DNA from: a bacterium
GTDB taxonomy: Bacteria > UBA8248
NCBI GenBank assembly: GCA_965207065.1
Contig: OZ242260.1
Location: 3,104,001 to 3,168,000 of the forward strand
Length of the DNA: 64,000 bases
Reading direction: 5' to 3'
In this document: in pieces, positions 1 through 64,000 of the stretch
Layout of the letters: each line of letters starts with the position of its first letter
Position numbering within the stretch: the first letter of the stretch is position 1
Notes under the pieces: model-generated
What the model saw: the letters and a program-made list of their open reading frames with translations, nothing else
Database searches by the model: none
Told to the model about the DNA's origin: nothing
Position numbers and translations under genes: made by a program

Positions 1-1
1 G

Positions 2-2242
<2,241 letters not shown>

Positions 2243-2253
<11 letters not shown>

Positions 2254-2950
2254 CTGGAAGAACCAAGGAGAGCGATTGCGTATCGGGATTCTGGGAGGGA
2301 CATTTAACCCGATTCATTATGGGCACCTCCGCTCCGCCGAAGAGGTGCGTAAAGCGCTGATGCTTGATGAAATCAGGTTTGTTCCGTCTGCTTTACCTCC
2401 GCATAAGCCGCAAGATGATGTTGCCTCCGCGGCTGATAGACTTGATATGGTTCGGATTGCATTGGAAGGTTACCCCCCGTATGTATGTGATCCCGTTGAA
2501 ATAGAGCGGGGAGGGTCATCTTATACTCTTGATACCTTGAATGAACTGACGAGTAAGAAACTCGATAATGATCATCTGTTTTTTATCATTGGTGCGGATG
2601 CGTTTCTTGAGCTGGGTACATGGTACAAGCCAAAAGATGTGTTACACGCCGTCAATTTTGCTGTTACTTTGCGAGGAAACCAAAAAACTTCAGAGTATTT
2701 TCAAGCGCTTCTCCGCGTAATCCAAGAAATTGAACCAAAGTATTGCATGGTTGAGCCCATGAAAGAAGCTGAATTAATTGACCAAAAGCGAGTCATAAAA
2801 TTTATTCCGATTACTGAAGTTGATATTTCGGCAACCCGGATCAGGCAGTGCATAAAAGATTCATCTTCCATAGAGCATTTATTGCCACGCGAAGTCGAAC
2901 TATTTATAATTCGCCGCCGATTATATGGGCATTCGGGAAATCTGACCTGA
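2243..2950 (+). CDS. nadD: Nicotinate-nucleotide adenylyltransferase
   Basis: GGTFNPIHYGH, PPHK, SYTLDT, IIGAD, ISATRIR; start codon uncertain. Confidence 0.95.
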
Positions 2951-2972
2951 AGATTGAGGAGGATCGAGACCC

Positions 2973-3329
2973 ATTAAGAAACTAGAGGATCGGCTTCATG
3001 CTCTTCAGGAGTCATTGGAAGCGAAGAAAGCGATGGATGTAGTGCTTTTAGACCTTAGGCCTTTATCTGTCGAGGTTGATGCATTTTTGATTTGTCATGG
3101 AACGAGCCTTCGGCATGTGAAAGCGCTTTGTGAAGCGGCAAGGGAAAAACTGAAGAAAATCGGTGATTCTGTATTTTTGACGGAAGGGTTAGAAGAGGGA
3201 AATTGGGTGTTGATGGATTGTGGCGATTTTCTTGTCCACATATTCAACGAAAAGAGTCGAGAATTTTATCGGCTGGAAGATTTATGGTCACACGCATCCG
3301 TCATCAAGCCAATGGCACCTAGCGCTTAA
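2973..3329 (+). CDS. rsfS: Ribosome silencing factor RsfS (probable ATT start)
   Basis: KKAMDVVLLD, WVLMDCGDFLVHIF, REFYRLEDLW; GAGGAGGA at 2956-2963 precedes an in-frame ATT at 2973. Confidence 0.92.
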   Translation: MKKLEDRLHALQESLEAKKAMDVVLLDLRPLSVEVDAFLICHGTSLRHVKALCEAAREKLKKIGDSVFLTEGLEEGNWVLMDCGDFLVHIFNEKSREFYRLEDLWSHASVIKPMAPSA

Positions 3330-3345
3330 GTCATCTGAATGAAAG

Positions 3346-3723
3346 TTGAGGTTCAAATTGAAGCATTTGACGAAAAAACAGTTGGAAGATTTAGAAGTAA
3401 GATTGAATGAAGTTCGCCGTGAAATATTGGGAGATGTGGAGAAAAGTAAGATACACACCAAAGAAATTGGTGATGATGGGACTCAAGATATTGCGGATAT
3501 GGCCGCCGACACATATTCTCGTCAGGTATTAATGGATTTAGGAGAAAGGGAGCGAGAACGTTTGCGAGAAGTTGAAGCGGCATTCCAGAGGATGGAAGAT
3601 GGACTTTATGGTATTTGTGAGGACTCGGATGAGCCGATTCCTTTTTCCCGCCTGGAAGCGATCCCTTATGCGCGTTATACAGTGGCGGCTCAGAACGCAA
3701 TTGAAAGGCGCGGCGGTAGTTAG
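3346..3723 (+). CDS. DksA/TraR family transcription factor (single-Cys variant)
   Basis: DIADMA coiled-coil tip motif, GLYGICEDSDEPIPFSRLEAIPYA. Confidence 0.88.
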   Translation: MRFKLKHLTKKQLEDLEVRLNEVRREILGDVEKSKIHTKEIGDDGTQDIADMAADTYSRQVLMDLGERERERLREVEAAFQRMEDGLYGICEDSDEPIPFSRLEAIPYARYTVAAQNAIERRGGS

Positions 3724-3744
3724 ATACCGGACGGTGAGTTACGA

Positions 3745-5016
3745 ATGAAAATTCGGACTCTCCTCATTTTGGCAGCTCCGGTTGCGGCTGCTGTCTATTT
3801 TCTGCACTTCAATCGAGAAATCATTGACCTGCGTCTCACCGAAGCCTGGTCTGTGCGAGTTCCATTAGCTCTTGTGGTAATCGGAGCGGCTCTCATTGGT
3901 TCGTTTTTGGCTTCTGTTCTTGGGTGGGGCGACGCTGCACTCGGTTGGATATCGCGTAAGAAGATCTCCAAGAAACAAAAACGTTTACATCGCGCCCAGG
4001 AGCGATTTACCAGGGCTCAAAGCCTCGGAATTCAAGGTAAAAGAAGGCGCGCTCGAAGAGAAGTCAAGCGTGCACTCAAGGACGATCCTTCTTTTATGCC
4101 AGCCTTGAGGCTAGCTGCCGATTTGGCGATAGATTCTGGAAACCCCAATGACGCTATTCAATGGAATGAACGCCTTCGTGCTGTGACGAACAACTCGCCT
4201 GATTCTATTATCCGATTGTCTGAGACTCTCGATCATTCCGGCCAGGCAAAAGAAGCTCTCGAGCTACTTGCGCGAAACAGTAGAGGGAGAGGCGCGAGCC
4301 CTCAGGTGTTGCGAAAACTCCGGGATATGTACCTGGAAAACGGCCGTCTCGAAGCTGCTGTCGAAATTTGCGAGAAACTCTCACAGACGGGAGTATCGGA
4401 TTTGGTTCGACAAGAAGATACCCTAATCGCTGGTCGCGCGTATCTGGCGATTGGTGAGGCGAAATTAAATGGTTCTGACCCAGAGACGGCCATTCCGTCT
4501 TTAGAACGGGCTCTACGCCATCTGGCCAACGAGAAAAACGCATATCTTTTGTTGGGTGATGCGCAGTTAGCAGCAGGTCGTGAACGACGAGCTCTACGTA
4601 CTTGGGAAAATGGCTATCAGACTTTGGGTGGTTTAGAGTTTCTACAAAGGCTAGCGTCATCAGTTGGGCCTTTGGAGTCACAGAGCGCGAAAAAAAAAGC
4701 TGCTGCAAATATTCAATCAGCAGGGAAGCGCAGGGAGAAGGATATATATCATAACGTGTTACATGCAGCGTTAATGCTCGAAACAGGTCAAATCGAGAAA
4801 GTCGAAAAAAGTTTGGAACAGGCATCTGCGAAGACCATGTCCATAGAGGGTGAGGATTCTTGGGTACGCCTGGCTCTTCATTTGATTGAAGCGCGATGTT
4901 TACAGGAAAAAGGCGAGAGGCTGGCAGCAGAAAATGAATTCAAAAAAACAGCGCAAGAGGCATCAAGAATTCTTTTGGGCAAATCAATTTCTGGAACGGA
5001 GTTGAAGCCATATTGA
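3745..5016 (+). CDS. LapA-like N-terminal membrane domain fused to TPR repeats (LapB-like)
   Basis: Two hydrophobic segments flanking FNREIIDLRL...VPLALVV, followed by helical TPR-like repeats; no C-terminal rubredoxin CxxC pairs. Confidence 0.6.
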   Translation: MKIRTLLILAAPVAAAVYFLHFNREIIDLRLTEAWSVRVPLALVVIGAALIGSFLASVLGWGDAALGWISRKKISKKQKRLHRAQERFTRAQSLGIQGKRRRARREVKRALKDDPSFMPALRLAADLAIDSGNPNDAIQWNERLRAVTNNSPDSIIRLSETLDHSGQAKEALELLARNSRGRGASPQVLRKLRDMYLENGRLEAAVEICEKLSQTGVSDLVRQEDTLIAGRAYLAIGEAKLNGSDPETAIPSLERALRHLANEKNAYLLLGDAQLAAGRERRALRTWENGYQTLGGLEFLQRLASSVGPLESQSAKKKAAANIQSAGKRREKDIYHNVLHAALMLETGQIEKVEKSLEQASAKTMSIEGEDSWVRLALHLIEARCLQEKGERLAAENEFKKTAQEASRILLGKSISGTELKPY

Positions 5017-5219
5017 TGCGTTTCGCAGAATATTGTTGTGATTGCACGAGCAAAATGATTGGTATTGATGGTAATGGCTGCAACTTAGGTTCTCTTTTTT
5101 GCAGGATTTCAAAGATTTTGGAATGGCAATGTAAATGCGTGATACCTTGACTTATGGTTTGCTACAGCCTAGTTTGGAAAGGTTGTATCCTTCCAACGCA
5201 TATCGCCCGGAGAATCCCG

Positions 5220-5678
5220 ATGAATCAAATCGCTCTTGCAGCTGATCATGGAGGATACGAACTCAAAGAGGCGGTCAAACAACTGCTCGATGAGAGAGCG
5301 ATTACGTACCGTGATTTTGGGACGAACTCGGATGAATCTTGCGATTACCCGGATTATGCGGTGCCGGCCGCGCGTTCGGTGAGCGAAGGTATATCCGAGC
5401 GGGGAATTTTCTGTTGTGGATCGGCCGCTGGTATGGTTATCGTGGCGAATAAATTTCCGGGTGTTCGCGCCGTTGCCTGTCAAAATGAATGGGCTGCTCG
5501 TATGAGCCGCTTGCACAACGATGCCAATATTTTGGCTATGGGTGGCCGGGTGGTAAGCCTCGAGGAGGCGAAAAGAATTGTAACTATTTGGCTGGAAACA
5601 GAGTTTGAAGGCGGGCGGCACGCCCGTCGTTTGGATAAGATTACCGATATAGAAGATGCGCCCCAACCAGCATCTTGA
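5220..5678 (+). CDS. rpiB: Ribose-5-phosphate isomerase B
   Basis: IALAADHGGYELK, DYPD, CGS, ANKFPGVRA, HNDAN, FEGGRHARR. Confidence 0.96.
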   Translation: MNQIALAADHGGYELKEAVKQLLDERAITYRDFGTNSDESCDYPDYAVPAARSVSEGISERGIFCCGSAAGMVIVANKFPGVRAVACQNEWAARMSRLHNDANILAMGGRVVSLEEAKRIVTIWLETEFEGGRHARRLDKITDIEDAPQPAS

Positions 5679-5705
5679 TAATCCTACTGCCCGGACTAAA
5701 TTCTT

Positions 5706-6170
5706 ATGAAATGTCCGATTTGTAGTCACTCTGAAAGCAAGGTGGTCGACAGCCGGACGACCAAGGTAGGAAATGCGATTCGCAGAAGACGGGAATGCGA
5801 GAAATGCGCACACCGTTTTACGACTTACGAAAGGGCGGAAGTTTCTTGGCCGCTCATCGTTAAGAAAGATGGCACACGCGTTAATTACCTCCGTGACAAA
5901 ATCAGCATAGGTATCGAGAAGGCGCTGGAGAAGAGACCTGTATCCGCTGAAGATCAAGAGGCGATTGTCGACCGGGTTGAGCGCTATATTCTTGATAGTG
6001 GCGAGAAAGAGATTTCGACAGAAGCGATAGGTGCAAAACTGATGGACGAGTTGAGGGAAGTGGATGAAGTCGCCTATGTACGTTTCGCATCGGTCTATCG
6101 CTCATTTGGAACCCTCAAAGATTTCGAAGCTGAATTGGAAAAATTGGAAGAACGCAGCAATAGGGAATAA
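5706..6170 (+). CDS. nrdR: Transcriptional repressor NrdR
   Basis: MKCPIC, IRRRRECEKC, RFTTYE, ATP cone, VAYVRFASVY. Confidence 0.97.
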   Translation: MKCPICSHSESKVVDSRTTKVGNAIRRRRECEKCAHRFTTYERAEVSWPLIVKKDGTRVNYLRDKISIGIEKALEKRPVSAEDQEAIVDRVERYILDSGEKEISTEAIGAKLMDELREVDEVAYVRFASVYRSFGTLKDFEAELEKLEERSNRE

Positions 6171-6273
6171 AGAATCATTTATTTCAACAAACTATTTTGG
6201 TCCGCTCTACCACGGTCCTGCCAGATGAATACCAAGTCATGTACGTTGTATGGATTCTTCCATCGGTGCAGCT

Positions 6274-7485
6274 TCATTCACTGATGGTTTCACCCGCGGG
6301 GTCAGCACCCCTGTGGGAAGCGCCGGATGCCAGCAAACTCTCGATTTCTTCATCTTGAAACCCATGTTCCATTAGTATTTCAACTGAATGTTCTCCCAAT
6401 CGGGGTGGCGGGAGAGAGTCTCTTATAGGCAGGTTAGAGAATTTTGGCGCCGGCCGCGTGCCGGGATAAGTACCTATGACAGGATGTTGATAATCCCTAA
6501 CGAGTCCACTTGATTGTACCTGTGTGTGTCCGAAGCTTTCGTGCATATTTAGTGCTGGACTCACGCATACATCTGCGCCATCAAAATGCGCAATCCACTC
6601 CTCGAGTGTCTTCGATTGAAATGTATTATTGAGTGTTTGAATCACTTCCAGTCGGCGCTCGCCTCTGGCTCCATAATCGTCATAAAAATCTTCGTGCCCG
6701 ATAAGTTTGCACAAATTCACCCAAAATTTCGGCTCCGAGCACGCGACGGAAAGCATCCGACCGTCTTTGGTTGGGTAGAGACGATAACATGGCCTCCGGC
6801 CATTATGTCGCATTTCTTCACGCCCTGGACTCTGGCCCGTCGAGAGATATGTTTGTCCATGAATGGATAGAAAACTCATCACGGCATCAAGCATCGACAT
6901 GTCGATAAATTGTCCAACGCCCGTCCGCTCAGAGAGGCGCAATGCTGCAAGTATGGCGAAAGCCGCCCACATTCCGGCGCCCACATCCCCGATGAGTACT
7001 CCGGGTACATACGGAGGACTCCCAGCGGCGCCAGTGAGTTCTACGACGCCTCCCAGGGCCTGGAAGTTCAAATCGTGTCCCGGGGCTCGAGCCAGCGGGC
7101 CATCTTGTCCATATCCCGTGATAGAGCAATGGACGAGGGCTGGGTTTTCTTTTTTGAGTCTTTGATAGCCAATGCCAAGGCGCTCCATCACCCCGGGCCT
7201 AAAGCTATCGACGAGCACGTCTGTATTTTTCACCAAATCAAGAAGAACGGATACACCGTCTTGATTTTTAAGGTCCAGAGCCAAGGAGCGTTTGTTACGG
7301 TTGTAACAGAGGTGAAGAGGAGAAACGCCATGTTCATCGAAAGGAGATGCGAGGCGGATATAATCACCACGCATCGGTTCTTCTACTTTGATGACATCCG
7401 CTCCCATATCGGCGAGCATCAAAGTGCATTGCCCGCCGGGAAGCAGGCGGCTTAAGTCTAGAACACGTACATCAGTTAGCGGCAT
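6274..7485 (-). CDS. CaiB/BaiF family III CoA-transferase
   Basis: VLDLSRLLPG, LADMGADVIKVE, NRNKRS, FRPGVMERLG, GHDLN. Confidence 0.93.
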   Translation of the reverse strand: MPLTDVRVLDLSRLLPGGQCTLMLADMGADVIKVEEPMRGDYIRLASPFDEHGVSPLHLCYNRNKRSLALDLKNQDGVSVLLDLVKNTDVLVDSFRPGVMERLGIGYQRLKKENPALVHCSITGYGQDGPLARAPGHDLNFQALGGVVELTGAAGSPPYVPGVLIGDVGAGMWAAFAILAALRLSERTGVGQFIDMSMLDAVMSFLSIHGQTYLSTGQSPGREEMRHNGRRPCYRLYPTKDGRMLSVACSEPKFWVNLCKLIGHEDFYDDYGARGERRLEVIQTLNNTFQSKTLEEWIAHFDGADVCVSPALNMHESFGHTQVQSSGLVRDYQHPVIGTYPGTRPAPKFSNLPIRDSLPPPRLGEHSVEILMEHGFQDEEIESLLASGASHRGADPAGETISE

Positions 7486-7663
7486 CCCTCAATATTCCTT
7501 TTGATTATTGGAAGTTAGTAGAGTTTCCAATCCGATATCATTCGACGTTTTAAAGATCAAATTGAGTGAGAGCGCAAAAGTTCTTTTTTTAACCTTTTAT
7601 CCTTTCGCAAAGATGGGCTACTCTAACCGACTCTGCAGGACAGGGCGATTGGAATGGTTTTGA

Positions 7664-8974
<1,311 letters not shown>

Positions 8975-9064
8975 AGTGCCTTGCAACATTCTGTATTATT
9001 AAGCTTTAGGGATTACAGTGCATCATGTAGTTCGAATCGAATTCCAGATTGAATCGATAAGATT

Positions 9065-10420
9065 TTACTTCGACAGATAGATATGCACCAGGCCGGATTG
9101 ATCGACAAAAGCGATGTCGTCTTTCGTATCTTGGTTGAAATCTGCAGCGAGTATGTTGGAGCGAACGGGTGAGGGAATAGGCCGCGACCATCTAAAAGAC
9201 CAGCGATTTCCGAATAGTGCGAGCCCGCTCAAATGCTGCCGACTGGCTTCTTGCGCTACGACTTCCACAACGCCTCTTCTCCTCAGTAATGTGAATTCCC
9301 AAAGGTTTCGAGAACCAACCGAATGTGTAGTGACACCAGCGATTCGGGCTCGCTCGCGGAGTCGCTTGCCGCTAAGCCGCAACGCCAGTAAAAAACCTGA
9401 CAGGTGGGGAGTTTCAACGGCCAGAATTTTCGGAGCGTTGCCATCTATGTAAAATACGCCCAAAAGATGCGACCAGCGATTTCCGGTCCCGATTGCGCTG
9501 CTTCGTGCTTTCAGCGTGAATTTCCCCTCCTTCATTCCCAAAACGAGATGAGCTGCCCCACTGTCGGAATCACTCTGAGTGACTAGAATTTCCTGTTTCC
9601 CATCCTTGTCCAAGTCAGAGGTAAGGGTGCCAATTGTTTCGAAAACACCACTCTTGGTGGCGCTGTATTTGGCCATGAATTTTAGAGATTTATTGTTGAA
9701 TCGATATGCGTGAATTTCCGTAGGTTCGATGTCATCGCCGAGGACGGCGTGCTTGTAACGTCTGGATGGTACAGCAGGTACGATGAGTTCTTTTCTTCCA
9801 TCTCCATCCAGATCAGCTGTAGTTAGAATAGCATCTGGTAATACTCTTGCAATTTTCGCTTCAATGAGTTGAGTTTGGAGCCATCTGCCCTCTTTTTTTT
9901 TGAATAAAAGTAAGGAGCCATCTACTCCGACCATTGCTACATCATCACTGTCCAAAACAACCGGTTTCGATAGAATTGAAGGGCGAATGCTAGGCCAGAC
10001 GAACAACCAACGCCGTTCTATAGTGTCGACATTGATGAACATTCCACTTTTACCTGCGCCGACAAAGCTCCCGTCGGGCAATTGCGTGGGTGGGACATTT
10101 GCAGCCAGGTCGGAGGGTGTGGGGTGGTCTTGTACATGCGCCCGAAATTGGCCGCCTGATTTTTTAAAGGTGATGGGATGAAAATCGCCATCCATTGTAA
10201 AGGCCAGGAGGAGAGGATTTGCTTTTGAGGAACCTTTTTTGGCTGGTGCTGTCAATAACCACTTCGTTCTGCTCGATACCATTGCGGTGAGTGTCTGGTG
10301 TGTGTCTAGGGTTGTTTCGCCATGTATGTAGTTTTGATATGGGTAAAATGTGAAGGTGCAGACTAGAGCAACCAGAAATGTAAACTTCTTTATCGAAATT
10401 CTCAACATCACATTGTGCAT
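9065..10420 (-). CDS. Secreted FG-GAP/VCBS-like repeat protein
   Basis: N-terminal hydrophobic segment; repeated ADLDGDGRKELIV, SDLDKDGKQEILV, ADFNQDTKDDI motifs. Confidence 0.65.
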   Translation of the reverse strand: MHNVMLRISIKKFTFLVALVCTFTFYPYQNYIHGETTLDTHQTLTAMVSSRTKWLLTAPAKKGSSKANPLLLAFTMDGDFHPITFKKSGGQFRAHVQDHPTPSDLAANVPPTQLPDGSFVGAGKSGMFINVDTIERRWLFVWPSIRPSILSKPVVLDSDDVAMVGVDGSLLLFKKKEGRWLQTQLIEAKIARVLPDAILTTADLDGDGRKELIVPAVPSRRYKHAVLGDDIEPTEIHAYRFNNKSLKFMAKYSATKSGVFETIGTLTSDLDKDGKQEILVTQSDSDSGAAHLVLGMKEGKFTLKARSSAIGTGNRWSHLLGVFYIDGNAPKILAVETPHLSGFLLALRLSGKRLRERARIAGVTTHSVGSRNLWEFTLLRRRGVVEVVAQEASRQHLSGLALFGNRWSFRWSRPIPSPVRSNILAADFNQDTKDDIAFVDQSGLVHIYLSK

Positions 10421-10425
10421 GGTTT

Positions 10426-11190
10426 CTACCCTGCTGTTACGCCCCCATCAGAAAGCACAATCGAGCCATTCATGAATTCATTTCCAGGAGAGACCAGAAA
10501 CAGAGCGGTGACCGCCATATTTTCGACCGTTCCGAGTTGATGAAGTGGTATGCCCTCCAGCCTGGACTTAAGATATTCAGGTTTTGCATCGAGCCTCGCT
10601 TTAACGCGCGGGCTTGCAACCAGGCCTGGCGCAAGGCAGTTCACGCGAATTCCCAGAGGCCCTAATTCCAGGGCCAAGCATTTCGTAAGGTGGTGAAGCA
10701 CAGATTTGGTCACTGAATAGAGGCTCGTATCGGCTCGGCCCCGATGGCCTGCCGATGAGCCAATCATCAGGATACAGCCGCTTCTTTGAGGAATCATCAC
10801 CTTGGCCGCTTCGCGGGATGCAATATAGGCGGCTTTTGCATTGACTTCGAATAAGAGGTCGACTTCATCATCCGTTATTTCGACAATGGGTTTGAAGGCA
10901 CGTGTTCCCGCGCAAATGACCAAAATATCAAGACCGCCCAGAAAGTCGACGCCATCATGAATCAGTTGAGACGTACGCTGCGCTATAGATAAATCATAAC
11001 ATTTTCCACCGGCGTTTACGCCATAGTTTTTACACGCATCAATGGTGTTTTGCAGTCCTTGCAGGTCGCTGCCTCCTGCGCCCCATATATGCGCCCCTTC
11101 TTCGGCGTATTTATGGGCGATAGCGGCTCCAATGCCAGTTGATGATCCTGTGATAATGACACGCTTATCCGCCAATAGTTTCGTAGACAT
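10426..11190 (-). CDS. SDR family oxidoreductase
   Basis: TGSSTGIG, YSVTK (YxxxK), IRVNCLAPG, DGG. Confidence 0.93.
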   Translation of the reverse strand: MSTKLLADKRVIITGSSTGIGAAIAHKYAEEGAHIWGAGGSDLQGLQNTIDACKNYGVNAGGKCYDLSIAQRTSQLIHDGVDFLGGLDILVICAGTRAFKPIVEITDDEVDLLFEVNAKAAYIASREAAKVMIPQRSGCILMIGSSAGHRGRADTSLYSVTKSVLHHLTKCLALELGPLGIRVNCLAPGLVASPRVKARLDAKPEYLKSRLEGIPLHQLGTVENMAVTALFLVSPGNEFMNGSIVLSDGGVTAG

Positions 11191-11490
11191 GGATTATCCT
11201 TATACGATGAAGAAAAAACTACGGGTGATGATTATCGAATAGATTGTGATGATGGTAAATACTTTCGATGGTACATGGAGTTAAATTATAGCATGGATAC
11301 GAGCGTCTCGCGGTTGGAATTCGAAGGGGATTGTTCGGGGGTTTTTCTGATTGCTGGTGATTTAACGTAAAACTGAATCCATAAAATATTGAAAAAGATA
11401 CTTTATCTTATTACCCATATGAATTGCTTGGAAGTGCAATAGTGATATCAGGGTTCGATGAATATTTTTGGAATCAGGGTTGTTTGACAT

Positions 11491-11934
11491 ATGAAAGGAA
11501 AGAAAATGAACAAAAAAGTAGAGCATCTCCATTGGCCGGATGCACCTGATCTGTGGATGCCTTATGCGCCGGTTATCAAAGTAACTGGGGGTAGCCTTGT
11601 ATTTCTGGCCGGAGTAACCGCTGCACCCGTATATCATCATCATCCGCATCGACCGGAAGAATTTGACGCCATGCCTCGAGATATGGAGAGGCAGGCACGG
11701 GCGGCTCTAGAGAATTTGAAAAAAAGTCTAGAAGCAGTGGACGCCGATTTTAGCGATGTCGTTTCCGCCAACCGATTCGTAACTGACTTGGCAGACCAAG
11801 ATTCTCTGAATAAGGTTTGGGCGGAATATTTTGGGGAAAACAAACCAACCACCACGACTGTTCAGGTGGTTCAACTGGCTACAGATCCGCGTTGTCTCAT
11901 CGAGGTGAATGCCTTGGTCGTAGTCGATTCATGA
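11491..11934 (+). CDS. RidA/YjgF family protein
   Basis: LVFLAG, QARAALENLK, LNKVWAEYF, P-T-T-VQV, LIEVNA; start may be 11506. Confidence 0.85.
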   Translation: MKGKKMNKKVEHLHWPDAPDLWMPYAPVIKVTGGSLVFLAGVTAAPVYHHHPHRPEEFDAMPRDMERQARAALENLKKSLEAVDADFSDVVSANRFVTDLADQDSLNKVWAEYFGENKPTTTTVQVVQLATDPRCLIEVNALVVVDS

Positions 11935-12075
11935 TGAGAGATCTGAACCCATAACTCATACTTGGAAGATAACTTGGGCGAAAGCAGGAGATTTTGGCTC
12001 TTGTCAGAGCGAGTCACCCTTTGCTAGCATTAATTTATACAAGAGTATGCGCCCTATTTCCCCACCGAGATTTAG

Positions 12076-13260
12076 ATGTCGATTATACGTCGCTTAAGTA
12101 ATCCAGGAGCCCGAATTAAAGCTTTGGAAGGACGCTTGCAACAATATCCCTCCTCGGCTGCTTTTTTCCCTTTGGCGTCTCTATTGTGGGAGAAAGGCGA
12201 AGCAGACCAAGCCGAAAATCTCCTGAAAAGTGGACTTTCTACTTATCCTAACTACGCAGCCGCGGGTGTTCTGCTTGGAGAAATACTCATCTCGAAAGAT
12301 GACCACGAACAGGCAGCCCGCTTTATCGCAAAAGCGCTGGAAATAGCACCATGGAATATTTCGGGTCAGCGTCTTTTGGCTGAATGTTATCAGAAAGAGG
12401 GCGATGGGGAGGCCGAGCAAATCGCGCTTAAAGCAGCCAATATGTTCGAGGCCGATAAAGCAGTTTCCCAAGATGTGGTGGCCGATAGCAATGTTGATAA
12501 AGCTTCAGTTGTTGATCCTGAGGATGAATTGGGTGAAGTGGTCACGCCGGCTCTTGCTGAACTTTATCAGGCTCAGGGGCATCTGGATAATGCCCGGGAT
12601 GTCTACGAACGTCTTTTAGAGTCAGATCCTGCTAATATCCAATGGAATGAGAGATTAGCTGCTATTCGTAAGGAACTATCGCAGCACGAGGATGTTGATA
12701 CACCCACGGGATACCCCGGAACGGAAGCAAATCTCGATTTGATAGCAGGTGAAGTTAAATGCGAAGCAGAATTACCCGATGAGGCAAAGTCGGGTGCTGT
12801 TACGCCTGATGAAATCGAACAAGATGAAGTTGGTGCCGAAACATCGTCAGCCGAATCTCAAGAATCAAGCGAGGACTTAAGCCCGACGGGTATAGCATCG
12901 GAAGTCGATGTGGAGGGACCGGAGTACAGAGTCAGCCCAGAAGATGATGTTGTTAGCGAAGAAGCTGTCGACCCTATTTTGCAAAAAATGATAGAACTTT
13001 ATATCCAAGAGGAAAACGACTCCCAGGCACTGGATTTGTGTCGAAAGGCGCAATTCCTGGGAGAAAACACCCCATGGATATTGGAAAAAAAATCGACGCT
13101 TGAGCAAAAAGTGGAAGAATCAACTGCGTCGCTGTTGCGTAATATGGTGGAGGAAGATAAAGACCGGTCGACACCGATTCTCTCTCTCGCTGACAAAAAA
13201 GTTGTGGAAACCTTGGAATGCTGGCTCGAAACGCTGCATCGGCGCAGAGCTAATGTATAA
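12076..13260 (+). CDS. TPR protein with acidic linker
   Basis: TPR-like helices, TPALAELYQAQGH motif, long Glu/Asp-rich linker. Confidence 0.7.
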   Translation: MSIIRRLSNPGARIKALEGRLQQYPSSAAFFPLASLLWEKGEADQAENLLKSGLSTYPNYAAAGVLLGEILISKDDHEQAARFIAKALEIAPWNISGQRLLAECYQKEGDGEAEQIALKAANMFEADKAVSQDVVADSNVDKASVVDPEDELGEVVTPALAELYQAQGHLDNARDVYERLLESDPANIQWNERLAAIRKELSQHEDVDTPTGYPGTEANLDLIAGEVKCEAELPDEAKSGAVTPDEIEQDEVGAETSSAESQESSEDLSPTGIASEVDVEGPEYRVSPEDDVVSEEAVDPILQKMIELYIQEENDSQALDLCRKAQFLGENTPWILEKKSTLEQKVEESTASLLRNMVEEDKDRSTPILSLADKKVVETLECWLETLHRRRANV

Positions 13261-13371
13261 ACCAGTCTGCGCATATTGAATGAATAACTTGACATATCGG
13301 GATGAGATGGCTGGATGATATACATGACCCGGGTCTATTAATTTCTTCACAAGAAAGCGAGCATATCAGGC

Positions 13372-15414
13372 ATGACGAAATTCTCGACAGAGAAAGAGCG
13401 GTTCTCCGGCATGAGCATCTCCGAACAATCGATTCACACTATACGCACACTTTCGATGGATGCGGTGCAAGAGGCGAACAGTGGCCATCCGGGTACGCCA
13501 ATGGCTCTGGCGCCGCTGGCGTATGAGTTGTGGATGAACCACCTGCGCTATAATCCCCGAAATCCAGACTGGTTTGATCGGGACCGCTTCGTGCTTTCTT
13601 GTGGTCATGCCTCCATGCTTCTTTACGCGATTCTCCATCTGAGCGGCTATGAGCTTCCTCTCCATGAGATTGTCCGTTTTCGTCAATGGGGGAGCAAGAC
13701 GCCAGGGCATCCCGAATACGGGCTTACGCCGGGTGTCGAGACTACGACAGGCCCATTGGGACAGGGGTTCATGAATGCACTGGGCATGGCGATGGCGGAG
13801 GCGCATTTGGCGAGCGTTTTCAATCAGCCAGGCCACTCGGTAGTGGACCACCGTACGTACGTGTTCATGAGCGACGGCGATATCATGGAAGGCGCCTCCC
13901 ATGAAGCAGCATCCCTCGCTGGACATCTGGGTCTTGGTAAATTGATTTGTGTGTATGACGATAACCGCATCACCATCGATGGCGAAACGTCGTTAAGTTA
14001 TTCCGATGACGTAGTGAAGCGCTTCGAGGGGTACAACTGGCATGTACAAAATCTGGGTGATAAGGCGGAGGATTTAACCAAAATATCCAGTGTGCTCAAT
14101 CTGGCGAAGGCGGAGGCTGAGCGTCCGTCTTTGATCGTCGTTCGCTCGCACATTGGGTATGGCTCGCCTCGATATCAGGATACCGCGCGCGCGCATGGCG
14201 CTCCCTTGGGGCATGAAGAAATCGAGGCTACAAAAAGGAACTATGGCTGGCCTGAGAGTGAAACGTTTTTGGTGCCGGATGAGGTATCCACCCACATGGG
14301 AGAGGTGGTTTCCCGCGGCGCGGCGCTCGAAGAGGATTGGAATCGCCGTTTTGCGAAATATGAATCGGAGAATCCGGAACTGGCCGCGAAGTTTCAGGCA
14401 GCACTTGGAGGTGAGCCGCCAGCCGGTTGGGAGAAGCGTATTCCCCGGTTCCAGGCAGACGATGGGGCGCTCGCTACGCGGGCGGCATCTGGCAAAGTAT
14501 TGAATGAAATCGCCTCCGCCATCCCCTGGCTGATTGGCGGAAGCGCGGACTTGGCGGCTTCGAACAACTCGCTCATCAAAAAATCGGGAAATTTCGCCCG
14601 GGGAGACTACGTCAGTCGCAACATCAACTGGGGGATCAGGGAACACGTCATGGGGGCCGCCAGTTCGGGGATGGTCCTGCATGGAGGTGTTCGTCCGTAT
14701 GCGGCCACTTTTTTCACATTCACCGATTATGCCCGCCCGGCGATACGCCTGGCGGCGCTGATGGAATTGCCCGTCATTTATGTGATGACGCACGACTCTA
14801 TTGGCCTGGGCGAGGATGGCCCCACTCACCAGCCGGTTGAGCACCTCGCATCGCTTCGCGCCATGCCGGGCCTCACCATTATTCGTCCATGCGACGCGAA
14901 CGAAACCGCTGTCGCTTGGCGAGTGGCGATCGAGCGTCTCGAAGGGCCGACCATGCTCGTGTTGACTCGCCAGGGCTTGCCTGTTCTGGAGCGGTCGGAG
15001 AAAAACGGAGCGGAGGCGCTGGCGCGGGGAGCCTATGTCATCTCACCCGAGAGCGGGAATTCCCCCCAAGCCGTATTGATTGCGACTGGCTCGGAGGTGA
15101 TTCTCGCGATGGAGGCGCAAAGCGCGTTGGCGGTAGATGGAATCGATGCCCGGGTTGTGAGTATGCCGAGTTGGGAACTTTTTCGGGAACAATCTTCTTC
15201 CTATCAGGACTCCGTTCTTCCGGCGGGAGTCAATGCCAAAGTGGCGATTGAGGCGGGCGCCTCCATGGGCTGGCGCGAGTGGGTAGGAGATAGTGGCGCC
15301 GTGATTGGAATTGATCGTTTTGGGGCGAGCGCGCCGTACAAGGAGATTTACGCCCATTTCGGCCTCACGCCGGAGAACGTCGCCGCGCAGACGAAGCGCA
15401 TTCTCGGCGCGTGA
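13372..15414 (+). CDS. tkt: Transketolase
   Basis: [46 protein letters not shown]; start may be 13411. Confidence 0.97.
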
Positions 15415-16169
15415 TATCCACCCCCTGCCGCATGAGAAATATGCCGAATCCCTGAAATACCCGAAAACCAACAGATTATTCCCCTGTATTTGTGGCGAAA
15501 TCCCTTTCACCATCCTGAATGGACGCGAATTTATCCCGTAATTCCCCTTGAGACGCCGTCCGTATTTCCCCGCGGATGCCCGCATTTGCCGTTGCGCCGC
15601 TCCTCCCTGAGACGTGTATCCTCACGATTGTTTCCGGCGGCGGGGGAGTTGCGCCACCGCGCAGAGCAAAAAATTTATTGAAATACCTCGTGAATTTATC
15701 GGATTTTATTTGAATTTATCGAATTTTTCGGAAATTCCCCCGCTCGAATAGGGCGCGAATCGCTCCGGTTCAGGCATGAACACCCGGCTTCCTTGGAAAG
15801 CGCCGCCTTTTCCGATTCAGCCCACTCGTCCGGCCCGAGCCCGGATTCTCCGTAAATCGGACCGAAACCGTATATAGCGTTGGTATAAAAACAAGGAATT
15901 TATAACCAACAACATATGGCCTGCATCGCAGGTCGGCCCCTAGGATGAAGATAGCAAAATCCAAATAGGGGATTGACCACGATGATTCGCGTTCAAATCG
16001 CATCCACGCTGTGCCTGCCGGGTAGAGCCGTGCCCGTTCCGCTCTCTTTGGGCGACGGCGCCCAGGCAGACGACCGCGATGAATGTCGGCGCGGTTTTCG
16101 GAGCGGCTTCATCAGAATCCCGGTTGATTCATCCGGTCCTGGTTGATCACGATGCGCGGAGCAAAACCA

Positions 16170-19016
16170 ATGGCAAGAACAATTCTCTCTGAAATTTCAC
16201 TTTTGGCCATATTATTTTACTTCGTCTTGGCTTTCGGCGTAATGGACAAAGACGTCGCGTTCGCTGGTAAATGGGGAGACGAGTTTTCCAGCACCATCCA
16301 TTCCACCGACCATCCGGATCCGATAACAGGTATCTTCGGAGCCAAAAGAGAGACCAGTACAAAGGATAGTCTCCAAAGTATCATCGTTGCTTTTGGAGTT
16401 CAGGCCATGTCGGATGACGACGACGATGGTGACGATGACGACGGTGACAACGACAGCGATGACGATGACGACGATGAAAACAGGTCTATAGTCACAACTA
16501 CCAACAAGGAAAGCACCACGCCCATCAGTCAGCAAAGCACCACGTCCACCAGCACGCAAGATAGTGACGATGATGACGACGACAATGATGACAACGACAG
16601 CGATGATGACGACGATGATGGAAGCAGTTCGTCTACTTCGCCCACCAGCACGCAAGATAGTGACGATGATGACGACGACAATGATGACAACGACAGCGAT
16701 GATGACGACGATGATGGAAGCAGTTCGTCTACTTCGCCCACCAGCACGCAAGATAGTGACGATGATGACGACGACAATGATGACAACGACAACGATGATG
16801 ACGACGATGATGGAAGCAGTTCGTCCACTTCGTCCACCAGCACGCAAGATAGTGACGATGACGATGATGACGGCGATGACGACGACAACGACAGCGACGA
16901 CGATAACGACAATGATGACGATGATGATGGCAGAATCGGCAATTTGGTATCATCGGTTCGCAAAGGGTCCTTGTTGAAGGAAGTCAAGGCAAACCCGGCG
17001 CTGGCGAAGGGCGTTGCGGGGAACATCAAGCGGGCGGGGGGCGCGCGGCCTCTGGGGTCAACGCCCACGACCACGTCGGAGGAGACGAGCAGCACGACAC
17101 AATCGTCTTACCTCTCCGGCGGTCGCGCCTCGAAGACGAGCAGCACGACGCAATCGTCCTATATTTTCATCACGTCTTACCTCTCCGCCGATCCTGCCTC
17201 GAAGATGAGCAGCACGACGCAATCATCCTCTCTCTCCGGCGGTCGCGTCTCGGACCCCTCGTACTTCCTCGCCGAGCGTGACGCGAACGGGGACGTGCAG
17301 TTCACCTTCAAACGCAAAACCGGCTCCACAGTCTCGACCCTGAGCACGACGGATCTGGACGTATCGTCGAGAAGGGTGGACGATCTGGCGTCGGGCTGGA
17401 GTGGTGTCGAGACCCACAAGGATGCGACGAACGGCATTTTCAACTGGGACGCCTACGTCGACAGCCAGGGCAATGCGGACGCGGACTATCTCTCGCTGGG
17501 TACGTGGCTGTACATCTACAAGGACCCCGAAGACGGCAGCTTCACCGGATCGTACGATCTGGGCGTCGCCGCAGGTGGCAACGATCCCTTCGAGAACGAG
17601 AATCTCGCCGGACTTACGGGCGCGGCGACCTACAGCGGGCCCGCGACCGGTCTGTACATGATGAAGACGGATGCAGACGCGGATCCCGCATTCGATTACT
17701 TCGACGCGCGAGCGGATCTGGCGGTCGATTTTGGGGATGCGACTGCACTGGGAACCCTCTCGGGGTCGATTACGGGGGGCAGTACGGATGGAGGTGTGTC
17801 CCTGCCCGCGTTGACCCTGGGTTCCGCCGACATTACCGGTGCGGTCCTCGGGGGGAACTTCGATGGCGATACCAGCGGGGAGACGGTTGACGGCGTCACT
17901 CTCTCGGGCAAGTGGGGGGGTAAGTTCTTCGGAAACCGTGCCAGTTCGACGGGTCATCCCGGCTCAGTGGCGGGCACCTTCGGAGCTAACGCGGCGGACG
18001 GCCTCCAGAGCATCATCGGTGCCTTCGGGGCAAAACGTACACCTTCCCCGGTTCGCTACGGATCCTTGCTGAAGGAAGTCAATGAGAATCCGACCCTGGC
18101 TAGGGGTGCCGCAGTGCGCATCCTGAGGGCCGGGGGCGCGCGGCCTCTGGGGTATACGCCCGCCTCGGAGGAGATGAGCAGCACGACGCAATCATCCTCT
18201 CTCTCCGGCGGTCGCGCCTCGGACCCGTCGTACTTCCTCGCCGAGCGTGACGCGGACGGAGACCTGCAGTTCACCTTCAAGCGCAAAACCGGATCCACCG
18301 TCTCGACCTTGAGTACGACGGATCAGGACGTATCGTCGAGAGGGGTGGACGATCTGGCGTCGGGCTGGAGTGGTGTCGAGACCCACAGGGATGCGCCGGG
18401 CGGCATTTTCAACTGGGACGCCTACTCCGACAGCCAGGGAAATTCGGATGCGGACTATCTCTCGCTGGGTTCGTGGCTGTACATCTACAAGGACCCCGAA
18501 GACGAGAGTTTCACCGGCTCCTACGCCCTGGGCGTTGCGGCCGGCGGGAACGATCCTTTCGATAACGACAACCTCGCCGGGCTGACGGGCACGGCAAGCT
18601 ACAGGGGGCCTGCGACCGGCCTGCACATGATGAGGGCGGATACGAACGCGGACCCCGTATTCGACTATTTCGACGCGCGAGCGAATCTGAGTGTCGATTT
18701 TGGGGACGCGACCGCGCTGGGAACCGTCTCGGGGACGATAACCGGGGGCAGGACGGATAGAGGCGTGTCCCTGCCTGCGTTGACCCTGGATTCTGCGGAC
18801 ATCACCGGCAGCGCCCTCGGGGGGAACTTCGATGGCGACACCAGCGGCGTGACGGGCGATGGCAACGCGCTCTCGGGTAAATGGGGGGGTAAGTTCTTCG
18901 GAAACCGCGCCAATTCGGACGATCATCCCGGTTCGGTGGCGGGCGCCTTCGGGGCCAACACGGCGGACAACCTCCAGAGCATCATCGGCGCCTTCGGCGC
19001 CAAACGAACGCCGTAA
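16170..19016 (+). CDS. Secreted protein with poly-Asp tandem repeats and two TbpB-like (transferrin-binding-protein-like) beta-barrel domains
   Basis: Signal-peptide-like N-terminus with no Cys; Asp/Ser repeats; two near-identical domains with DYLSLGxW, GxAxYxGPATGL, VDFG, GKWGGKFFG, PGSVAGxFG, ending GAFGAKR. Confidence 0.75.
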   Translation: MARTILSEISLLAILFYFVLAFGVMDKDVAFAGKWGDEFSSTIHSTDHPDPITGIFGAKRETSTKDSLQSIIVAFGVQAMSDDDDDGDDDDGDNDSDDDDDDENRSIVTTTNKESTTPISQQSTTSTSTQDSDDDDDDNDDNDSDDDDDDGSSSSTSPTSTQDSDDDDDDNDDNDSDDDDDDGSSSSTSPTSTQDSDDDDDDNDDNDNDDDDDDGSSSSTSSTSTQDSDDDDDDGDDDDNDSDDDNDNDDDDDGRIGNLVSSVRKGSLLKEVKANPALAKGVAGNIKRAGGARPLGSTPTTTSEETSSTTQSSYLSGGRASKTSSTTQSSYIFITSYLSADPASKMSSTTQSSSLSGGRVSDPSYFLAERDANGDVQFTFKRKTGSTVSTLSTTDLDVSSRRVDDLASGWSGVETHKDATNGIFNWDAYVDSQGNADADYLSLGTWLYIYKDPEDGSFTGSYDLGVAAGGNDPFENENLAGLTGAATYSGPATGLYMMKTDADADPAFDYFDARADLAVDFGDATALGTLSGSITGGSTDGGVSLPALTLGSADITGAVLGGNFDGDTSGETVDGVTLSGKWGGKFFGNRASSTGHPGSVAGTFGANAADGLQSIIGAFGAKRTPSPVRYGSLLKEVNENPTLARGAAVRILRAGGARPLGYTPASEEMSSTTQSSSLSGGRASDPSYFLAERDADGDLQFTFKRKTGSTVSTLSTTDQDVSSRGVDDLASGWSGVETHRDAPGGIFNWDAYSDSQGNSDADYLSLGSWLYIYKDPEDESFTGSYALGVAAGGNDPFDNDNLAGLTGTASYRGPATGLHMMRADTNADPVFDYFDARANLSVDFGDATALGTVSGTITGGRTDRGVSLPALTLDSADITGSALGGNFDGDTSGVTGDGNALSGKWGGKFFGNRANSDDHPGSVAGAFGANTADNLQSIIGAFGAKRTP
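16545..16930 (+). repeat. In-frame 96-bp tandem repeat (32 aa, poly-Asp)
   Basis: Units start at 16545, 16641, 16737 and 16833; three near-identical units plus a diverged fourth. Confidence 0.95.
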
Positions 19017-19078
19017 ATTCGGATGCTCCTTCAGGAGGCCGAGCAGAAAATCCCTGGAGCTTTGTTGAGGAACGCTGA

Positions 19079-20446
19079 ATGAGCGCCAGGAAAGTTGTCG
19101 GGCATTTGCGTGAAAGGCTTTCCGAACCGATTGACATCGCTTCGCTGGTAATGGTCCGGATTTTTTTCGGGCTGATCATGCTGTGGGAAGTCGCGCGGTA
19201 TTTCAAGAAGGGCTGGATTCATAAATACTGGATCGCGCCGGATTTCCATTTTCACTACTTCGGGTTTGACTGGGTCGCGCCCTGGCCCGGCGACGGAATG
19301 TATTGGCATTTCCTGGGACTGGGTTTTCTGGCCCTGCTCATCACCATCGGCTTGTTTTATCGCGTGGCCGCCGCACTTTTCTTCGTCGGTTTCAGCTATA
19401 TCTTCCTGCTCGAGCAGGCGCGCTACCTGAACCACTTCTATCTCGTGTGCCTGGTGAGCTTCCTGATGGCGATCATTCCGGCGGACCGGGCCGTGTCGCT
19501 GGACGCGAAGCTCGGCTTCTGCGAGGGAGCGGATACCGTCCCCGCTTGGAGCCTGTGGATTCTGCGCTTCCAGGTGGGCGTCGTCTATTTCTACGGCGGC
19601 ATCGCCAAGCTGAATGCAGACTGGCTGGCCGGGGAGCCGCTTAGAAGCTGGCTGCACAAACGCATGGATTTTCCGTTGATCGGCCCCCTTTTCGGGCAGG
19701 AGCCGGTCGTCATGCTCATGAACTACGGCGCTCTGTTCTTCGACCTGCTCATTGTGCCGCTCCTGATGTGGAGAAGAACCAGGGGCGTGGCGTTCGCTGG
19801 CGTGCTGTTTTTCAACCTCACCAACGCCGTCATCTTTCACATCGGCATTTTCCCCTGGTTCGCCATTGCCCTCTCCACGGTGTTCTTCGCTCCCGACTGG
19901 CCTAGGCGATATCTGATCCTAGAAGAAAATGAGGCGGCGACACCACCCGGCCCAAGCCTTTGTTCCCGCGTCTTGCTCGCATTCCTCGCGGTTTATGTGT
20001 GCTGGCAACTGTTGTTGCCTCTGAGGCACTGGCTCTATCCCGGGAATGTGAACTGGACCGAAGAGGGGCATCTCTACGCCTGGCACATGAAGCTTCGCAG
20101 CAAATCCGGGCGGGCGAGATTCATCGTCACCGACAATGCGGGAAACGAGTATAAAATATCCCCCACCCGCTACATCAAAAAGTGGCAGGCGAGGAAAATG
20201 GCCGCCAGGCCGGACATGATTCATCAATTCGCCTACTATCTGGGCGATCGGTTGCGGGCGGAAGGAATGAGGGTGTCCTCGATCCGAGTCGACGCCAGGG
20301 TATCCCTGAACGGCCGGAGGCGGCAGCGCTTGATCGCCCCGGACGTCAACCTCTTGAATGAGCCGCGCTCGATTTGGCCGAAACATTGGATCAATCCCCT
20401 GGAGGTGCCTCTTCATGAGCGTCGCCGGAAGGGGAGGAAAAAATGA
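19079..20446 (+). CDS. HTTM-domain vitamin K-dependent gamma-carboxylase-like membrane protein
   Basis: FHFHYFGFDWV, YLNHFYL, VYFYGGIAKLNADWL, IGIFPW, WTEEGHLYAWHMKL, PDMIHQFA, SLNGR. Confidence 0.9.
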   Translation: MSARKVVGHLRERLSEPIDIASLVMVRIFFGLIMLWEVARYFKKGWIHKYWIAPDFHFHYFGFDWVAPWPGDGMYWHFLGLGFLALLITIGLFYRVAAALFFVGFSYIFLLEQARYLNHFYLVCLVSFLMAIIPADRAVSLDAKLGFCEGADTVPAWSLWILRFQVGVVYFYGGIAKLNADWLAGEPLRSWLHKRMDFPLIGPLFGQEPVVMLMNYGALFFDLLIVPLLMWRRTRGVAFAGVLFFNLTNAVIFHIGIFPWFAIALSTVFFAPDWPRRYLILEENEAATPPGPSLCSRVLLAFLAVYVCWQLLLPLRHWLYPGNVNWTEEGHLYAWHMKLRSKSGRARFIVTDNAGNEYKISPTRYIKKWQARKMAARPDMIHQFAYYLGDRLRAEGMRVSSIRVDARVSLNGRRRQRLIAPDVNLLNEPRSIWPKHWINPLEVPLHERRRKGRKK

Positions 20447-20648
20447 ATTCAGCCATGAATAGTTATAACCTTCAACAGGAGTCGGGATTGCTTCGCTCTC
20501 GTCGAAACGGTTCGGCCAGTTTGATCATTCCCATTACGGGTGGCGCTGGCTCAGTTCTCTTGATGAAATTCATGTTTCGTGGAAGTGAACGCTGGATTCG
20601 AAACGCTTTGGCAAGGAGAATTTGGATCTGGAACCGAAGGAGGCGGGC

Positions 20649-21083
20649 ATGACTTCACATAAGGCCGAACGCATTGAACCCGCCGATATATCCTCGCAGG
20701 ACGCTTTTCTTCTCTATGACGGCGAGTGCCCGTTTTGCAGCTTTTACGCGCGAAAATCGCGGTTCGAGACGCAAACGGGGCGGTCCTTGAAACTTATCGA
20801 CGCAAGCCGGGCGCCCGTGCTCGTCGATAAGCTGCGGCGCGAGGGATGCGACATCGAGGCGGGGATGATTCTCATCCTGGATGACCGGCGCTACCAGGGC
20901 GCGGCGGCGATGACCGCGCTCGAGGCGATGACGAGTGGAGACGACTGGTTTAACCGGCTCATGAGGTGGTTTTCTTCGAATCCACGACGCGCACGCATCC
21001 TCTACCCATGGCTCCGAATGCTGCGCCGTGCGGCCCTTTGGGTGAGGGGCAAAGGCAGGTTCACCATTTCCGGTCGGGACTGA
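20649..21083 (+). CDS. DCC1-like thiol-disulfide oxidoreductase (DUF393)
   Basis: LLYDGECPFC motif; AAGGAGG RBS before the ATG at 20649. Confidence 0.85.
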   Translation: MTSHKAERIEPADISSQDAFLLYDGECPFCSFYARKSRFETQTGRSLKLIDASRAPVLVDKLRREGCDIEAGMILILDDRRYQGAAAMTALEAMTSGDDWFNRLMRWFSSNPRRARILYPWLRMLRRAALWVRGKGRFTISGRD

Positions 21084-21121
21084 TTCGCCTCAGTCGGGCT
21101 TCCCGAGGGGAAACCCCATAA

Positions 21122-21272
21122 AAGCAACCCCCCCTACCCCCCCTTGTCAGGGGTCAAACGCGAGTGAGGAACGAGCGTTTGCATAAGCCATTGGCGGGAA
21201 ACGCATCGGTTTGCAATTCCTCCCTCCTCGGTCGGCATTGACCCCTGACAAGAGGGGGTAGGGGGGGTGCTT
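21122..21272. repeat. Intergenic inverted repeat pair (REP-like)
   Basis: Arm 21122-21157 (...ccctacccccccttgtcaggggtcaa) is nearly the reverse complement of arm 21238-21272; lies between convergent genes. Confidence 0.8.
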
Positions 21273-21487
21273 CTGACGAGGACTCTTTCATCGGGCATTC
21301 CCCTCGGGATGCCCGACCCCACTAGCGGAAGTGAATTGCTCTCTCGCCGGATGGTAAAAACTCTCAAGAGGGGAGTCGTTTCATAAGAATATGTTGATTG
21401 GAGAAGTCCATTGCCAGACAGGAAGGCATTCCAACAACTCCCCAGGGGGCGTTGTTCTCTGGTTTCGGCATGCCCACCGACTCGGAA

Positions 21488-22021
21488 TTACTCTCGTCCG
21501 GCGGGGTGAACCACGTCGGACGAAGAGTCTTCCAGGACGGGAGCCAGCAGGTGATGGATGATCTCGGCGACGAATTCGCCGCGCCCGTGCACGCCGGCCT
21601 TTGCGTAGAGAGCAGTGGCTTGCAGCCGCGTGGTGTTTTCCTTCACTTGGCGCAGTTCGGCGATTTCGGCGAAGCGGTAACCTTTGATAATCATCCACGC
21701 AATTTCTCTTTCACTGGGAGTCAGTTTCCACCCATCCATCTGTACTTCGATGCCGGCGGCAAGCTCGCCTGCGAGCGCCTTGTTTCGGGTCCTCTCCCGT
21801 TGAAGGCGCGTTCGCAAGTCGGCGAGATCACGCAAACTGATAATAAGGACCACCAATACGAAGAGGAATACAATTGCTTCGATAATAAAATGCGTGGAGG
21901 CGAACTCCCCCTCCAAAGCTGCGTCGGTGATGAGGTCGTAAACCAGAAATAACGCAGCCGGAAGTAGGATGCCGATTCTGAGAATTACTTGTGAATTGTA
22001 ATTTTTTAGTATGCTTCTCAC
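21488..22021 (-). CDS. Membrane-anchored LuxR-family transcriptional regulator
   Basis: Two N-terminal TM segments; LTPSEREIA...KG...EIAELR...LYAKAGV HTH. Confidence 0.85.
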   Translation of the reverse strand: MRSILKNYNSQVILRIGILLPAALFLVYDLITDAALEGEFASTHFIIEAIVFLFVLVVLIISLRDLADLRTRLQRERTRNKALAGELAAGIEVQMDGWKLTPSEREIAWMIIKGYRFAEIAELRQVKENTTRLQATALYAKAGVHGRGEFVAEIIHHLLAPVLEDSSSDVVHPAGRE

Positions 22022-22271
22022 ATCAGATTGTCCTGTTTGCGGACTTGACTTGCCCCGATTTTCGTTGTGTCGACAGATAAGAACTATATCAAAAGGATAA
22101 CTTTATTTCACAGCCGTTGAAAATGGATTGATTTATCGGAATTCACCCGCCCCCGGTGCGCGTCCGCGCCGACTCTCTTCTCTCGAATCGGGGTCGACGC
22201 TTTCATGTGGCGTTCTCCCGCCTCGTGGAGTAGAATTACTTCTTTATGCCGCACTGTCTGAGGAGTGAGAG

Positions 22272-23591
22272 ATGTCGAAAAAATATCGATTGTCCGGGTG
22301 GATGATATGGGCCGGCGCTCTGGCGCTGCTCGTCGCGGGGGTGGCGGTGGGCCCCGTCACGAATCCGGCGGCGAGCGAGACGAGCGCGTATTCGGAGCTG
22401 AGGGCCTTCAGCGAGGTCCTGAGCCTCGTCGAGGAGAACTACGTCAACAAGGTGGACGCCAAAAAACTGATTCGCGGCGCCATCCGCGGCATGCTTCGCA
22501 CGCTGGACCCCCATACGACTTATCTGAATCCCGAATTCTTCAAAGAGATGCAGGTGGAAACCACCGGCCGCTTCGGCGGTCTGGGGGTGGAGATTTCGAT
22601 CCGCGACGGCGTGCTGACGGTGGTGACGCCAATCGAGGATACCCCGGCGCACAAGGTCGGCGTGCAGGCGGGCGATCAAATCGTCTTCATCGAGAAAGAC
22701 CCGACGAAGGACATGCCGCTTCAGGAGGTCGTCAAGAAGCTTCGGGGCAAGCCCGGCACGAAGGTGAAGATCACCGTGAGGCGCAAAGATGTGAAAGAAC
22801 TGCTCGACTTCACCATCACGCGCCAGATCATCCGCATCAAGAGCGTGCGAAGCCGGATGCTGGCGGACGATATCGCCTATATACGGGTCCGCAGCTTCCA
22901 GAACGGCACGGGTCGGGAAGTCAAGGATGCGCTTTCCTCGCTCATGGGTGAGGGCGCCAGGGCCCTCGTGCTCGATTTGCGGAACAATCCCGGCGGTCTC
23001 CTCTCCCAGGCGGTTTCGGTGTCCGACGTTTTCCTGGAGGCGGGCAGCCTGATCGTCTACACCAAGGGCCGCATGACCGATCAGGAGCATCGCTTCACCT
23101 CCACGCACGAGGTGCCGGGCGGGAAGATTCCCATGGCGGTGCTCGTGAACGCGGGCAGCGCGAGTGCTTCGGAGATTGTGGCGGGCGCGCTCCAGGATCT
23201 GGGAAGGGCCAAGCTCATCGGCGTCAAGACGTTCGGTAAGGGCTCGGTGCAGACCGTCGTTCCGCTCTCGGACGGCTCGGGGCTCAGGCTGACCACAGCG
23301 CTTTATTTCACGCCCAAGGGAAGGCGCATCCAGGGCGAGGGAATCGAACCCGACATCGTCAGCGAGGTGGAGAGAAGCACCGGCGTCGCGCGCATGATGC
23401 GCGAGAAGGACCTGCCGGGGCATCTGCCGAGTGATGCGGAGAAAAAAGGGGAGGGCAAAGAAGACGCTCCGGGCGGTGAGCAAGCCGGCCAGTCTCAAAC
23501 CCCCGCCGAAGAAGAGAGAAAAGACACGCAACTCGAGCGCGCCGTCAAATACCTCAAGGATTCATTCTTGAGCAAGAAGATGGGCGCCTGA
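22272..23591 (+). CDS. ctpA: Carboxy-terminal processing protease, S41 family
   Basis: LDPHT, PDZ (GLGVEI), DLRNNPGGLL, SASASEIVAGALQD, TFGKGSVQ. Confidence 0.94.
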   Translation: MSKKYRLSGWMIWAGALALLVAGVAVGPVTNPAASETSAYSELRAFSEVLSLVEENYVNKVDAKKLIRGAIRGMLRTLDPHTTYLNPEFFKEMQVETTGRFGGLGVEISIRDGVLTVVTPIEDTPAHKVGVQAGDQIVFIEKDPTKDMPLQEVVKKLRGKPGTKVKITVRRKDVKELLDFTITRQIIRIKSVRSRMLADDIAYIRVRSFQNGTGREVKDALSSLMGEGARALVLDLRNNPGGLLSQAVSVSDVFLEAGSLIVYTKGRMTDQEHRFTSTHEVPGGKIPMAVLVNAGSASASEIVAGALQDLGRAKLIGVKTFGKGSVQTVVPLSDGSGLRLTTALYFTPKGRRIQGEGIEPDIVSEVERSTGVARMMREKDLPGHLPSDAEKKGEGKEDAPGGEQAGQSQTPAEEERKDTQLERAVKYLKDSFLSKKMGA

Positions 23592-23634
23592 TCGGCCACA
23601 TGCGGGCACGGCATCGCCATCTTGGATTCACACT

Positions 23635-23890
23635 GTAGCCGGCCAGGTTCCTGCGCCTGTCTTCACGAAAAGAGTTTTCTGTCGGGCTCCCCCAAACGAG
23701 CGGGCACAGGGGCCCGCTCCTACGGGTTCGTTGAGTAACGCGAGAGGTTCGTAGGGGCGGACCGGTGTGTCCGTCCTTGGGTGTTCGATCTCATCAGATG
23801 CCTCATCAAATCGTAGGGACAGGCCCCCGTGCCTGTCCGCTAAGGGCCTGCGATACCACCGTGTTTTCGTTTCTTTCGTAGGGGTTGCAT
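23635..23890. repeat. Cluster of GTAG-type REP hairpins
   Basis: GTAG-led imperfect hairpins at 23635, 23751 and 23813, a partial copy at 23878, and a reverse-oriented copy at about 23698-23723 ending in CTAC. Confidence 0.75.
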
Positions 23891-24235
23891 ATGGGGTTGT
23901 TGGAAAACCCTGTTTCGAAACCGAGCGCCTTTGACGCTCCCTCATCGGTCACATCAAACTCACGACTTGCTTGGCCGCCGTATTGTCCTCACCCTGAGTA
24001 GCCGCCGAAGGTAAAACGCGACTGAGAAAGGAGCAATGACATTGTAATTAATCCGTCTATTTGTCAGTCGCACGCATGAACGCCTCATAATACGATAACT
24101 ATTTGATTATATTCAGTTATTTATCATACTGTCGCTTCAGTTCCCCCTTGTGTTTTCGCCATACGTATGCTTTAATACATCCCGTATTGATGCCATACGT
24201 ATGCGTTTTGATTACATGTTTCACCGGGAGGGACC

Positions 24236-25432
24236 ATGCCCAGAAGAAGCGAACTCAAAATTACCAAGCGCACGGTCGACGCGCTGAACGTCGAGGCGGG
24301 GGACGCCCTCTTCTGGGACCGGGAGCTGGCCGGCTTCGGGGTGCGGGTCCACGCCACGGGCAGGAAAGTCTACGTGGTGCAGTCCCGTGGACCTGGAGGG
24401 CCGAAGAGGGTCACCCTGGGCCGGCACGGCGAGATGCCGGCGGATGAGGCGAGGAGGCGCGCAGCCCTCGTCATCGACCGGATCAAGCGGGGCGAGGACC
24501 TTGAGCCAAGGCCACCCGTGGCGGAACTCACGGTAGCCGGCCTGGCCGAGCGCTTCATGCGGGTCCACGTCGGCGTGCACTGCAAGCCGGGCACCGCGGC
24601 GGGGTACCGCTCCGTGCTCGATGGACACATTCTGCCGGCGCTGGGAGAAATGCCGGCGGCTGCGGTCGGGCGGGGGGAAGTCTCGGCGCTGCACCACCGG
24701 CTCCGGAGCACGCCCATCCGGGCGAACGCGGCGGTGGACCTTCTGTCCGAGATGTTCTCGCTGGCCGGGGCGTGGGAACTGACTCCGCCCGGACGCAACC
24801 CGTGCCGGGGGTTGAGACGCTACAGGACGCGTCCGCGCGAGCGGTTCTTGAGCGATGAGGAGTTCCGTCGTCTGGGCCGTGCGCTCAAGGACGCGGAGGG
24901 GACGACCTGGCCGCCCGCGCTCGCGGCGATCAGGTTGTTGATCCTGACCGGGTGCCGGAGGGGCGAGATACTCGGGCTGCGCTGGGAGGACGTGGACCGC
25001 ACGGCCGGCGAGTTGAGGTTGCGCGACGCAAAGACGGGCCCGCGCATGGTTCCCCTGACGACGCCCGTGCTGGAGGTGCTGGACGGCATCCCCCGCTCGC
25101 CTGAGAACCCGTGGGTGATCGCGGGACAGAAGGCAGGGAGTCGCCTGTCGAACCTCTACCACTACTGGGAGCCTATCCGGGAGCGGGCCGGGCTCGGTGA
25201 CGTGCGGATTCATGACCTGCGCCACTCGTATGCCAGCCGCGCCCTGGCGCTGGGCGAGGGTCTGCCCGCGATCGGCAGGCTGCTCGGACACTCGAAGGTG
25301 TCGACCACGGCGCGTTACGCGCACCTGATGAGGGACGCCGAGAAGACGGCGGCCGCCCGCGTGGGCGAGAGCATCGGGGCCCACATCGTCTCGCGCAAAG
25401 GCGTAAAAGAAGGAATGAACGGAGATGGCTAG
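24236..25432 (+). CDS. Tyrosine integrase with N-terminal arm-binding domain
   Basis: WDRELAGFGVRV arm domain; TGCRRGEI, KTG, HDLRH, LGH, TARYAH. Confidence 0.93.
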   Translation: MPRRSELKITKRTVDALNVEAGDALFWDRELAGFGVRVHATGRKVYVVQSRGPGGPKRVTLGRHGEMPADEARRRAALVIDRIKRGEDLEPRPPVAELTVAGLAERFMRVHVGVHCKPGTAAGYRSVLDGHILPALGEMPAAAVGRGEVSALHHRLRSTPIRANAAVDLLSEMFSLAGAWELTPPGRNPCRGLRRYRTRPRERFLSDEEFRRLGRALKDAEGTTWPPALAAIRLLILTGCRRGEILGLRWEDVDRTAGELRLRDAKTGPRMVPLTTPVLEVLDGIPRSPENPWVIAGQKAGSRLSNLYHYWEPIRERAGLGDVRIHDLRHSYASRALALGEGLPAIGRLLGHSKVSTTARYAHLMRDAEKTAAARVGESIGAHIVSRKGVKEGMNGDG

Positions 25433-26594
25433 ACCGAAGTATCGAACGCTCTCGAGCCGGGCGGTCGGGAAGCTTGAGGTGGAAAAGGACACGGTGTTCT
25501 GGGATGGGGAACTCACCGGCTTCGGCGTCAGGGTCTATCCCACCGGAGCCAGGGTGTATATCGCCCAGGCCCGGGGACCGGAGGGTCCCAAACGTGTAGC
25601 GGTTGGCCGGCACGGGGTGATCAATGCGGAGCAGGCCAGGCGGCGCGCGGCTTTGATCATCGCCCGGGTCAAGGCCGGCGAGGAGCCGGCGCCCGAGCAG
25701 ATGAGAGCGAAGGACGGGCCGAGTGTGGCCGAGCTCGCGAAACGCTACTCCGAAGAACACCTCGCGGTGCGGTGCAAGCCGGGGACGGAGGCGCTGGTCC
25801 GCTCGGTGGTCGACAAGCACATCGTGCCGGCTTTCGGGAAGCTGCCGCTCGCGGAGGTCGAGCGTGCGCAGGTGGTGGAACTGCACCAGCGGCTGTACGA
25901 GACGCCCTCGACGGCGAACCTGGCGGTCCGCACCCTGTCCTCGATGTACCGCCTGGCGGGGGCGTGGGGACTCGTTCCCGAGGGATTGAACCCCTGCCGC
26001 TCCATCGCCAGGTATCCCGGGCGCAGGCGCGAGCGCTTCCTGACGGATGAAGAGTTCGTCCGCCTGGGAGAGACCCTCGATGAATTCGAGACGGCGGGCG
26101 GCGCGTCGGCGCCCGCGGTGGCGGCCATCCGTCTCCTGATGCTGACCGGGTGCCGGAAGAGCGAGATACTGAAATTAAGTTGGGAGGACGTGGCCCTGGG
26201 TGAGAGCGAACTGAGGCTGCCCGACACGAAGACGGGGGCAAGGGTGGTTCCGCTCTCCCCGCCTGCGGCCGCGCTCCTCGCCGGCCTGCCGCGCCTGCCC
26301 GGCAATCCCTGGGTCATACCCGGCAGGAAGCCGGGCGCGCATCTGAAGAACCTCGACGAGGCCTGGCGGGCCGTCCGGGCGCGCGCGGGTCTCCACGACG
26401 TCCGCATTCATGACTTGCGTCATTCCTACGCCAGCCGGGCGCTGGCCCTGGGCGAGGGACTGCCCATGATTGCGAAACTGTTGGGCCACGCCCACGTCGA
26501 GACCACGGCTCGCTACGCGCATCTGGCGCGCGATTCGGTGCGCGAGACAGCGGAGCGCATAGCCGTGAGCATCGCGGCCGATATAAGGGCCTGA
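25425..26594 (+). CDS. Second tyrosine integrase, paralogue of the upstream gene
   Basis: WDGELTGFGVRV; TGCRKSEI, KTG, HDLRH, LGH, TARYAH; overlaps the upstream gene by 8 nt. Confidence 0.93.
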   Translation: MARPKYRTLSSRAVGKLEVEKDTVFWDGELTGFGVRVYPTGARVYIAQARGPEGPKRVAVGRHGVINAEQARRRAALIIARVKAGEEPAPEQMRAKDGPSVAELAKRYSEEHLAVRCKPGTEALVRSVVDKHIVPAFGKLPLAEVERAQVVELHQRLYETPSTANLAVRTLSSMYRLAGAWGLVPEGLNPCRSIARYPGRRRERFLTDEEFVRLGETLDEFETAGGASAPAVAAIRLLMLTGCRKSEILKLSWEDVALGESELRLPDTKTGARVVPLSPPAAALLAGLPRLPGNPWVIPGRKPGAHLKNLDEAWRAVRARAGLHDVRIHDLRHSYASRALALGEGLPMIAKLLGHAHVETTARYAHLARDSVRETAERIAVSIAADIRA

Positions 26595-26652
26595 GGCTTG
26601 TGGACGGCGCACTCCGTCGTGGCCACAAGCTTGCGAACACCGCCTCCGCCTG

Positions 26653-26841
26653 CGGCTTCATGACCTGCGCCACTCCTTCGCGTCCAGGGCGCTGGCGCTG
26701 GGAGAGAGTCTACCCATGATCGGGAAGCTGCTCGGGCACAACCAAGTCGAGACCACGGCGCGCTACGCCCACCTGTCGCGCGAATCGGTCCGCGAGACGG
26801 CGGAACGGATCGCCGCAAGTATCGCCGAGGACATCCTGTAG
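26653..26841 (+). pseudogene. Orphan C-terminal fragment of a third integrase
   Basis: Reads RLHDLRHSFASRALALGESLPMIGKLLGHNQVETTARYAHLSRESVRETAERIAASIAEDIL*; no upstream in-frame ATG before the stop at 26584. Confidence 0.88.
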
Positions 26842-27126
26842 GGGTATTGGGAGGCGTCGCTGCAAGCTCGCGCCGGAAGCACCAGTCGGTCGGCACAAAA
26901 TTCCCCTCCCCGGTCGTGTTTGACCCTGCACCTCCACCTAATCAGGATGATGTGGATATCACATTTTTTCGCGAGGAGATCGTTTATATAACTAGTTGAC
27001 AGACAGTAGGTTATATCTAATTAACGACGATACGAAAAAGCGCTTTCCTTTACTTGTCAACACGAGCATTGATCCGTAACGACTCGCATCTAAGACTTCG
27101 CGGGATAGCGCCAGTCGGGTCATGCG

Positions 27127-28002
27127 TCAGCGCCGAAACCTTACAGCCCATGACGCTTCAATATCTTCCTCGTCGTCTTCAATCTCATCCGGCGGCTCCA
27201 TGCCAGTGAGGACGGTGAGTGTCTTGCCGTAACGGCCCAAGCCAACTACTTCTTCGACAACCTCCTGTCGGTACGGCCCACTGAACCAGTCCTGAAGGTC
27301 GGACGTGCCACTGGCACGTACCGCACACTCGACATTGCTTCTGTCGGCGTTGAAGGTGGCCGTAATGCTGCCAGTGGGCAGCGGTGTGCCTTTGCTTATC
27401 CAGTCTAGGTCGGGAAAGTCCATCAGGGGCTCAGACATGAAGGCGTAGTCGACGATTCGGCCTTCGCTTCTGATTACCGCCACCGGGTCACGGTTGATTT
27501 GAGCGCAGCGGATCGCTGTTGCCTCCAGAGATGTCCCGCAAACATCGGCCAGCGTCTCGATTGCTTCCAGGCCATCGCCCGCACGCCTCGCTGCAGCCGT
27601 GAATAACTTCGTCGGCATTAGCAGCGCCGCCGCGAATTGGTCGGCTTCTTGCTCATAGCGTTCGGAACTCTGGAAGCCGGCATGGGATACATGCTGGCCG
27701 CGTTTATCAAAGACCGAATCCAGATGCCCGGGTAGCCAATAGTGGCCGATCTCATGTCCGATCGAAAAGTTTATAAAGCCTTCGCTGTCCACGTGTGTCG
27801 GGTAGCAGATGCCGAATTGGCCACTAACGTGCACCAGCATGCCGGATGCCCCACCGGAATTGGCCGGTAACGGCCGTAACTCAATGTCGAGTCGACGGGC
27901 GATTTCGAACGGGTTGATAGGGAGCGCGTCAATTTCCAACTCCTTAAGGAGCCGCGCTGCCTCCCAGTGAACCTTGATAAACGGGTCTGACCGGCGTGAC
28001 AT
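27127..28002 (-). CDS. ImmA/IrrE-family metallopeptidase (CapP-like)
   Basis: FSIGHEIGH (HExxH), EQEADQFAAALLMP; directly downstream of an XRE gene and divergent from CBASS. Confidence 0.88.
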   Translation of the reverse strand: MSRRSDPFIKVHWEAARLLKELEIDALPINPFEIARRLDIELRPLPANSGGASGMLVHVSGQFGICYPTHVDSEGFINFSIGHEIGHYWLPGHLDSVFDKRGQHVSHAGFQSSERYEQEADQFAAALLMPTKLFTAAARRAGDGLEAIETLADVCGTSLEATAIRCAQINRDPVAVIRSEGRIVDYAFMSEPLMDFPDLDWISKGTPLPTGSITATFNADRSNVECAVRASGTSDLQDWFSGPYRQEVVEEVVGLGRYGKTLTVLTGMEPPDEIEDDEEDIEASWAVRFRR

Positions 28003-28365
28003 TTACTCCCCTTTCGGCTTCTTTTTCTTCGCCTTACTTGCCAGCATCTGAATAAAACTGTCGGCCATCTCTTGATATTCGGTGGACAGGCCAGCGTAGT
28101 GCCGATGGAGTTGGTCGGCGCTGACAGCTGAGCCATCGATCTCGTTGGTACGTCCAAGCAGATAGTCCGTCGTTACACGCAGCGCATCGGCAATGCGCTT
28201 CAGATTGTCGAAGGACGGCTTGCGCGTTCCTGTCTCAAAGTGGGAGATGGCCGAAGCCTGAAGATCCGCACGCTTCGCTAGTTCGCCCTGGCTGAGTTCC
28301 CTGAACTCCCGCGCCGCGCGTAGCCGCTTTTTGAATATATCGGTTGGTCTGGTTGACTTGTCCAT
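28003..28365 (-). CDS. XRE-family HTH regulator (CapH-like)
   Basis: LSQGELAKRA, ISHFETGTRKPS, IADALRVTTDYLLGR. Confidence 0.9.
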   Translation of the reverse strand: MDKSTRPTDIFKKRLRAAREFRELSQGELAKRADLQASAISHFETGTRKPSFDNLKRIADALRVTTDYLLGRTNEIDGSAVSADQLHRHYAGLSTEYQEMADSFIQMLASKAKKKKPKGE

Positions 28366-28387
28366 TACGATTCCGTATACTATTATA

Positions 28388-28448
28388 TGACGTATTCGAT
28401 ATTACTGTTGGATGCTTTCTTTCAGCAAGTTCAGTGACGAATTCGTCA
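28388..28448. promoter_or_regulatory. Candidate operator sites in the divergent capH/CBASS promoter
   Basis: Perfect palindrome TGACGAATTCGTCA at 28435-28448 and a degenerate copy TGACGTATTCGATA at 28388-28401. Confidence 0.55.
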
Positions 28449-28489
28449 TAGTATGAAATACATTTTCAATAAACACAAGGAGACAACAC

Positions 28490-28723
28490 ATGAGCAAGAG
28501 ACCCAAGACCCACCATGTCGTTCCGAACACTAGTGGGGGCTGGGACGTGAAACGCGGCGGTGCCAGTCGCGCCAGTAGCCACCATGACACAAAGCGGGAG
28601 GCCATCGATCGCGGTCGCGAGATCAGCCGTAATCAGGGGTCCGAGTTCCGTATCCACAACAAGGATGGGCGGATCGCCAGGAGTGACAGCCACGGTGGCG
28701 ACCCTTACCCGCCCAAGGGCTAG
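28490..28723 (+). CDS. DUF2188 family protein
   Basis: HHVVP..GGWDVKRGGASRAS...TKREAI...IHNKDGRI; AGGAG RBS. Confidence 0.85.
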   Translation: MSKRPKTHHVVPNTSGGWDVKRGGASRASSHHDTKREAIDRGREISRNQGSEFRIHNKDGRIARSDSHGGDPYPPKG

Positions 28724-28742
28724 GGAAGGAGAGCATCTACCG

Positions 28743-30281
28743 ATGAGGGTACCAAAACACATCGAAGAGCTGCTAGAAGACTTAGCGGAATCCCTTCAAA
28801 TTCCGCCAAGCCGTTATGAAGCGGCGGAGCGCAGTTACAAATCAGTGGGTGACTGGCTGCAGAGGGAGACTTCCACCCTACGCAGTGCCAATCCTCAAGT
28901 ATATATCCAGGGCTCTTTCCAACTTGGCACAGCGATCCGTCCCATTTCGGACGCCGAGGATTACGACGTGGACCTCGTCTGCGAGGTGTCCGCATCAAAG
29001 GCCCTACAGACTCAAGCGCAGCTAAAGGCCGACTTGGGTTACGAACTCGCGGCGTATGCCGAAGCCCACAAGCTGGACGAACCCGAAGAAGGTCGGCGAT
29101 GCTGGACGCTGAACTACGCCGACAGCGCGCAATTCCACTTGGATACCCTCGTCGCGATTCCAGACGCCGTCCGCAAGCGGCTTTTGCTCGAACAAAGCGG
29201 GCTTTCAACGCAGTGGTCGGAGACGGCCATCGCGATTACCGACCGAGAACATCCAATGTACCGCCAGATTTCGGAGGATTGGCCGCACAGCAACCCGAAG
29301 GGCTACAGCAACTGGTTCCATTCGCGTATGGCCGAAGTGTTTAACGCGCGCCGTCAGATGCTTGCAATGGAGGCGCGTGCGAGCGTCGAGGACATACCCG
29401 AATACGAAGTGCGGACACCGCTCCAGTACGCCATTCAGATCCTAAAACGGCACCGCGATATGATGTTTGTGGATCATCCTGACGATAAACCGATCTCAAT
29501 CATCCTGACCACGTTGGCGGCGAATGCGTATCAGCAGGAAACGTCCCTCGTCGGCACGCTCTACAACATCCTGCAACATATGGACAGCTTCATTGAAGAC
29601 CGCGACGGTGTGGCGTGGATCGCAAATCCGGCGGACCCCGCCGAAAACTTTGCGGACAGGTGGCAGCAGTACCCCGAGCGCAAACGTGCCTTCTATGACT
29701 GGCTCGAACAGGTGCGCACTGACTTCGCCAATGCGGCTGCAGCTATGAGCCGCGACTCCGCTCTCGCAGGCCTCCAGCCGCACTTCGGCAAACGCCTGAT
29801 TGAAGCTGCTCAGGCGCACCGACAGAGCATCAGGGGTGGTGCGCTCAAGACGCTGTTTTCCAGTCTAGGATCGGCAGCGAAGAGCATTCTTAACCCGTCA
29901 CATCGGCAACGTCCACCATGGGATCTAGTGACACAAGGGGATGTACAGATTAAGCGCGCAATTGTTGATCGCAACGGGTTTCGACCGCATGAATTTGCTA
30001 GTAATGGATCGGCGCTGACCAAGCACGCAAACCTTAGGTTCGAAGCGGACACGAACGTGCCGAAGCCATACAAGGTTTACTGGCAGGTGGTGAACACCGG
30101 ACGGGAGGCTGAAAGCGCAGGCGGACTTCGTGGCGGGTTCGACGAGACCATCATTACAGCTGGCAAGCTGATGCGGAAGGAGAATACTTTATATACTGGC
30201 CAGCACAGCATCGAGTGCTTTATCGTCAAGAACAACCTCCTCGCCGCCCGCAGTGGTCAGTTCATCGTTAACATCCAATAG
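28743..30281 (+). CDS. CBASS CD-NTase (SMODS nucleotidyltransferase) with C-terminal AGS-C domain
   Basis: QGSFQLGT, DYDVDLV, FHLD, SNPKGY, KPISIILTTL; C-terminal YWQVVNTG...LRG...YTGQHSIECF. Confidence 0.9.
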   Translation: MRVPKHIEELLEDLAESLQIPPSRYEAAERSYKSVGDWLQRETSTLRSANPQVYIQGSFQLGTAIRPISDAEDYDVDLVCEVSASKALQTQAQLKADLGYELAAYAEAHKLDEPEEGRRCWTLNYADSAQFHLDTLVAIPDAVRKRLLLEQSGLSTQWSETAIAITDREHPMYRQISEDWPHSNPKGYSNWFHSRMAEVFNARRQMLAMEARASVEDIPEYEVRTPLQYAIQILKRHRDMMFVDHPDDKPISIILTTLAANAYQQETSLVGTLYNILQHMDSFIEDRDGVAWIANPADPAENFADRWQQYPERKRAFYDWLEQVRTDFANAAAAMSRDSALAGLQPHFGKRLIEAAQAHRQSIRGGALKTLFSSLGSAAKSILNPSHRQRPPWDLVTQGDVQIKRAIVDRNGFRPHEFASNGSALTKHANLRFEADTNVPKPYKVYWQVVNTGREAESAGGLRGGFDETIITAGKLMRKENTLYTGQHSIECFIVKNNLLAARSGQFIVNIQ

Positions 30282-30293
30282 GGATGCGCACAC

Positions 30294-31373
30294 ATGAAGA
30301 ACCATGCCAACCATTTCATCCGGTCTTTTACCGACTGGCTGTTTCGTCCACGTCATCCAGCCGTGTATCTAGTGAGGGGCGGTATAGCCCTCCTATTCCT
30401 ACTGATCGCCGGATGGGCATTCTCGGTTTCGATTCCGACTCAGTATGGCCCGTTCTCGATACGCTTCGACAGCGAAGGTGGTACTCCGACCCTGATCAGT
30501 TACTGCCTGTTGCTACTTGCTATTGGCCTCTTTGTTTTCGCCTTCGTCTGGTACAGAACTGACCAAAAGCGAATCTTACGGAAGAAAGTCATTGTCGTTG
30601 AGGCCCGTGGACTGAGAGATACAGGTGGCACTCCGCTCCATGAGGCCCTGCCAGAGAAGCTGGAAGGCCACCGTGACCAAGTGCCATTAGACCTGCGACA
30701 GCAGGTGAAGGACGGCGTTATCATCGATCCTCGCGCTGCGCTCGACAAGCTCATTTCTCTCCCCAACGATCTTAAACGCCGGGAGAGCGACCATGACCGG
30801 CGCGATATCACCTACGTCTACGGAGGATTGGCATCCGTTCCTTTCACATTCCTTACGGGTGTACTCATGGACGACGAAGGCCCAATCGTCGTGATGGACT
30901 GGGATCGGCATACAGAAAAGTGGCGAGTGCTGGATGGCGACGACGACGGCGAGCGTTTCACGATTATTGGCAATGATGCTGTTCAGTCATGTCCGATGGA
31001 AATTGCACTGGCAGTCTCGGTGTCCTATCGCGTTGATATCTCTGGCGTGAGAGAGAAAGTCGTCGATATGCCAGTCGTGGAAATGGTGTTGGCATCCGGC
31101 TCACCTGACTGCCATTGGTCCGAAGATAAGCAGAAAGCATTGGGGCAACAGTTTCTGGACTTGGTCATTGCGTTTGGCAATCACGGCGTCAAGCACGTCC
31201 ATCTCTTTCTGGCAGCACAGAACAGCGTGGTGTTCCGGTTTGGGAGGCTTTACGATAGGCGCAACTTACCGGAAATAACCGCTTACCAATACCAACGCGA
31301 GGAAACGCCACCATACCCGTGGGGCATCAGAATGCCCGTGAGTGGCATCGAAAAACCAGAACTTGTCCAGTAG
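30294..31373 (+). CDS. 2TM-SAVED CBASS effector (Cap14-like)
   Basis: Two N-terminal TM helices; GLASVPFTFLTG, VSVSY, HLFLAAQNS, YPWG SAVED-type motifs. Confidence 0.87.
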   Translation: MKNHANHFIRSFTDWLFRPRHPAVYLVRGGIALLFLLIAGWAFSVSIPTQYGPFSIRFDSEGGTPTLISYCLLLLAIGLFVFAFVWYRTDQKRILRKKVIVVEARGLRDTGGTPLHEALPEKLEGHRDQVPLDLRQQVKDGVIIDPRAALDKLISLPNDLKRRESDHDRRDITYVYGGLASVPFTFLTGVLMDDEGPIVVMDWDRHTEKWRVLDGDDDGERFTIIGNDAVQSCPMEIALAVSVSYRVDISGVREKVVDMPVVEMVLASGSPDCHWSEDKQKALGQQFLDLVIAFGNHGVKHVHLFLAAQNSVVFRFGRLYDRRNLPEITAYQYQREETPPYPWGIRMPVSGIEKPELVQ

Positions 31374-32149
31374 CCCATGACTCCTATCAAAGCATCTGAG
31401 TGAGTATTTTGTTGAAAGACAGATATTGAGGTCCTGCATCAATGGACACTCAATAGCGACGCAAATACGCTACTCTCCCCGCCAAATCACCATACCACTC
31501 ATCGACCATCCCCTGCAGAGGATGTCGGAACGATCATATCTTCACCCAAAAGTCATAGATGGATTAGTGGTCGATGCCGCTGGGGCGACAACCCTTAAGG
31601 AGACTGAATTTTGCCATCAGAACTCCTCCTACGAACAACCAGAAGATGTTCACCGAAACATGTCAACTCTATGCCGAAAGTAGCGCTGAGGATGCTGGAC
31701 ATGTCATCAGGACCGAGTTTTGTGAGCCGTTTCGATTCTGATAGACATTATCTGTGGACTCGCCGGTAGCGACTGAAACCCCACAGCGTATTAGAACGTA
31801 CGACTTAGTTATTTGTCTCGGGGCCGTCGCCCTCAATCAAGTCGAGCAACAAGTTCCTCTATCCAATCTGATCGGGCGCAGACACCATCGCAGCTCTCAA
31901 CATGAGTCCAACCGGCTAAGAAGGTGGCGAGAAGGTATACCGGCCCGCACTACTATTCGTAAGCCTTCACCCCTCGATGAACCTCACCGACAACGAAGGA
32001 CCTGAAGCCTGAGTAGCGATTCATTGCTCAATTCCTTAAGCCTTGCTTCTCCCCGCCAAGAGGCCGAGCCGGGCGGGGCGAGGGCGAAGCCGGGAAGGTC
32101 CGAGAGGGTTCCCGGTACGTTCCTATCTCATCTACAGGAGGATATTCAT

Positions 32150-34438
32150 ATGGCTCAGGTTGAACCGCTTATCCGCTCCATTCCGTTGAACCGGCTGGAA
32201 CTCGCACCGGAGAACGTCAGAAAGACGCCGGCCGACCCGGCCGCCTTCGAGGAGCTCAAGGCCTCCATTGCGGCCCACGACCTGCTGGAGAACCTGCTCG
32301 TCAGGGTAGAACACCCCGGCGGTGACCCCGGATCGGGTCCGGGACAGGCTCCGACCGATCGCTGCGCCGTGGTCGCCGGCGGACGCCGCCTCGCCGCCAT
32401 GAAGGCCCTCGTGGAAGAGGGCGTCCTCGACCCTGACCACCCCGTGCCCTGCCGGGTGACCGAGGCTCATGAAAACGCAGGAGAACTATCGCTCGCCGAG
32501 AACGTGGTGCGTGTCGCCATGCACCCCGCCGACCAGGTCGTCGCGTTCGCCGGTCTCGCCGAAGGGGGGGTCTCCGTATCCGCGATCGCGGCGCGCTTCG
32601 GCATGACGGAGCGCCTGGTCGAACAGCGCCTGAGTCTCGGCGGCGCCGCGCCCGAGCTGCTCGACGCCTACCGGGCAGGGGAGATGGACCTGGACACCCT
32701 GAAAGCCTTCACCGTCACGACCGACCACGCCCGCCAGAGGATGGTCTGGGAGCAGGTGAAAGCCCAGGGCTACCGCCCGAGCGGCTGGCAGGTGAGGGGC
32801 AAGCTGACGGAGGAGAGGGTGCCCGCCGTCGCGGCCGTGGCGCGTTTCGTGGGCGAAGAAGCCTACGAGGCGGCTGGCGGGACGCTCACGCGTGACCTGT
32901 TCGCGGAAGAGGACGCCCGGGGAATATGGTTCGACGACCCCGTGCTCCTGAATGAACTCGCGACGGAAAAACTCCGGGAAGCGGCGGAAGAACTCGAGAA
33001 GCGCTGGAATTGGGCCGAGGCGGTGCTCGAGGCCGACTGGAGCGCAGTCTCGACGTTCGGGCGGATAAGCCCCGAGCCGGGCGCTCCCACCAATGAGGAG
33101 AAGAGCGAACGGGAGAGCCTGCGCATCCGCCAAGATGAGTTCGCAGATCTGGATGACGACGAGTGGACCGAGGAACACGCCTGTGAGGCCAAAGGGATCG
33201 AGTCGCGCCTCCGTGCGATCGATGAGGCCGTTAGCGCGCGGGCCGCGTTCCTCCCGGGTGACTACAAGTTGGCGGGCTGTATCGCGACAATCGGCCATGA
33301 CGGCGGGCTTAAGATAGTCGAGGGACTCGTGAGGCCCGAGGACATGCCCGAGCGCACGAACGCGGGCGAGGCGAACGGCGCCGACCCGGGCCGGGTGGAC
33401 GCGCCGCTCGCGGCGCCCCCCGACCCGCGCGTTCAGGCGCGCAAGGAGACCGGGATCGGGGTCGGACTCGCCGACGATTTGCGCGCCGTCCGAACGACGC
33501 TCGTCAAGGCGCACTTGTCGGGGGACTTCGAGGCGGCCTTCGACCTGACGCTCTTCCAGTTCGCCCGTGCCGCCTTCTCGGACGGCTACCGGACCGAAGC
33601 CCTGGATATCGTTTTCAAAGAGACATCCGACCGGCCGCTTGCCCGGATGAACGACGAGGACTTCACCGCCTGGAGCCCTGGCGAAGCCATGCTCGAAGAC
33701 CGCTCGGGCCTCTCCCTCGACTGGATGGAAGTCGAAGACGAGGGCGAGTCCTTCGCGAAGATGCGGGCGCTCCCCCTCGATGAGAAACAGGCCATCTTCG
33801 CGGCGGCGGTCGCGCGGTCGCTCAAGGGCCAGCTCTCCTATGAGTCCGATGCCCGGCCCGAACTCGAGGCCACGGTCGCCAGGCTCGATATCGACTTCGC
33901 GAAACACGTGCGGCCCGGCGCCGCGATGTTCTGGTCGCGCATCACGAAAGACCGCATCCTCGCCGTCGCGCGCGCGACGCTGGGCCCCGTCTGGGCCTCC
34001 GCCCGCGCGAAGTACAAAAAGGCGGACCTGGCCCGCGCGATGGAAGAAGCCTTCGCCGCCGACCCGCCCGAAGGACTGAAAGAAAGGGCGCACGCCGCCG
34101 CACTCGCCTGGACGCCGCCCGGCTTCGCGCCCTTCGATACGGGCCGGGTGGAGGAGGCCGGGGATGACGACCCGCCGGCCGAGGAAACCGGACCGGAAGC
34201 CGTCGATGAAGAGGCCTCCGGTGCAGATGGAGGCAACGCTCCCTCCGACCCCGAATCCGGCCCCGCCGCAGACGATACCGCCGGAGGCGACGCCCCGGCG
34301 GGCGGGGACCTCGCCCAGGTGATCGACGCGATGAACGCGGTCCCCACCGCGGACGGGAACCCGAGGGTGATCGTGCAGGGATTCGACGCCGTGAACGGCG
34401 AAGGGACCGATATCCCGGAGTTCCTGCGCGGGGACTGA
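32150..34438 (+). CDS. ParB/RepB/Spo0J-family protein (long ICE/plasmid type)
   Basis: NVRKT, VVAGGRRLAA, SLAENVVRVAMHPADQ; AGGAGG RBS. Confidence 0.88.
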   Translation: MAQVEPLIRSIPLNRLELAPENVRKTPADPAAFEELKASIAAHDLLENLLVRVEHPGGDPGSGPGQAPTDRCAVVAGGRRLAAMKALVEEGVLDPDHPVPCRVTEAHENAGELSLAENVVRVAMHPADQVVAFAGLAEGGVSVSAIAARFGMTERLVEQRLSLGGAAPELLDAYRAGEMDLDTLKAFTVTTDHARQRMVWEQVKAQGYRPSGWQVRGKLTEERVPAVAAVARFVGEEAYEAAGGTLTRDLFAEEDARGIWFDDPVLLNELATEKLREAAEELEKRWNWAEAVLEADWSAVSTFGRISPEPGAPTNEEKSERESLRIRQDEFADLDDDEWTEEHACEAKGIESRLRAIDEAVSARAAFLPGDYKLAGCIATIGHDGGLKIVEGLVRPEDMPERTNAGEANGADPGRVDAPLAAPPDPRVQARKETGIGVGLADDLRAVRTTLVKAHLSGDFEAAFDLTLFQFARAAFSDGYRTEALDIVFKETSDRPLARMNDEDFTAWSPGEAMLEDRSGLSLDWMEVEDEGESFAKMRALPLDEKQAIFAAAVARSLKGQLSYESDARPELEATVARLDIDFAKHVRPGAAMFWSRITKDRILAVARATLGPVWASARAKYKKADLARAMEEAFAADPPEGLKERAHAAALAWTPPGFAPFDTGRVEEAGDDDPPAEETGPEAVDEEASGADGGNAPSDPESGPAADDTAGGDAPAGGDLAQVIDAMNAVPTADGNPRVIVQGFDAVNGEGTDIPEFLRGD

Positions 34439-34458
34439 CCCGCAAACACGTCCAGAAC

Positions 34459-34498
34459 GGCGCCCCGCGGCATTTGCTGCGGGGCGCTTTTTCGTTTT
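34459..34498 (+). terminator. Probable intrinsic terminator after parB
   Basis: gcgccccgcggca-tt-tgctgcggggcgc hairpin followed by a T-run. Confidence 0.6.
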
Positions 34499-34520
34499 CA
34501 CGTCTAAAGGAGTCCAGGAC

Positions 34521-36230
34521 ATGAACGATACACCGAATGCTACGCCGCACCCCGATCGGATCCGCGCCCGGATCCACGAGGGCGCCCTTCATCGCGTCAC
34601 GAGGATGTACACGGCGCGGCTCGCCGACGTCTTCACCGAGGCGCTCCAGAACAGCCGCCGGTCGGGAGCGACGCGCCTCCGCGTCACCATCGAGGAGACG
34701 TCCGGCGCGCAGGCCGTCACCATCACCGACGACGGGGCCGGGATCGCCGACCCCGCCGTGCTCCTCTCCTTCGGCGAGAACGGCTGGAGCGAGGAACTGG
34801 TGAGGCGCGAGGACGCAGCCGGGATGGGGTTTTTGAGCCTCGCGCGCCGCGGCTGCACGGTCGCGTCGAGGGCGTGCCCGGGCGCCGGCTGGCGCGTCGA
34901 ACTCACGCCCGCCCACTTCCTGGGAGAGGCGGAGGCGATAGTCGTCCCCGATGAGGAGGCGCCCCGCCCCCACGGGACGGCGGTGCGCTTTCATACGGAA
35001 GAGAATCGAGAGGTCATCCGGCGCGCGCTCGAGAACGCGGCCCGGCACTATCCCCTCCCGGTCGCGCTCAACGGCGAGGCCCTCCCGCGCCGGGACTTCT
35101 TCGAAAACGCCGTCCACACCGAGTCCTGGCGAGGCCTCGCCTTCGGCGTCTTCGCGGACAGAAGCCGCTACCGCGACGAACCGGACCTCAACTTCCACGG
35201 CCTGATCCTGCCGGTCCGCCTGCCCACCGTCCATCCGGTCGACGGTCCGGCCTGGTCGGTACGCGCCGATGTCCGGGACTGTCCCGGACTCGAACTCGTC
35301 CTGCCCGCGCGCAAGGAAGCGGTCGAGACGCCCTTCCTGGAGGAGATGCGCGAAGCCGCGCGGATCGCGGTCTACCGGGCGATGGGCAAGGCCGAGACCG
35401 CGCCGGTCATCGGGTTCGGGGAGTGGAAGCGCGCGCGGGCGGCCGGGGTCGAACTGCCGGCGCCGTCGCCCGCGCTCCGCCCCTGGCGGCCTCCCATCGC
35501 CGATATCGACAACTGGCTCGCGGGACCGTCTCCCGAACCCCTGCCCGAAGACGCGCTCGTTATGGATACGGAACTCGAACCCCCAGAAGCGCAGGCGCTC
35601 TGGCGCGCCGCCGAGCGCGGCGGAACGGCGCCGAGGCTCTTCGAGGCCGACCGGAGGTTCGAGGGATACCCCTGGTACGACGCCCTCCCACGCGTCAAGG
35701 ACGTCTGCACCGATGTCGCGGCAGGCGGCGAAGCCCGTCCGCTCGAAGATTTTCAGGCCCCGCCCGAGCGGTCAGGACCGTCCAATGAGCCTTTCCCGAG
35801 GCCGGACGCGATCCGCATGAGCCTGGCCGTCGAGGGCCCGGAAGGTATGAGCGAGACCCTTACGCTCGACGCCGACCTCGCCTTCGCGGGCGAGGCCTGG
35901 GCCTGGCTCGCAGACGTCCGGCCGCTCGTCACGGTAGGGAGCGCCATCGAACCGGCCGAACTCGCCGACGTCCTGCGCGACGCCTGGTTTTCGCCATCGG
36001 ACGAGGCGGACGCCGACAGCTGGGAGACGCAGCGCGCCCGCTTCGAGGAGGAAGCCCTGCACCTGGCCATCGGTCTCCTGTGCTCGGAAGAGGAGGCGCT
36101 CAGGCGCACGATCGCCTGTGCGGTGCGGCGCGAACTGTTCTGGCTCATCCCCAGGGACCGCGCCGTCACCATCACCGTGCGAGGCGGCGCCGTCGGCATC
36201 GACCTGGCCGAAGAGGAGGTATCTCCATGA
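34521..36230 (+). CDS. GHKL (HATPase_c) ATP-binding protein
   Basis: EALQNSRRSGA, TDDGAGI, AAGMGF, HGT boxes. Confidence 0.75.
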   Translation: MNDTPNATPHPDRIRARIHEGALHRVTRMYTARLADVFTEALQNSRRSGATRLRVTIEETSGAQAVTITDDGAGIADPAVLLSFGENGWSEELVRREDAAGMGFLSLARRGCTVASRACPGAGWRVELTPAHFLGEAEAIVVPDEEAPRPHGTAVRFHTEENREVIRRALENAARHYPLPVALNGEALPRRDFFENAVHTESWRGLAFGVFADRSRYRDEPDLNFHGLILPVRLPTVHPVDGPAWSVRADVRDCPGLELVLPARKEAVETPFLEEMREAARIAVYRAMGKAETAPVIGFGEWKRARAAGVELPAPSPALRPWRPPIADIDNWLAGPSPEPLPEDALVMDTELEPPEAQALWRAAERGGTAPRLFEADRRFEGYPWYDALPRVKDVCTDVAAGGEARPLEDFQAPPERSGPSNEPFPRPDAIRMSLAVEGPEGMSETLTLDADLAFAGEAWAWLADVRPLVTVGSAIEPAELADVLRDAWFSPSDEADADSWETQRARFEEEALHLAIGLLCSEEEALRRTIACAVRRELFWLIPRDRAVTITVRGGAVGIDLAEEEVSP

Positions 36231-36769
36231 AAAAGCCCTGGACCGTCCGGTGCGGATACGCGGCCCGCTTCACAGATACGCTCACCGTGGAGGCGGAGAC
36301 CCTCGAGGAGGCGCTGGAAAAGGCCGTCGAGAACGCCCATGCGGACCGGCGGCCGAACGTTCGTTGCCGCAGGGTTTTCGTGGACGCCGCCTGGGAAGGC
36401 GCCGATCCCCGGGACCCGGACGCGGCGTGGCCGGTTCCCGACCGCTTCAGCGAGCGGGGCGAACCGCCGATCATCACCCTGACCGATCCCGGCGGGGCGG
36501 GCGGCGGCGCCGTCGAGGTGTCACGGGGCCGGGTCCTGCTCCGCTTCGAGACACCTGGCGCCACGCTCACGAGCGAGCTCTCCGATCCGCCCCACCCGCC
36601 CGGCAACAAGCCCCTCGTGACAATCCGCCGCCGCCCAGACGGTGCGCCCGACGTCACCGCTATGGTGAACTCACCATAACGGTGACTATGGCATGTCACT
36701 GACTATGGAGAGTTGAAGCGCCAAGGCCCTGATATCCTTTGATATCAGGGCCAATCTGCTCTCCATAAA

Positions 36770-37771
36770 TTACGCTTTCTTGAGTTCGTCCAGCATCGCC
36801 ATCAATTCGTCGGGAACATTCCTGAAGTCGCCCTTCCTGATATTCGGCGGTACCATGCCTGCCAGTATTTCTAGCCGCGTGCTCGGATCTCCCCGAACGT
36901 AGATTTCAGTTGTCTTCGCACTGGAATGTCCCAACCAAAGTGATACTTTGTGCACGCTGCTATTCGTGACCTCGAGGGCGTGCATTGCGCACGAATGGCG
37001 GATGACATGCGGACTAACCCGCTTTCCGACCAGCGATGGTATCGATTGCCTTGCAACAGCGACATGCAAAGCCAATCGATGCGCAAAACCATGTCGGCTC
37101 ATGCCCTTGCCCCGGGCGTTGAGGAAGAGATGATCATGCGTATCGTCCGGGCGGATCTCGAGCCAGTCTCGAAGTAGAGACTGCGTTATTTTCCACAACG
37201 GAAGTATGCGTTGGCGTCGTCCTTTCCCCATAACGTGCACTGTTTCGAGATTATGTCCGAGATCCTGGCACTTCAGGCCAATCGCTTCGGAGACCCTCAA
37301 TCCCGCCGAGTACGTAAGGTAGAGCATTGCTCGATCCCGCACGCCAGTTGTGGTTTTGGTATCGGGTGCGTCGAGAATGGCCTGCAGTTCATCCAACTCC
37401 AGGTAATCGACCAACACTTGGTCAAAGCGCTTAATCGGGATCGCATCGACTCGCTGCGCCAGTTCGAGGCACTGCGGAACCTTGAATTCCAGATAACGGA
37501 AGAAGGACTTGATCGCCACAAGCCGTAAGTTGCGCGTGCGGGCGCTATTGTTCCGTTCTCTCTCGAGTGAATCGAGGAAGTCGAGGATGAGCTGCACGCT
37601 GAGTTGCTCGATTGCGATTCGGCAAGGTCGTTTTCCAAGCTTCTCTGCGGCGAAGCCAACCAGCAACTTAAAGCTGAATGCATAGCTAGCAATCGTATGG
37701 CGGCTAGCCCGTCGGTCGCGGGGCAGATGCTCACAAAGGAACACAGTGACGTGAGGAGCAAGATCGGTCAT
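36770..37771 (-). CDS. RIT tyrosine recombinase C
   Basis: RDRAML, GLRVSE, GKGRRQR, SPHVIRHS, WLGH, TTEIY. Confidence 0.9.
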   Translation of the reverse strand: MTDLAPHVTVFLCEHLPRDRRASRHTIASYAFSFKLLVGFAAEKLGKRPCRIAIEQLSVQLILDFLDSLERERNNSARTRNLRLVAIKSFFRYLEFKVPQCLELAQRVDAIPIKRFDQVLVDYLELDELQAILDAPDTKTTTGVRDRAMLYLTYSAGLRVSEAIGLKCQDLGHNLETVHVMGKGRRQRILPLWKITQSLLRDWLEIRPDDTHDHLFLNARGKGMSRHGFAHRLALHVAVARQSIPSLVGKRVSPHVIRHSCAMHALEVTNSSVHKVSLWLGHSSAKTTEIYVRGDPSTRLEILAGMVPPNIRKGDFRNVPDELMAMLDELKKA

Positions 37772-38691
37772 TGCCCAACCCTCCTCTGATATCCGCGTTC
37801 CATTGCGTCGGAGATTGACTTGAGGAGGACAGGCGTCGCTTCCAGATACCAGTACGTACTCCATACGTTGGCGTGGCCGAGATAGGTACTCAACCCGAGC
37901 ATGTGTCGGCTCACCGTATCCCGGTCTTTTCCATTTAGTGTTTCCAGTGACCTTACCGCGAAGCTGTGACGCAAGCTGTGAAGAGTAGGACCCTTTGTTC
38001 CCGGTCCGTCCTTGATGCCGACTTTTCGAGCGAGAATTCTGAAGATCTCAGAGATGTACCCGGGGGTAGTCGGCTTGCCGTCTGCCAGAACGAATAGGTG
38101 TTCGTTCGCCCCGCCGATCAGTTTCCTAATCTCCAGATACCGTTCGAGCGCCGTGCGAGCCGTCAGGTGCAACGGTACAAGCCTTGACTTATCAAACTTC
38201 GTTTCTCGAATCACAAGTCCGTCAGAAGTGACATCGGTAAACAGGAGTGATGTTGCCTCACTTACCCGCATGCCCGTCGCCGCGAGAAGCCCGATCATGA
38301 AGTGAAAGGTATACGGATTGATCGAAGCGACTGGCGGAACAGCGAGTGCGGCTTCCATCACTCGTTCTATCTGGTGCGGTGTCAGCAGGCTCGGCGTGGG
38401 CCGTATTCGCATCCTCCGGCCGACAGCATTTCTAGGCAGAACCTCATGGCGTTCGTCCTCAGCACTGAGCCACAAGGAAAACTTCCGAAAGGTCTCTCGA
38501 TGTCTTATCGCTCCCTCGAAGGACCGTTCCCTCGCGGCGCATTCAAGCATTCGGTCACAACGCGTAAATCGGTCTCCGTGATCGTCCGCGAATTCGGCAT
38601 AGCGCTGCAGATACCACTCCTCTTTCTGGTACGAGTAGCCAAGATTTCGTTTCATCTCTAGAAAGCGTTCGATGTGTTGCATCATTGTCAT
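37768..38691 (-). CDS. RIT tyrosine recombinase B
   Basis: TGMRVSEA, TKFDKSRLVP, HSLRHSFAV, LSTYLGH, TYWYL. Confidence 0.9.
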   Translation of the reverse strand: MTMMQHIERFLEMKRNLGYSYQKEEWYLQRYAEFADDHGDRFTRCDRMLECAARERSFEGAIRHRETFRKFSLWLSAEDERHEVLPRNAVGRRMRIRPTPSLLTPHQIERVMEAALAVPPVASINPYTFHFMIGLLAATGMRVSEATSLLFTDVTSDGLVIRETKFDKSRLVPLHLTARTALERYLEIRKLIGGANEHLFVLADGKPTTPGYISEIFRILARKVGIKDGPGTKGPTLHSLRHSFAVRSLETLNGKDRDTVSRHMLGLSTYLGHANVWSTYWYLEATPVLLKSISDAMERGYQRRVGQ

Positions 38692-40268
38692 CGCGCACCT
38701 CCAATCCAAGGCTGCGCGATCTCTTGCAGCATGGGCACATTCACCTTGGCGTAAATCGCGGTTGTTTCGGCCGATTCGTGTCGGAGCATTGCACCGATGA
38801 ACTCCATCGATGCGCCTGACCGAAGTAGATGCGTCGCGAAGGAGTGGCGGATCAAGTGAGCGCCTCGACCGCCCGGGCTATCCACTCCAGCGCGCTTCAA
38901 TGCACTTTCCACTACGTTGGAGACGGCGGAAGAGTCCGCGAAGGGACGGTTTGGCGCTTTCGCGCGCAGAAAGACGATGTCGGTGTTCACGCGTGGCCGA
39001 GCCTTGCAAATGTACTCAAGAAGCGCATCTCCAACGTCTTGCGGAAGAGGTAGAGCGGCAGGTTGTTTTGATTTCCCATGGACGTAAAGTCGTGCGTTCT
39101 TCCAGTCGATGTTGGTAAATCGCAATTGGTGCACATCACCGGCTCGTAAACCCAACCGTGCCAACAAAAGCAAGATCGCTTTGTCACGCATTCCGACAAA
39201 TCGTTCGGTGTCGCAAGATGCTATCAATCGTTCTACGTCTTCTATGGGAATGTAGCGTGGAAGCGTCGAGAGTCGCCGCCATGGCGATGTCGTAATTGTT
39301 CTGATAAGCCTCGGAGAACAATCTCCTCGGGACGCGAGATATCGGAGATACATTCGCAAGGAACAGGCCAGTTGCTTTGATTTGTGATGGGAAGATCTCT
39401 CGAAGTGATGAAGCAGCACTTCTCGGATTAGAGCCGCGTTGTATTGGCTCGGGTCAGTACCCAGGTCTTGAAGTAGTGAATGAACACTACGTTCGTGATG
39501 TTCAATGGTAGAAGCGCGGATACCACGGTTCTGTTTAAGCCAACGCCGGAATTCGGTCAAATTGGCGTACTTCCGTGGCTTCGAACCGCTCCGGTGACCT
39601 TGCGCTAATCCACGATCCTCAAAGAACTCTGTGACCTTCCGAAGGATGTGGAGAATCTCGGACATGCGTTTCGGGGAGACCTTCCTAGGCTTTTCATAGG
39701 GGCGCGGGCATACGCAGTCATGGGCAAGGAATTTATCCAGGGTGTCAGGTGTTATGGCGCGTATCGGGATCCTTGACCCGTGTAGCCAGACAAGAAAGTG
39801 CTCGGATGTGTTCTTGTAAGAACGGACGGTGTTGTGACTATAACCCGATGCTTCCAGCTCCCCCAGGAACTGCTCCAGGATTTGGTCACCTAGCTGCAAC
39901 TCTCCGGGATGTTCTGTCCGTCCAGTACTCTCAAGGAACCGGATAAAGTCATGAAGTCCCTTCAAATGTTCCCGAAGTGTCAGACGGGTTTGTCTATTCC
40001 ATGGGTGTCGAAGCATTCGCACGACGCAGCCACAATCATGGTCTCGAAAACATCGAAGCGTTGTGTCATCGATCACCTTCAGCAGATAACCGTTTTGATC
40101 CATCCATATTAGGAAGTGTCGGGCGTAATGGACAAATCGTCGAATTAGCTCCTCACGGCCGCGCTTTCTCTTTATCAGGCTCATGGCGAATTCAGACAGG
40201 ATCTGTTCGATTTGGTTATTGTTGGTTGGCCCTGAGCCGCGAATTTTCGTCTTCGGTCGCATCTTCAT
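38688..40268 (-). CDS. RIT tyrosine recombinase A (extended N-terminus)
   Basis: LGLRAGDV, HGK, HLIRHSFAT, LRH, TAIYAK. Confidence 0.9.
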   Translation of the reverse strand: MKMRPKTKIRGSGPTNNNQIEQILSEFAMSLIKRKRGREELIRRFVHYARHFLIWMDQNGYLLKVIDDTTLRCFRDHDCGCVVRMLRHPWNRQTRLTLREHLKGLHDFIRFLESTGRTEHPGELQLGDQILEQFLGELEASGYSHNTVRSYKNTSEHFLVWLHGSRIPIRAITPDTLDKFLAHDCVCPRPYEKPRKVSPKRMSEILHILRKVTEFFEDRGLAQGHRSGSKPRKYANLTEFRRWLKQNRGIRASTIEHHERSVHSLLQDLGTDPSQYNAALIREVLLHHFERSSHHKSKQLACSLRMYLRYLASRGDCSPRLIRTITTSPWRRLSTLPRYIPIEDVERLIASCDTERFVGMRDKAILLLLARLGLRAGDVHQLRFTNIDWKNARLYVHGKSKQPAALPLPQDVGDALLEYICKARPRVNTDIVFLRAKAPNRPFADSSAVSNVVESALKRAGVDSPGGRGAHLIRHSFATHLLRSGASMEFIGAMLRHESAETTAIYAKVNVPMLQEIAQPWIGGAR

Positions 40269-40492
40269 TCTCCTCTGTGAGTGAAGTGAAGCAAGGAGAA
40301 CGTTATCACTATGGAGAGCAGATTGGCCCTGATATCAAAGGATATCAGGGCCTTGGCGCTTCAACTCTCCATAGTCAGTGACTTGCCATAGTCACCGTGA
40401 CCGATGGCCGGGCGCGGGTCCGGATTCTCGGCTTCTGAGCCCCACGCAGTCAGATCTTCCCACATCCATCCTGCAAATAGAGGAGAATGCCG

Positions 40493-40876
40493 ATGGAACT
40501 CGTCACACCGGAACAGCGCGAAACGCTGCTCGCAAACGGGGCCAAGCGCGGCGCCGACCACGTCCCCCTGGTCAAGCTCTTCAACCCCTGCGGCGCAGGG
40601 ACCTGGCTCGTGACCGAACTCGACACGGAAGACGCATCCATAGCCTTCGGCTTGGCCGATCTCGGCTTCGGCACACCGGAGATCGGGAGCTTCAGCCTCA
40701 CCGAACTCGAAGCCTTCCAGGGGCCGTTCGGCCTGGGGATCGAGCGCGACCTGTATTTCGAAGGAAAATTCAGCCTCTCCGCCTACGCCGAGGCCGCCCG
40801 CAATGCGGGCCGCATCGTCGAATACGGCCCCGAACTCGACGCCGCCGGGCGCCGGGGCCCGGCCGTCACCCGCTGA
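40493..40876 (+). CDS. DUF2958 family protein
   Basis: VKLFNPCGAGTWLVTELD, FGLADLGFGTPEIG, IERDLYF. Confidence 0.85.
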   Translation: MELVTPEQRETLLANGAKRGADHVPLVKLFNPCGAGTWLVTELDTEDASIAFGLADLGFGTPEIGSFSLTELEAFQGPFGLGIERDLYFEGKFSLSAYAEAARNAGRIVEYGPELDAAGRRGPAVTR

Positions 40877-40911
40877 AATATCCGTTTCCCTTTTTCATTC
40901 TGGAGAGAACC

Positions 40912-41229
40912 ATGCCCGACACCGAATCCCGGACTGCGACCACACACCCCATGGACCCGAGGCGCGGGGAAAGCCTCTCGCCCATGTTTCAGGCCTTCCT
41001 CTGCTGGCTCCTCGACCTGCCGCCCATGACGGAGCCCGCCATCACGGGCGTCGCCCTCGCGGGGGACAGCGTCCTCGCCGCCACGGATGCAGATCCATTC
41101 TTCAACGCGCACCTCGGGAGCCTCGGGGACTTCGAGCGCAACCTCAGGGGCTGGGGCGAGGCGTGCGGCGCCGACGCCGCTACGGTCGAGAGCCTCGTCA
41201 CGAAGCTCCGAAGCGCCGGACGGACCTGA
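40912..41229 (+). CDS. Hypothetical protein
   Basis: GGAG RBS, GC3-rich codon pattern, fills the gap in the backbone operon. Confidence 0.55.
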   Translation: MPDTESRTATTHPMDPRRGESLSPMFQAFLCWLLDLPPMTEPAITGVALAGDSVLAATDADPFFNAHLGSLGDFERNLRGWGEACGADAATVESLVTKLRSAGRT

Positions 41230-41346
41230 CCCGCATTCACACCGGGTAGAGGCCGAGTCCGGTCGGCCCAAGGCGTTCCGGGAGGTCCCGGGGGAGCGAT
41301 CCCCCGGACGGCCTCCCTCATTCCCACGACAAGCGAGGAGAGAGCC

Positions 41347-44300
41347 ATGCCGCAAGCCCTGACGGCGGAGGTGCGTCCGCACGCCGCCCGCTCCACAGCG
41401 CCCACACAAGCAGAGACGCTCCTGGAAGCCGCCCGGACCCTGCTGCCCGTCCTGGCGGCCGGTCGTCCGCTGGATGCGAACGCGCTGCGCGACGCCATGA
41501 CGGGCGCATCAGGCGCCACCGACGCCGCGGGCGCCTGGATCTGGAAGGACGCCTACGAGGCGGCGGAAGCCGCCGTCGTGCTCTTCTTACAGCGCTACGG
41601 CCGGGCCATGAGACAAAGGGCCGGGGCCGGAGCGGGAGGTCCCGCCGCCATGCTGGCCATGCTGGAAAGAATCGCCGCCCTCGAACCCTCCCACACGAAG
41701 CGCTCCGAAGAGCAGGTGCGCCTCCAGCAGTTCTCGACCCCGCTCGGCCTGGCCTACGCCGCGGTACGCGCCGCCGCTATCCGCCCCGGCGACGTCGTCC
41801 TGGAGCCGAGCGCCGGGACCGGGATGCTGGCCGTGATGGCGCAGTGCGCGCTCGGGGGGGAAGGCGCGCTCCACCTGAACGAGATAGCGAGCGTCCGGGC
41901 CGGCCTCCTCGCCCGGCTCTTCCCCGACGCGGGCGTCACCCGCCATGACGCGGAGGCCGTCGCCGACCGCCTCCCCGGGGTTCGGCCGGACGTCGTCCTC
42001 ATGAACCCGCCGTTCTCGGCGACCCCGGGCGTCGCCAGGGTGCGTCATGACGCGGACCTCCGGCACCTGCGCTCGGCGTTTTCGGCGCTGGCCCCTGGTG
42101 GTCGCCTGGTTGCGATAACGTCGGCGGGCTGCGTCCCGGGCGATGCGGCCTGGGAGGCGGCCTTCACGTCCCCGGACTCAGCCGGCCGCGTCGTCTTCAC
42201 GACGGCAATCGACGGACGCGCCTACGCGAGGCGCGGGACCACGTTCGACACGCGCCTCACCGTGATCGAGAAGAGCGACGCGCCTGGTGTCGACATCGAT
42301 CCGCAGTCCCGCGTGATGGACGCCTCAGAACTGCTCGACGCCGTCTCGTCGCGGGTCCCGCCGCGTCCGTCATCGGAAGGCGTAGGCGAGGCGCCGCTCC
42401 GCGATCTTTTCGGGGAGACGACGGCGTCCGGGGGTAAAGCGCGCAAGACCGGGAAGAGGGACAACGGGCGGGAGGCGTCCAGACCGGCCCGCGACCCGGG
42501 TCCCGTCTCGGAACTCGCATACGAGACGGCCCCGCCGTGCGGCGAGGACGAGACGGCAGGCCCCTACGCGCCCTGGAAGCCGGGCGTCGTCCATATCCCG
42601 GGCGCCCGCGCGCATCCCACGCCCCTCGTCCAGTCCGCCGCCATGGCCGCCGTCGCGCACCCTGTACCCAAGCACCGCCCGCTGCTGCCTGAATGCGTCG
42701 TCACCGAGGGTTTGTTGTCCGACGCCCAGCTCGAGAGCGTCGTCCTGGCTGGCGAAGCCCACAACAACCACCTCTCGACCCGCTACCGGGTCGGCGCCGC
42801 CTGGGAGACGGTCCGCCGATATGAGGAGGAAGGCGAACACGCCGTGGAAGACGCCGTCACGGAGGACGGCGAAGTCCTCTCGGCGCCGGTGCGGTTCCGC
42901 CGGGGCTGGATGCTGGGCGACGGCACTGGGTGCGGCAAGGGCCGGCAGGTGGCGGCGGCCATCCTGGACAACATGCTCCGGGGGAGAAAGAGGGCGCTCT
43001 GGCTCTCGGCCTCCGCCAACCTGCTCGAGGACGCGCGCAGGGACTGGTCCGCCCTCGGGGGAAGCGCTGAGGACGTGATCCCGCTGGGCAACTTCCGCCA
43101 GGGGGCCGACATCCCGCACGAGAGCGGGGTCCTGTTCTCGACCTACGCCACGCTCAGGGCGCCGGCACGGGAGGGGAAGGCGTCGCGGCTCGAACAGGTG
43201 GTCGCCTGGCTCGCAGGGAGCCTCGAGGAGGAAGACCTCCACGGGTACGAGGGCGTGATCGTGTTCGACGAGTCCCACGCCATGGCCAACGCGGCGGGTT
43301 CCAGGGGCTCGCGCGGCGCCGTCAAACCCTCCGCCCAGGGACGGGCGGGGCTCAGGCTCCAGAACGCGCTCCCGGGCGCCCGCGTGCTCTACGTCTCGGC
43401 CACGGGCGCCACGACCGTGACCGGCCTGGCCTACGCGAGCCGCCTGGGCCTCTGGGGCGCAGGTGAGACGCCCTTCGAGAACCGGGAGGAATTCGTCTCG
43501 GCGATGGAGGCGGGCGGTGTCGCCGCCATGGAGGTGGTCGCACGGGACTTGAAGGCCTTAGGGCTGTACCAGGCGCGGGCCCTTTCGTATGAGGGGATCG
43601 AGGTCGACATCCTCGAACACCCGCTGAGTCCCGAGCAGCGGCGCATCTACGACGCCTACGCCGGCGCCTTCAAGGTCATCCACGCCAACCTCCAGGACGC
43701 GCTCGAGGCCACGGGCATCATGCAGGGAGAGGAGACGCTGAACAAAAACGCGAAGTCCGCCGCGCTCTCCGCCTTCGAGGGCGCGAAGCAGCGGTTCTTT
43801 GGCCACCTCTTGACCTCCATGAAGTGTCCCTCGCTCATCCGGGCGGTGGAGGCGGACTTGGGCGTGGGCGCCGGCCGCTCGGCCGTGATCCAGCTCGTCT
43901 CCACGGGCGAGGCCCTGATGGAGCGAAGGATCGCGGAGATCCCCTCATCCGAATGGGACGATCTATCCATCGACCTGACACCCAGGGAGTACGTGCTCGA
44001 CTTCCTCTCGCACGCCTTCCCGGTGCAACTGCAGGAGCCCTTCACCGACGATGAGGGGAACCTCATGAGCCGCCCGGCCGTCGATCCCGACGGGAACCCC
44101 GTTCTCTCCCAGGAAGCCCTGGCAAAGCGAGATGCGCTCATTGCGAAGCTGGCATCCTTGCCGCCGGTGCCATCCGCGCTGGACCAGATCGTGCACCGCT
44201 TCGGCCACGACGCCGTGGCCGAGGTCACGGGCCGCTCACGGCGCGTGCTCCGGGTCGAGGACGCGCAGGGCGAGCGGCTCGCCTTGCGGGCGCGCCCGGC

Positions 44301-45783
44301 CTCCGCTTCCCTCGCCGAGACGGCGGCCTTTATGGATGGCGAGAAACGCATCCTGGTTTTCTCGATGGCGGGCGGCACCGGGCGGAGCTACCACGCCGAC
44401 CTCTCCGCCGCCAACACGCAGCGGAGGGTCCACTACCTGCTCGAACCCGGCTGGCGGGCGGACCAGGCGATACAGGGACTGGGCCGCACCCACAGGACGC
44501 ACCAGGCCTCGGCGCCCCTGTTCCGGCCCGTGACCACCGACGTGAAGGGCGAGAAGCGCTTCATCGCCACCATCGCGCGGCGGCTCGACTCCCTGGGCGC
44601 CATCACGCGCGGACAGCGCAATTCCCAGACCGCCATGGCCGGCAGCGAGGCGACGCTCTTCCGCGCGGGCGACAACCTCGAAAGCCCCTACGCCCGGGCG
44701 GCGCTGCGCCAGTTCTACGGCGCCCTGTGGCGGGGCGGATTGCCCGGATGGTCCCTCGATCGCTTCGAGGAGGCGACCGGCTTGAAACTCACCTACGAGG
44801 GATCGCTCAAGGAGGACCTCCCGCCCATGCCGAGGTTCCTGAACCGCCTGCTCGCGCTTCCCATAGCGGAGCAGAACGCGCTGTTCGCTGAACTCGAATC
44901 CCGCGTCGAGTCCAACATCGAGGCGGCCGTCGAGGCGGGGACGTACGAGGTCGGCGTCGAGACCCTGCAAGCGGACTCGCTCACGGCGGCCGGCCGCGAG
45001 ACCCTCTACACCCACCCGGGGACGGGGGCTGCGACCGGCCTCGTCGAGATCCTCCGCCGCGACCGGCTCGTGCCCGTCACGGCGGACGCCGCGCTCGAGA
45101 CGGCCGGGAAGAGCGGCGCGCCCGCGCTCCTCATCAACGCCCGCTCGAAACGGGCGTCCGTCGTCCTGCCCGCGCCCTCAATGCTGTTCGACGACGGGGG
45201 CGTGCAGGAACGCGTAAGGCTCCTGAGGCCTGCCGCGCGGGAGGGGGTGGCGAGAGCCGAACTCGATGCCTCGAACTGGCGCGAAGCGGATGAGGCCGAA
45301 TGGCGCGCCCTCTGGGAGGCCGAAGTTGCCGGCCTGCCGCCCTACACCGAATCGCGCTTCTGGCTCGTCACCGGGCTCCTCCTGCCGGTCTGGGACCGGC
45401 TGGGGGCCGAGAACATGCGGGTGCGGCGCCTCGCCACCGACGAGGGAGAGGCGATGATCGGACGCGCCCTGGACGCAACCGGGATTCGGGCCGTGCGCGC
45501 CGCCTTCGGACTCGACGGTGGACCCTCCCTCGGCGCAGACGAGGCCTTCGACGCCGTCATGGGAAGCGGCGAGGTCCTGACCCTCGCGAACGACTGGCGC
45601 CTCGCGCGCCGCCGCATCATGGGAGCGCAGCGCCTGGAGATCGAAGGCCCCGACGACCGCCACCTCACAGCCCTCAAGCGCGCGGGCTGTACGGTCGAGA
45701 TCGTCTCCTGGAGAGCGCGGGTCTTCGCGCCCGACGCATCCGTCCTCGGCCGCGTCCTCGAGAACCGGCCCCTCGCGAGTTGA
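41347..45783 (+). CDS. Strawberry-notch-like methyltransferase/helicase
   Basis: MTase motifs VLEPSAGTG and NPPF; SF2 motifs GDGTGCGKGRQ, DESH, SAT, QGLGRTHR. Confidence 0.9.
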   Translation: MPQALTAEVRPHAARSTAPTQAETLLEAARTLLPVLAAGRPLDANALRDAMTGASGATDAAGAWIWKDAYEAAEAAVVLFLQRYGRAMRQRAGAGAGGPAAMLAMLERIAALEPSHTKRSEEQVRLQQFSTPLGLAYAAVRAAAIRPGDVVLEPSAGTGMLAVMAQCALGGEGALHLNEIASVRAGLLARLFPDAGVTRHDAEAVADRLPGVRPDVVLMNPPFSATPGVARVRHDADLRHLRSAFSALAPGGRLVAITSAGCVPGDAAWEAAFTSPDSAGRVVFTTAIDGRAYARRGTTFDTRLTVIEKSDAPGVDIDPQSRVMDASELLDAVSSRVPPRPSSEGVGEAPLRDLFGETTASGGKARKTGKRDNGREASRPARDPGPVSELAYETAPPCGEDETAGPYAPWKPGVVHIPGARAHPTPLVQSAAMAAVAHPVPKHRPLLPECVVTEGLLSDAQLESVVLAGEAHNNHLSTRYRVGAAWETVRRYEEEGEHAVEDAVTEDGEVLSAPVRFRRGWMLGDGTGCGKGRQVAAAILDNMLRGRKRALWLSASANLLEDARRDWSALGGSAEDVIPLGNFRQGADIPHESGVLFSTYATLRAPAREGKASRLEQVVAWLAGSLEEEDLHGYEGVIVFDESHAMANAAGSRGSRGAVKPSAQGRAGLRLQNALPGARVLYVSATGATTVTGLAYASRLGLWGAGETPFENREEFVSAMEAGGVAAMEVVARDLKALGLYQARALSYEGIEVDILEHPLSPEQRRIYDAYAGAFKVIHANLQDALEATGIMQGEETLNKNAKSAALSAFEGAKQRFFGHLLTSMKCPSLIRAVEADLGVGAGRSAVIQLVSTGEALMERRIAEIPSSEWDDLSIDLTPREYVLDFLSHAFPVQLQEPFTDDEGNLMSRPAVDPDGNPVLSQEALAKRDALIAKLASLPPVPSALDQIVHRFGHDAVAEVTGRSRRVLRVEDAQGERLALRARPASASLAETAAFMDGEKRILVFSMAGGTGRSYHADLSAANTQRRVHYLLEPGWRADQAIQGLGRTHRTHQASAPLFRPVTTDVKGEKRFIATIARRLDSLGAITRGQRNSQTAMAGSEATLFRAGDNLESPYARAALRQFYGALWRGGLPGWSLDRFEEATGLKLTYEGSLKEDLPPMPRFLNRLLALPIAEQNALFAELESRVESNIEAAVEAGTYEVGVETLQADSLTAAGRETLYTHPGTGAATGLVEILRRDRLVPVTADAALETAGKSGAPALLINARSKRASVVLPAPSMLFDDGGVQERVRLLRPAAREGVARAELDASNWREADEAEWRALWEAEVAGLPPYTESRFWLVTGLLLPVWDRLGAENMRVRRLATDEGEAMIGRALDATGIRAVRAAFGLDGGPSLGADEAFDAVMGSGEVLTLANDWRLARRRIMGAQRLEIEGPDDRHLTALKRAGCTVEIVSWRARVFAPDASVLGRVLENRPLAS

Positions 45784-45916
45784 ACCCGCACGTGCAGCCG
45801 GCCCGCATACGTATGGCCGGGGGGGAGGCGCCGTCCGTATCCATATCGCCGTCCACCCGGCGTCAATCGCCGGGGTGCGGCCTCTGATTCCGACATCACC
45901 CAAGGGAGTCCGTTTC

Positions 45917-46177
45917 ATGACCTCACACACACTGCCGGAAAACCCCGACTTCGCCTTCTGCCCGGCCTACGGTCCGGCCGACGCGCCGCAGGAGATACGG
46001 CTCGTCATCGACGGTATGGCCGGAAACATCCCCACCGCCATTGTCGCTTTGACCCTGGAAGACGCCGAGCGTTTCTGCGATCACCTGAACGCCCGCCTCG
46101 GGATGGACCGGGAGGCCTGGTCCGCCCTGGCCGCGCGAACAATGGGTCCGGCGCAGGACGACGAAGTCGCCGGTTGA
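45917..46177 (+). CDS. Hypothetical protein
   Basis: GGGAG RBS; co-oriented with the backbone. Confidence 0.55.
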   Translation: MTSHTLPENPDFAFCPAYGPADAPQEIRLVIDGMAGNIPTAIVALTLEDAERFCDHLNARLGMDREAWSALAARTMGPAQDDEVAG

Positions 46178-46269
46178 GCCGCCCTCATTGCAATGCAGCC
46201 GGCCCGGTGATGCCGGAGGACGCTCACGCGCCGGCTCTTTTTATGCTCATACTCCAGAGGAGGTCCACC

Positions 46270-47244
46270 ATGTCCCGAACACCATCTCCCGCGGCCGGGA
46301 TCGCCGCCGCGCTCGCCTCTCGCGCCGAGGAGGTCTGCCGCCGCTATCTGCCCCGGGGCAAGAAGCAGGGCCGCTACTGGGTCGCGGGCGACGTCGACGG
46401 CTCGCCCGGGCGCTCGCTCTTCGTCCGCCTCGAGCCTCCGGGCGCGCCCGGCAAGTGGAGCGACGCGGCCACCGGGGAGCATGGCGACCTGCTCGATCTC
46501 ATTCGCTGCCGAAGCGCTGCGTCCACGCTCCGCGCGGCCATGGACGAGGCCCGCACCTTCCTCGCCCTGCCTGCCCCTCATCTGCCGGACGGGGGGCCGC
46601 CATACGACGCGAGGGAAGCGGCGCGGCGCATCTGGCGGAGTTGCCGCCCGATTGAGGGCGCCCCGGCCGAGGCCTACCTCCGCGCCCGGGGCATCACGCG
46701 GTTCCGCTTCCCCTCCCTGCGATTCCACCCGGCGCTCTACCACCGCGAAGCTGATCGCCGGCTGCCCGCCCTGGTCGCCGCCGTGACCGACACCGAAGGC
46801 GCGCTCCACGGGGTGCACCGCACCTGGATCGATCCCGGTGCGCAGGCCAAGGCCGGCGTCCTCCCCTCCCGCAAGGCGCTCGGCCGGGTATTCGGGCGCG
46901 CCGTGCGCTTCGGAGTCCACGGGCCCACCCTCCTGGTCGGGGAGGGCGTCGAGACCGTGCTCTCGATCGTCACCGCGACGCCCCGGGTTCCCGCCGCGGC
47001 CGCCCTCTCCGCCGGCAGCCTCGGCGCATTCGTCCCACCCGAGGGGGTCACCCGCCTCGTTATCGCCCGGGACAACGACGTGGAAGGCGAGGTCGCGGCG
47101 GATCGCCTGGCCAAACGCTGCGCACGGGCGAGCGTCGCGGCCACGGTCATCGTCTCCGAGCGCGGCGACTTCAACGACGACCTCGCTGCGCTCGGCGCCG
47201 ACGTCCTCGCCGCACGGCTCGGGCCGTTCTTCCGCTTCGCGTGA
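46270..47244 (+). CDS. Toprim-domain primase-like protein
   Basis: GKWSDAATGEHGDLLDL, YLRARGI, GVHRTW, VGEGVET, ARDND, DFND. Confidence 0.85.
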   Translation: MSRTPSPAAGIAAALASRAEEVCRRYLPRGKKQGRYWVAGDVDGSPGRSLFVRLEPPGAPGKWSDAATGEHGDLLDLIRCRSAASTLRAAMDEARTFLALPAPHLPDGGPPYDAREAARRIWRSCRPIEGAPAEAYLRARGITRFRFPSLRFHPALYHREADRRLPALVAAVTDTEGALHGVHRTWIDPGAQAKAGVLPSRKALGRVFGRAVRFGVHGPTLLVGEGVETVLSIVTATPRVPAAAALSAGSLGAFVPPEGVTRLVIARDNDVEGEVAADRLAKRCARASVAATVIVSERGDFNDDLAALGADVLAARLGPFFRFA

Positions 47245-47316
47245 GTCGGAGAGGAGCGGGCCTGAGCGGGGAGGGATTGTTTGACGACCGCCGCCCTGCT
47301 GCGCAGCCGGCCGGTT

Positions 47317-47676
47317 TCAGTCCGGCTCGGGGAGCCACCACCAAGCCAGCCAGGCCGGGAGGCTGGTCACGACCGCCCAGGCGGCTATCGAGAGCGGGCC
47401 GGGCAGTCCCGCCACCAAGGACGCCGTCACCGCGCCGAGCCCCGTCCCCATCGCCCAGGCGGATCGACGGTAACCCAGCCGCCATATCAGCCGGCATGCC
47501 AGGGCGAGCGGCAGACCGCACGGCGCCAGTGCCGCCGCCGATTCCGGCAACATCGGCGTCCAGGCCTCGGGCGCCGTCCAGAAGAGCACGGCGGCGGTCA
47601 CGAACACCCCGAGCGGCAGCCACAAGAGCGCCGGCGCCCAGAAGCCGCACCCCTCGATGCGTCTGCGGTTGTCCAT
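47317..47676 (-). CDS. Small membrane protein
   Basis: About four hydrophobic segments; antisense to the backbone. Confidence 0.5.
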   Translation of the reverse strand: MDNRRRIEGCGFWAPALLWLPLGVFVTAAVLFWTAPEAWTPMLPESAAALAPCGLPLALACRLIWRLGYRRSAWAMGTGLGAVTASLVAGLPGPLSIAAWAVVTSLPAWLAWWWLPEPD

Positions 47677-47916
47677 GTCTCATCTGACCCGAATTCCAGA
47701 GCGGGCGCAAGCCGGGGGGTATCCATGTGCGCCTGTGTTAAGGGCAGCCTGGCGGGGACGGTGGCCGCGCAAGGTCCGTGGGCGGTCAGTCACCGGTCGT
47801 GAACCGCCTTCGTAGAGGAAGAGCGAAGCGGGGAGCCGGGCAAATGCCCGGTAGGGAGAGGGAGACGGTCTCCAGCTCCCGCTGCCGGGCACGACAACCC
47901 GAGAGGAGGCTTGGCC

Positions 47917-48048
47917 ATGTACGAGAACGACTACGACGTCGACGTTCCCACCGCGGACGAACTGCTCGCAGAACTCGGACTCGACGCGTACACGATCCGC
48001 CAGCTGCGCGCCGAGGCGGACGGCGAAGTGGAGTTTTGCAGCGTGTAG
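47917..48048 (+). CDS. 43-aa acidic small protein (not in the ORF track)
   Basis: GAGAGGAGG RBS; MYENDYDVDVPTADELLAELGLDAYTIRQLRAEADGEVEFCSV. Confidence 0.6.
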   Translation: MYENDYDVDVPTADELLAELGLDAYTIRQLRAEADGEVEFCSV

Positions 48049-48124
48049 GGCGAACCGGGGGGCGGAGAGAATGGCTCTCTCCCTCCTGTCACTTTTTCAC
48101 ACTCTCACTACAAGGAGAATCACC

Positions 48125-48556
48125 ATGGCATTCGGACTCAACAGAGCAGAACTGATCGGGCGTCTCGGCGCCGACGTCACCATCAACCATCTCGCGAGTG
48201 GCGGGCGCGTCGCGAATCTCTCGATCGCCACGGACGAGGGCTACGTCGACAAGCAGTCCGGCGACCGGGTGGACAAGACCGAGTGGCACCGGGTCGTGAC
48301 CTTCCAGCCCGGGCTGGTGGACATGTTTGAGAAGCACGCGAAGAAGGGACGCCTGGTCTACGTGGCGGGCAAGCTCCAGACACGCCGCTGGAAGAAGGAC
48401 GAGGAGGACTCGGACCGGTTCTCGACCGAGATCCTCATCGCGCCCGGCGGGCGGGTGCAGTTCCTGGAGAAGATGAACGGGAACGGCAATGGCAACGGCG
48501 CGCACCCCGAAGAGGCTGTGCCCGCAGGCGTAGTGGGCGAAGACATTCCATTCTGA
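48125..48556 (+). CDS. ssb: Single-stranded DNA-binding protein
   Basis: LNRAELIGRLG, TEWHRVV, KGRLVYVAGKLQTR, C-terminal DIPF. Confidence 0.95.
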   Translation: MAFGLNRAELIGRLGADVTINHLASGGRVANLSIATDEGYVDKQSGDRVDKTEWHRVVTFQPGLVDMFEKHAKKGRLVYVAGKLQTRRWKKDEEDSDRFSTEILIAPGGRVQFLEKMNGNGNGNGAHPEEAVPAGVVGEDIPF

Positions 48557-48565
48557 TCACCCCGG

Positions 48566-48598
48566 GGGGTCGGCGTTACGGCGCCGGCCCCTTTTTTT
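48566..48598 (+). terminator. Intrinsic terminator after ssb
   Basis: ggggtcggcg...cgccggcccc hairpin followed by a T-run. Confidence 0.65.
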
Positions 48599-49163
48599 GC
48601 TTGTTATCCAGAGGAGGTCCGTCATGCCCCGAACACCCTCTCCCGCGTCTTTCCCTCCCTGTCGGCTTCTCTCGTCTACAGGGAACACCCGGAAAATCTC
48701 CGGTTCCGTGAACGGTAAACCATGTTCACGGAAGATCGGCTTGCGCCTGCAATCACCGCATACCCTGGACAGTGGCTCGGTCCACCCCCCGCTGCGGGAA
48801 TTCCGGGCCGGAAAAACGGCCCGAAATGACCCTTTCCGCAGCATGAAGGGATGTTTCCCGATGAGCTTCGCCTTCATCGTGAAACACCAGAGGCTCTTGT
48901 GTCCCGGTGGCGATACTAGTGTCTCTCTCTTAGCGTCCTCATTTTAGCACGAACGCCGAGCGAATAAAGGGTGGCCGCAGGCGGCCATCATTTGCCGGTA
49001 CCCCCCAAAAAACGATGAACCGTGTTTTTCGGGAACCCCCCGGAAAATGACGAGCCCTTGATTCGCCCGCCTACGGGCGCCGGATACACCGACCGGCGCC
49101 CTTACGTGCTGAAAATGGGACGCTAAGAAGCGCATCCGTTAACTCTCTGGAAAGGAGAAAGGC

Positions 49164-49538
49164 ATGGAAACCACCGTGGTGAACCTGAACGAATATGTGG
49201 CGCCCCAGTTCGGAGGCGGCTTGCTGGTGAGGATCGACCGCATGACGAAGTGGGGAAATCCCTTCCGTATCGGCGCCGACGGCGACCGCGACGAAGTCAT
49301 CGAGAAATACCGGCGATGGCTGTGGAAAAAAATCCGGCAGGAGGAGGTGAACCTCTACGAACTCGCCGACCTCCTCGGCTGCGAGCTCGGCTGCCACTGC
49401 CATCCCCTCCCGTGCCACGGCGACGTCCTCGCGCGCGCCGCCGAGTGGGCAGCCAAATATCTCGACGAGATGCCCAAAGAAGTGAAGCGGGACGATCTCG
49501 GCTACGCGCTGCCCCAATACAACCATCCCCTCGCTTGA
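49164..49538 (+). CDS. DUF4326 family protein
   Basis: IDRMTKWGNPF, LGCHCHPLPCHGDVL. Confidence 0.85.
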   Translation: METTVVNLNEYVAPQFGGGLLVRIDRMTKWGNPFRIGADGDRDEVIEKYRRWLWKKIRQEEVNLYELADLLGCELGCHCHPLPCHGDVLARAAEWAAKYLDEMPKEVKRDDLGYALPQYNHPLA

Positions 49539-49588
49539 GGACAACCGAACCAACGGCTGAAAAACCCAATCACTGAAAGGAGTGAACG

Positions 49589-50548
49589 ATGACTGCCACC
49601 GCGACTCACGACCACAAGGAGATGAACATGAACGAGCACAGCGAACACGAAGCGCAGAACGAATCCTTCACCGCCATGGTCTGCGAGCAGGCCGCCCTGT
49701 TCGGCGCCACGCCCGGGCCGGACGAGTTCGACAACCGCCCCGTGTGGGGCGAGGGCGAAGCCACCGCCGCCGTCATCAAGGCCTTCTGCGCACTCGCGGA
49801 AGCCGCACCCGACGGCACGCAGCTCGCGGATGAGCGGGCGAACCTCCTCTGGGGATTCGTCAACACCCTCGACGCCCAGACACAGCGGCTCGACCGCGCC
49901 GCCGACAAACTCATCCCCGGGGTCCGCGAACTGCAGCGCGAGCAGGACGGCTCCGAGATCCGCTCGCGCGAACTCGAACTCATGACCGACAGGGCCGAGA
50001 ATCTCACCGCCCGGCGCGATGCGTTCGAGGGGCTCCGTGACGCCGCCGCAGAGGCCTACCGCGCGGAGACCGGCGAGGTATGGCGGCCGAGGCGAGGCTC
50101 CCACGTCTCCCAGACCGGCAAGCTGACTTCCGCCGTCATCGAGGCCCGCGACTTCCAGCGCGCCAGAAAGGACCGCGAGAGCACCGCCCACCTCCCCCAG
50201 GGAACCCTCGTCGCCGTCGCGGGCGGCAAGGAGGCGAGCGACGCCGGCAAAATCATCGCGCATCTCGACAAGGTCAAGGCCAAGTACGCCGACGTCGTCC
50301 TCGTCCACGGCGGCGGCCCCGGTGCTGAGAAGATAGCGGCGGGATGGGCCGAGCGGAACGGCGTCCACCAGGTCGTCTGCAAGCCCGACTGGGACGCCCA
50401 CGGCAGGGCCGCTCCCTTCCGCAGGAACGACGAACTCCTCGCACTCCTGCCCAAGGGCGTGGTCGCGTTCCCCGGGTCGGGCATCACCGACAACCTCGTC
50501 GACAAGGCCCGCACCCTCGGCATCCCCGTCCAGAAAATCGCCGCCTGA
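49589..50548 (+). CDS. DUF2493 / YspA-like SLOG domain protein
   Basis: VAVAGG, LVHGG..GAEKIAAGWA, FRRND, VAFPG; start may be 49622 or 49628. Confidence 0.8.
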   Translation: MTATATHDHKEMNMNEHSEHEAQNESFTAMVCEQAALFGATPGPDEFDNRPVWGEGEATAAVIKAFCALAEAAPDGTQLADERANLLWGFVNTLDAQTQRLDRAADKLIPGVRELQREQDGSEIRSRELELMTDRAENLTARRDAFEGLRDAAAEAYRAETGEVWRPRRGSHVSQTGKLTSAVIEARDFQRARKDRESTAHLPQGTLVAVAGGKEASDAGKIIAHLDKVKAKYADVVLVHGGGPGAEKIAAGWAERNGVHQVVCKPDWDAHGRAAPFRRNDELLALLPKGVVAFPGSGITDNLVDKARTLGIPVQKIAA

Positions 50549-51150
50549 CGTGAACGCTCCACGGGTCGCGTCGCCGCCCGGCGGCGCGGCCCGTCGCCTC
50601 TCTCCTCGTTCACTCCACCGCACCTCTCCTGATTGCCCCGCTCGTCTTCACCCGCTCACTCGCCGCGGCGGCTCCCGCTCGCCATTCTCTCCGGCGAAAA
50701 TTCCCTCGACTCGCGTTCCCAAGAATCCCTGCGCTAGCCGCCCTTCGGCGTTTCGTTCAGTACACCCGACGCAGCGGGCTGCACCGATTGCTGAGTCTGC
50801 GAAATACCGCGTTCCCCTGCGCCCTGCTGTTATGATTCATCCCCTAGCGCATCCTTGTCGTGCCGGTAAAAGTGCGTCGCATTTGCGACGAACCTCGATC
50901 TGGACAACAATATCAATAGGTTAGAGGGAGGTCTGATGCGCTTTTACGGTGCAGGTTCTCCGCCAGATACCAATTGCGTCGCAGACCGGGGTGCGCGTGG
51001 ATATGATCCCTCCTTGCAAGCGTCGCAAATGCGACGCAAGACACAGATGCGCAAGGCCATGACCAGTCGGCGAAACCCGGCCTAGGAGTTTGGTGCGCGT
51101 TCGGTGTTTCAGCTTCGAAAAGGTGCCGGCGGGAGTCGAAAACATCTCAC

Positions 51151-51531
51151 ATGAACGACCATTCGGTGGATAAAACAGGGGAAAAAGGCATGGGAAAAAC
51201 GATCAACAAGCACATCCGCGTCGACGAAGATCACTGGAAACGAATTGAAAATGCCGCTCATGAGCGGGGGATTTCCCCGAGCCGGTTCATGATCTCGGCG
51301 GCGCTCGAGGCGATCAAGGGACAGGAATGGCCGCGAACTGAGGCGGAAATCCATCTGTTGCGCTCGGCGATGTTCACCGCACAGGCCATCATCCGCGACA
51401 TGGAGAGGGAAGGACGAGAGGAGGAGATCGAACAAATCAGTCGGACTATCTCCGAAGTCGCGCCGGAATTGCCACGCAAATCGAGGAAGGACCCGCAAGA
51501 GCGGACGAATACGGGGAGCGGTAACCCGTGA
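51151..51531 (+). CDS. Small ribbon-helix-helix-like DNA-binding protein
   Basis: KHIRVDEDHWKRIENAAHERGISPSRFM pattern. Confidence 0.6.
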   Translation: MNDHSVDKTGEKGMGKTINKHIRVDEDHWKRIENAAHERGISPSRFMISAALEAIKGQEWPRTEAEIHLLRSAMFTAQAIIRDMEREGREEEIEQISRTISEVAPELPRKSRKDPQERTNTGSGNP

Positions 51532-51595
51532 GTCGATTTCCCCGATCCAGATGTTTAAGCTGAGTCAAGCTACACATATTGATGAAGATAAGATC

Positions 51596-52141
51596 ATGAG
51601 GACGGAATTTATGAATGACACCTCGAACAGACAACGAGTTACCGAGGACTACCGCAAGCGTGTATTGGACGTTCTAGTAGGCAGTTTATGGCACACCACA
51701 CGTCCGGATCGTTTTGTTTCGATACTTGAAGACGGGGCTGTACTGCCAGAACCCGATATCCCGGAATCGGATCGATGGAAGACGTCAAGGGGTCCCGAAT
51801 ACTATCCGTATGTGCGCACTCTGGGTGGCGTGAGCCTTTTCGATTTCAACGATTTTGATCAAGAGAGCTACGACGAGAAATGTCCCCTCAGCACTTGGCG
51901 TGAATTTGTTCCCTTTAGATCAGCTTGGGGATCTGCCGTATGGATCGAGATTGACAGAGAAGCAGTGAAGAACTGTTTGCTCTCTAGTAGTGAACTATTG
52001 GCACGTTTGAAAAAAGAAGGGGCATACCATCATACAATTATGCCACATATTGAAGCTGCCCATATCGGAATGATCCCCACAGAATCGTTTTCCCAGACTC
52101 TATTAGTGAGCGACAGCGCCATCGAAACTATCGACTTCTGA
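51596..52141 (+). CDS. Hypothetical protein, possible ADP-ribosyltransferase-like fold
   Basis: LWHTT...SILEDG, GVSLF; start uncertain. Confidence 0.5.
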   Translation: MRTEFMNDTSNRQRVTEDYRKRVLDVLVGSLWHTTRPDRFVSILEDGAVLPEPDIPESDRWKTSRGPEYYPYVRTLGGVSLFDFNDFDQESYDEKCPLSTWREFVPFRSAWGSAVWIEIDREAVKNCLLSSSELLARLKKEGAYHHTIMPHIEAAHIGMIPTESFSQTLLVSDSAIETIDF

Positions 52142-52759
52142 ATGGCCGGGTTCTGTGCAAAGGACCCATGACATACCGATCGAGCGGGACGTTAATCATC
52201 GCGTTTGCTCCGATGATCCCCGTCATGATCCACAGTGCCGAATCCGAAATTCTACTGACTTAAGACAATAGGCGGAAAACATGAAAGTAAGGCGATCACT
52301 GACTAACCACTAACTAAGACGTTCGTATACCAGCAAGGCTTTGGCGCTCGGCAAAATCTAACCATGATCGGAACTCTTTTGGGTGATGCCAAGAACAAAA
52401 CACCACCCAGTATGCCAGCGTTGCCCTCGAAAGCATCCGCTGCCCGAATCGGAAACAGCATCAACAACGATCTGAATGCGGTATAGTTCTTGGTTCCAAT
52501 GAGCTATCACTCCTACCGGATGAATTAGTTTTCTCATTTGATCTGGTGCGGGAGTGATTGATCTCTATAAGCATTTTGGGGGGTACTCATTGAACAACGT
52601 TGCAGGCAATTTTTTACTGCATTACATTGAGACCTTGGCAAGGCCCCAGGGATGCATAAAACTTGCAAAACTGACAGTTAACATGGACCGCCCACCTAGA
52701 ACCAACGTTTACTTTGCTGACGAACGAAATCCACTTGAGTCTGGCGGAAGGATGGTGCG

Positions 52760-54952
52760 ATGAGCATCGAACGACGCTTCAATGTTTCCTTAGTCGCCGG
52801 AATGGCGCTTAAAGAGAAACAAATACAGCAGAACTATCGCCCCATTATAGGAGTTCACAAGTGGTTCGCCCGTCGCCCGGGAACCCTGTTTCGAGGCTTG
52901 ATTCTGGCGGAATTCGGAAACGCCCGCTTGGATGAACTTTTTTTTCAATCGAATGATTTTCCCGGACTCCGTATCGCTGACCCTTTCATGGGTGGCGGGA
53001 CGCCACTGATCGAGGCGAATCGGGTAGGATGCGACGTGGAAGGCTACGACATCAACCCAATGTCGGCTTGGATAGTCCGCGAAGAGATCGAGCAACTTGA
53101 TTTACCAACATACGTACGCGCCGCCAATGCTCTTATTGCCACGCTCCGCAACGAGATCGACGGTTATTACCGAACATCCTGCCCACGATATGGTGATTGC
53201 GACGTCCCCGTAAAATCCTTTCTGTGGGTCAAGATGCTCGATTGCGAAGACTGCGGGAGGCCATTCGATCTCTTTCCGGGCTATCTTCTCGCCGAGAACC
53301 GGCGGCATCCCAAAAACATTCTAATCTGTCCGGCGTGCGGCGACTTAAACGAAGTTGAGGACCGCAAGAGCCCCGGAACTTGTATCGCCTGCGGAACCGC
53401 CCTCCACCAGAATGGGCCCGCTCGTCGAGGGCGTTGCGATTGCCCGCATTGCGGACATACCAACGACTACCCGGGGAAAACACGACAACCACTCGTCCAC
53501 CGCTTGTTCGCAATCGAATATTACAATCCGCAACGAAAGGCGGAGCATAAAGGCCGTTTTTTCAAGAAACCCGATGAGGAGGACCTTGCCCGTCTAGCCT
53601 ACGTTGCAGGACGTTGGAATCAGATTGCGCCCCGCTTCGTGCCAGACCAGCAAATCCCGGCAGGTGATGAAACTACTCGTTTACATCGATGGGGTTACAA
53701 TCGCTACCGGGACATGTTCAATCCGCGCCAGCTCCTCGGTCTGGAACTGAGTTGCCGACTGATTGCCGAAATAGAAGACCAGCGTATCCGCTATGCACTC
53801 GCGACCAATCTCTCCGACCTACTTCGTTACCAAAATATGCTCTGCCGGTACGACACCATGGCCCTCAAGTCTCTTGACATTTTCTCTGTTCACGGCTTCC
53901 CTGTCGGACTGGTGCAATGCGAGTCCAACCTGCTGGGCATTGCCAATGGTGCCGGGTCGAATGTCGGCTCCGGCGGTTGGTCCAACATCGTCGGCAAGTA
54001 CGTCAAAGCCAAACGCTATTGCGAGGCGCCCTATGAGGTCCGTCACACGGGCTCGCGCAAGGTACGGGTTTTAATTAGTGGCGAACGGATCGGCGGGAGC
54101 CTCAACGGAACCCGCCGTGGTATCGCCATCCACTGCAAAAGTGCAACCGAAATTACGCTTGACCCAGCCAGCCTCGATGCCGTATTCACTGACCCGCCTT
54201 ATTTTGGCAACGTGCAGTACGGTGAGCTGATGGATTTCTGCTATGTCTGGTTACGTCGCCTTGTCGGGAACGAAGCGGAAGGTTTTGACCGTCCCTCGAC
54301 GCGGTCGCGAAACGAATTAACGGGTAATGTCACCCAAGAACGCGGCTTGGAGCATTTTACCGAAGGGCTGTCCGAGGTCTATTCGCGCATGGCCAATGCC
54401 CTGAAGCCCGGCGCCCCACTGGTGTTCACCTTCCATCACAACAAGCTTGACGCCTATTGCGCTGTCGGCGTAGCGATCCTGGACGCTGGCCTCGTCTGTT
54501 CTGCATCGCTGCCATGCCCCGCAGAAATGAGCGGGTCGATCCACATTCACGGCACGGCGTCGTCTATCATCGACACAGTTTTCGTGTGCCGGGATCAAGG
54601 CTGGACACCGCGGCAGTGGCTGTTTGAGTCGGTCGATGAGCTAGTTGTTATCGTCGCTGACGATCTTGCCCAACTCTCGCAAGGCGGTCGCAAACCGACG
54701 AACGGTGACACGAGGTGTATTATTTTTGGCCATCTCACCAGAATGGCAATCTGGAACCTAAGAAAGGATTGGAATTGCGGCAAGACCGTCGAAGAGAAAC
54801 TGGAACTCTTCGCCGAGGTTGTGGCGCAACTTGCCGATTTTCAACTGGTAGTTGATCGTCTTGAATCGCGCACAGCGCTGCCTGTAGAGGACGGGCCTCT
54901 TTTCGCAGACGCAGAATTGGTACAAAGGAATTGTGATGCCGTCACGTTTTAA
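52760..54952 (+). CDS. Amino-DNA methyltransferase with Zn-ribbon insert (DUF1156-like N-terminus)
   Basis: HKWFARRP, DPFMGGGT (motif I), DPPY (motif IV), several CxxC pairs. Confidence 0.87.
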   Translation: MSIERRFNVSLVAGMALKEKQIQQNYRPIIGVHKWFARRPGTLFRGLILAEFGNARLDELFFQSNDFPGLRIADPFMGGGTPLIEANRVGCDVEGYDINPMSAWIVREEIEQLDLPTYVRAANALIATLRNEIDGYYRTSCPRYGDCDVPVKSFLWVKMLDCEDCGRPFDLFPGYLLAENRRHPKNILICPACGDLNEVEDRKSPGTCIACGTALHQNGPARRGRCDCPHCGHTNDYPGKTRQPLVHRLFAIEYYNPQRKAEHKGRFFKKPDEEDLARLAYVAGRWNQIAPRFVPDQQIPAGDETTRLHRWGYNRYRDMFNPRQLLGLELSCRLIAEIEDQRIRYALATNLSDLLRYQNMLCRYDTMALKSLDIFSVHGFPVGLVQCESNLLGIANGAGSNVGSGGWSNIVGKYVKAKRYCEAPYEVRHTGSRKVRVLISGERIGGSLNGTRRGIAIHCKSATEITLDPASLDAVFTDPPYFGNVQYGELMDFCYVWLRRLVGNEAEGFDRPSTRSRNELTGNVTQERGLEHFTEGLSEVYSRMANALKPGAPLVFTFHHNKLDAYCAVGVAILDAGLVCSASLPCPAEMSGSIHIHGTASSIIDTVFVCRDQGWTPRQWLFESVDELVVIVADDLAQLSQGGRKPTNGDTRCIIFGHLTRMAIWNLRKDWNCGKTVEEKLELFAEVVAQLADFQLVVDRLESRTALPVEDGPLFADAELVQRNCDAVTF

Positions 54953-55955
54953 TGCTGACTACAGCGATCCGGGTATTGACTGGGAGCCGCTTGTTAATGA
55001 AGTATTCAACGAATTGACGTCCAGTTTTCTCGAGATGCCGAAAGGCGAGGGCTTCATCGACTATTCGATATTCGAGAAAGGTTACCAAGCCCTTAAACGC
55101 CATACTAACGCCTTTGCAGATACGACTGCCGGGAATGTTCTCGCCGCCGTAAGGGAGATACCAATCTCCTTTGTTGTGTTTCGCTGCATTCTCGGTTTTT
55201 CGCCACCGGAATGGGCCTATGTGACGACTGATAGGACGAAGGTTGAGATTGAGCAAAATGCTGCGCGGGCTATTGATCGGAGAATTCGGGTCAAACCGCT
55301 TGAACCGTTGAATGAAGGTAGCAGCATCACGAGCCAGCGTATCCACGCCATGATCAATGCGGGCGTAGCTCTTGTGCGGGAGGGTGCAAACAGCATGCCA
55401 GCCGGGATATTGCACCGGCTTGATAAAGCCGATACCGTCAACGGGATCAATAGCATGCAATCTCTGGCTAATCTAGGTGCGCCTTATCCAGTTCTATTGT
55501 ATGAGCGGTTTCTAGGCCGACCCTACGCGACTCACCGCGATTCCGTAAGTGAACTGGTTGGCGAAGTCGTTGAAACGGCAGTCAAAAACATTTTAACAGA
55601 TGCCAAGGTAAGCATACGTGAGACTAAGCGTGCTGAGCGTATTCCAGGGTTCGACCAAGCTCCGGACTTCATAATTCCAGATGAATTTACCCCAGTTGCG
55701 GTCATTGAGGCAAAACTGACGGAAGATGACGGCACAGCACGAGACAAAGTTTCCCGCGTTCAACGTCTGCGGACTTTGCGGGACGAGATAAGCGGGGATT
55801 ACGACGTAATCGCTTGCATTGCTGGGCGTGGCTTCAAGGTCAGGCGTGAAGATATGAGACGATTATTACAGGCGACAGATGGCAAAGTGTTTACTCTCGC
55901 GACTTTGGACTTACTCATAGATAACACACGGATCCGAGAGTATCGCGTTAGGTGA
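54936..55955 (+). CDS. Putative PD-(D/E)xK restriction endonuclease
   Basis: PDFIIP...IEAK...RDK; overlaps the MTase stop codon. Confidence 0.72.
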   Translation: MPSRFNADYSDPGIDWEPLVNEVFNELTSSFLEMPKGEGFIDYSIFEKGYQALKRHTNAFADTTAGNVLAAVREIPISFVVFRCILGFSPPEWAYVTTDRTKVEIEQNAARAIDRRIRVKPLEPLNEGSSITSQRIHAMINAGVALVREGANSMPAGILHRLDKADTVNGINSMQSLANLGAPYPVLLYERFLGRPYATHRDSVSELVGEVVETAVKNILTDAKVSIRETKRAERIPGFDQAPDFIIPDEFTPVAVIEAKLTEDDGTARDKVSRVQRLRTLRDEISGDYDVIACIAGRGFKVRREDMRRLLQATDGKVFTLATLDLLIDNTRIREYRVR

Positions 55956-56170
55956 CAAAACGAAATATTGGATTCGTACCGTATCGTGTTCTTGCACGAT
56001 GATGGCGTTGCCAGGATTAGGCGCGTAATGCAGAGTTACTACGTTTTCATTTGCCCAACGAATCGGACGGAACTTGCTTAGTGATCATACAAAATAGATT
56101 GAATTCAGCCTCTAAAAGAGGGTAGTGGAATCTTTTTCCTTGCATGCGTTACTGCACCCCATGACCATCT

Positions 56171-57844
56171 CTAACTTGGCGTCAGGCTCCAGACTTGCAC
56201 AGCTATTTGCGACAGTTCTTGTTGTCGATTCTCAATAGCTTCAGTATCCCAAAATGGTTTATCCACGATCGATCGTGTGATTTCAATCCGGGATTGTTGG
56301 TAAACCGCCTTCTTGTCCTCGAAAGGATCATTATCTGCAGCGACGTTTAAATCACTATCCATGATCGTCAAATTGCCCAGTCTCTTATAGTAATTGGCGG
56401 CATCCTCATCAGATATGTGTCCCCAGTTTTCACTTGGAGTTTGTGGCAAAATGTGCTCCAGATTTACATCATCATGATGTTGATTGATACGTAACTCTTG
56501 GTTGCTGCTCGCGAAAGATTCGATAGTCCGCAAGTAATATCGAGCTAGGTAGTTTTTTGAAACAGTTGCATGCGAAAATACTTCTCCGAAACGTTGGTCA
56601 CTTGGCAGTGACGCACGGTTGAAGTCCAATAGTTGTTGAGCAGAAGTGATTTCTCCCGCAGTAATGTTTTTCGCTGATGTGGAGAACAGAGCCTCTAGTG
56701 ACCCACTACCACCAGAACCGCATATAAGAAAACGAACGGTCCATGAAACTAACATGGGCAGAGATTGTTGTATTTCGGCATCGTCAAACTCTCTAAGTAT
56801 AGCGAGAATAAGGGGGCGGTTTTGAATCACACGAAGCTCCCTAAATGACGATATCGCGTCTTGTACTCTTGCACCAAGATCACGCCATCTCGAATTTGAG
56901 GAGTCATACAGTGCAACATAGTCGGCTGCTGATTGGTTTAAATGGACTGCTAAATCTACGGCTTGTTTTGTTCCTGAAACACGTTCCTTTATTCTGTCGT
57001 ATAGTTCGCGTTCTCTTGTTGTTCCGTACGTCGACGACCACACATGACGAATAAAGGTCTTGATAGCTTGCTCGCGATCAACGCTTTCGATCCGACCCCG
57101 CATGCTGGTCCACGCGTCTTGAACCTCTAGTAGTCTCTGGCCAGACATTCGAAACAAGTAATTCTTCAGCAAATCAGTAATGGACAACTCAATGCCGCGA
57201 TCATTAAGAACTTCGAATATGGTGTAAGCATTTGCTTCGCTACTTACAGTAACTACAATGACTTTGACATTACTTTCGATGTAATCCAGCCAATCATTTA
57301 ATACGTCGATCGGCTCGTGAGATGGCCCGACAATAGTTTGAACAAACTTTTGAACTATCAATTTTGCTTCTCTTATCCTTTTATGTGCCTCGGTGGACAA
57401 ATCGGGGTCGGTATCGTCCACAATCAATGCTTGAAAGAAGGGGTTGTCGCTTTGATTAAGCACTAGATTGGGTTGAGCCTCCAAGGAACGCCGGTCTTGT
57501 TGTGCTATATATTGGGACTGAACTATCTTGGCACGTTCCGAGTCCCCTTTGTATCTAAAATAATTTCTAATTTCGGCGAGAAAGATCGTTATCGACGCTA
57601 AGCGCTGTTGGCCGTCGATAACGTGGAATCTTTGATTGTTCCCAGGAGTTAGAACGATCGTACCTAGAAAGTACTCGGGATCATTTGCCCGTATGGCATC
57701 GCCTATGTCTCTTAGAAGATCAGTGACTTGGTTCTCTTCCCATGCAAAGGAGCGTTGATACGGGGGAGTTTCGATCCTCTTGTCAGATATCAAATGGCCT
57801 ATGCCGTCTAAGCTGGCATCAATGCGGTCGATTGTTTCGGGCAT
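56171..57844 (-). CDS. GmrSD-family (DUF262 + DUF1524) modification-dependent nuclease
   Basis: PPYQRSFAW, DGQQR, FEVLNDRG, LEHILPQ, RLGNL...N. Confidence 0.9.
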   Translation of the reverse strand: MPETIDRIDASLDGIGHLISDKRIETPPYQRSFAWEENQVTDLLRDIGDAIRANDPEYFLGTIVLTPGNNQRFHVIDGQQRLASITIFLAEIRNYFRYKGDSERAKIVQSQYIAQQDRRSLEAQPNLVLNQSDNPFFQALIVDDTDPDLSTEAHKRIREAKLIVQKFVQTIVGPSHEPIDVLNDWLDYIESNVKVIVVTVSSEANAYTIFEVLNDRGIELSITDLLKNYLFRMSGQRLLEVQDAWTSMRGRIESVDREQAIKTFIRHVWSSTYGTTRERELYDRIKERVSGTKQAVDLAVHLNQSAADYVALYDSSNSRWRDLGARVQDAISSFRELRVIQNRPLILAILREFDDAEIQQSLPMLVSWTVRFLICGSGGSGSLEALFSTSAKNITAGEITSAQQLLDFNRASLPSDQRFGEVFSHATVSKNYLARYYLRTIESFASSNQELRINQHHDDVNLEHILPQTPSENWGHISDEDAANYYKRLGNLTIMDSDLNVAADNDPFEDKKAVYQQSRIEITRSIVDKPFWDTEAIENRQQELSQIAVQVWSLTPS

Positions 57845-58000
57845 CGCAAATCCCTTTTGTCAAGTAATGAGATTTTGGATCAAACGTCGGCTTAGAAACA
57901 CGAACGTCATGCCAAGAGTTTGCACGTAAGTCAAAGGGACTTGTGGATGCCATCACGGGTTAGATGCCGAGCAGGAGCCTTCTGGGGAAATGCGCTCATA

Positions 58001-61000
58001 TCACGAGGCTAGGGAAATGGAAATCGCGCGAGCACCTCGGCGGTTGAAAGCGAGCGAGCATTTTCCTCGTGCTCTGGTAGACAACTTATCCCACTCACTA
58101 GGGTCACTGTCTGCGCGGGATGCAAAGATAATTTTTGGAAATGGATACAATTTTAGAAATGCATAACCCTCTTCTTTGCGTTCAACGCGACAATCATACA
58201 TGATTGTGATGCCATCTCGTTCAGCAATGGCAGCTGCCTGTGTTCTGAATCGGCCCGGTGCTTTGTCATGAAGAGCTGTAAACAACACGCCCGCTTTGTC
58301 ATACTGGCCTTGAAGAAATAACTCACGAGCATACCAGAATTGGGCTTCGAAATTGTTGTCACCTTTGGTGAAACCCCGTCTTAGATGATCAATTGCTGCG
58401 TCGTTTTCGCCAGAAGCGATGAGGACACGGCCCATCTCGAGATGTGCTAACTTACTGGAGGGGTTAACCTCTAGGCAGGTTTTCAATACACGCTTACAAT
58501 TCTCCACATCTCCTGATTCTTGGTACATACGAGACAACCAGACAGCGAGCCAATCTTGCCTTGGATTAAGATTGAAAGCGCGCTCAAGAGCTGTCTTCGC
58601 TCGATCAGTCTGAGCGATACATTCTCTAAAGGTTGCCTCTGCAGCCAACAATTGAGAGCTTTCTGGGAAAATTTGAAGGCCGCGTTGGATCACAGTTTCA
58701 GTTTCTTTCGCAGCTTTGACGAAGTCGTTAGGAGGTTTTGTATTGTCAGACACAATAAGTGAGTTTGACAGTTCCTTGAACTCATCAATAGCGAGGCGAG
58801 CGCGCGTATATAGGTCGTACTCGCTGGGCTGGCGAATATTTCCACCGAGTTTTTCACGAGTGAACCGTCTTAAGCTTCGCTTCCTTAGTGGGTCATCTGT
58901 ATCATTGGCCATTCGGCGTGCAATTTCTGCTTGGGTATGTTGAATACTACGACTAGTTGAGTTTAGCTTAAATGCGTGTGTGGCCGCTTCTTCAGCTTGC
59001 ACAAGCGATCCGCCACCATGCTGTATCTCAAAAACGGCTCTTTGATGCCAAACGAAAGAGTCGTTAGGCATAGTTTCTTGCGCACGGTCATAGAACAGTC
59101 GCCCGAGTTCGATGCTCGGAAACATGTCGGCAATGCCCCTTCCTTTAATCAATCGAGAGAAAGTCTCAAGGTCTGACGAGTAATCAATGTTCATGGCTTC
59201 AATTAGTCTCGCGAGAAGATCAAACTTGTCTTCTGGGCTGGGCAACATCTGGTTGAAGACTATCTCGGCGACATGTTGATGGCGACTACGGTAGTAAACG
59301 TCACGTCTATGGTTGTCTTTGACGACATGCACGACATTTTCTAAGGGCTGGATCAATTCTTCTTGAAATTCCTCAAACCTAATCCCAGCAGCACGTGAAA
59401 TGAGTCCAACTCGTACGGGTGCATCGAATTGATGGAGGGCGCAAATATCAAGATATAGGTTACGGGCAGCCGCTGGTTCTATGCGTCGGAATTCGTCAAC
59501 GATTATTTCCTCGAAAGGAACTCCTAGAGTCGCTTCATGGAGAGCGACTAATAGCTGACGTTCTGCCCCTTCGATGAATTTTCTGGTCCGATCCTCTGGG
59601 GAGAGATTTTTAAGTAGACCGAGAGCATTGTGGTGTTCTAATAGGTTGAGAAGTGCTTGAATCTCCCGTTCGCTTAGATAACGGACAGGAAACTCTTGGT
59701 GTAAAAATCGTTCGAGATGCTCACAATAGATGTTCCACTCATTGTCTCTCTCGGCCCCAACAATGGTGAGCGGGATGGACTGAGATCGTGAGCTGTCAAG
59801 TAATTTCCGCAGTTCATCTCGGACGAGTGCAACACGATCGACAAATAGAAATATGCGTTTGCCCGTTAGATGATGAATTTCAGCAAGTGGTTCTATGCGC
59901 AATCCAGCCGGAATTTCATTGAATAGAACAAGGTTGTCGTAAGTAACACCTGCTTCCCAAGCGATGCGTTTGAGCGAGACACTCTTGCCATTGCCCCCTG
60001 GCCCTTTCAACATAAAAAATTCAGCTGTATCGCGTTCCTCTTCGGATAGAAGAACAGCGTCAACTAGTACCGAGTCAGAAAACGAACGGTGGGCATCCAA
60101 ATTTTGAAGTATGCAGCCCCAGCCATTGTCGTATCCATGGTAGAACTCACTAGGATTTTGACTAAGAGCTGTCAGTCCTGAGTGAACATGCGTGGTATCG
60201 GTGTCGAGATAACTTTTTAGAGACAACGATTCTGAAGGTTGCGGGATGCGGTAGTGTTTACGGATAGATAGCTCCCCACCACCAATATTTACAGGAATCG
60301 CTCTCGCAAAGTCAGGAACTGCTTGGTCAATTGTCCTTAGGAAATCCTCGAAGGTAGTTTCAACTGCAAACACACGGAGGTTTGCCCAGTATCGCTTTTC
60401 GAAGTCGCTAATTTTCGGAGATAAATAATAGTAAGGTGGCCTATCGATGTCAGAGTCAGTGAGGTCGAACAATAGTTCTTGAATATGTGGATCGGAAATC
60501 GAATAGCCCGAAAAAATGATTGGATATTCAAATCCCAGATCACGAAACCGATTGTAAAGACGAGTTCTTTTCTTCCCGTAACTTGCGTATTGCTCATTGC
60601 CGAGTATTAGTGGGATTTCCAAATCCGCATAGGATTCGATACAACCATGTAGCTTATAGAAACCGACGGGATTTGTTTCCTTATTAAGCCTTGAGTCAAA
60701 GTTGTCACCATCTTTTACTGATTTGACTAGGGTTTGCTGCGATGCTGGCACGCTTGTGTAGGCTCTTTCGATAATGAGATCGAAATTTGTGGTAGCAATG
60801 GCGCGCCACTGGAATGTAGGAATTAACAAATGAAAGTCTGCGGGTTCAAATGGCATGAATAGTTCGGAAATATACCTTTGGAATTCGGTCAGTCCTACTT
60901 CGTTGGCTGCCATAGCTGCTACGGCGTTGAGTGGTTTTTCCATCAGTTCATCGTTCAAAAATTTCTTACAGAGCCGGTAACGAAGTTCGTCGCCTTGCGG

Positions 61001-61111
61001 AATCTGATCTCCATCAGGATGTTTGGCTTTCAGGCTTGCACCCGCACCAAGAAAAAGCACGGTACGTTGCTCTCTAACTGCGTCAATCAGGGATGGAGGA
61101 ATGTCGACCAC
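58001..61111 (-). CDS. SIR2-STAND NTPase-TPR defence protein with C-terminal cold-shock-like domain (Avs-like)
   Basis: FLGAGAS, TTNFD, KLHG, GYSISD (SIR2-like); GPGGNGKS Walker A; IFLFVD Walker B; TPRs; GYAFLK...AFNRRGARA. Confidence 0.85.
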   Translation of the reverse strand: MVDIPPSLIDAVREQRTVLFLGAGASLKAKHPDGDQIPQGDELRYRLCKKFLNDELMEKPLNAVAAMAANEVGLTEFQRYISELFMPFEPADFHLLIPTFQWRAIATTNFDLIIERAYTSVPASQQTLVKSVKDGDNFDSRLNKETNPVGFYKLHGCIESYADLEIPLILGNEQYASYGKKRTRLYNRFRDLGFEYPIIFSGYSISDPHIQELLFDLTDSDIDRPPYYYLSPKISDFEKRYWANLRVFAVETTFEDFLRTIDQAVPDFARAIPVNIGGGELSIRKHYRIPQPSESLSLKSYLDTDTTHVHSGLTALSQNPSEFYHGYDNGWGCILQNLDAHRSFSDSVLVDAVLLSEEERDTAEFFMLKGPGGNGKSVSLKRIAWEAGVTYDNLVLFNEIPAGLRIEPLAEIHHLTGKRIFLFVDRVALVRDELRKLLDSSRSQSIPLTIVGAERDNEWNIYCEHLERFLHQEFPVRYLSEREIQALLNLLEHHNALGLLKNLSPEDRTRKFIEGAERQLLVALHEATLGVPFEEIIVDEFRRIEPAAARNLYLDICALHQFDAPVRVGLISRAAGIRFEEFQEELIQPLENVVHVVKDNHRRDVYYRSRHQHVAEIVFNQMLPSPEDKFDLLARLIEAMNIDYSSDLETFSRLIKGRGIADMFPSIELGRLFYDRAQETMPNDSFVWHQRAVFEIQHGGGSLVQAEEAATHAFKLNSTSRSIQHTQAEIARRMANDTDDPLRKRSLRRFTREKLGGNIRQPSEYDLYTRARLAIDEFKELSNSLIVSDNTKPPNDFVKAAKETETVIQRGLQIFPESSQLLAAEATFRECIAQTDRAKTALERAFNLNPRQDWLAVWLSRMYQESGDVENCKRVLKTCLEVNPSSKLAHLEMGRVLIASGENDAAIDHLRRGFTKGDNNFEAQFWYARELFLQGQYDKAGVLFTALHDKAPGRFRTQAAAIAERDGITIMYDCRVERKEEGYAFLKLYPFPKIIFASRADSDPSEWDKLSTRARGKCSLAFNRRGARAISISLAS

Positions 61112-61168
61112 TTTTTTCCTTTCTTTAAGTAAATTACTACCAAAAGTAGTTCAATTTGTGCCTTCTCC

Positions 61169-61345
61169 TCACCCCCGCTTCCACGTCACGAAAACCAGCC
61201 ACCACGTCTCTCTCACCGCGTTCTCCAGATTGGGCCGCATGGCAACGCTACTAGGCGTACCGTAGGGGCGGCTTTCTCCCAGGCATCCGTGGCCGGGATG
61301 GCGGGGTCTTCCATGTCGTAGAGCGCGATGATACGGCGCGCGCTC
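61169..61345 (-). pseudogene. Frameshifted 3' gene fragment (EthD/DUF4286-like)
   Basis: IALYDMEDPAIPATDAWEKAA, then a frameshift, then YGTPSSVAMRPNLENAVRETWW; GC-richer than its flanks. Confidence 0.35.
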
Positions 61346-61983
61346 GTTTTCGTTTCACTGTGTTACCGTCTCCGCTGTCGTCGTTTTGCCATTCTCCACC
61401 ATACTGGCACATGTTCTTTATAATGAAAACAGAAAAGCTCTAGGACCGAGGGGTTGCCTTTATTCAGTGTCTCATAATTCCTTTCTTCATTCGCCACAGA
61501 CGCGAATCGAGCACTTGCATGGTGTCCTATCCGGTGATTCCTGATCCGACGTTGGATAGCCGGACTCTAGAGAAGCGCTGCACGATAGCCCTACAGAAAT
61601 AAGCGATACCAATTTACTACAGTGTGATGTTGCCGGGAGGGGAGGAGTCCATCTCATCGCTTACCGACAGATACGCTCTAGGATACGCTGGAGTTGTAAC
61701 TCGTCCGCTTTCGATTTGATTACTTCTTAAAGCAAGCAAATCCTACACGAAACTCGCAAAATACAAATACCCGCAATACTTTCAATAAACTATATAGATT
61801 CCCCGCTCGACGGATATCCCCCACTGTCACTAAACGGGCGAAAAACTCAACAGGGAACTTGAAGAACTCGACCTATACCTGAGTGGGTAGCTTGATTCGT
61901 TTTTCGAAGATGGTCTCAAGGCAAATCCCGGGTTCATTCAGGCGAAAGAAAGCGCACTTATCCTGTGTCAGGGGGTATTCACT

Positions 61984-62529
61984 TCATTCCTTTCCCGAGC
62001 GCCTGAATGACTCGCTCGGGGCACTGAAAACACCCAGAAAATCGGGACTGCTTCCATCTTTCTCGTGAGACCTGATGCTCAGGAACCCGCCTATCACAGG
62101 CGGATTGCCGTCAACATCCCTCAACCCGGAAAAAGAGCCAGCCCAGAATATTCTGGAAACAGATACGGCGTCGCGATCAGGATGCTTGACGCTTATCAAT
62201 TCGGGGTCTCTCGTGAGGAACGTTCCATCCGGATTGTACTGAACCGGCGTTATGTGAATTTCATAGTCTTTCGAATCAGCCTTGAGGGGCACGAAAGGAT
62301 TTCCCTACAACAGTTGTTCATATGCGCTTTTCAGGTGAAGTCTTTGTATGGTGATGTCGCCGACGCATCCCATGCAGCTGCTGAGCGTGCCGGCTTCGAA
62401 GTCGGCCTCGATCATCACGTATGCGGCAAATTCTTCCTGGGAAGTATTCCCCTTGTCTTCACCCCAATCATCTCCGTAACGGTACCGGAACAGGCCACCC
62501 ACCGGGCCGTCATAGGACATTGTCCCCAC
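61984..62529 (-). pseudogene. Degraded TbpB-like barrel protein fragment
   Basis: GTMSYDGPVGGL, IEADF, FWAGSFSG, GNPPVIGG; two same-frame ORFs separated by an in-frame TAG at 62305-62307. Confidence 0.55.
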
Positions 62530-64000
62530 CTTCGAGCCTCTCCGCCACCGCGTGAGCCGCCAAAACGCCCGTTTCCAACACCGGGTTTTTCAACAGCCCC
62601 CTTTATGCAAGAGTTGGTTCGTGGTGTGGCGGACGGGCCGATACCAGAGATTGAGGATACGTATCCCGTCGCTGGCCGGCTTTCGTGAGTCATAAGGCAA
62701 AGACAGAAACTACCTCAGGCCAACGCTGACGTCGCCCCCTTCTTAATATTCCCTTAGAAATTGCGAAAAATTTTACCAAATCTCCCCATATATAGGGAAG
62801 CGCAGAAACGTGCAATTTTCTATACTTTAATTATTGTCAGATTGTTTGGACTCGCAGAATTGAAATGGACCGAAACGATTGCACCGGACGACATAACAGG
62901 TGATTTTGTGTTTCTTATCCTAGGTGGAATCTGCATACTATTGCGTAGCGTTGGGCGAAGCTGCCTAATTGTGGAGGGCTCCCTTTCATACGCGCGTATC
63001 GTGTGGCGGAAGAAATCAGAGTACGGCGCGTTAGTATGCATGGGAGCACATCGACTATGATGGTGGATGAAGGCGGAAGAGCCGTAAATAGTAGGTGGTC
63101 AGATGAAATTTTAGAAGGATATATCACAATCAGGACTCAGGCGATGCGGAAGAGTTCCCCAATCCGCGTTTTGCTCGCCGCTTTATACACCTCCATGAAT
63201 TTTTTTACAGTTTCGTTGCGAAACCCTGATTCAGCACTTACCCAGTTGCGCAATCCGCATGGCGAAGCGTTGGTCATCGGCAAAAAGCACTACAGCCGCC
63301 GAATTATTCCCGACGTTTCGTTCGCTTGCCAAACTACGATGCTTTTCGGCTGTATGTGGAAAACGATCTCGGCTTTCATCCGAAAAACATCAATAAACAT
63401 CGAGAAGCGAGCGCAGTTGCTCTGCACTTTCGGTCGAAATCAAGGCAAGGTGAGCGATCTTCTGGTGAGAATTCTCCCGGACAGTAATCAGAAAGTTGTT
63501 CTCTACAAGCCAGGTCATGGGACAGCGAGCTTGAGAGACGGAAACGGCCGCCTCCTTCCGGCGGATATCTCTCCTCGCGAGGCGCAGGAAGAGGGATTGC
63601 CGCTCGAACTTCTACATTCTGCACCAGGGGATCTCTCGAACACAAAAAGCTTACAGCTGAACCAGAGCGTATGTTTCTCGGGGGCGGGTGATGAAGGCCG
63701 ACTCGTGCACAGTGCCAGTCATGTGATTGTGCGCCCGGCATTGCCAAAGGGTCTGGCGGGAAAGGTGTCGGCGGCCGGACCGGATTGCCGGGATGCAACC
63801 GCGTTGTCGGCTTACATATGGAGTCGTTCCGCTGTAGGGAGCGTAATTCTTCCGTATGAGCGTCGGCATAGCGAAGTGAGTTGCCACCTGCCGTCGATGC
63901 GCACGTTTCAAGATATTCAATTTTCGGTGGCGCCCTTCGTGACCGCTTCCGGAGCTATACTTGTCGAGTCCCGGCGGCGTGCGCATCACGGCGCCCATGT

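Follow-up and report, generated by a model that had tools for sequence, protein, structure and literature searches.

What do the bacterial homologues of the vitamin K-dependent carboxylase (VKGC) act upon? To our knowledge, a substrate is known for just one of them, and it is an intermediate of an antibiotic. The locus examined here raises the question directly by placing a VKGC gene just downstream of a gene for a secreted protein with long runs of aspartate. In a preliminary description of the window, by which we mean the whole 64,000-nt stretch of contig OZ242260.1 that was analysed, the poly-Asp tract was proposed as the dedicated substrate of the enzyme, with a DCC1-like CxxC protein in a supporting role. 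That interpretation survives in part: linkage of VKGC to poly-Asp and to DCC1-like genes is recurrent, but the TbpB-like fold of the secreted protein does not belong to it and the linkage is not family-wide. Within the literature covered, which left subscription journals mostly outside, no paper links bacterial VKGC/HTTM proteins to poly-Asp or to protein beta-carboxy-aspartate.

Organization and context of the cassette

Four genes make up the locus, an accessory cassette of 6.9 kb (window 16170-22021; Table 1). All four genes of the preliminary description were recovered, as was the 62-nt gap from the poly-Asp gene to the VKGC gene (19016 to 19079). The genes travel together as a single cassette within the genus: in two genomes it occupies the interval between tkt and ctpA, and in two more it lies at a different place. 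Of 21 other genomes, 15 have tkt directly next to ctpA. Near the cassette are a MITE-like repeat and two integrase genes. Upstream of all four aligned cassettes the block at 15868-15918 is the only long conserved stretch, and one cassette (L007) sits in a different genomic context yet keeps it; we infer that the cassette's promoter or operator may lie here. Two metatranscriptome runs, in which DNA carry-over is possible, yielded short RNA contigs inside three of the genes: two for the poly-Asp protein (157 and 214 nt), one for the carboxylase (160 nt) and two for the regulator (293 and 181 nt). None of them spans 19016-19079.

Table 1. Features of the poly-Asp/VKGC cassette, with coordinates in the window.
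Feature	Position	Strand	Remarks
Candidate promoter/operator block	15868..15918		~250 nt 5' of start codon; contains TATATAGCGTTGGTATA and TATAACCAAC
Secreted poly-Asp/TbpB-like protein	16170..19016	+	948 aa from ATG 16170; N-terminus MARTILSEISLLAILFYFVLAFGVMDKDVAFA
Poly-Asp array, proposed substrate tract	16404..16934	+	five blocks with at least 10 D in 15 residues
TbpB-like beta-barrel copy 1	17616..18038	+	PF01298, 31.1 bits vs cut-off 26
TbpB-like beta-barrel copy 2	18585..19007	+	PF01298, 32.9 bits vs cut-off 26
Vitamin K-dependent carboxylase homologue	19079..20446	+	455 aa; HTTM + lumenal (periplasmic) domain
DCC1-like CxxC protein (YDGECPFC)	20622..21083	+	PF04134, 36.9 bits vs 27.8
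Small membrane-anchored LuxR-like regulator	21488..22021	-	convergent with operon

The secreted poly-Asp protein

The open reading frame of the poly-Asp protein (16143-19016, plus strand) opens at TTG 16143, however, ATG 16170 is the likely start and agrees with homologues P0001 and P0005. The N-terminus resembles a signal peptide ending in AFA, and with AFA-GK and no Cys at this point the protein lacks a lipobox Cys; its TbpB-like relatives P0007 to P0022 carry LAGC or LTGC lipoboxes. Besides Asp, the tract contains N, G and S. Part of it is a 96-nt tandem repeat at 16546-16891 (3.6 copies, 96% matches), and array length varies among DNA runs (indels, skips). We defined a poly-Asp place as at least 10 D in 15 residues in a six-frame stop-to-stop scan. 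The array is the single such place in the 4.48-Mb genome and adjoins the genome's sole HTTM match, so the pairing in the cassette goes beyond chance.

A PF01298 search with the whole protein gave no TbpB match. When its two ~300-aa repeats were searched individually, both matched PF01298 (TbpB_B_D) above the cut-off (residues 238-378 of translated window:16905-18077 and residues 170-310 of translated window:18078-19013), bearing out the TbpB-like character noted earlier and giving the protein its likeness to TbpB-like surface lipoproteins. Those relatives differ in having Gly/Pro linkers where the window protein has the poly-Asp array; the same genome has at least 12 other TbpB-like paralogues without poly-Asp, and relatives elsewhere at ~50% identity lack it too. 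The fold accompanies VKGC in this genus only and thus drops out of the conserved pairing.

The carboxylase

Alignment and the predicted structure show that the VKGC homologue is complete and has both the fold and the active-site residues of GGCX. It matches HTTM (PF05090, E 4.5e-89, 298.9 bits vs cut-off 27.7) and VKGC_lumenal_dom (PF22777, E 6.4e-45, 153.2 bits vs cut-off 27.7), and PDB GGCX chains at E 9e-43. Eight of the nine human GGCX active-site residues checked are kept (N159, H160, K218, W223, D263, F286, F299, and M401), their roles being those given in the accessible part of PMC12647623. The GIAKLNADW motif, described earlier as aligning with the catalytic Lys region, places K177 opposite human K218, and NHFYL places N118/H119 opposite N159/H160; W182 and D222 align with Trp223 and Asp263, the partners of that catalytic base, and Phe299 is kept as F258. 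These residues are kept in nearly all rows of a 41-row alignment, the exceptions being L031 (Val at M401) and L039 (gapped at N159/H160), and the catalytic K and W are invariant in a 58-row alignment. In place of Tyr395, a contact to the Glu substrate in human GGCX, the enzyme has His331; His occupies this position in most bacterial homologues, poly-Asp-linked or not, and no residue marking an Asp-specific enzyme subtype was found in the 41 rows.

The AF2 model (pLDDT 94.1, pTM 0.92) was compared with known structures by Foldseek, and all 16 PDB matches with E <= 0.001 were human GGCX (TMq 0.68-0.86), with 0.82-0.86 to the substrate- or ligand-bound forms. The periplasmic domain is strongly basic (net +20 in 170 aa). 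Lumenal-domain charge averages +10.7 in poly-Asp-linked enzymes (n=9, genus collapsed) vs +4.5 in others (n=46), at p 0.013 in a comparison in which kin are not independent. For a predicted complex of the carboxylase with a poly-Asp protein segment (residues 33-115), the ipSAE was 0.01; run without controls, this prediction carries no weight either way.

Linkage of VKGC loci and poly-Asp tracts

Our survey comprised 41 genome and 80 metagenome loci, 121 in all and 103 once non-redundant. Gene neighbourhoods in this sample show that the enzyme is genetically coupled to poly-Asp tracts of exported proteins, both here and in several unrelated lineages. Tracts were detected at 7/41 genome and 15/80 metagenome loci; 16 of the 103 non-redundant loci, all from other organisms, have one within ~3.4 kb of the VKGC gene, often in the same operon direction, as do 13 of the 45 loci with at least 3 kb of flank on both sides. 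Tracts are lacking from 87/103 loci, many of them short-flanked, and also from 32 of the 45 well-flanked loci, and the genes neighbouring 33 poly-Asp-free loci form a heterogeneous set. With relaxed thresholds four further, marginal loci qualify (L020, L022, L093, L113), which we left outside the 16. Tract density falls from 34, 28, and 49 to 17 and 9 per Mb over the first five 1-kb bins from VKGC and is zero in 281 kb at 5-8 kb. As background, whole genomes have roughly one such place each, or fewer. Among homopolymer-like tracts near VKGC the enrichment is for Asp alone: the cassette has no poly-Glu tract, and among the 103 representative loci one was found at L039 only, ~5 kb from VKGC on the opposite strand.

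The carriers are at least ten unrelated exported proteins (pseudopilin, subtilase, SLH, TadE, DUF11, PepSY-like, and DUF5666 proteins, a 106-aa protein, and family-less lipoproteins), and inspection showed each of them to carry a signal peptide, a lipobox or an N-terminal anchor. The linked enzymes are spread over at least six clades and several phyla. At L009 the tract is a C-terminal tail located after a frameshift. Inspection revealed no shared motif flanking the tracts across different carriers. A role as a C-terminal sorting signal of the sortase-like kind was considered and dropped: many of the tracts lie within the protein, and they are not followed by a transmembrane segment. Within the genus, (GAY)6 runs adjoin the VKGC gene in all four VKGC-bearing genomes, and among the 19 genomes that lack VKGC, 15 have no such run and four have isolated matches. 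Elsewhere, all (GAY)6 matches in G042 (3.4 Mb) and G362 (8 Mb) adjoin VKGC. The outcome that would have refuted the preliminary description, no conserved linkage in other genomes, was not obtained: the linkage is seen at 16/103 loci with unrelated exported carriers, but it is confined to some clades.

How far the pairing extends was assessed in a less biased, evenly drawn sample of 301 Bacteroidota genomes. VKGC is present in 63 of them, and an adjacent D7 run was found in the seed genome (G041) only and in 0 of the 62 further VKGC-bearing genomes. Anywhere in the genome, (GAY)7 occurs in 30/63 VKGC-positive vs 57/238 VKGC-negative genomes, the latter being cases of poly-Asp runs without VKGC; we give this co-occurrence little weight because shared ancestry confounds it. 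In the phylum of G361, VKGC occurs in only 2 of 251 sampled genomes, too few to inform, and the one further VKGC genome has no tract within 8 kb. Most of the family lacks the VKGC/poly-Asp pairing.

The DCC1-like protein, quinone genes and regulator

Single-sequence phmmer/jackhmmer searches from the window DCC1 or LuxR protein reached close relatives only. DCC1 neighbours elsewhere were located by motif scan followed by Pfam confirmation, and the motif-only candidates L091, L095, and L101, without a Pfam match, were left out. DCC1-like genes adjoin VKGC in 12/103 non-redundant loci, and this part of the preliminary description is thereby upheld. The genome has two DCC1-like genes, one of them in the cassette; the cassette protein has no N-terminal signal sequence and would therefore act from the cytoplasmic side. 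Two MqnA-family matches and no VKOR were found in the genome.

In the regulator, the N-terminal half is hydrophobic and a LuxR/GerE-type helix-turn-helix lies at the C-terminus. It resembles the GerE (19.7 bits, E 6.5e-4, under the 23.5 cut-off) and NCBIfam LIC13292_fam (52.6 bits, E 5.6e-14, far under the cut-off of 200) families without reaching either's cut-off. It is present in 5/5 related cassettes covering that position (L006, L007, L008, L084/L085) and at no other of the 121 loci.

A proposed function and its alternatives

On sequence grounds we lean toward a cassette function in menaquinone(menaquinol)-dependent carboxylation of Asp in the exported poly-Asp array. The active site would face the periplasm, because that of the homologous GGCX faces the ER lumen; the protein would be exported by Sec, and its disordered Asp array would therefore pass this site. 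K177 would deprotonate menaquinol, and oxygenation of the quinol would yield a strong base able to take a proton from the Asp beta-CH2, which adjoins the side-chain carboxylate just as the gamma-CH2 does in Glu. Addition of CO2 would then give beta-carboxy-aspartate at many residues per tract, so that a TbpB-like binding module would be attached to a densely chelating surface of malonate type. The basic periplasmic domain may hold the polyanion. The DCC1-like CxxC protein probably recycles menaquinone epoxide to quinone/quinol, and the membrane-anchored LuxR-like regulator probably governs the operon via the conserved upstream block. Whether exported poly-Asp tracts in general are natural substrates of a sizeable VKGC subset, with conversion to poly-(beta-carboxy-aspartate), seems to us evenly balanced.

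The functional link may be real and the chemistry different, which we consider unlikely but the best of the alternatives. The tract could be a docking element, the counterpart of a propeptide, that binds the basic periplasmic domain while other residues are modified, or the enzyme could be mainly a menaquinol epoxidase/oxygenase whose strong base does something besides Asp carboxylation. A Leptospira orthologue is reportedly active as an epoxidase and inactive as a carboxylase. The very basic periplasmic domain, the replaced substrate contact at Tyr395 and the missing C-terminal ~240 residues (the alignment ends at human 514) are all compatible with such chemistry, as is the separate recognition element that GGCX requires according to the accessible part of PMC12647623. 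However, L150 (106 aa), the C-terminal tail of L009 and L099 (252 aa, almost all D/E) are little beyond a signal peptide and an Asp run, leaving few other candidate residues, and the residues holding CO2 and the substrate carboxylate (F299, N159, H160) are kept.

Unmodified poly-Asp already binds cations. Tract and enzyme could share a theme, for instance Ca2+/metal handling or contact of the cell surface with minerals, with no enzyme-substrate relation, the tract staying unmodified and the VKGC homologue acting on a small molecule or lipid. MloH is a family member that acts on a small molecule (PMC12186529, as far as its accessible text goes), and most VKGC loci have no poly-Asp neighbour. 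We nevertheless find this explanation improbable: the tract is the only feature common to the unrelated carriers, it keeps close to VKGC and often to its operon direction, and the cassette has no biosynthetic genes for a small-molecule substrate. Chance hitch-hiking of low-complexity acidic proteins and VKGC on mobile islands, which the accessory, mobile nature of the cassette and the nearby repeat and integrase genes might suggest, is very improbable given an Asp-specific tract density more than 100x the whole-genome background near VKGC and zero beyond 5 kb, with pairing in at least six enzyme clades, several phyla and different carriers.

Comparison with known systems

Human GGCX is the natural point of comparison. 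The two enzymes share both Pfam domains (26-29% identity over ~460-480 aligned columns), the fold and, apart from the Tyr395 contact, the residues that deprotonate the quinol, stack CO2 and bind the carboxylate, and each would have an exported, acidic, multiply modifiable substrate, here a proposed one. They differ in size (758 vs 455 aa, the C-terminal portion being missing from the latter), in the His at Tyr395, and in quinone, with phylloquinone for GGCX and, as proposed, menaquinone here. GGCX substrates combine a docking propeptide with clustered Glu; the poly-Asp protein departs from this Gla-type pattern, having Asp runs and no evident propeptide. The window system also has a DCC1-like CxxC protein in the operon instead of a VKOR.

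In line with the preliminary description, the VKGC orthologue MloH of malonomycin biosynthesis carboxylates an aspartyl unit (Law et al., 2018, as cited in the accessible parts of PMC12647623 and PMC12186529), making it a bacterial family member with this activity. The accessible text of PMC12186529 describes alpha-carboxylation of the aspartyl unit of a small molecule, not of a protein; the MloH substrate is a polyketide-peptide intermediate in a biosynthetic cluster, whereas the window candidate is a ribosomal exported protein and no NRPS/PKS is present here. HTTM-DCC1 fusions with a DUF5819 partner also bring HTTM and DCC1-like modules together, and the accessible part of their description (bioRxiv 10.64898/2026.08.19.745780) proposes a bacterial vitamin K-dependent carboxylation complex and names no substrate. 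There the two modules are fused and the lumenal domain comes from the separate DUF5819 protein, whereas the window enzyme includes its own lumenal domain, DCC1 has a gene to itself and a candidate substrate is encoded next to the enzyme.

Implications

Bacterial VKGC homologues are widespread, as the Bacteroidota sample illustrates, and the recurrent pairing points to a natural protein substrate for these enzymes. A recurrent, sequence-defined substrate, if real, would make VKGC function directly testable. If Asp is carboxylated, this would be a new bacterial post-translational modification system that takes vitamin K biology beyond Glu: a bacterial counterpart of Gla modification, with the first dedicated enzyme for peptidyl beta-carboxy-Asp. 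The DCC1-like CxxC protein would then stand in for VKOR, and the DCC1 link may explain quinone epoxide recycling in bacteria without VKOR. The tract itself would be a portable module found on pilins, proteases, S-layer-type proteins, lipoproteins, and TbpB-like binders, giving its carriers an extremely strong cation- or mineral-binding tail, and would amount to a genetically encodable, very dense chelating tag.

Organization of the locus

The preliminary description had proposed a poly-Asp/TbpB-like secreted protein gene followed by a vitamin K-dependent carboxylase (VKGC/HTTM) homologue, a DCC1-like gene and a convergent regulator, and ORF analysis and domain searches bore out this layout in every particular, including the motifs and the 62-nt gap between the first two genes. 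The four genes sit between a transketolase gene (tkt) and a gene for a CtpA-type S41 peptidase (ctpA). In domain and family profile searches the small TM-LuxR protein scored under the cut-offs of both GerE and the NCBIfam family LIC13292_fam. The locus is present in DNA runs labelled sponge metagenome, and the RNA evidence for it is weak.

Features of the four-gene cassette and its surroundings (window positions)
Feature	Position	Strand	Properties
Transketolase gene (tkt)	13372-15414		
AT-rich direct repeats	15691-15736		~10-nt spacing (TGAATTTATCG…)
Upstream block	15868-15918		kept upstream of 4/4 cassettes aligned
Poly-Asp/TbpB-like protein gene	16170-19016	+	948 aa
Barrel-end-like fragment	16266-16403		GKWG…GIFGAK…LQSIIVAFG
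Asp-rich array	16404-16934		five blocks of ≥10 Asp per 15 residues
VKGC homologue gene	19079-20446	+	455 aa; HTTM E 4.5e-89; VKGC lumenal domain E 6.4e-45
DCC1-like protein gene	20622-21083	+	YDGECPFC; 36.9 bits (cut-off 27.8)
Palindromic element	21106-21290		about 165-185 nt; G/C-rich terminal inverted repeats (…CCCCCCCTTGTCAGGGGTCAA … TTGACCCCTGACAAGAGGGGG…)
Small TM-LuxR protein gene	21488-22021	-	hydrophobic N-terminal half; weak LuxR/GerE helix-turn-helix
CtpA-type S41 peptidase gene (ctpA)	22272-23591		
Tandem tyrosine-integrase-like ORFs	24236-26594		398 and 389 aa, mutually similar; G+C up to 0.64-0.68

The surroundings hold several further elements. The direct repeats, which precede the poly-Asp gene by ~450 nt, are conserved in one related cassette (L084) and partly in another (L008), and may be a regulator- or nucleoid-protein-binding array. 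The palindromic element between the DCC1-like and regulator genes looks like a MITE-type repeat: the intergenic stretch holding it has 91 blastn matches genome-wide, and DNA-run depth there rises to about 1000-2000 with many loose ends. The integrase-like ORFs, which closely follow ctpA, probably mark an integrated element.

The carboxylase homologue

A search of solved structures with the VKGC homologue returned human GGCX as the only match (E 9e-43), and residue roles for the alignment were taken from PMC12647623. The catalytic base Lys218 aligns with K177 of the window enzyme, its stacking partner Trp223 with W182, and Asp263, also listed there, with D222. Phe286 and Met401, which sandwich the quinone, correspond to F245 and M337, Phe299, which stacks CO2, to F258, and the substrate-carboxylate ligands Asn159 and His160 to N118 and H119. 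The Glu-substrate contact Tyr395 is replaced by His331. Because the same residue pattern, including this His, recurs across a 41-row homologue alignment, the His reads as a bacterial trait and no marker of this locus. From a 58-row alignment, AlphaFold2 gave a confident model (pLDDT 94.1, pTM 0.92), and all 16 of its PDB matches at E ≤ 0.001 were GGCX structures (TMq 0.68-0.86). The bacterial enzyme stops at human residue ~514, leaving the last ~240 GGCX residues with no counterpart. Alignment and model thus show a predicted GGCX-type active site and fold that are intact, and by every sequence and fold criterion tested the enzyme belongs to the VKGC family, its activity being a prediction.

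The poly-Asp protein

The N-terminus of the poly-Asp protein resembles a Sec signal peptide (…VAFA|GK). A 96-nt tandem repeat (3.6 copies, 96% matches) accounts for part of the Asp-rich array, after which two ~300-aa repeats make up the rest of the protein. Each of these, searched alone, matches the TbpB beta-barrel family PF01298 (32.9 and 31.1 bits, cut-off 26), a match missed by the full-length search. The array is polymorphic in length among DNA runs, with in-frame insertions of 6, 9 and 30 nt and deletions of 3 and 9 nt; some DNA-run contigs skip 211 or 442 nt of it, and the 95%-identical relative L084 carries more repeat units than the window. Directly after the signal peptide lies a fragment like the last two strands of the protein's own barrel, which suggests that recombination inside a tandem array of barrels gave rise to the gene and that the Asp array was inserted where the parts joined.

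The window's own genome encodes at least 12 more paralogues with TbpB-like barrels (e.g., C1:1613368-1614240, 1503393-1503935, and 3989844-3990407), and none of them carries a poly-Asp tract. The family is large for an organism that is no host-iron-piracy pathogen. Relatives in other genomes (~50% identity) are lipoproteins with Gly/Pro linkers where the window protein has Asp runs.

Coupling of carboxylase and Asp tracts

The enzyme is genetically coupled to Asp tracts of exported proteins. A six-frame scan of the window's genome found a single place reaching 10 or more Asp per 15 residues, the poly-Asp gene, and the single HTTM match of that genome is the gene adjoining it. The carboxylase is present in 4 of the 23 genomes of the genus and was not found elsewhere among 51 genomes of the phylum. 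Runs matching (GAY)6, the nucleotide pattern for six Asp, adjoin it in all four carriers, and of the 19 genus genomes devoid of the carboxylase, 15 lack such a run and four have isolated matches. The four genes also move together, standing between tkt and ctpA in the window's genome and G015 and elsewhere in G012 and G010, two congeners in which tkt and ctpA are directly adjacent, an arrangement shared by 15 of 21 other genus genomes. Eight of the nine (GAY)6 matches in the window's genome adjoin the carboxylase, as do all of those in two other genomes, G042 (3.4 Mb) and G362 (8 Mb).

Beyond the genus, 41 species-genome loci and 80 metagenome loci (the best 80 of at least 514 metagenome matches) were drawn by enzyme similarity, and a tract was present in 7 and 15 of these, respectively. 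Collapsing near-identical enzymes (90% nucleotide identity) left 103 loci, 16 of which carried one (13 of the 45 flanked by 3 kb or more on either side), and the poly-Asp-linked enzymes fell into at least six separate clades on a 95-enzyme tree. Tract density in successive 1-kb bins from the gene was 34, 28, 49, 17, and 9 loci per Mb, with none at 5-8 kb in 281 kb; the whole-genome background is far lower, at few places per genome. Among homopolymer-like tracts Asp alone was enriched, with Gly, Pro, Ser, and Arg at about the window-genome rate. In 33 tract-free loci the immediate neighbours are mixed housekeeping genes; DCC1-like (twice) and DUF11 (once) were the only families among them that also stand beside VKGC at other loci.

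The carriers have only the tract and export signals in common. They comprise a pseudopilin with an N-methylation motif (L011, L015), a subtilase (L092), an SLH-domain protein (L100), a TadE-like protein (L144, L149), a DUF11-repeat protein (L161), PepSY-like lipoproteins flanking the enzyme on either side (L014), a DUF5666 lipoprotein whose C-terminus is an Asp tail (L009), family-less lipoproteins (L099, L133), and a 106-aa protein with little beyond its signal peptide and Asp tail (L150). The preliminary description had taken the poly-Asp tract as the dedicated substrate, which would become beta-carboxy-Asp, and had proposed a neighbourhood survey of HTTM homologues; this survey bore out the comparative-genomic prediction and partly supports the interpretation, with beta-carboxy-Asp formation as putative chemistry and the TbpB-like fold incidental to the pairing.

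Individual loci show other arrangements. L009 has the closest relative of the enzyme beyond the genus. Its gene for the Asp-tailed DUF5666 lipoprotein (L009:4268-7963) is frameshifted near 4920, possibly by a long-read assembly error, and is separated from the carboxylase by genes for a small membrane protein and a two-component pair of the OmpR type, with no LuxR-like gene. In L014 (Saprospiraceae), a further PepSY-like lipoprotein whose tail mixes D and E, together with a PSCyt1/cytochrome c domain protein (11474-13120), hints at a larger redox-linked surface module. In L127 (6556-7749, minus strand) the DCC1-like domain forms the C-terminal portion of a 390-aa protein adjoining the carboxylase, unlike the free-standing 140-160-aa form.

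The pairing is not general to the family. In an evenly drawn sample of 301 Bacteroidota genomes, 63 had the VKGC lumenal domain, and an Asp7 run adjoined it in only one (G041), a genome chosen for its pairing, and in none of the other 62. The (GAY)7 pattern would detect 13 of the 16 poly-Asp-positive loci, and therefore this absence is a real difference and no artefact of sensitivity; of the 238 enzyme-free Bacteroidota genomes, 57 have Asp7 runs as well. The enzyme is rare in the G361 phylum, at 2 of 251 genomes, and in the genome found besides G361 no tract lies within 8 kb of it. Coupling of the enzyme to a poly-Asp protein is therefore a feature of a minority of VKGC clades, the window's included; in the remaining clades the substrate is either unlinked or different.

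Proposed mechanism and relation to known systems

Some direct functional link between enzyme and tract is very probable. The active site would face the periplasm, as that of GGCX faces the ER lumen, and the unusually basic periplasmic domain (net charge +20 in 170 residues) would hold the exported, disordered Asp array; mean net charge is +10.7 for poly-Asp-linked enzymes vs. +4.5 for others (p 0.013, with relatives not independent). Oxygenation of menaquinol would yield a base taking the beta-proton from Asp, and CO2 addition would give beta-carboxy-Asp. Two MqnA-family matches in the genome mark the futalosine pathway. No VKOR was found in the genome, and one of its two DCC1-like genes stands in the cassette; DCC1 would provide the reducing equivalents for reopening the epoxide. 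The TM-LuxR protein would act on the conserved upstream block. We lean toward Asp carboxylation by the enzyme. The main rival, which appears rather unlikely, retains the link but reads the tract as a docking element, or takes the enzyme for an epoxidase with other chemistry.

Where GGCX modifies Glu in Gla proteins, Asp is proposed here; the GGCX system has a propeptide, a C-terminal region and VKOR, whereas the window system has no recognisable propeptide, lacks that region and has DCC1 in place of VKOR. MloH, the orthologue in malonomycin biosynthesis, acts on a polyketide-peptide, while the candidate here is a ribosomally made protein (PMC12186529 and PMC12647623). HTTM-DCC1 fusions with a DUF5819 partner have been put forward as a putative bacterial carboxylase complex, the accessible part of the source naming no substrate (2026 preprint, 10.64898/2026.08.19.745780). 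A literature search on poly-Asp substrates or protein beta-carboxy-Asp in a bacterial VKGC/HTTM context found nothing. Beta-carboxy-Asp was reportedly detected decades ago in hydrolysates of bacterial ribosomal protein, and the rat liver carboxylase is said to be weakly active on Asp peptides. Overall, the system is a variant of the VKGC kind, with an Asp tract in a ribosomally made, exported protein as the candidate substrate.
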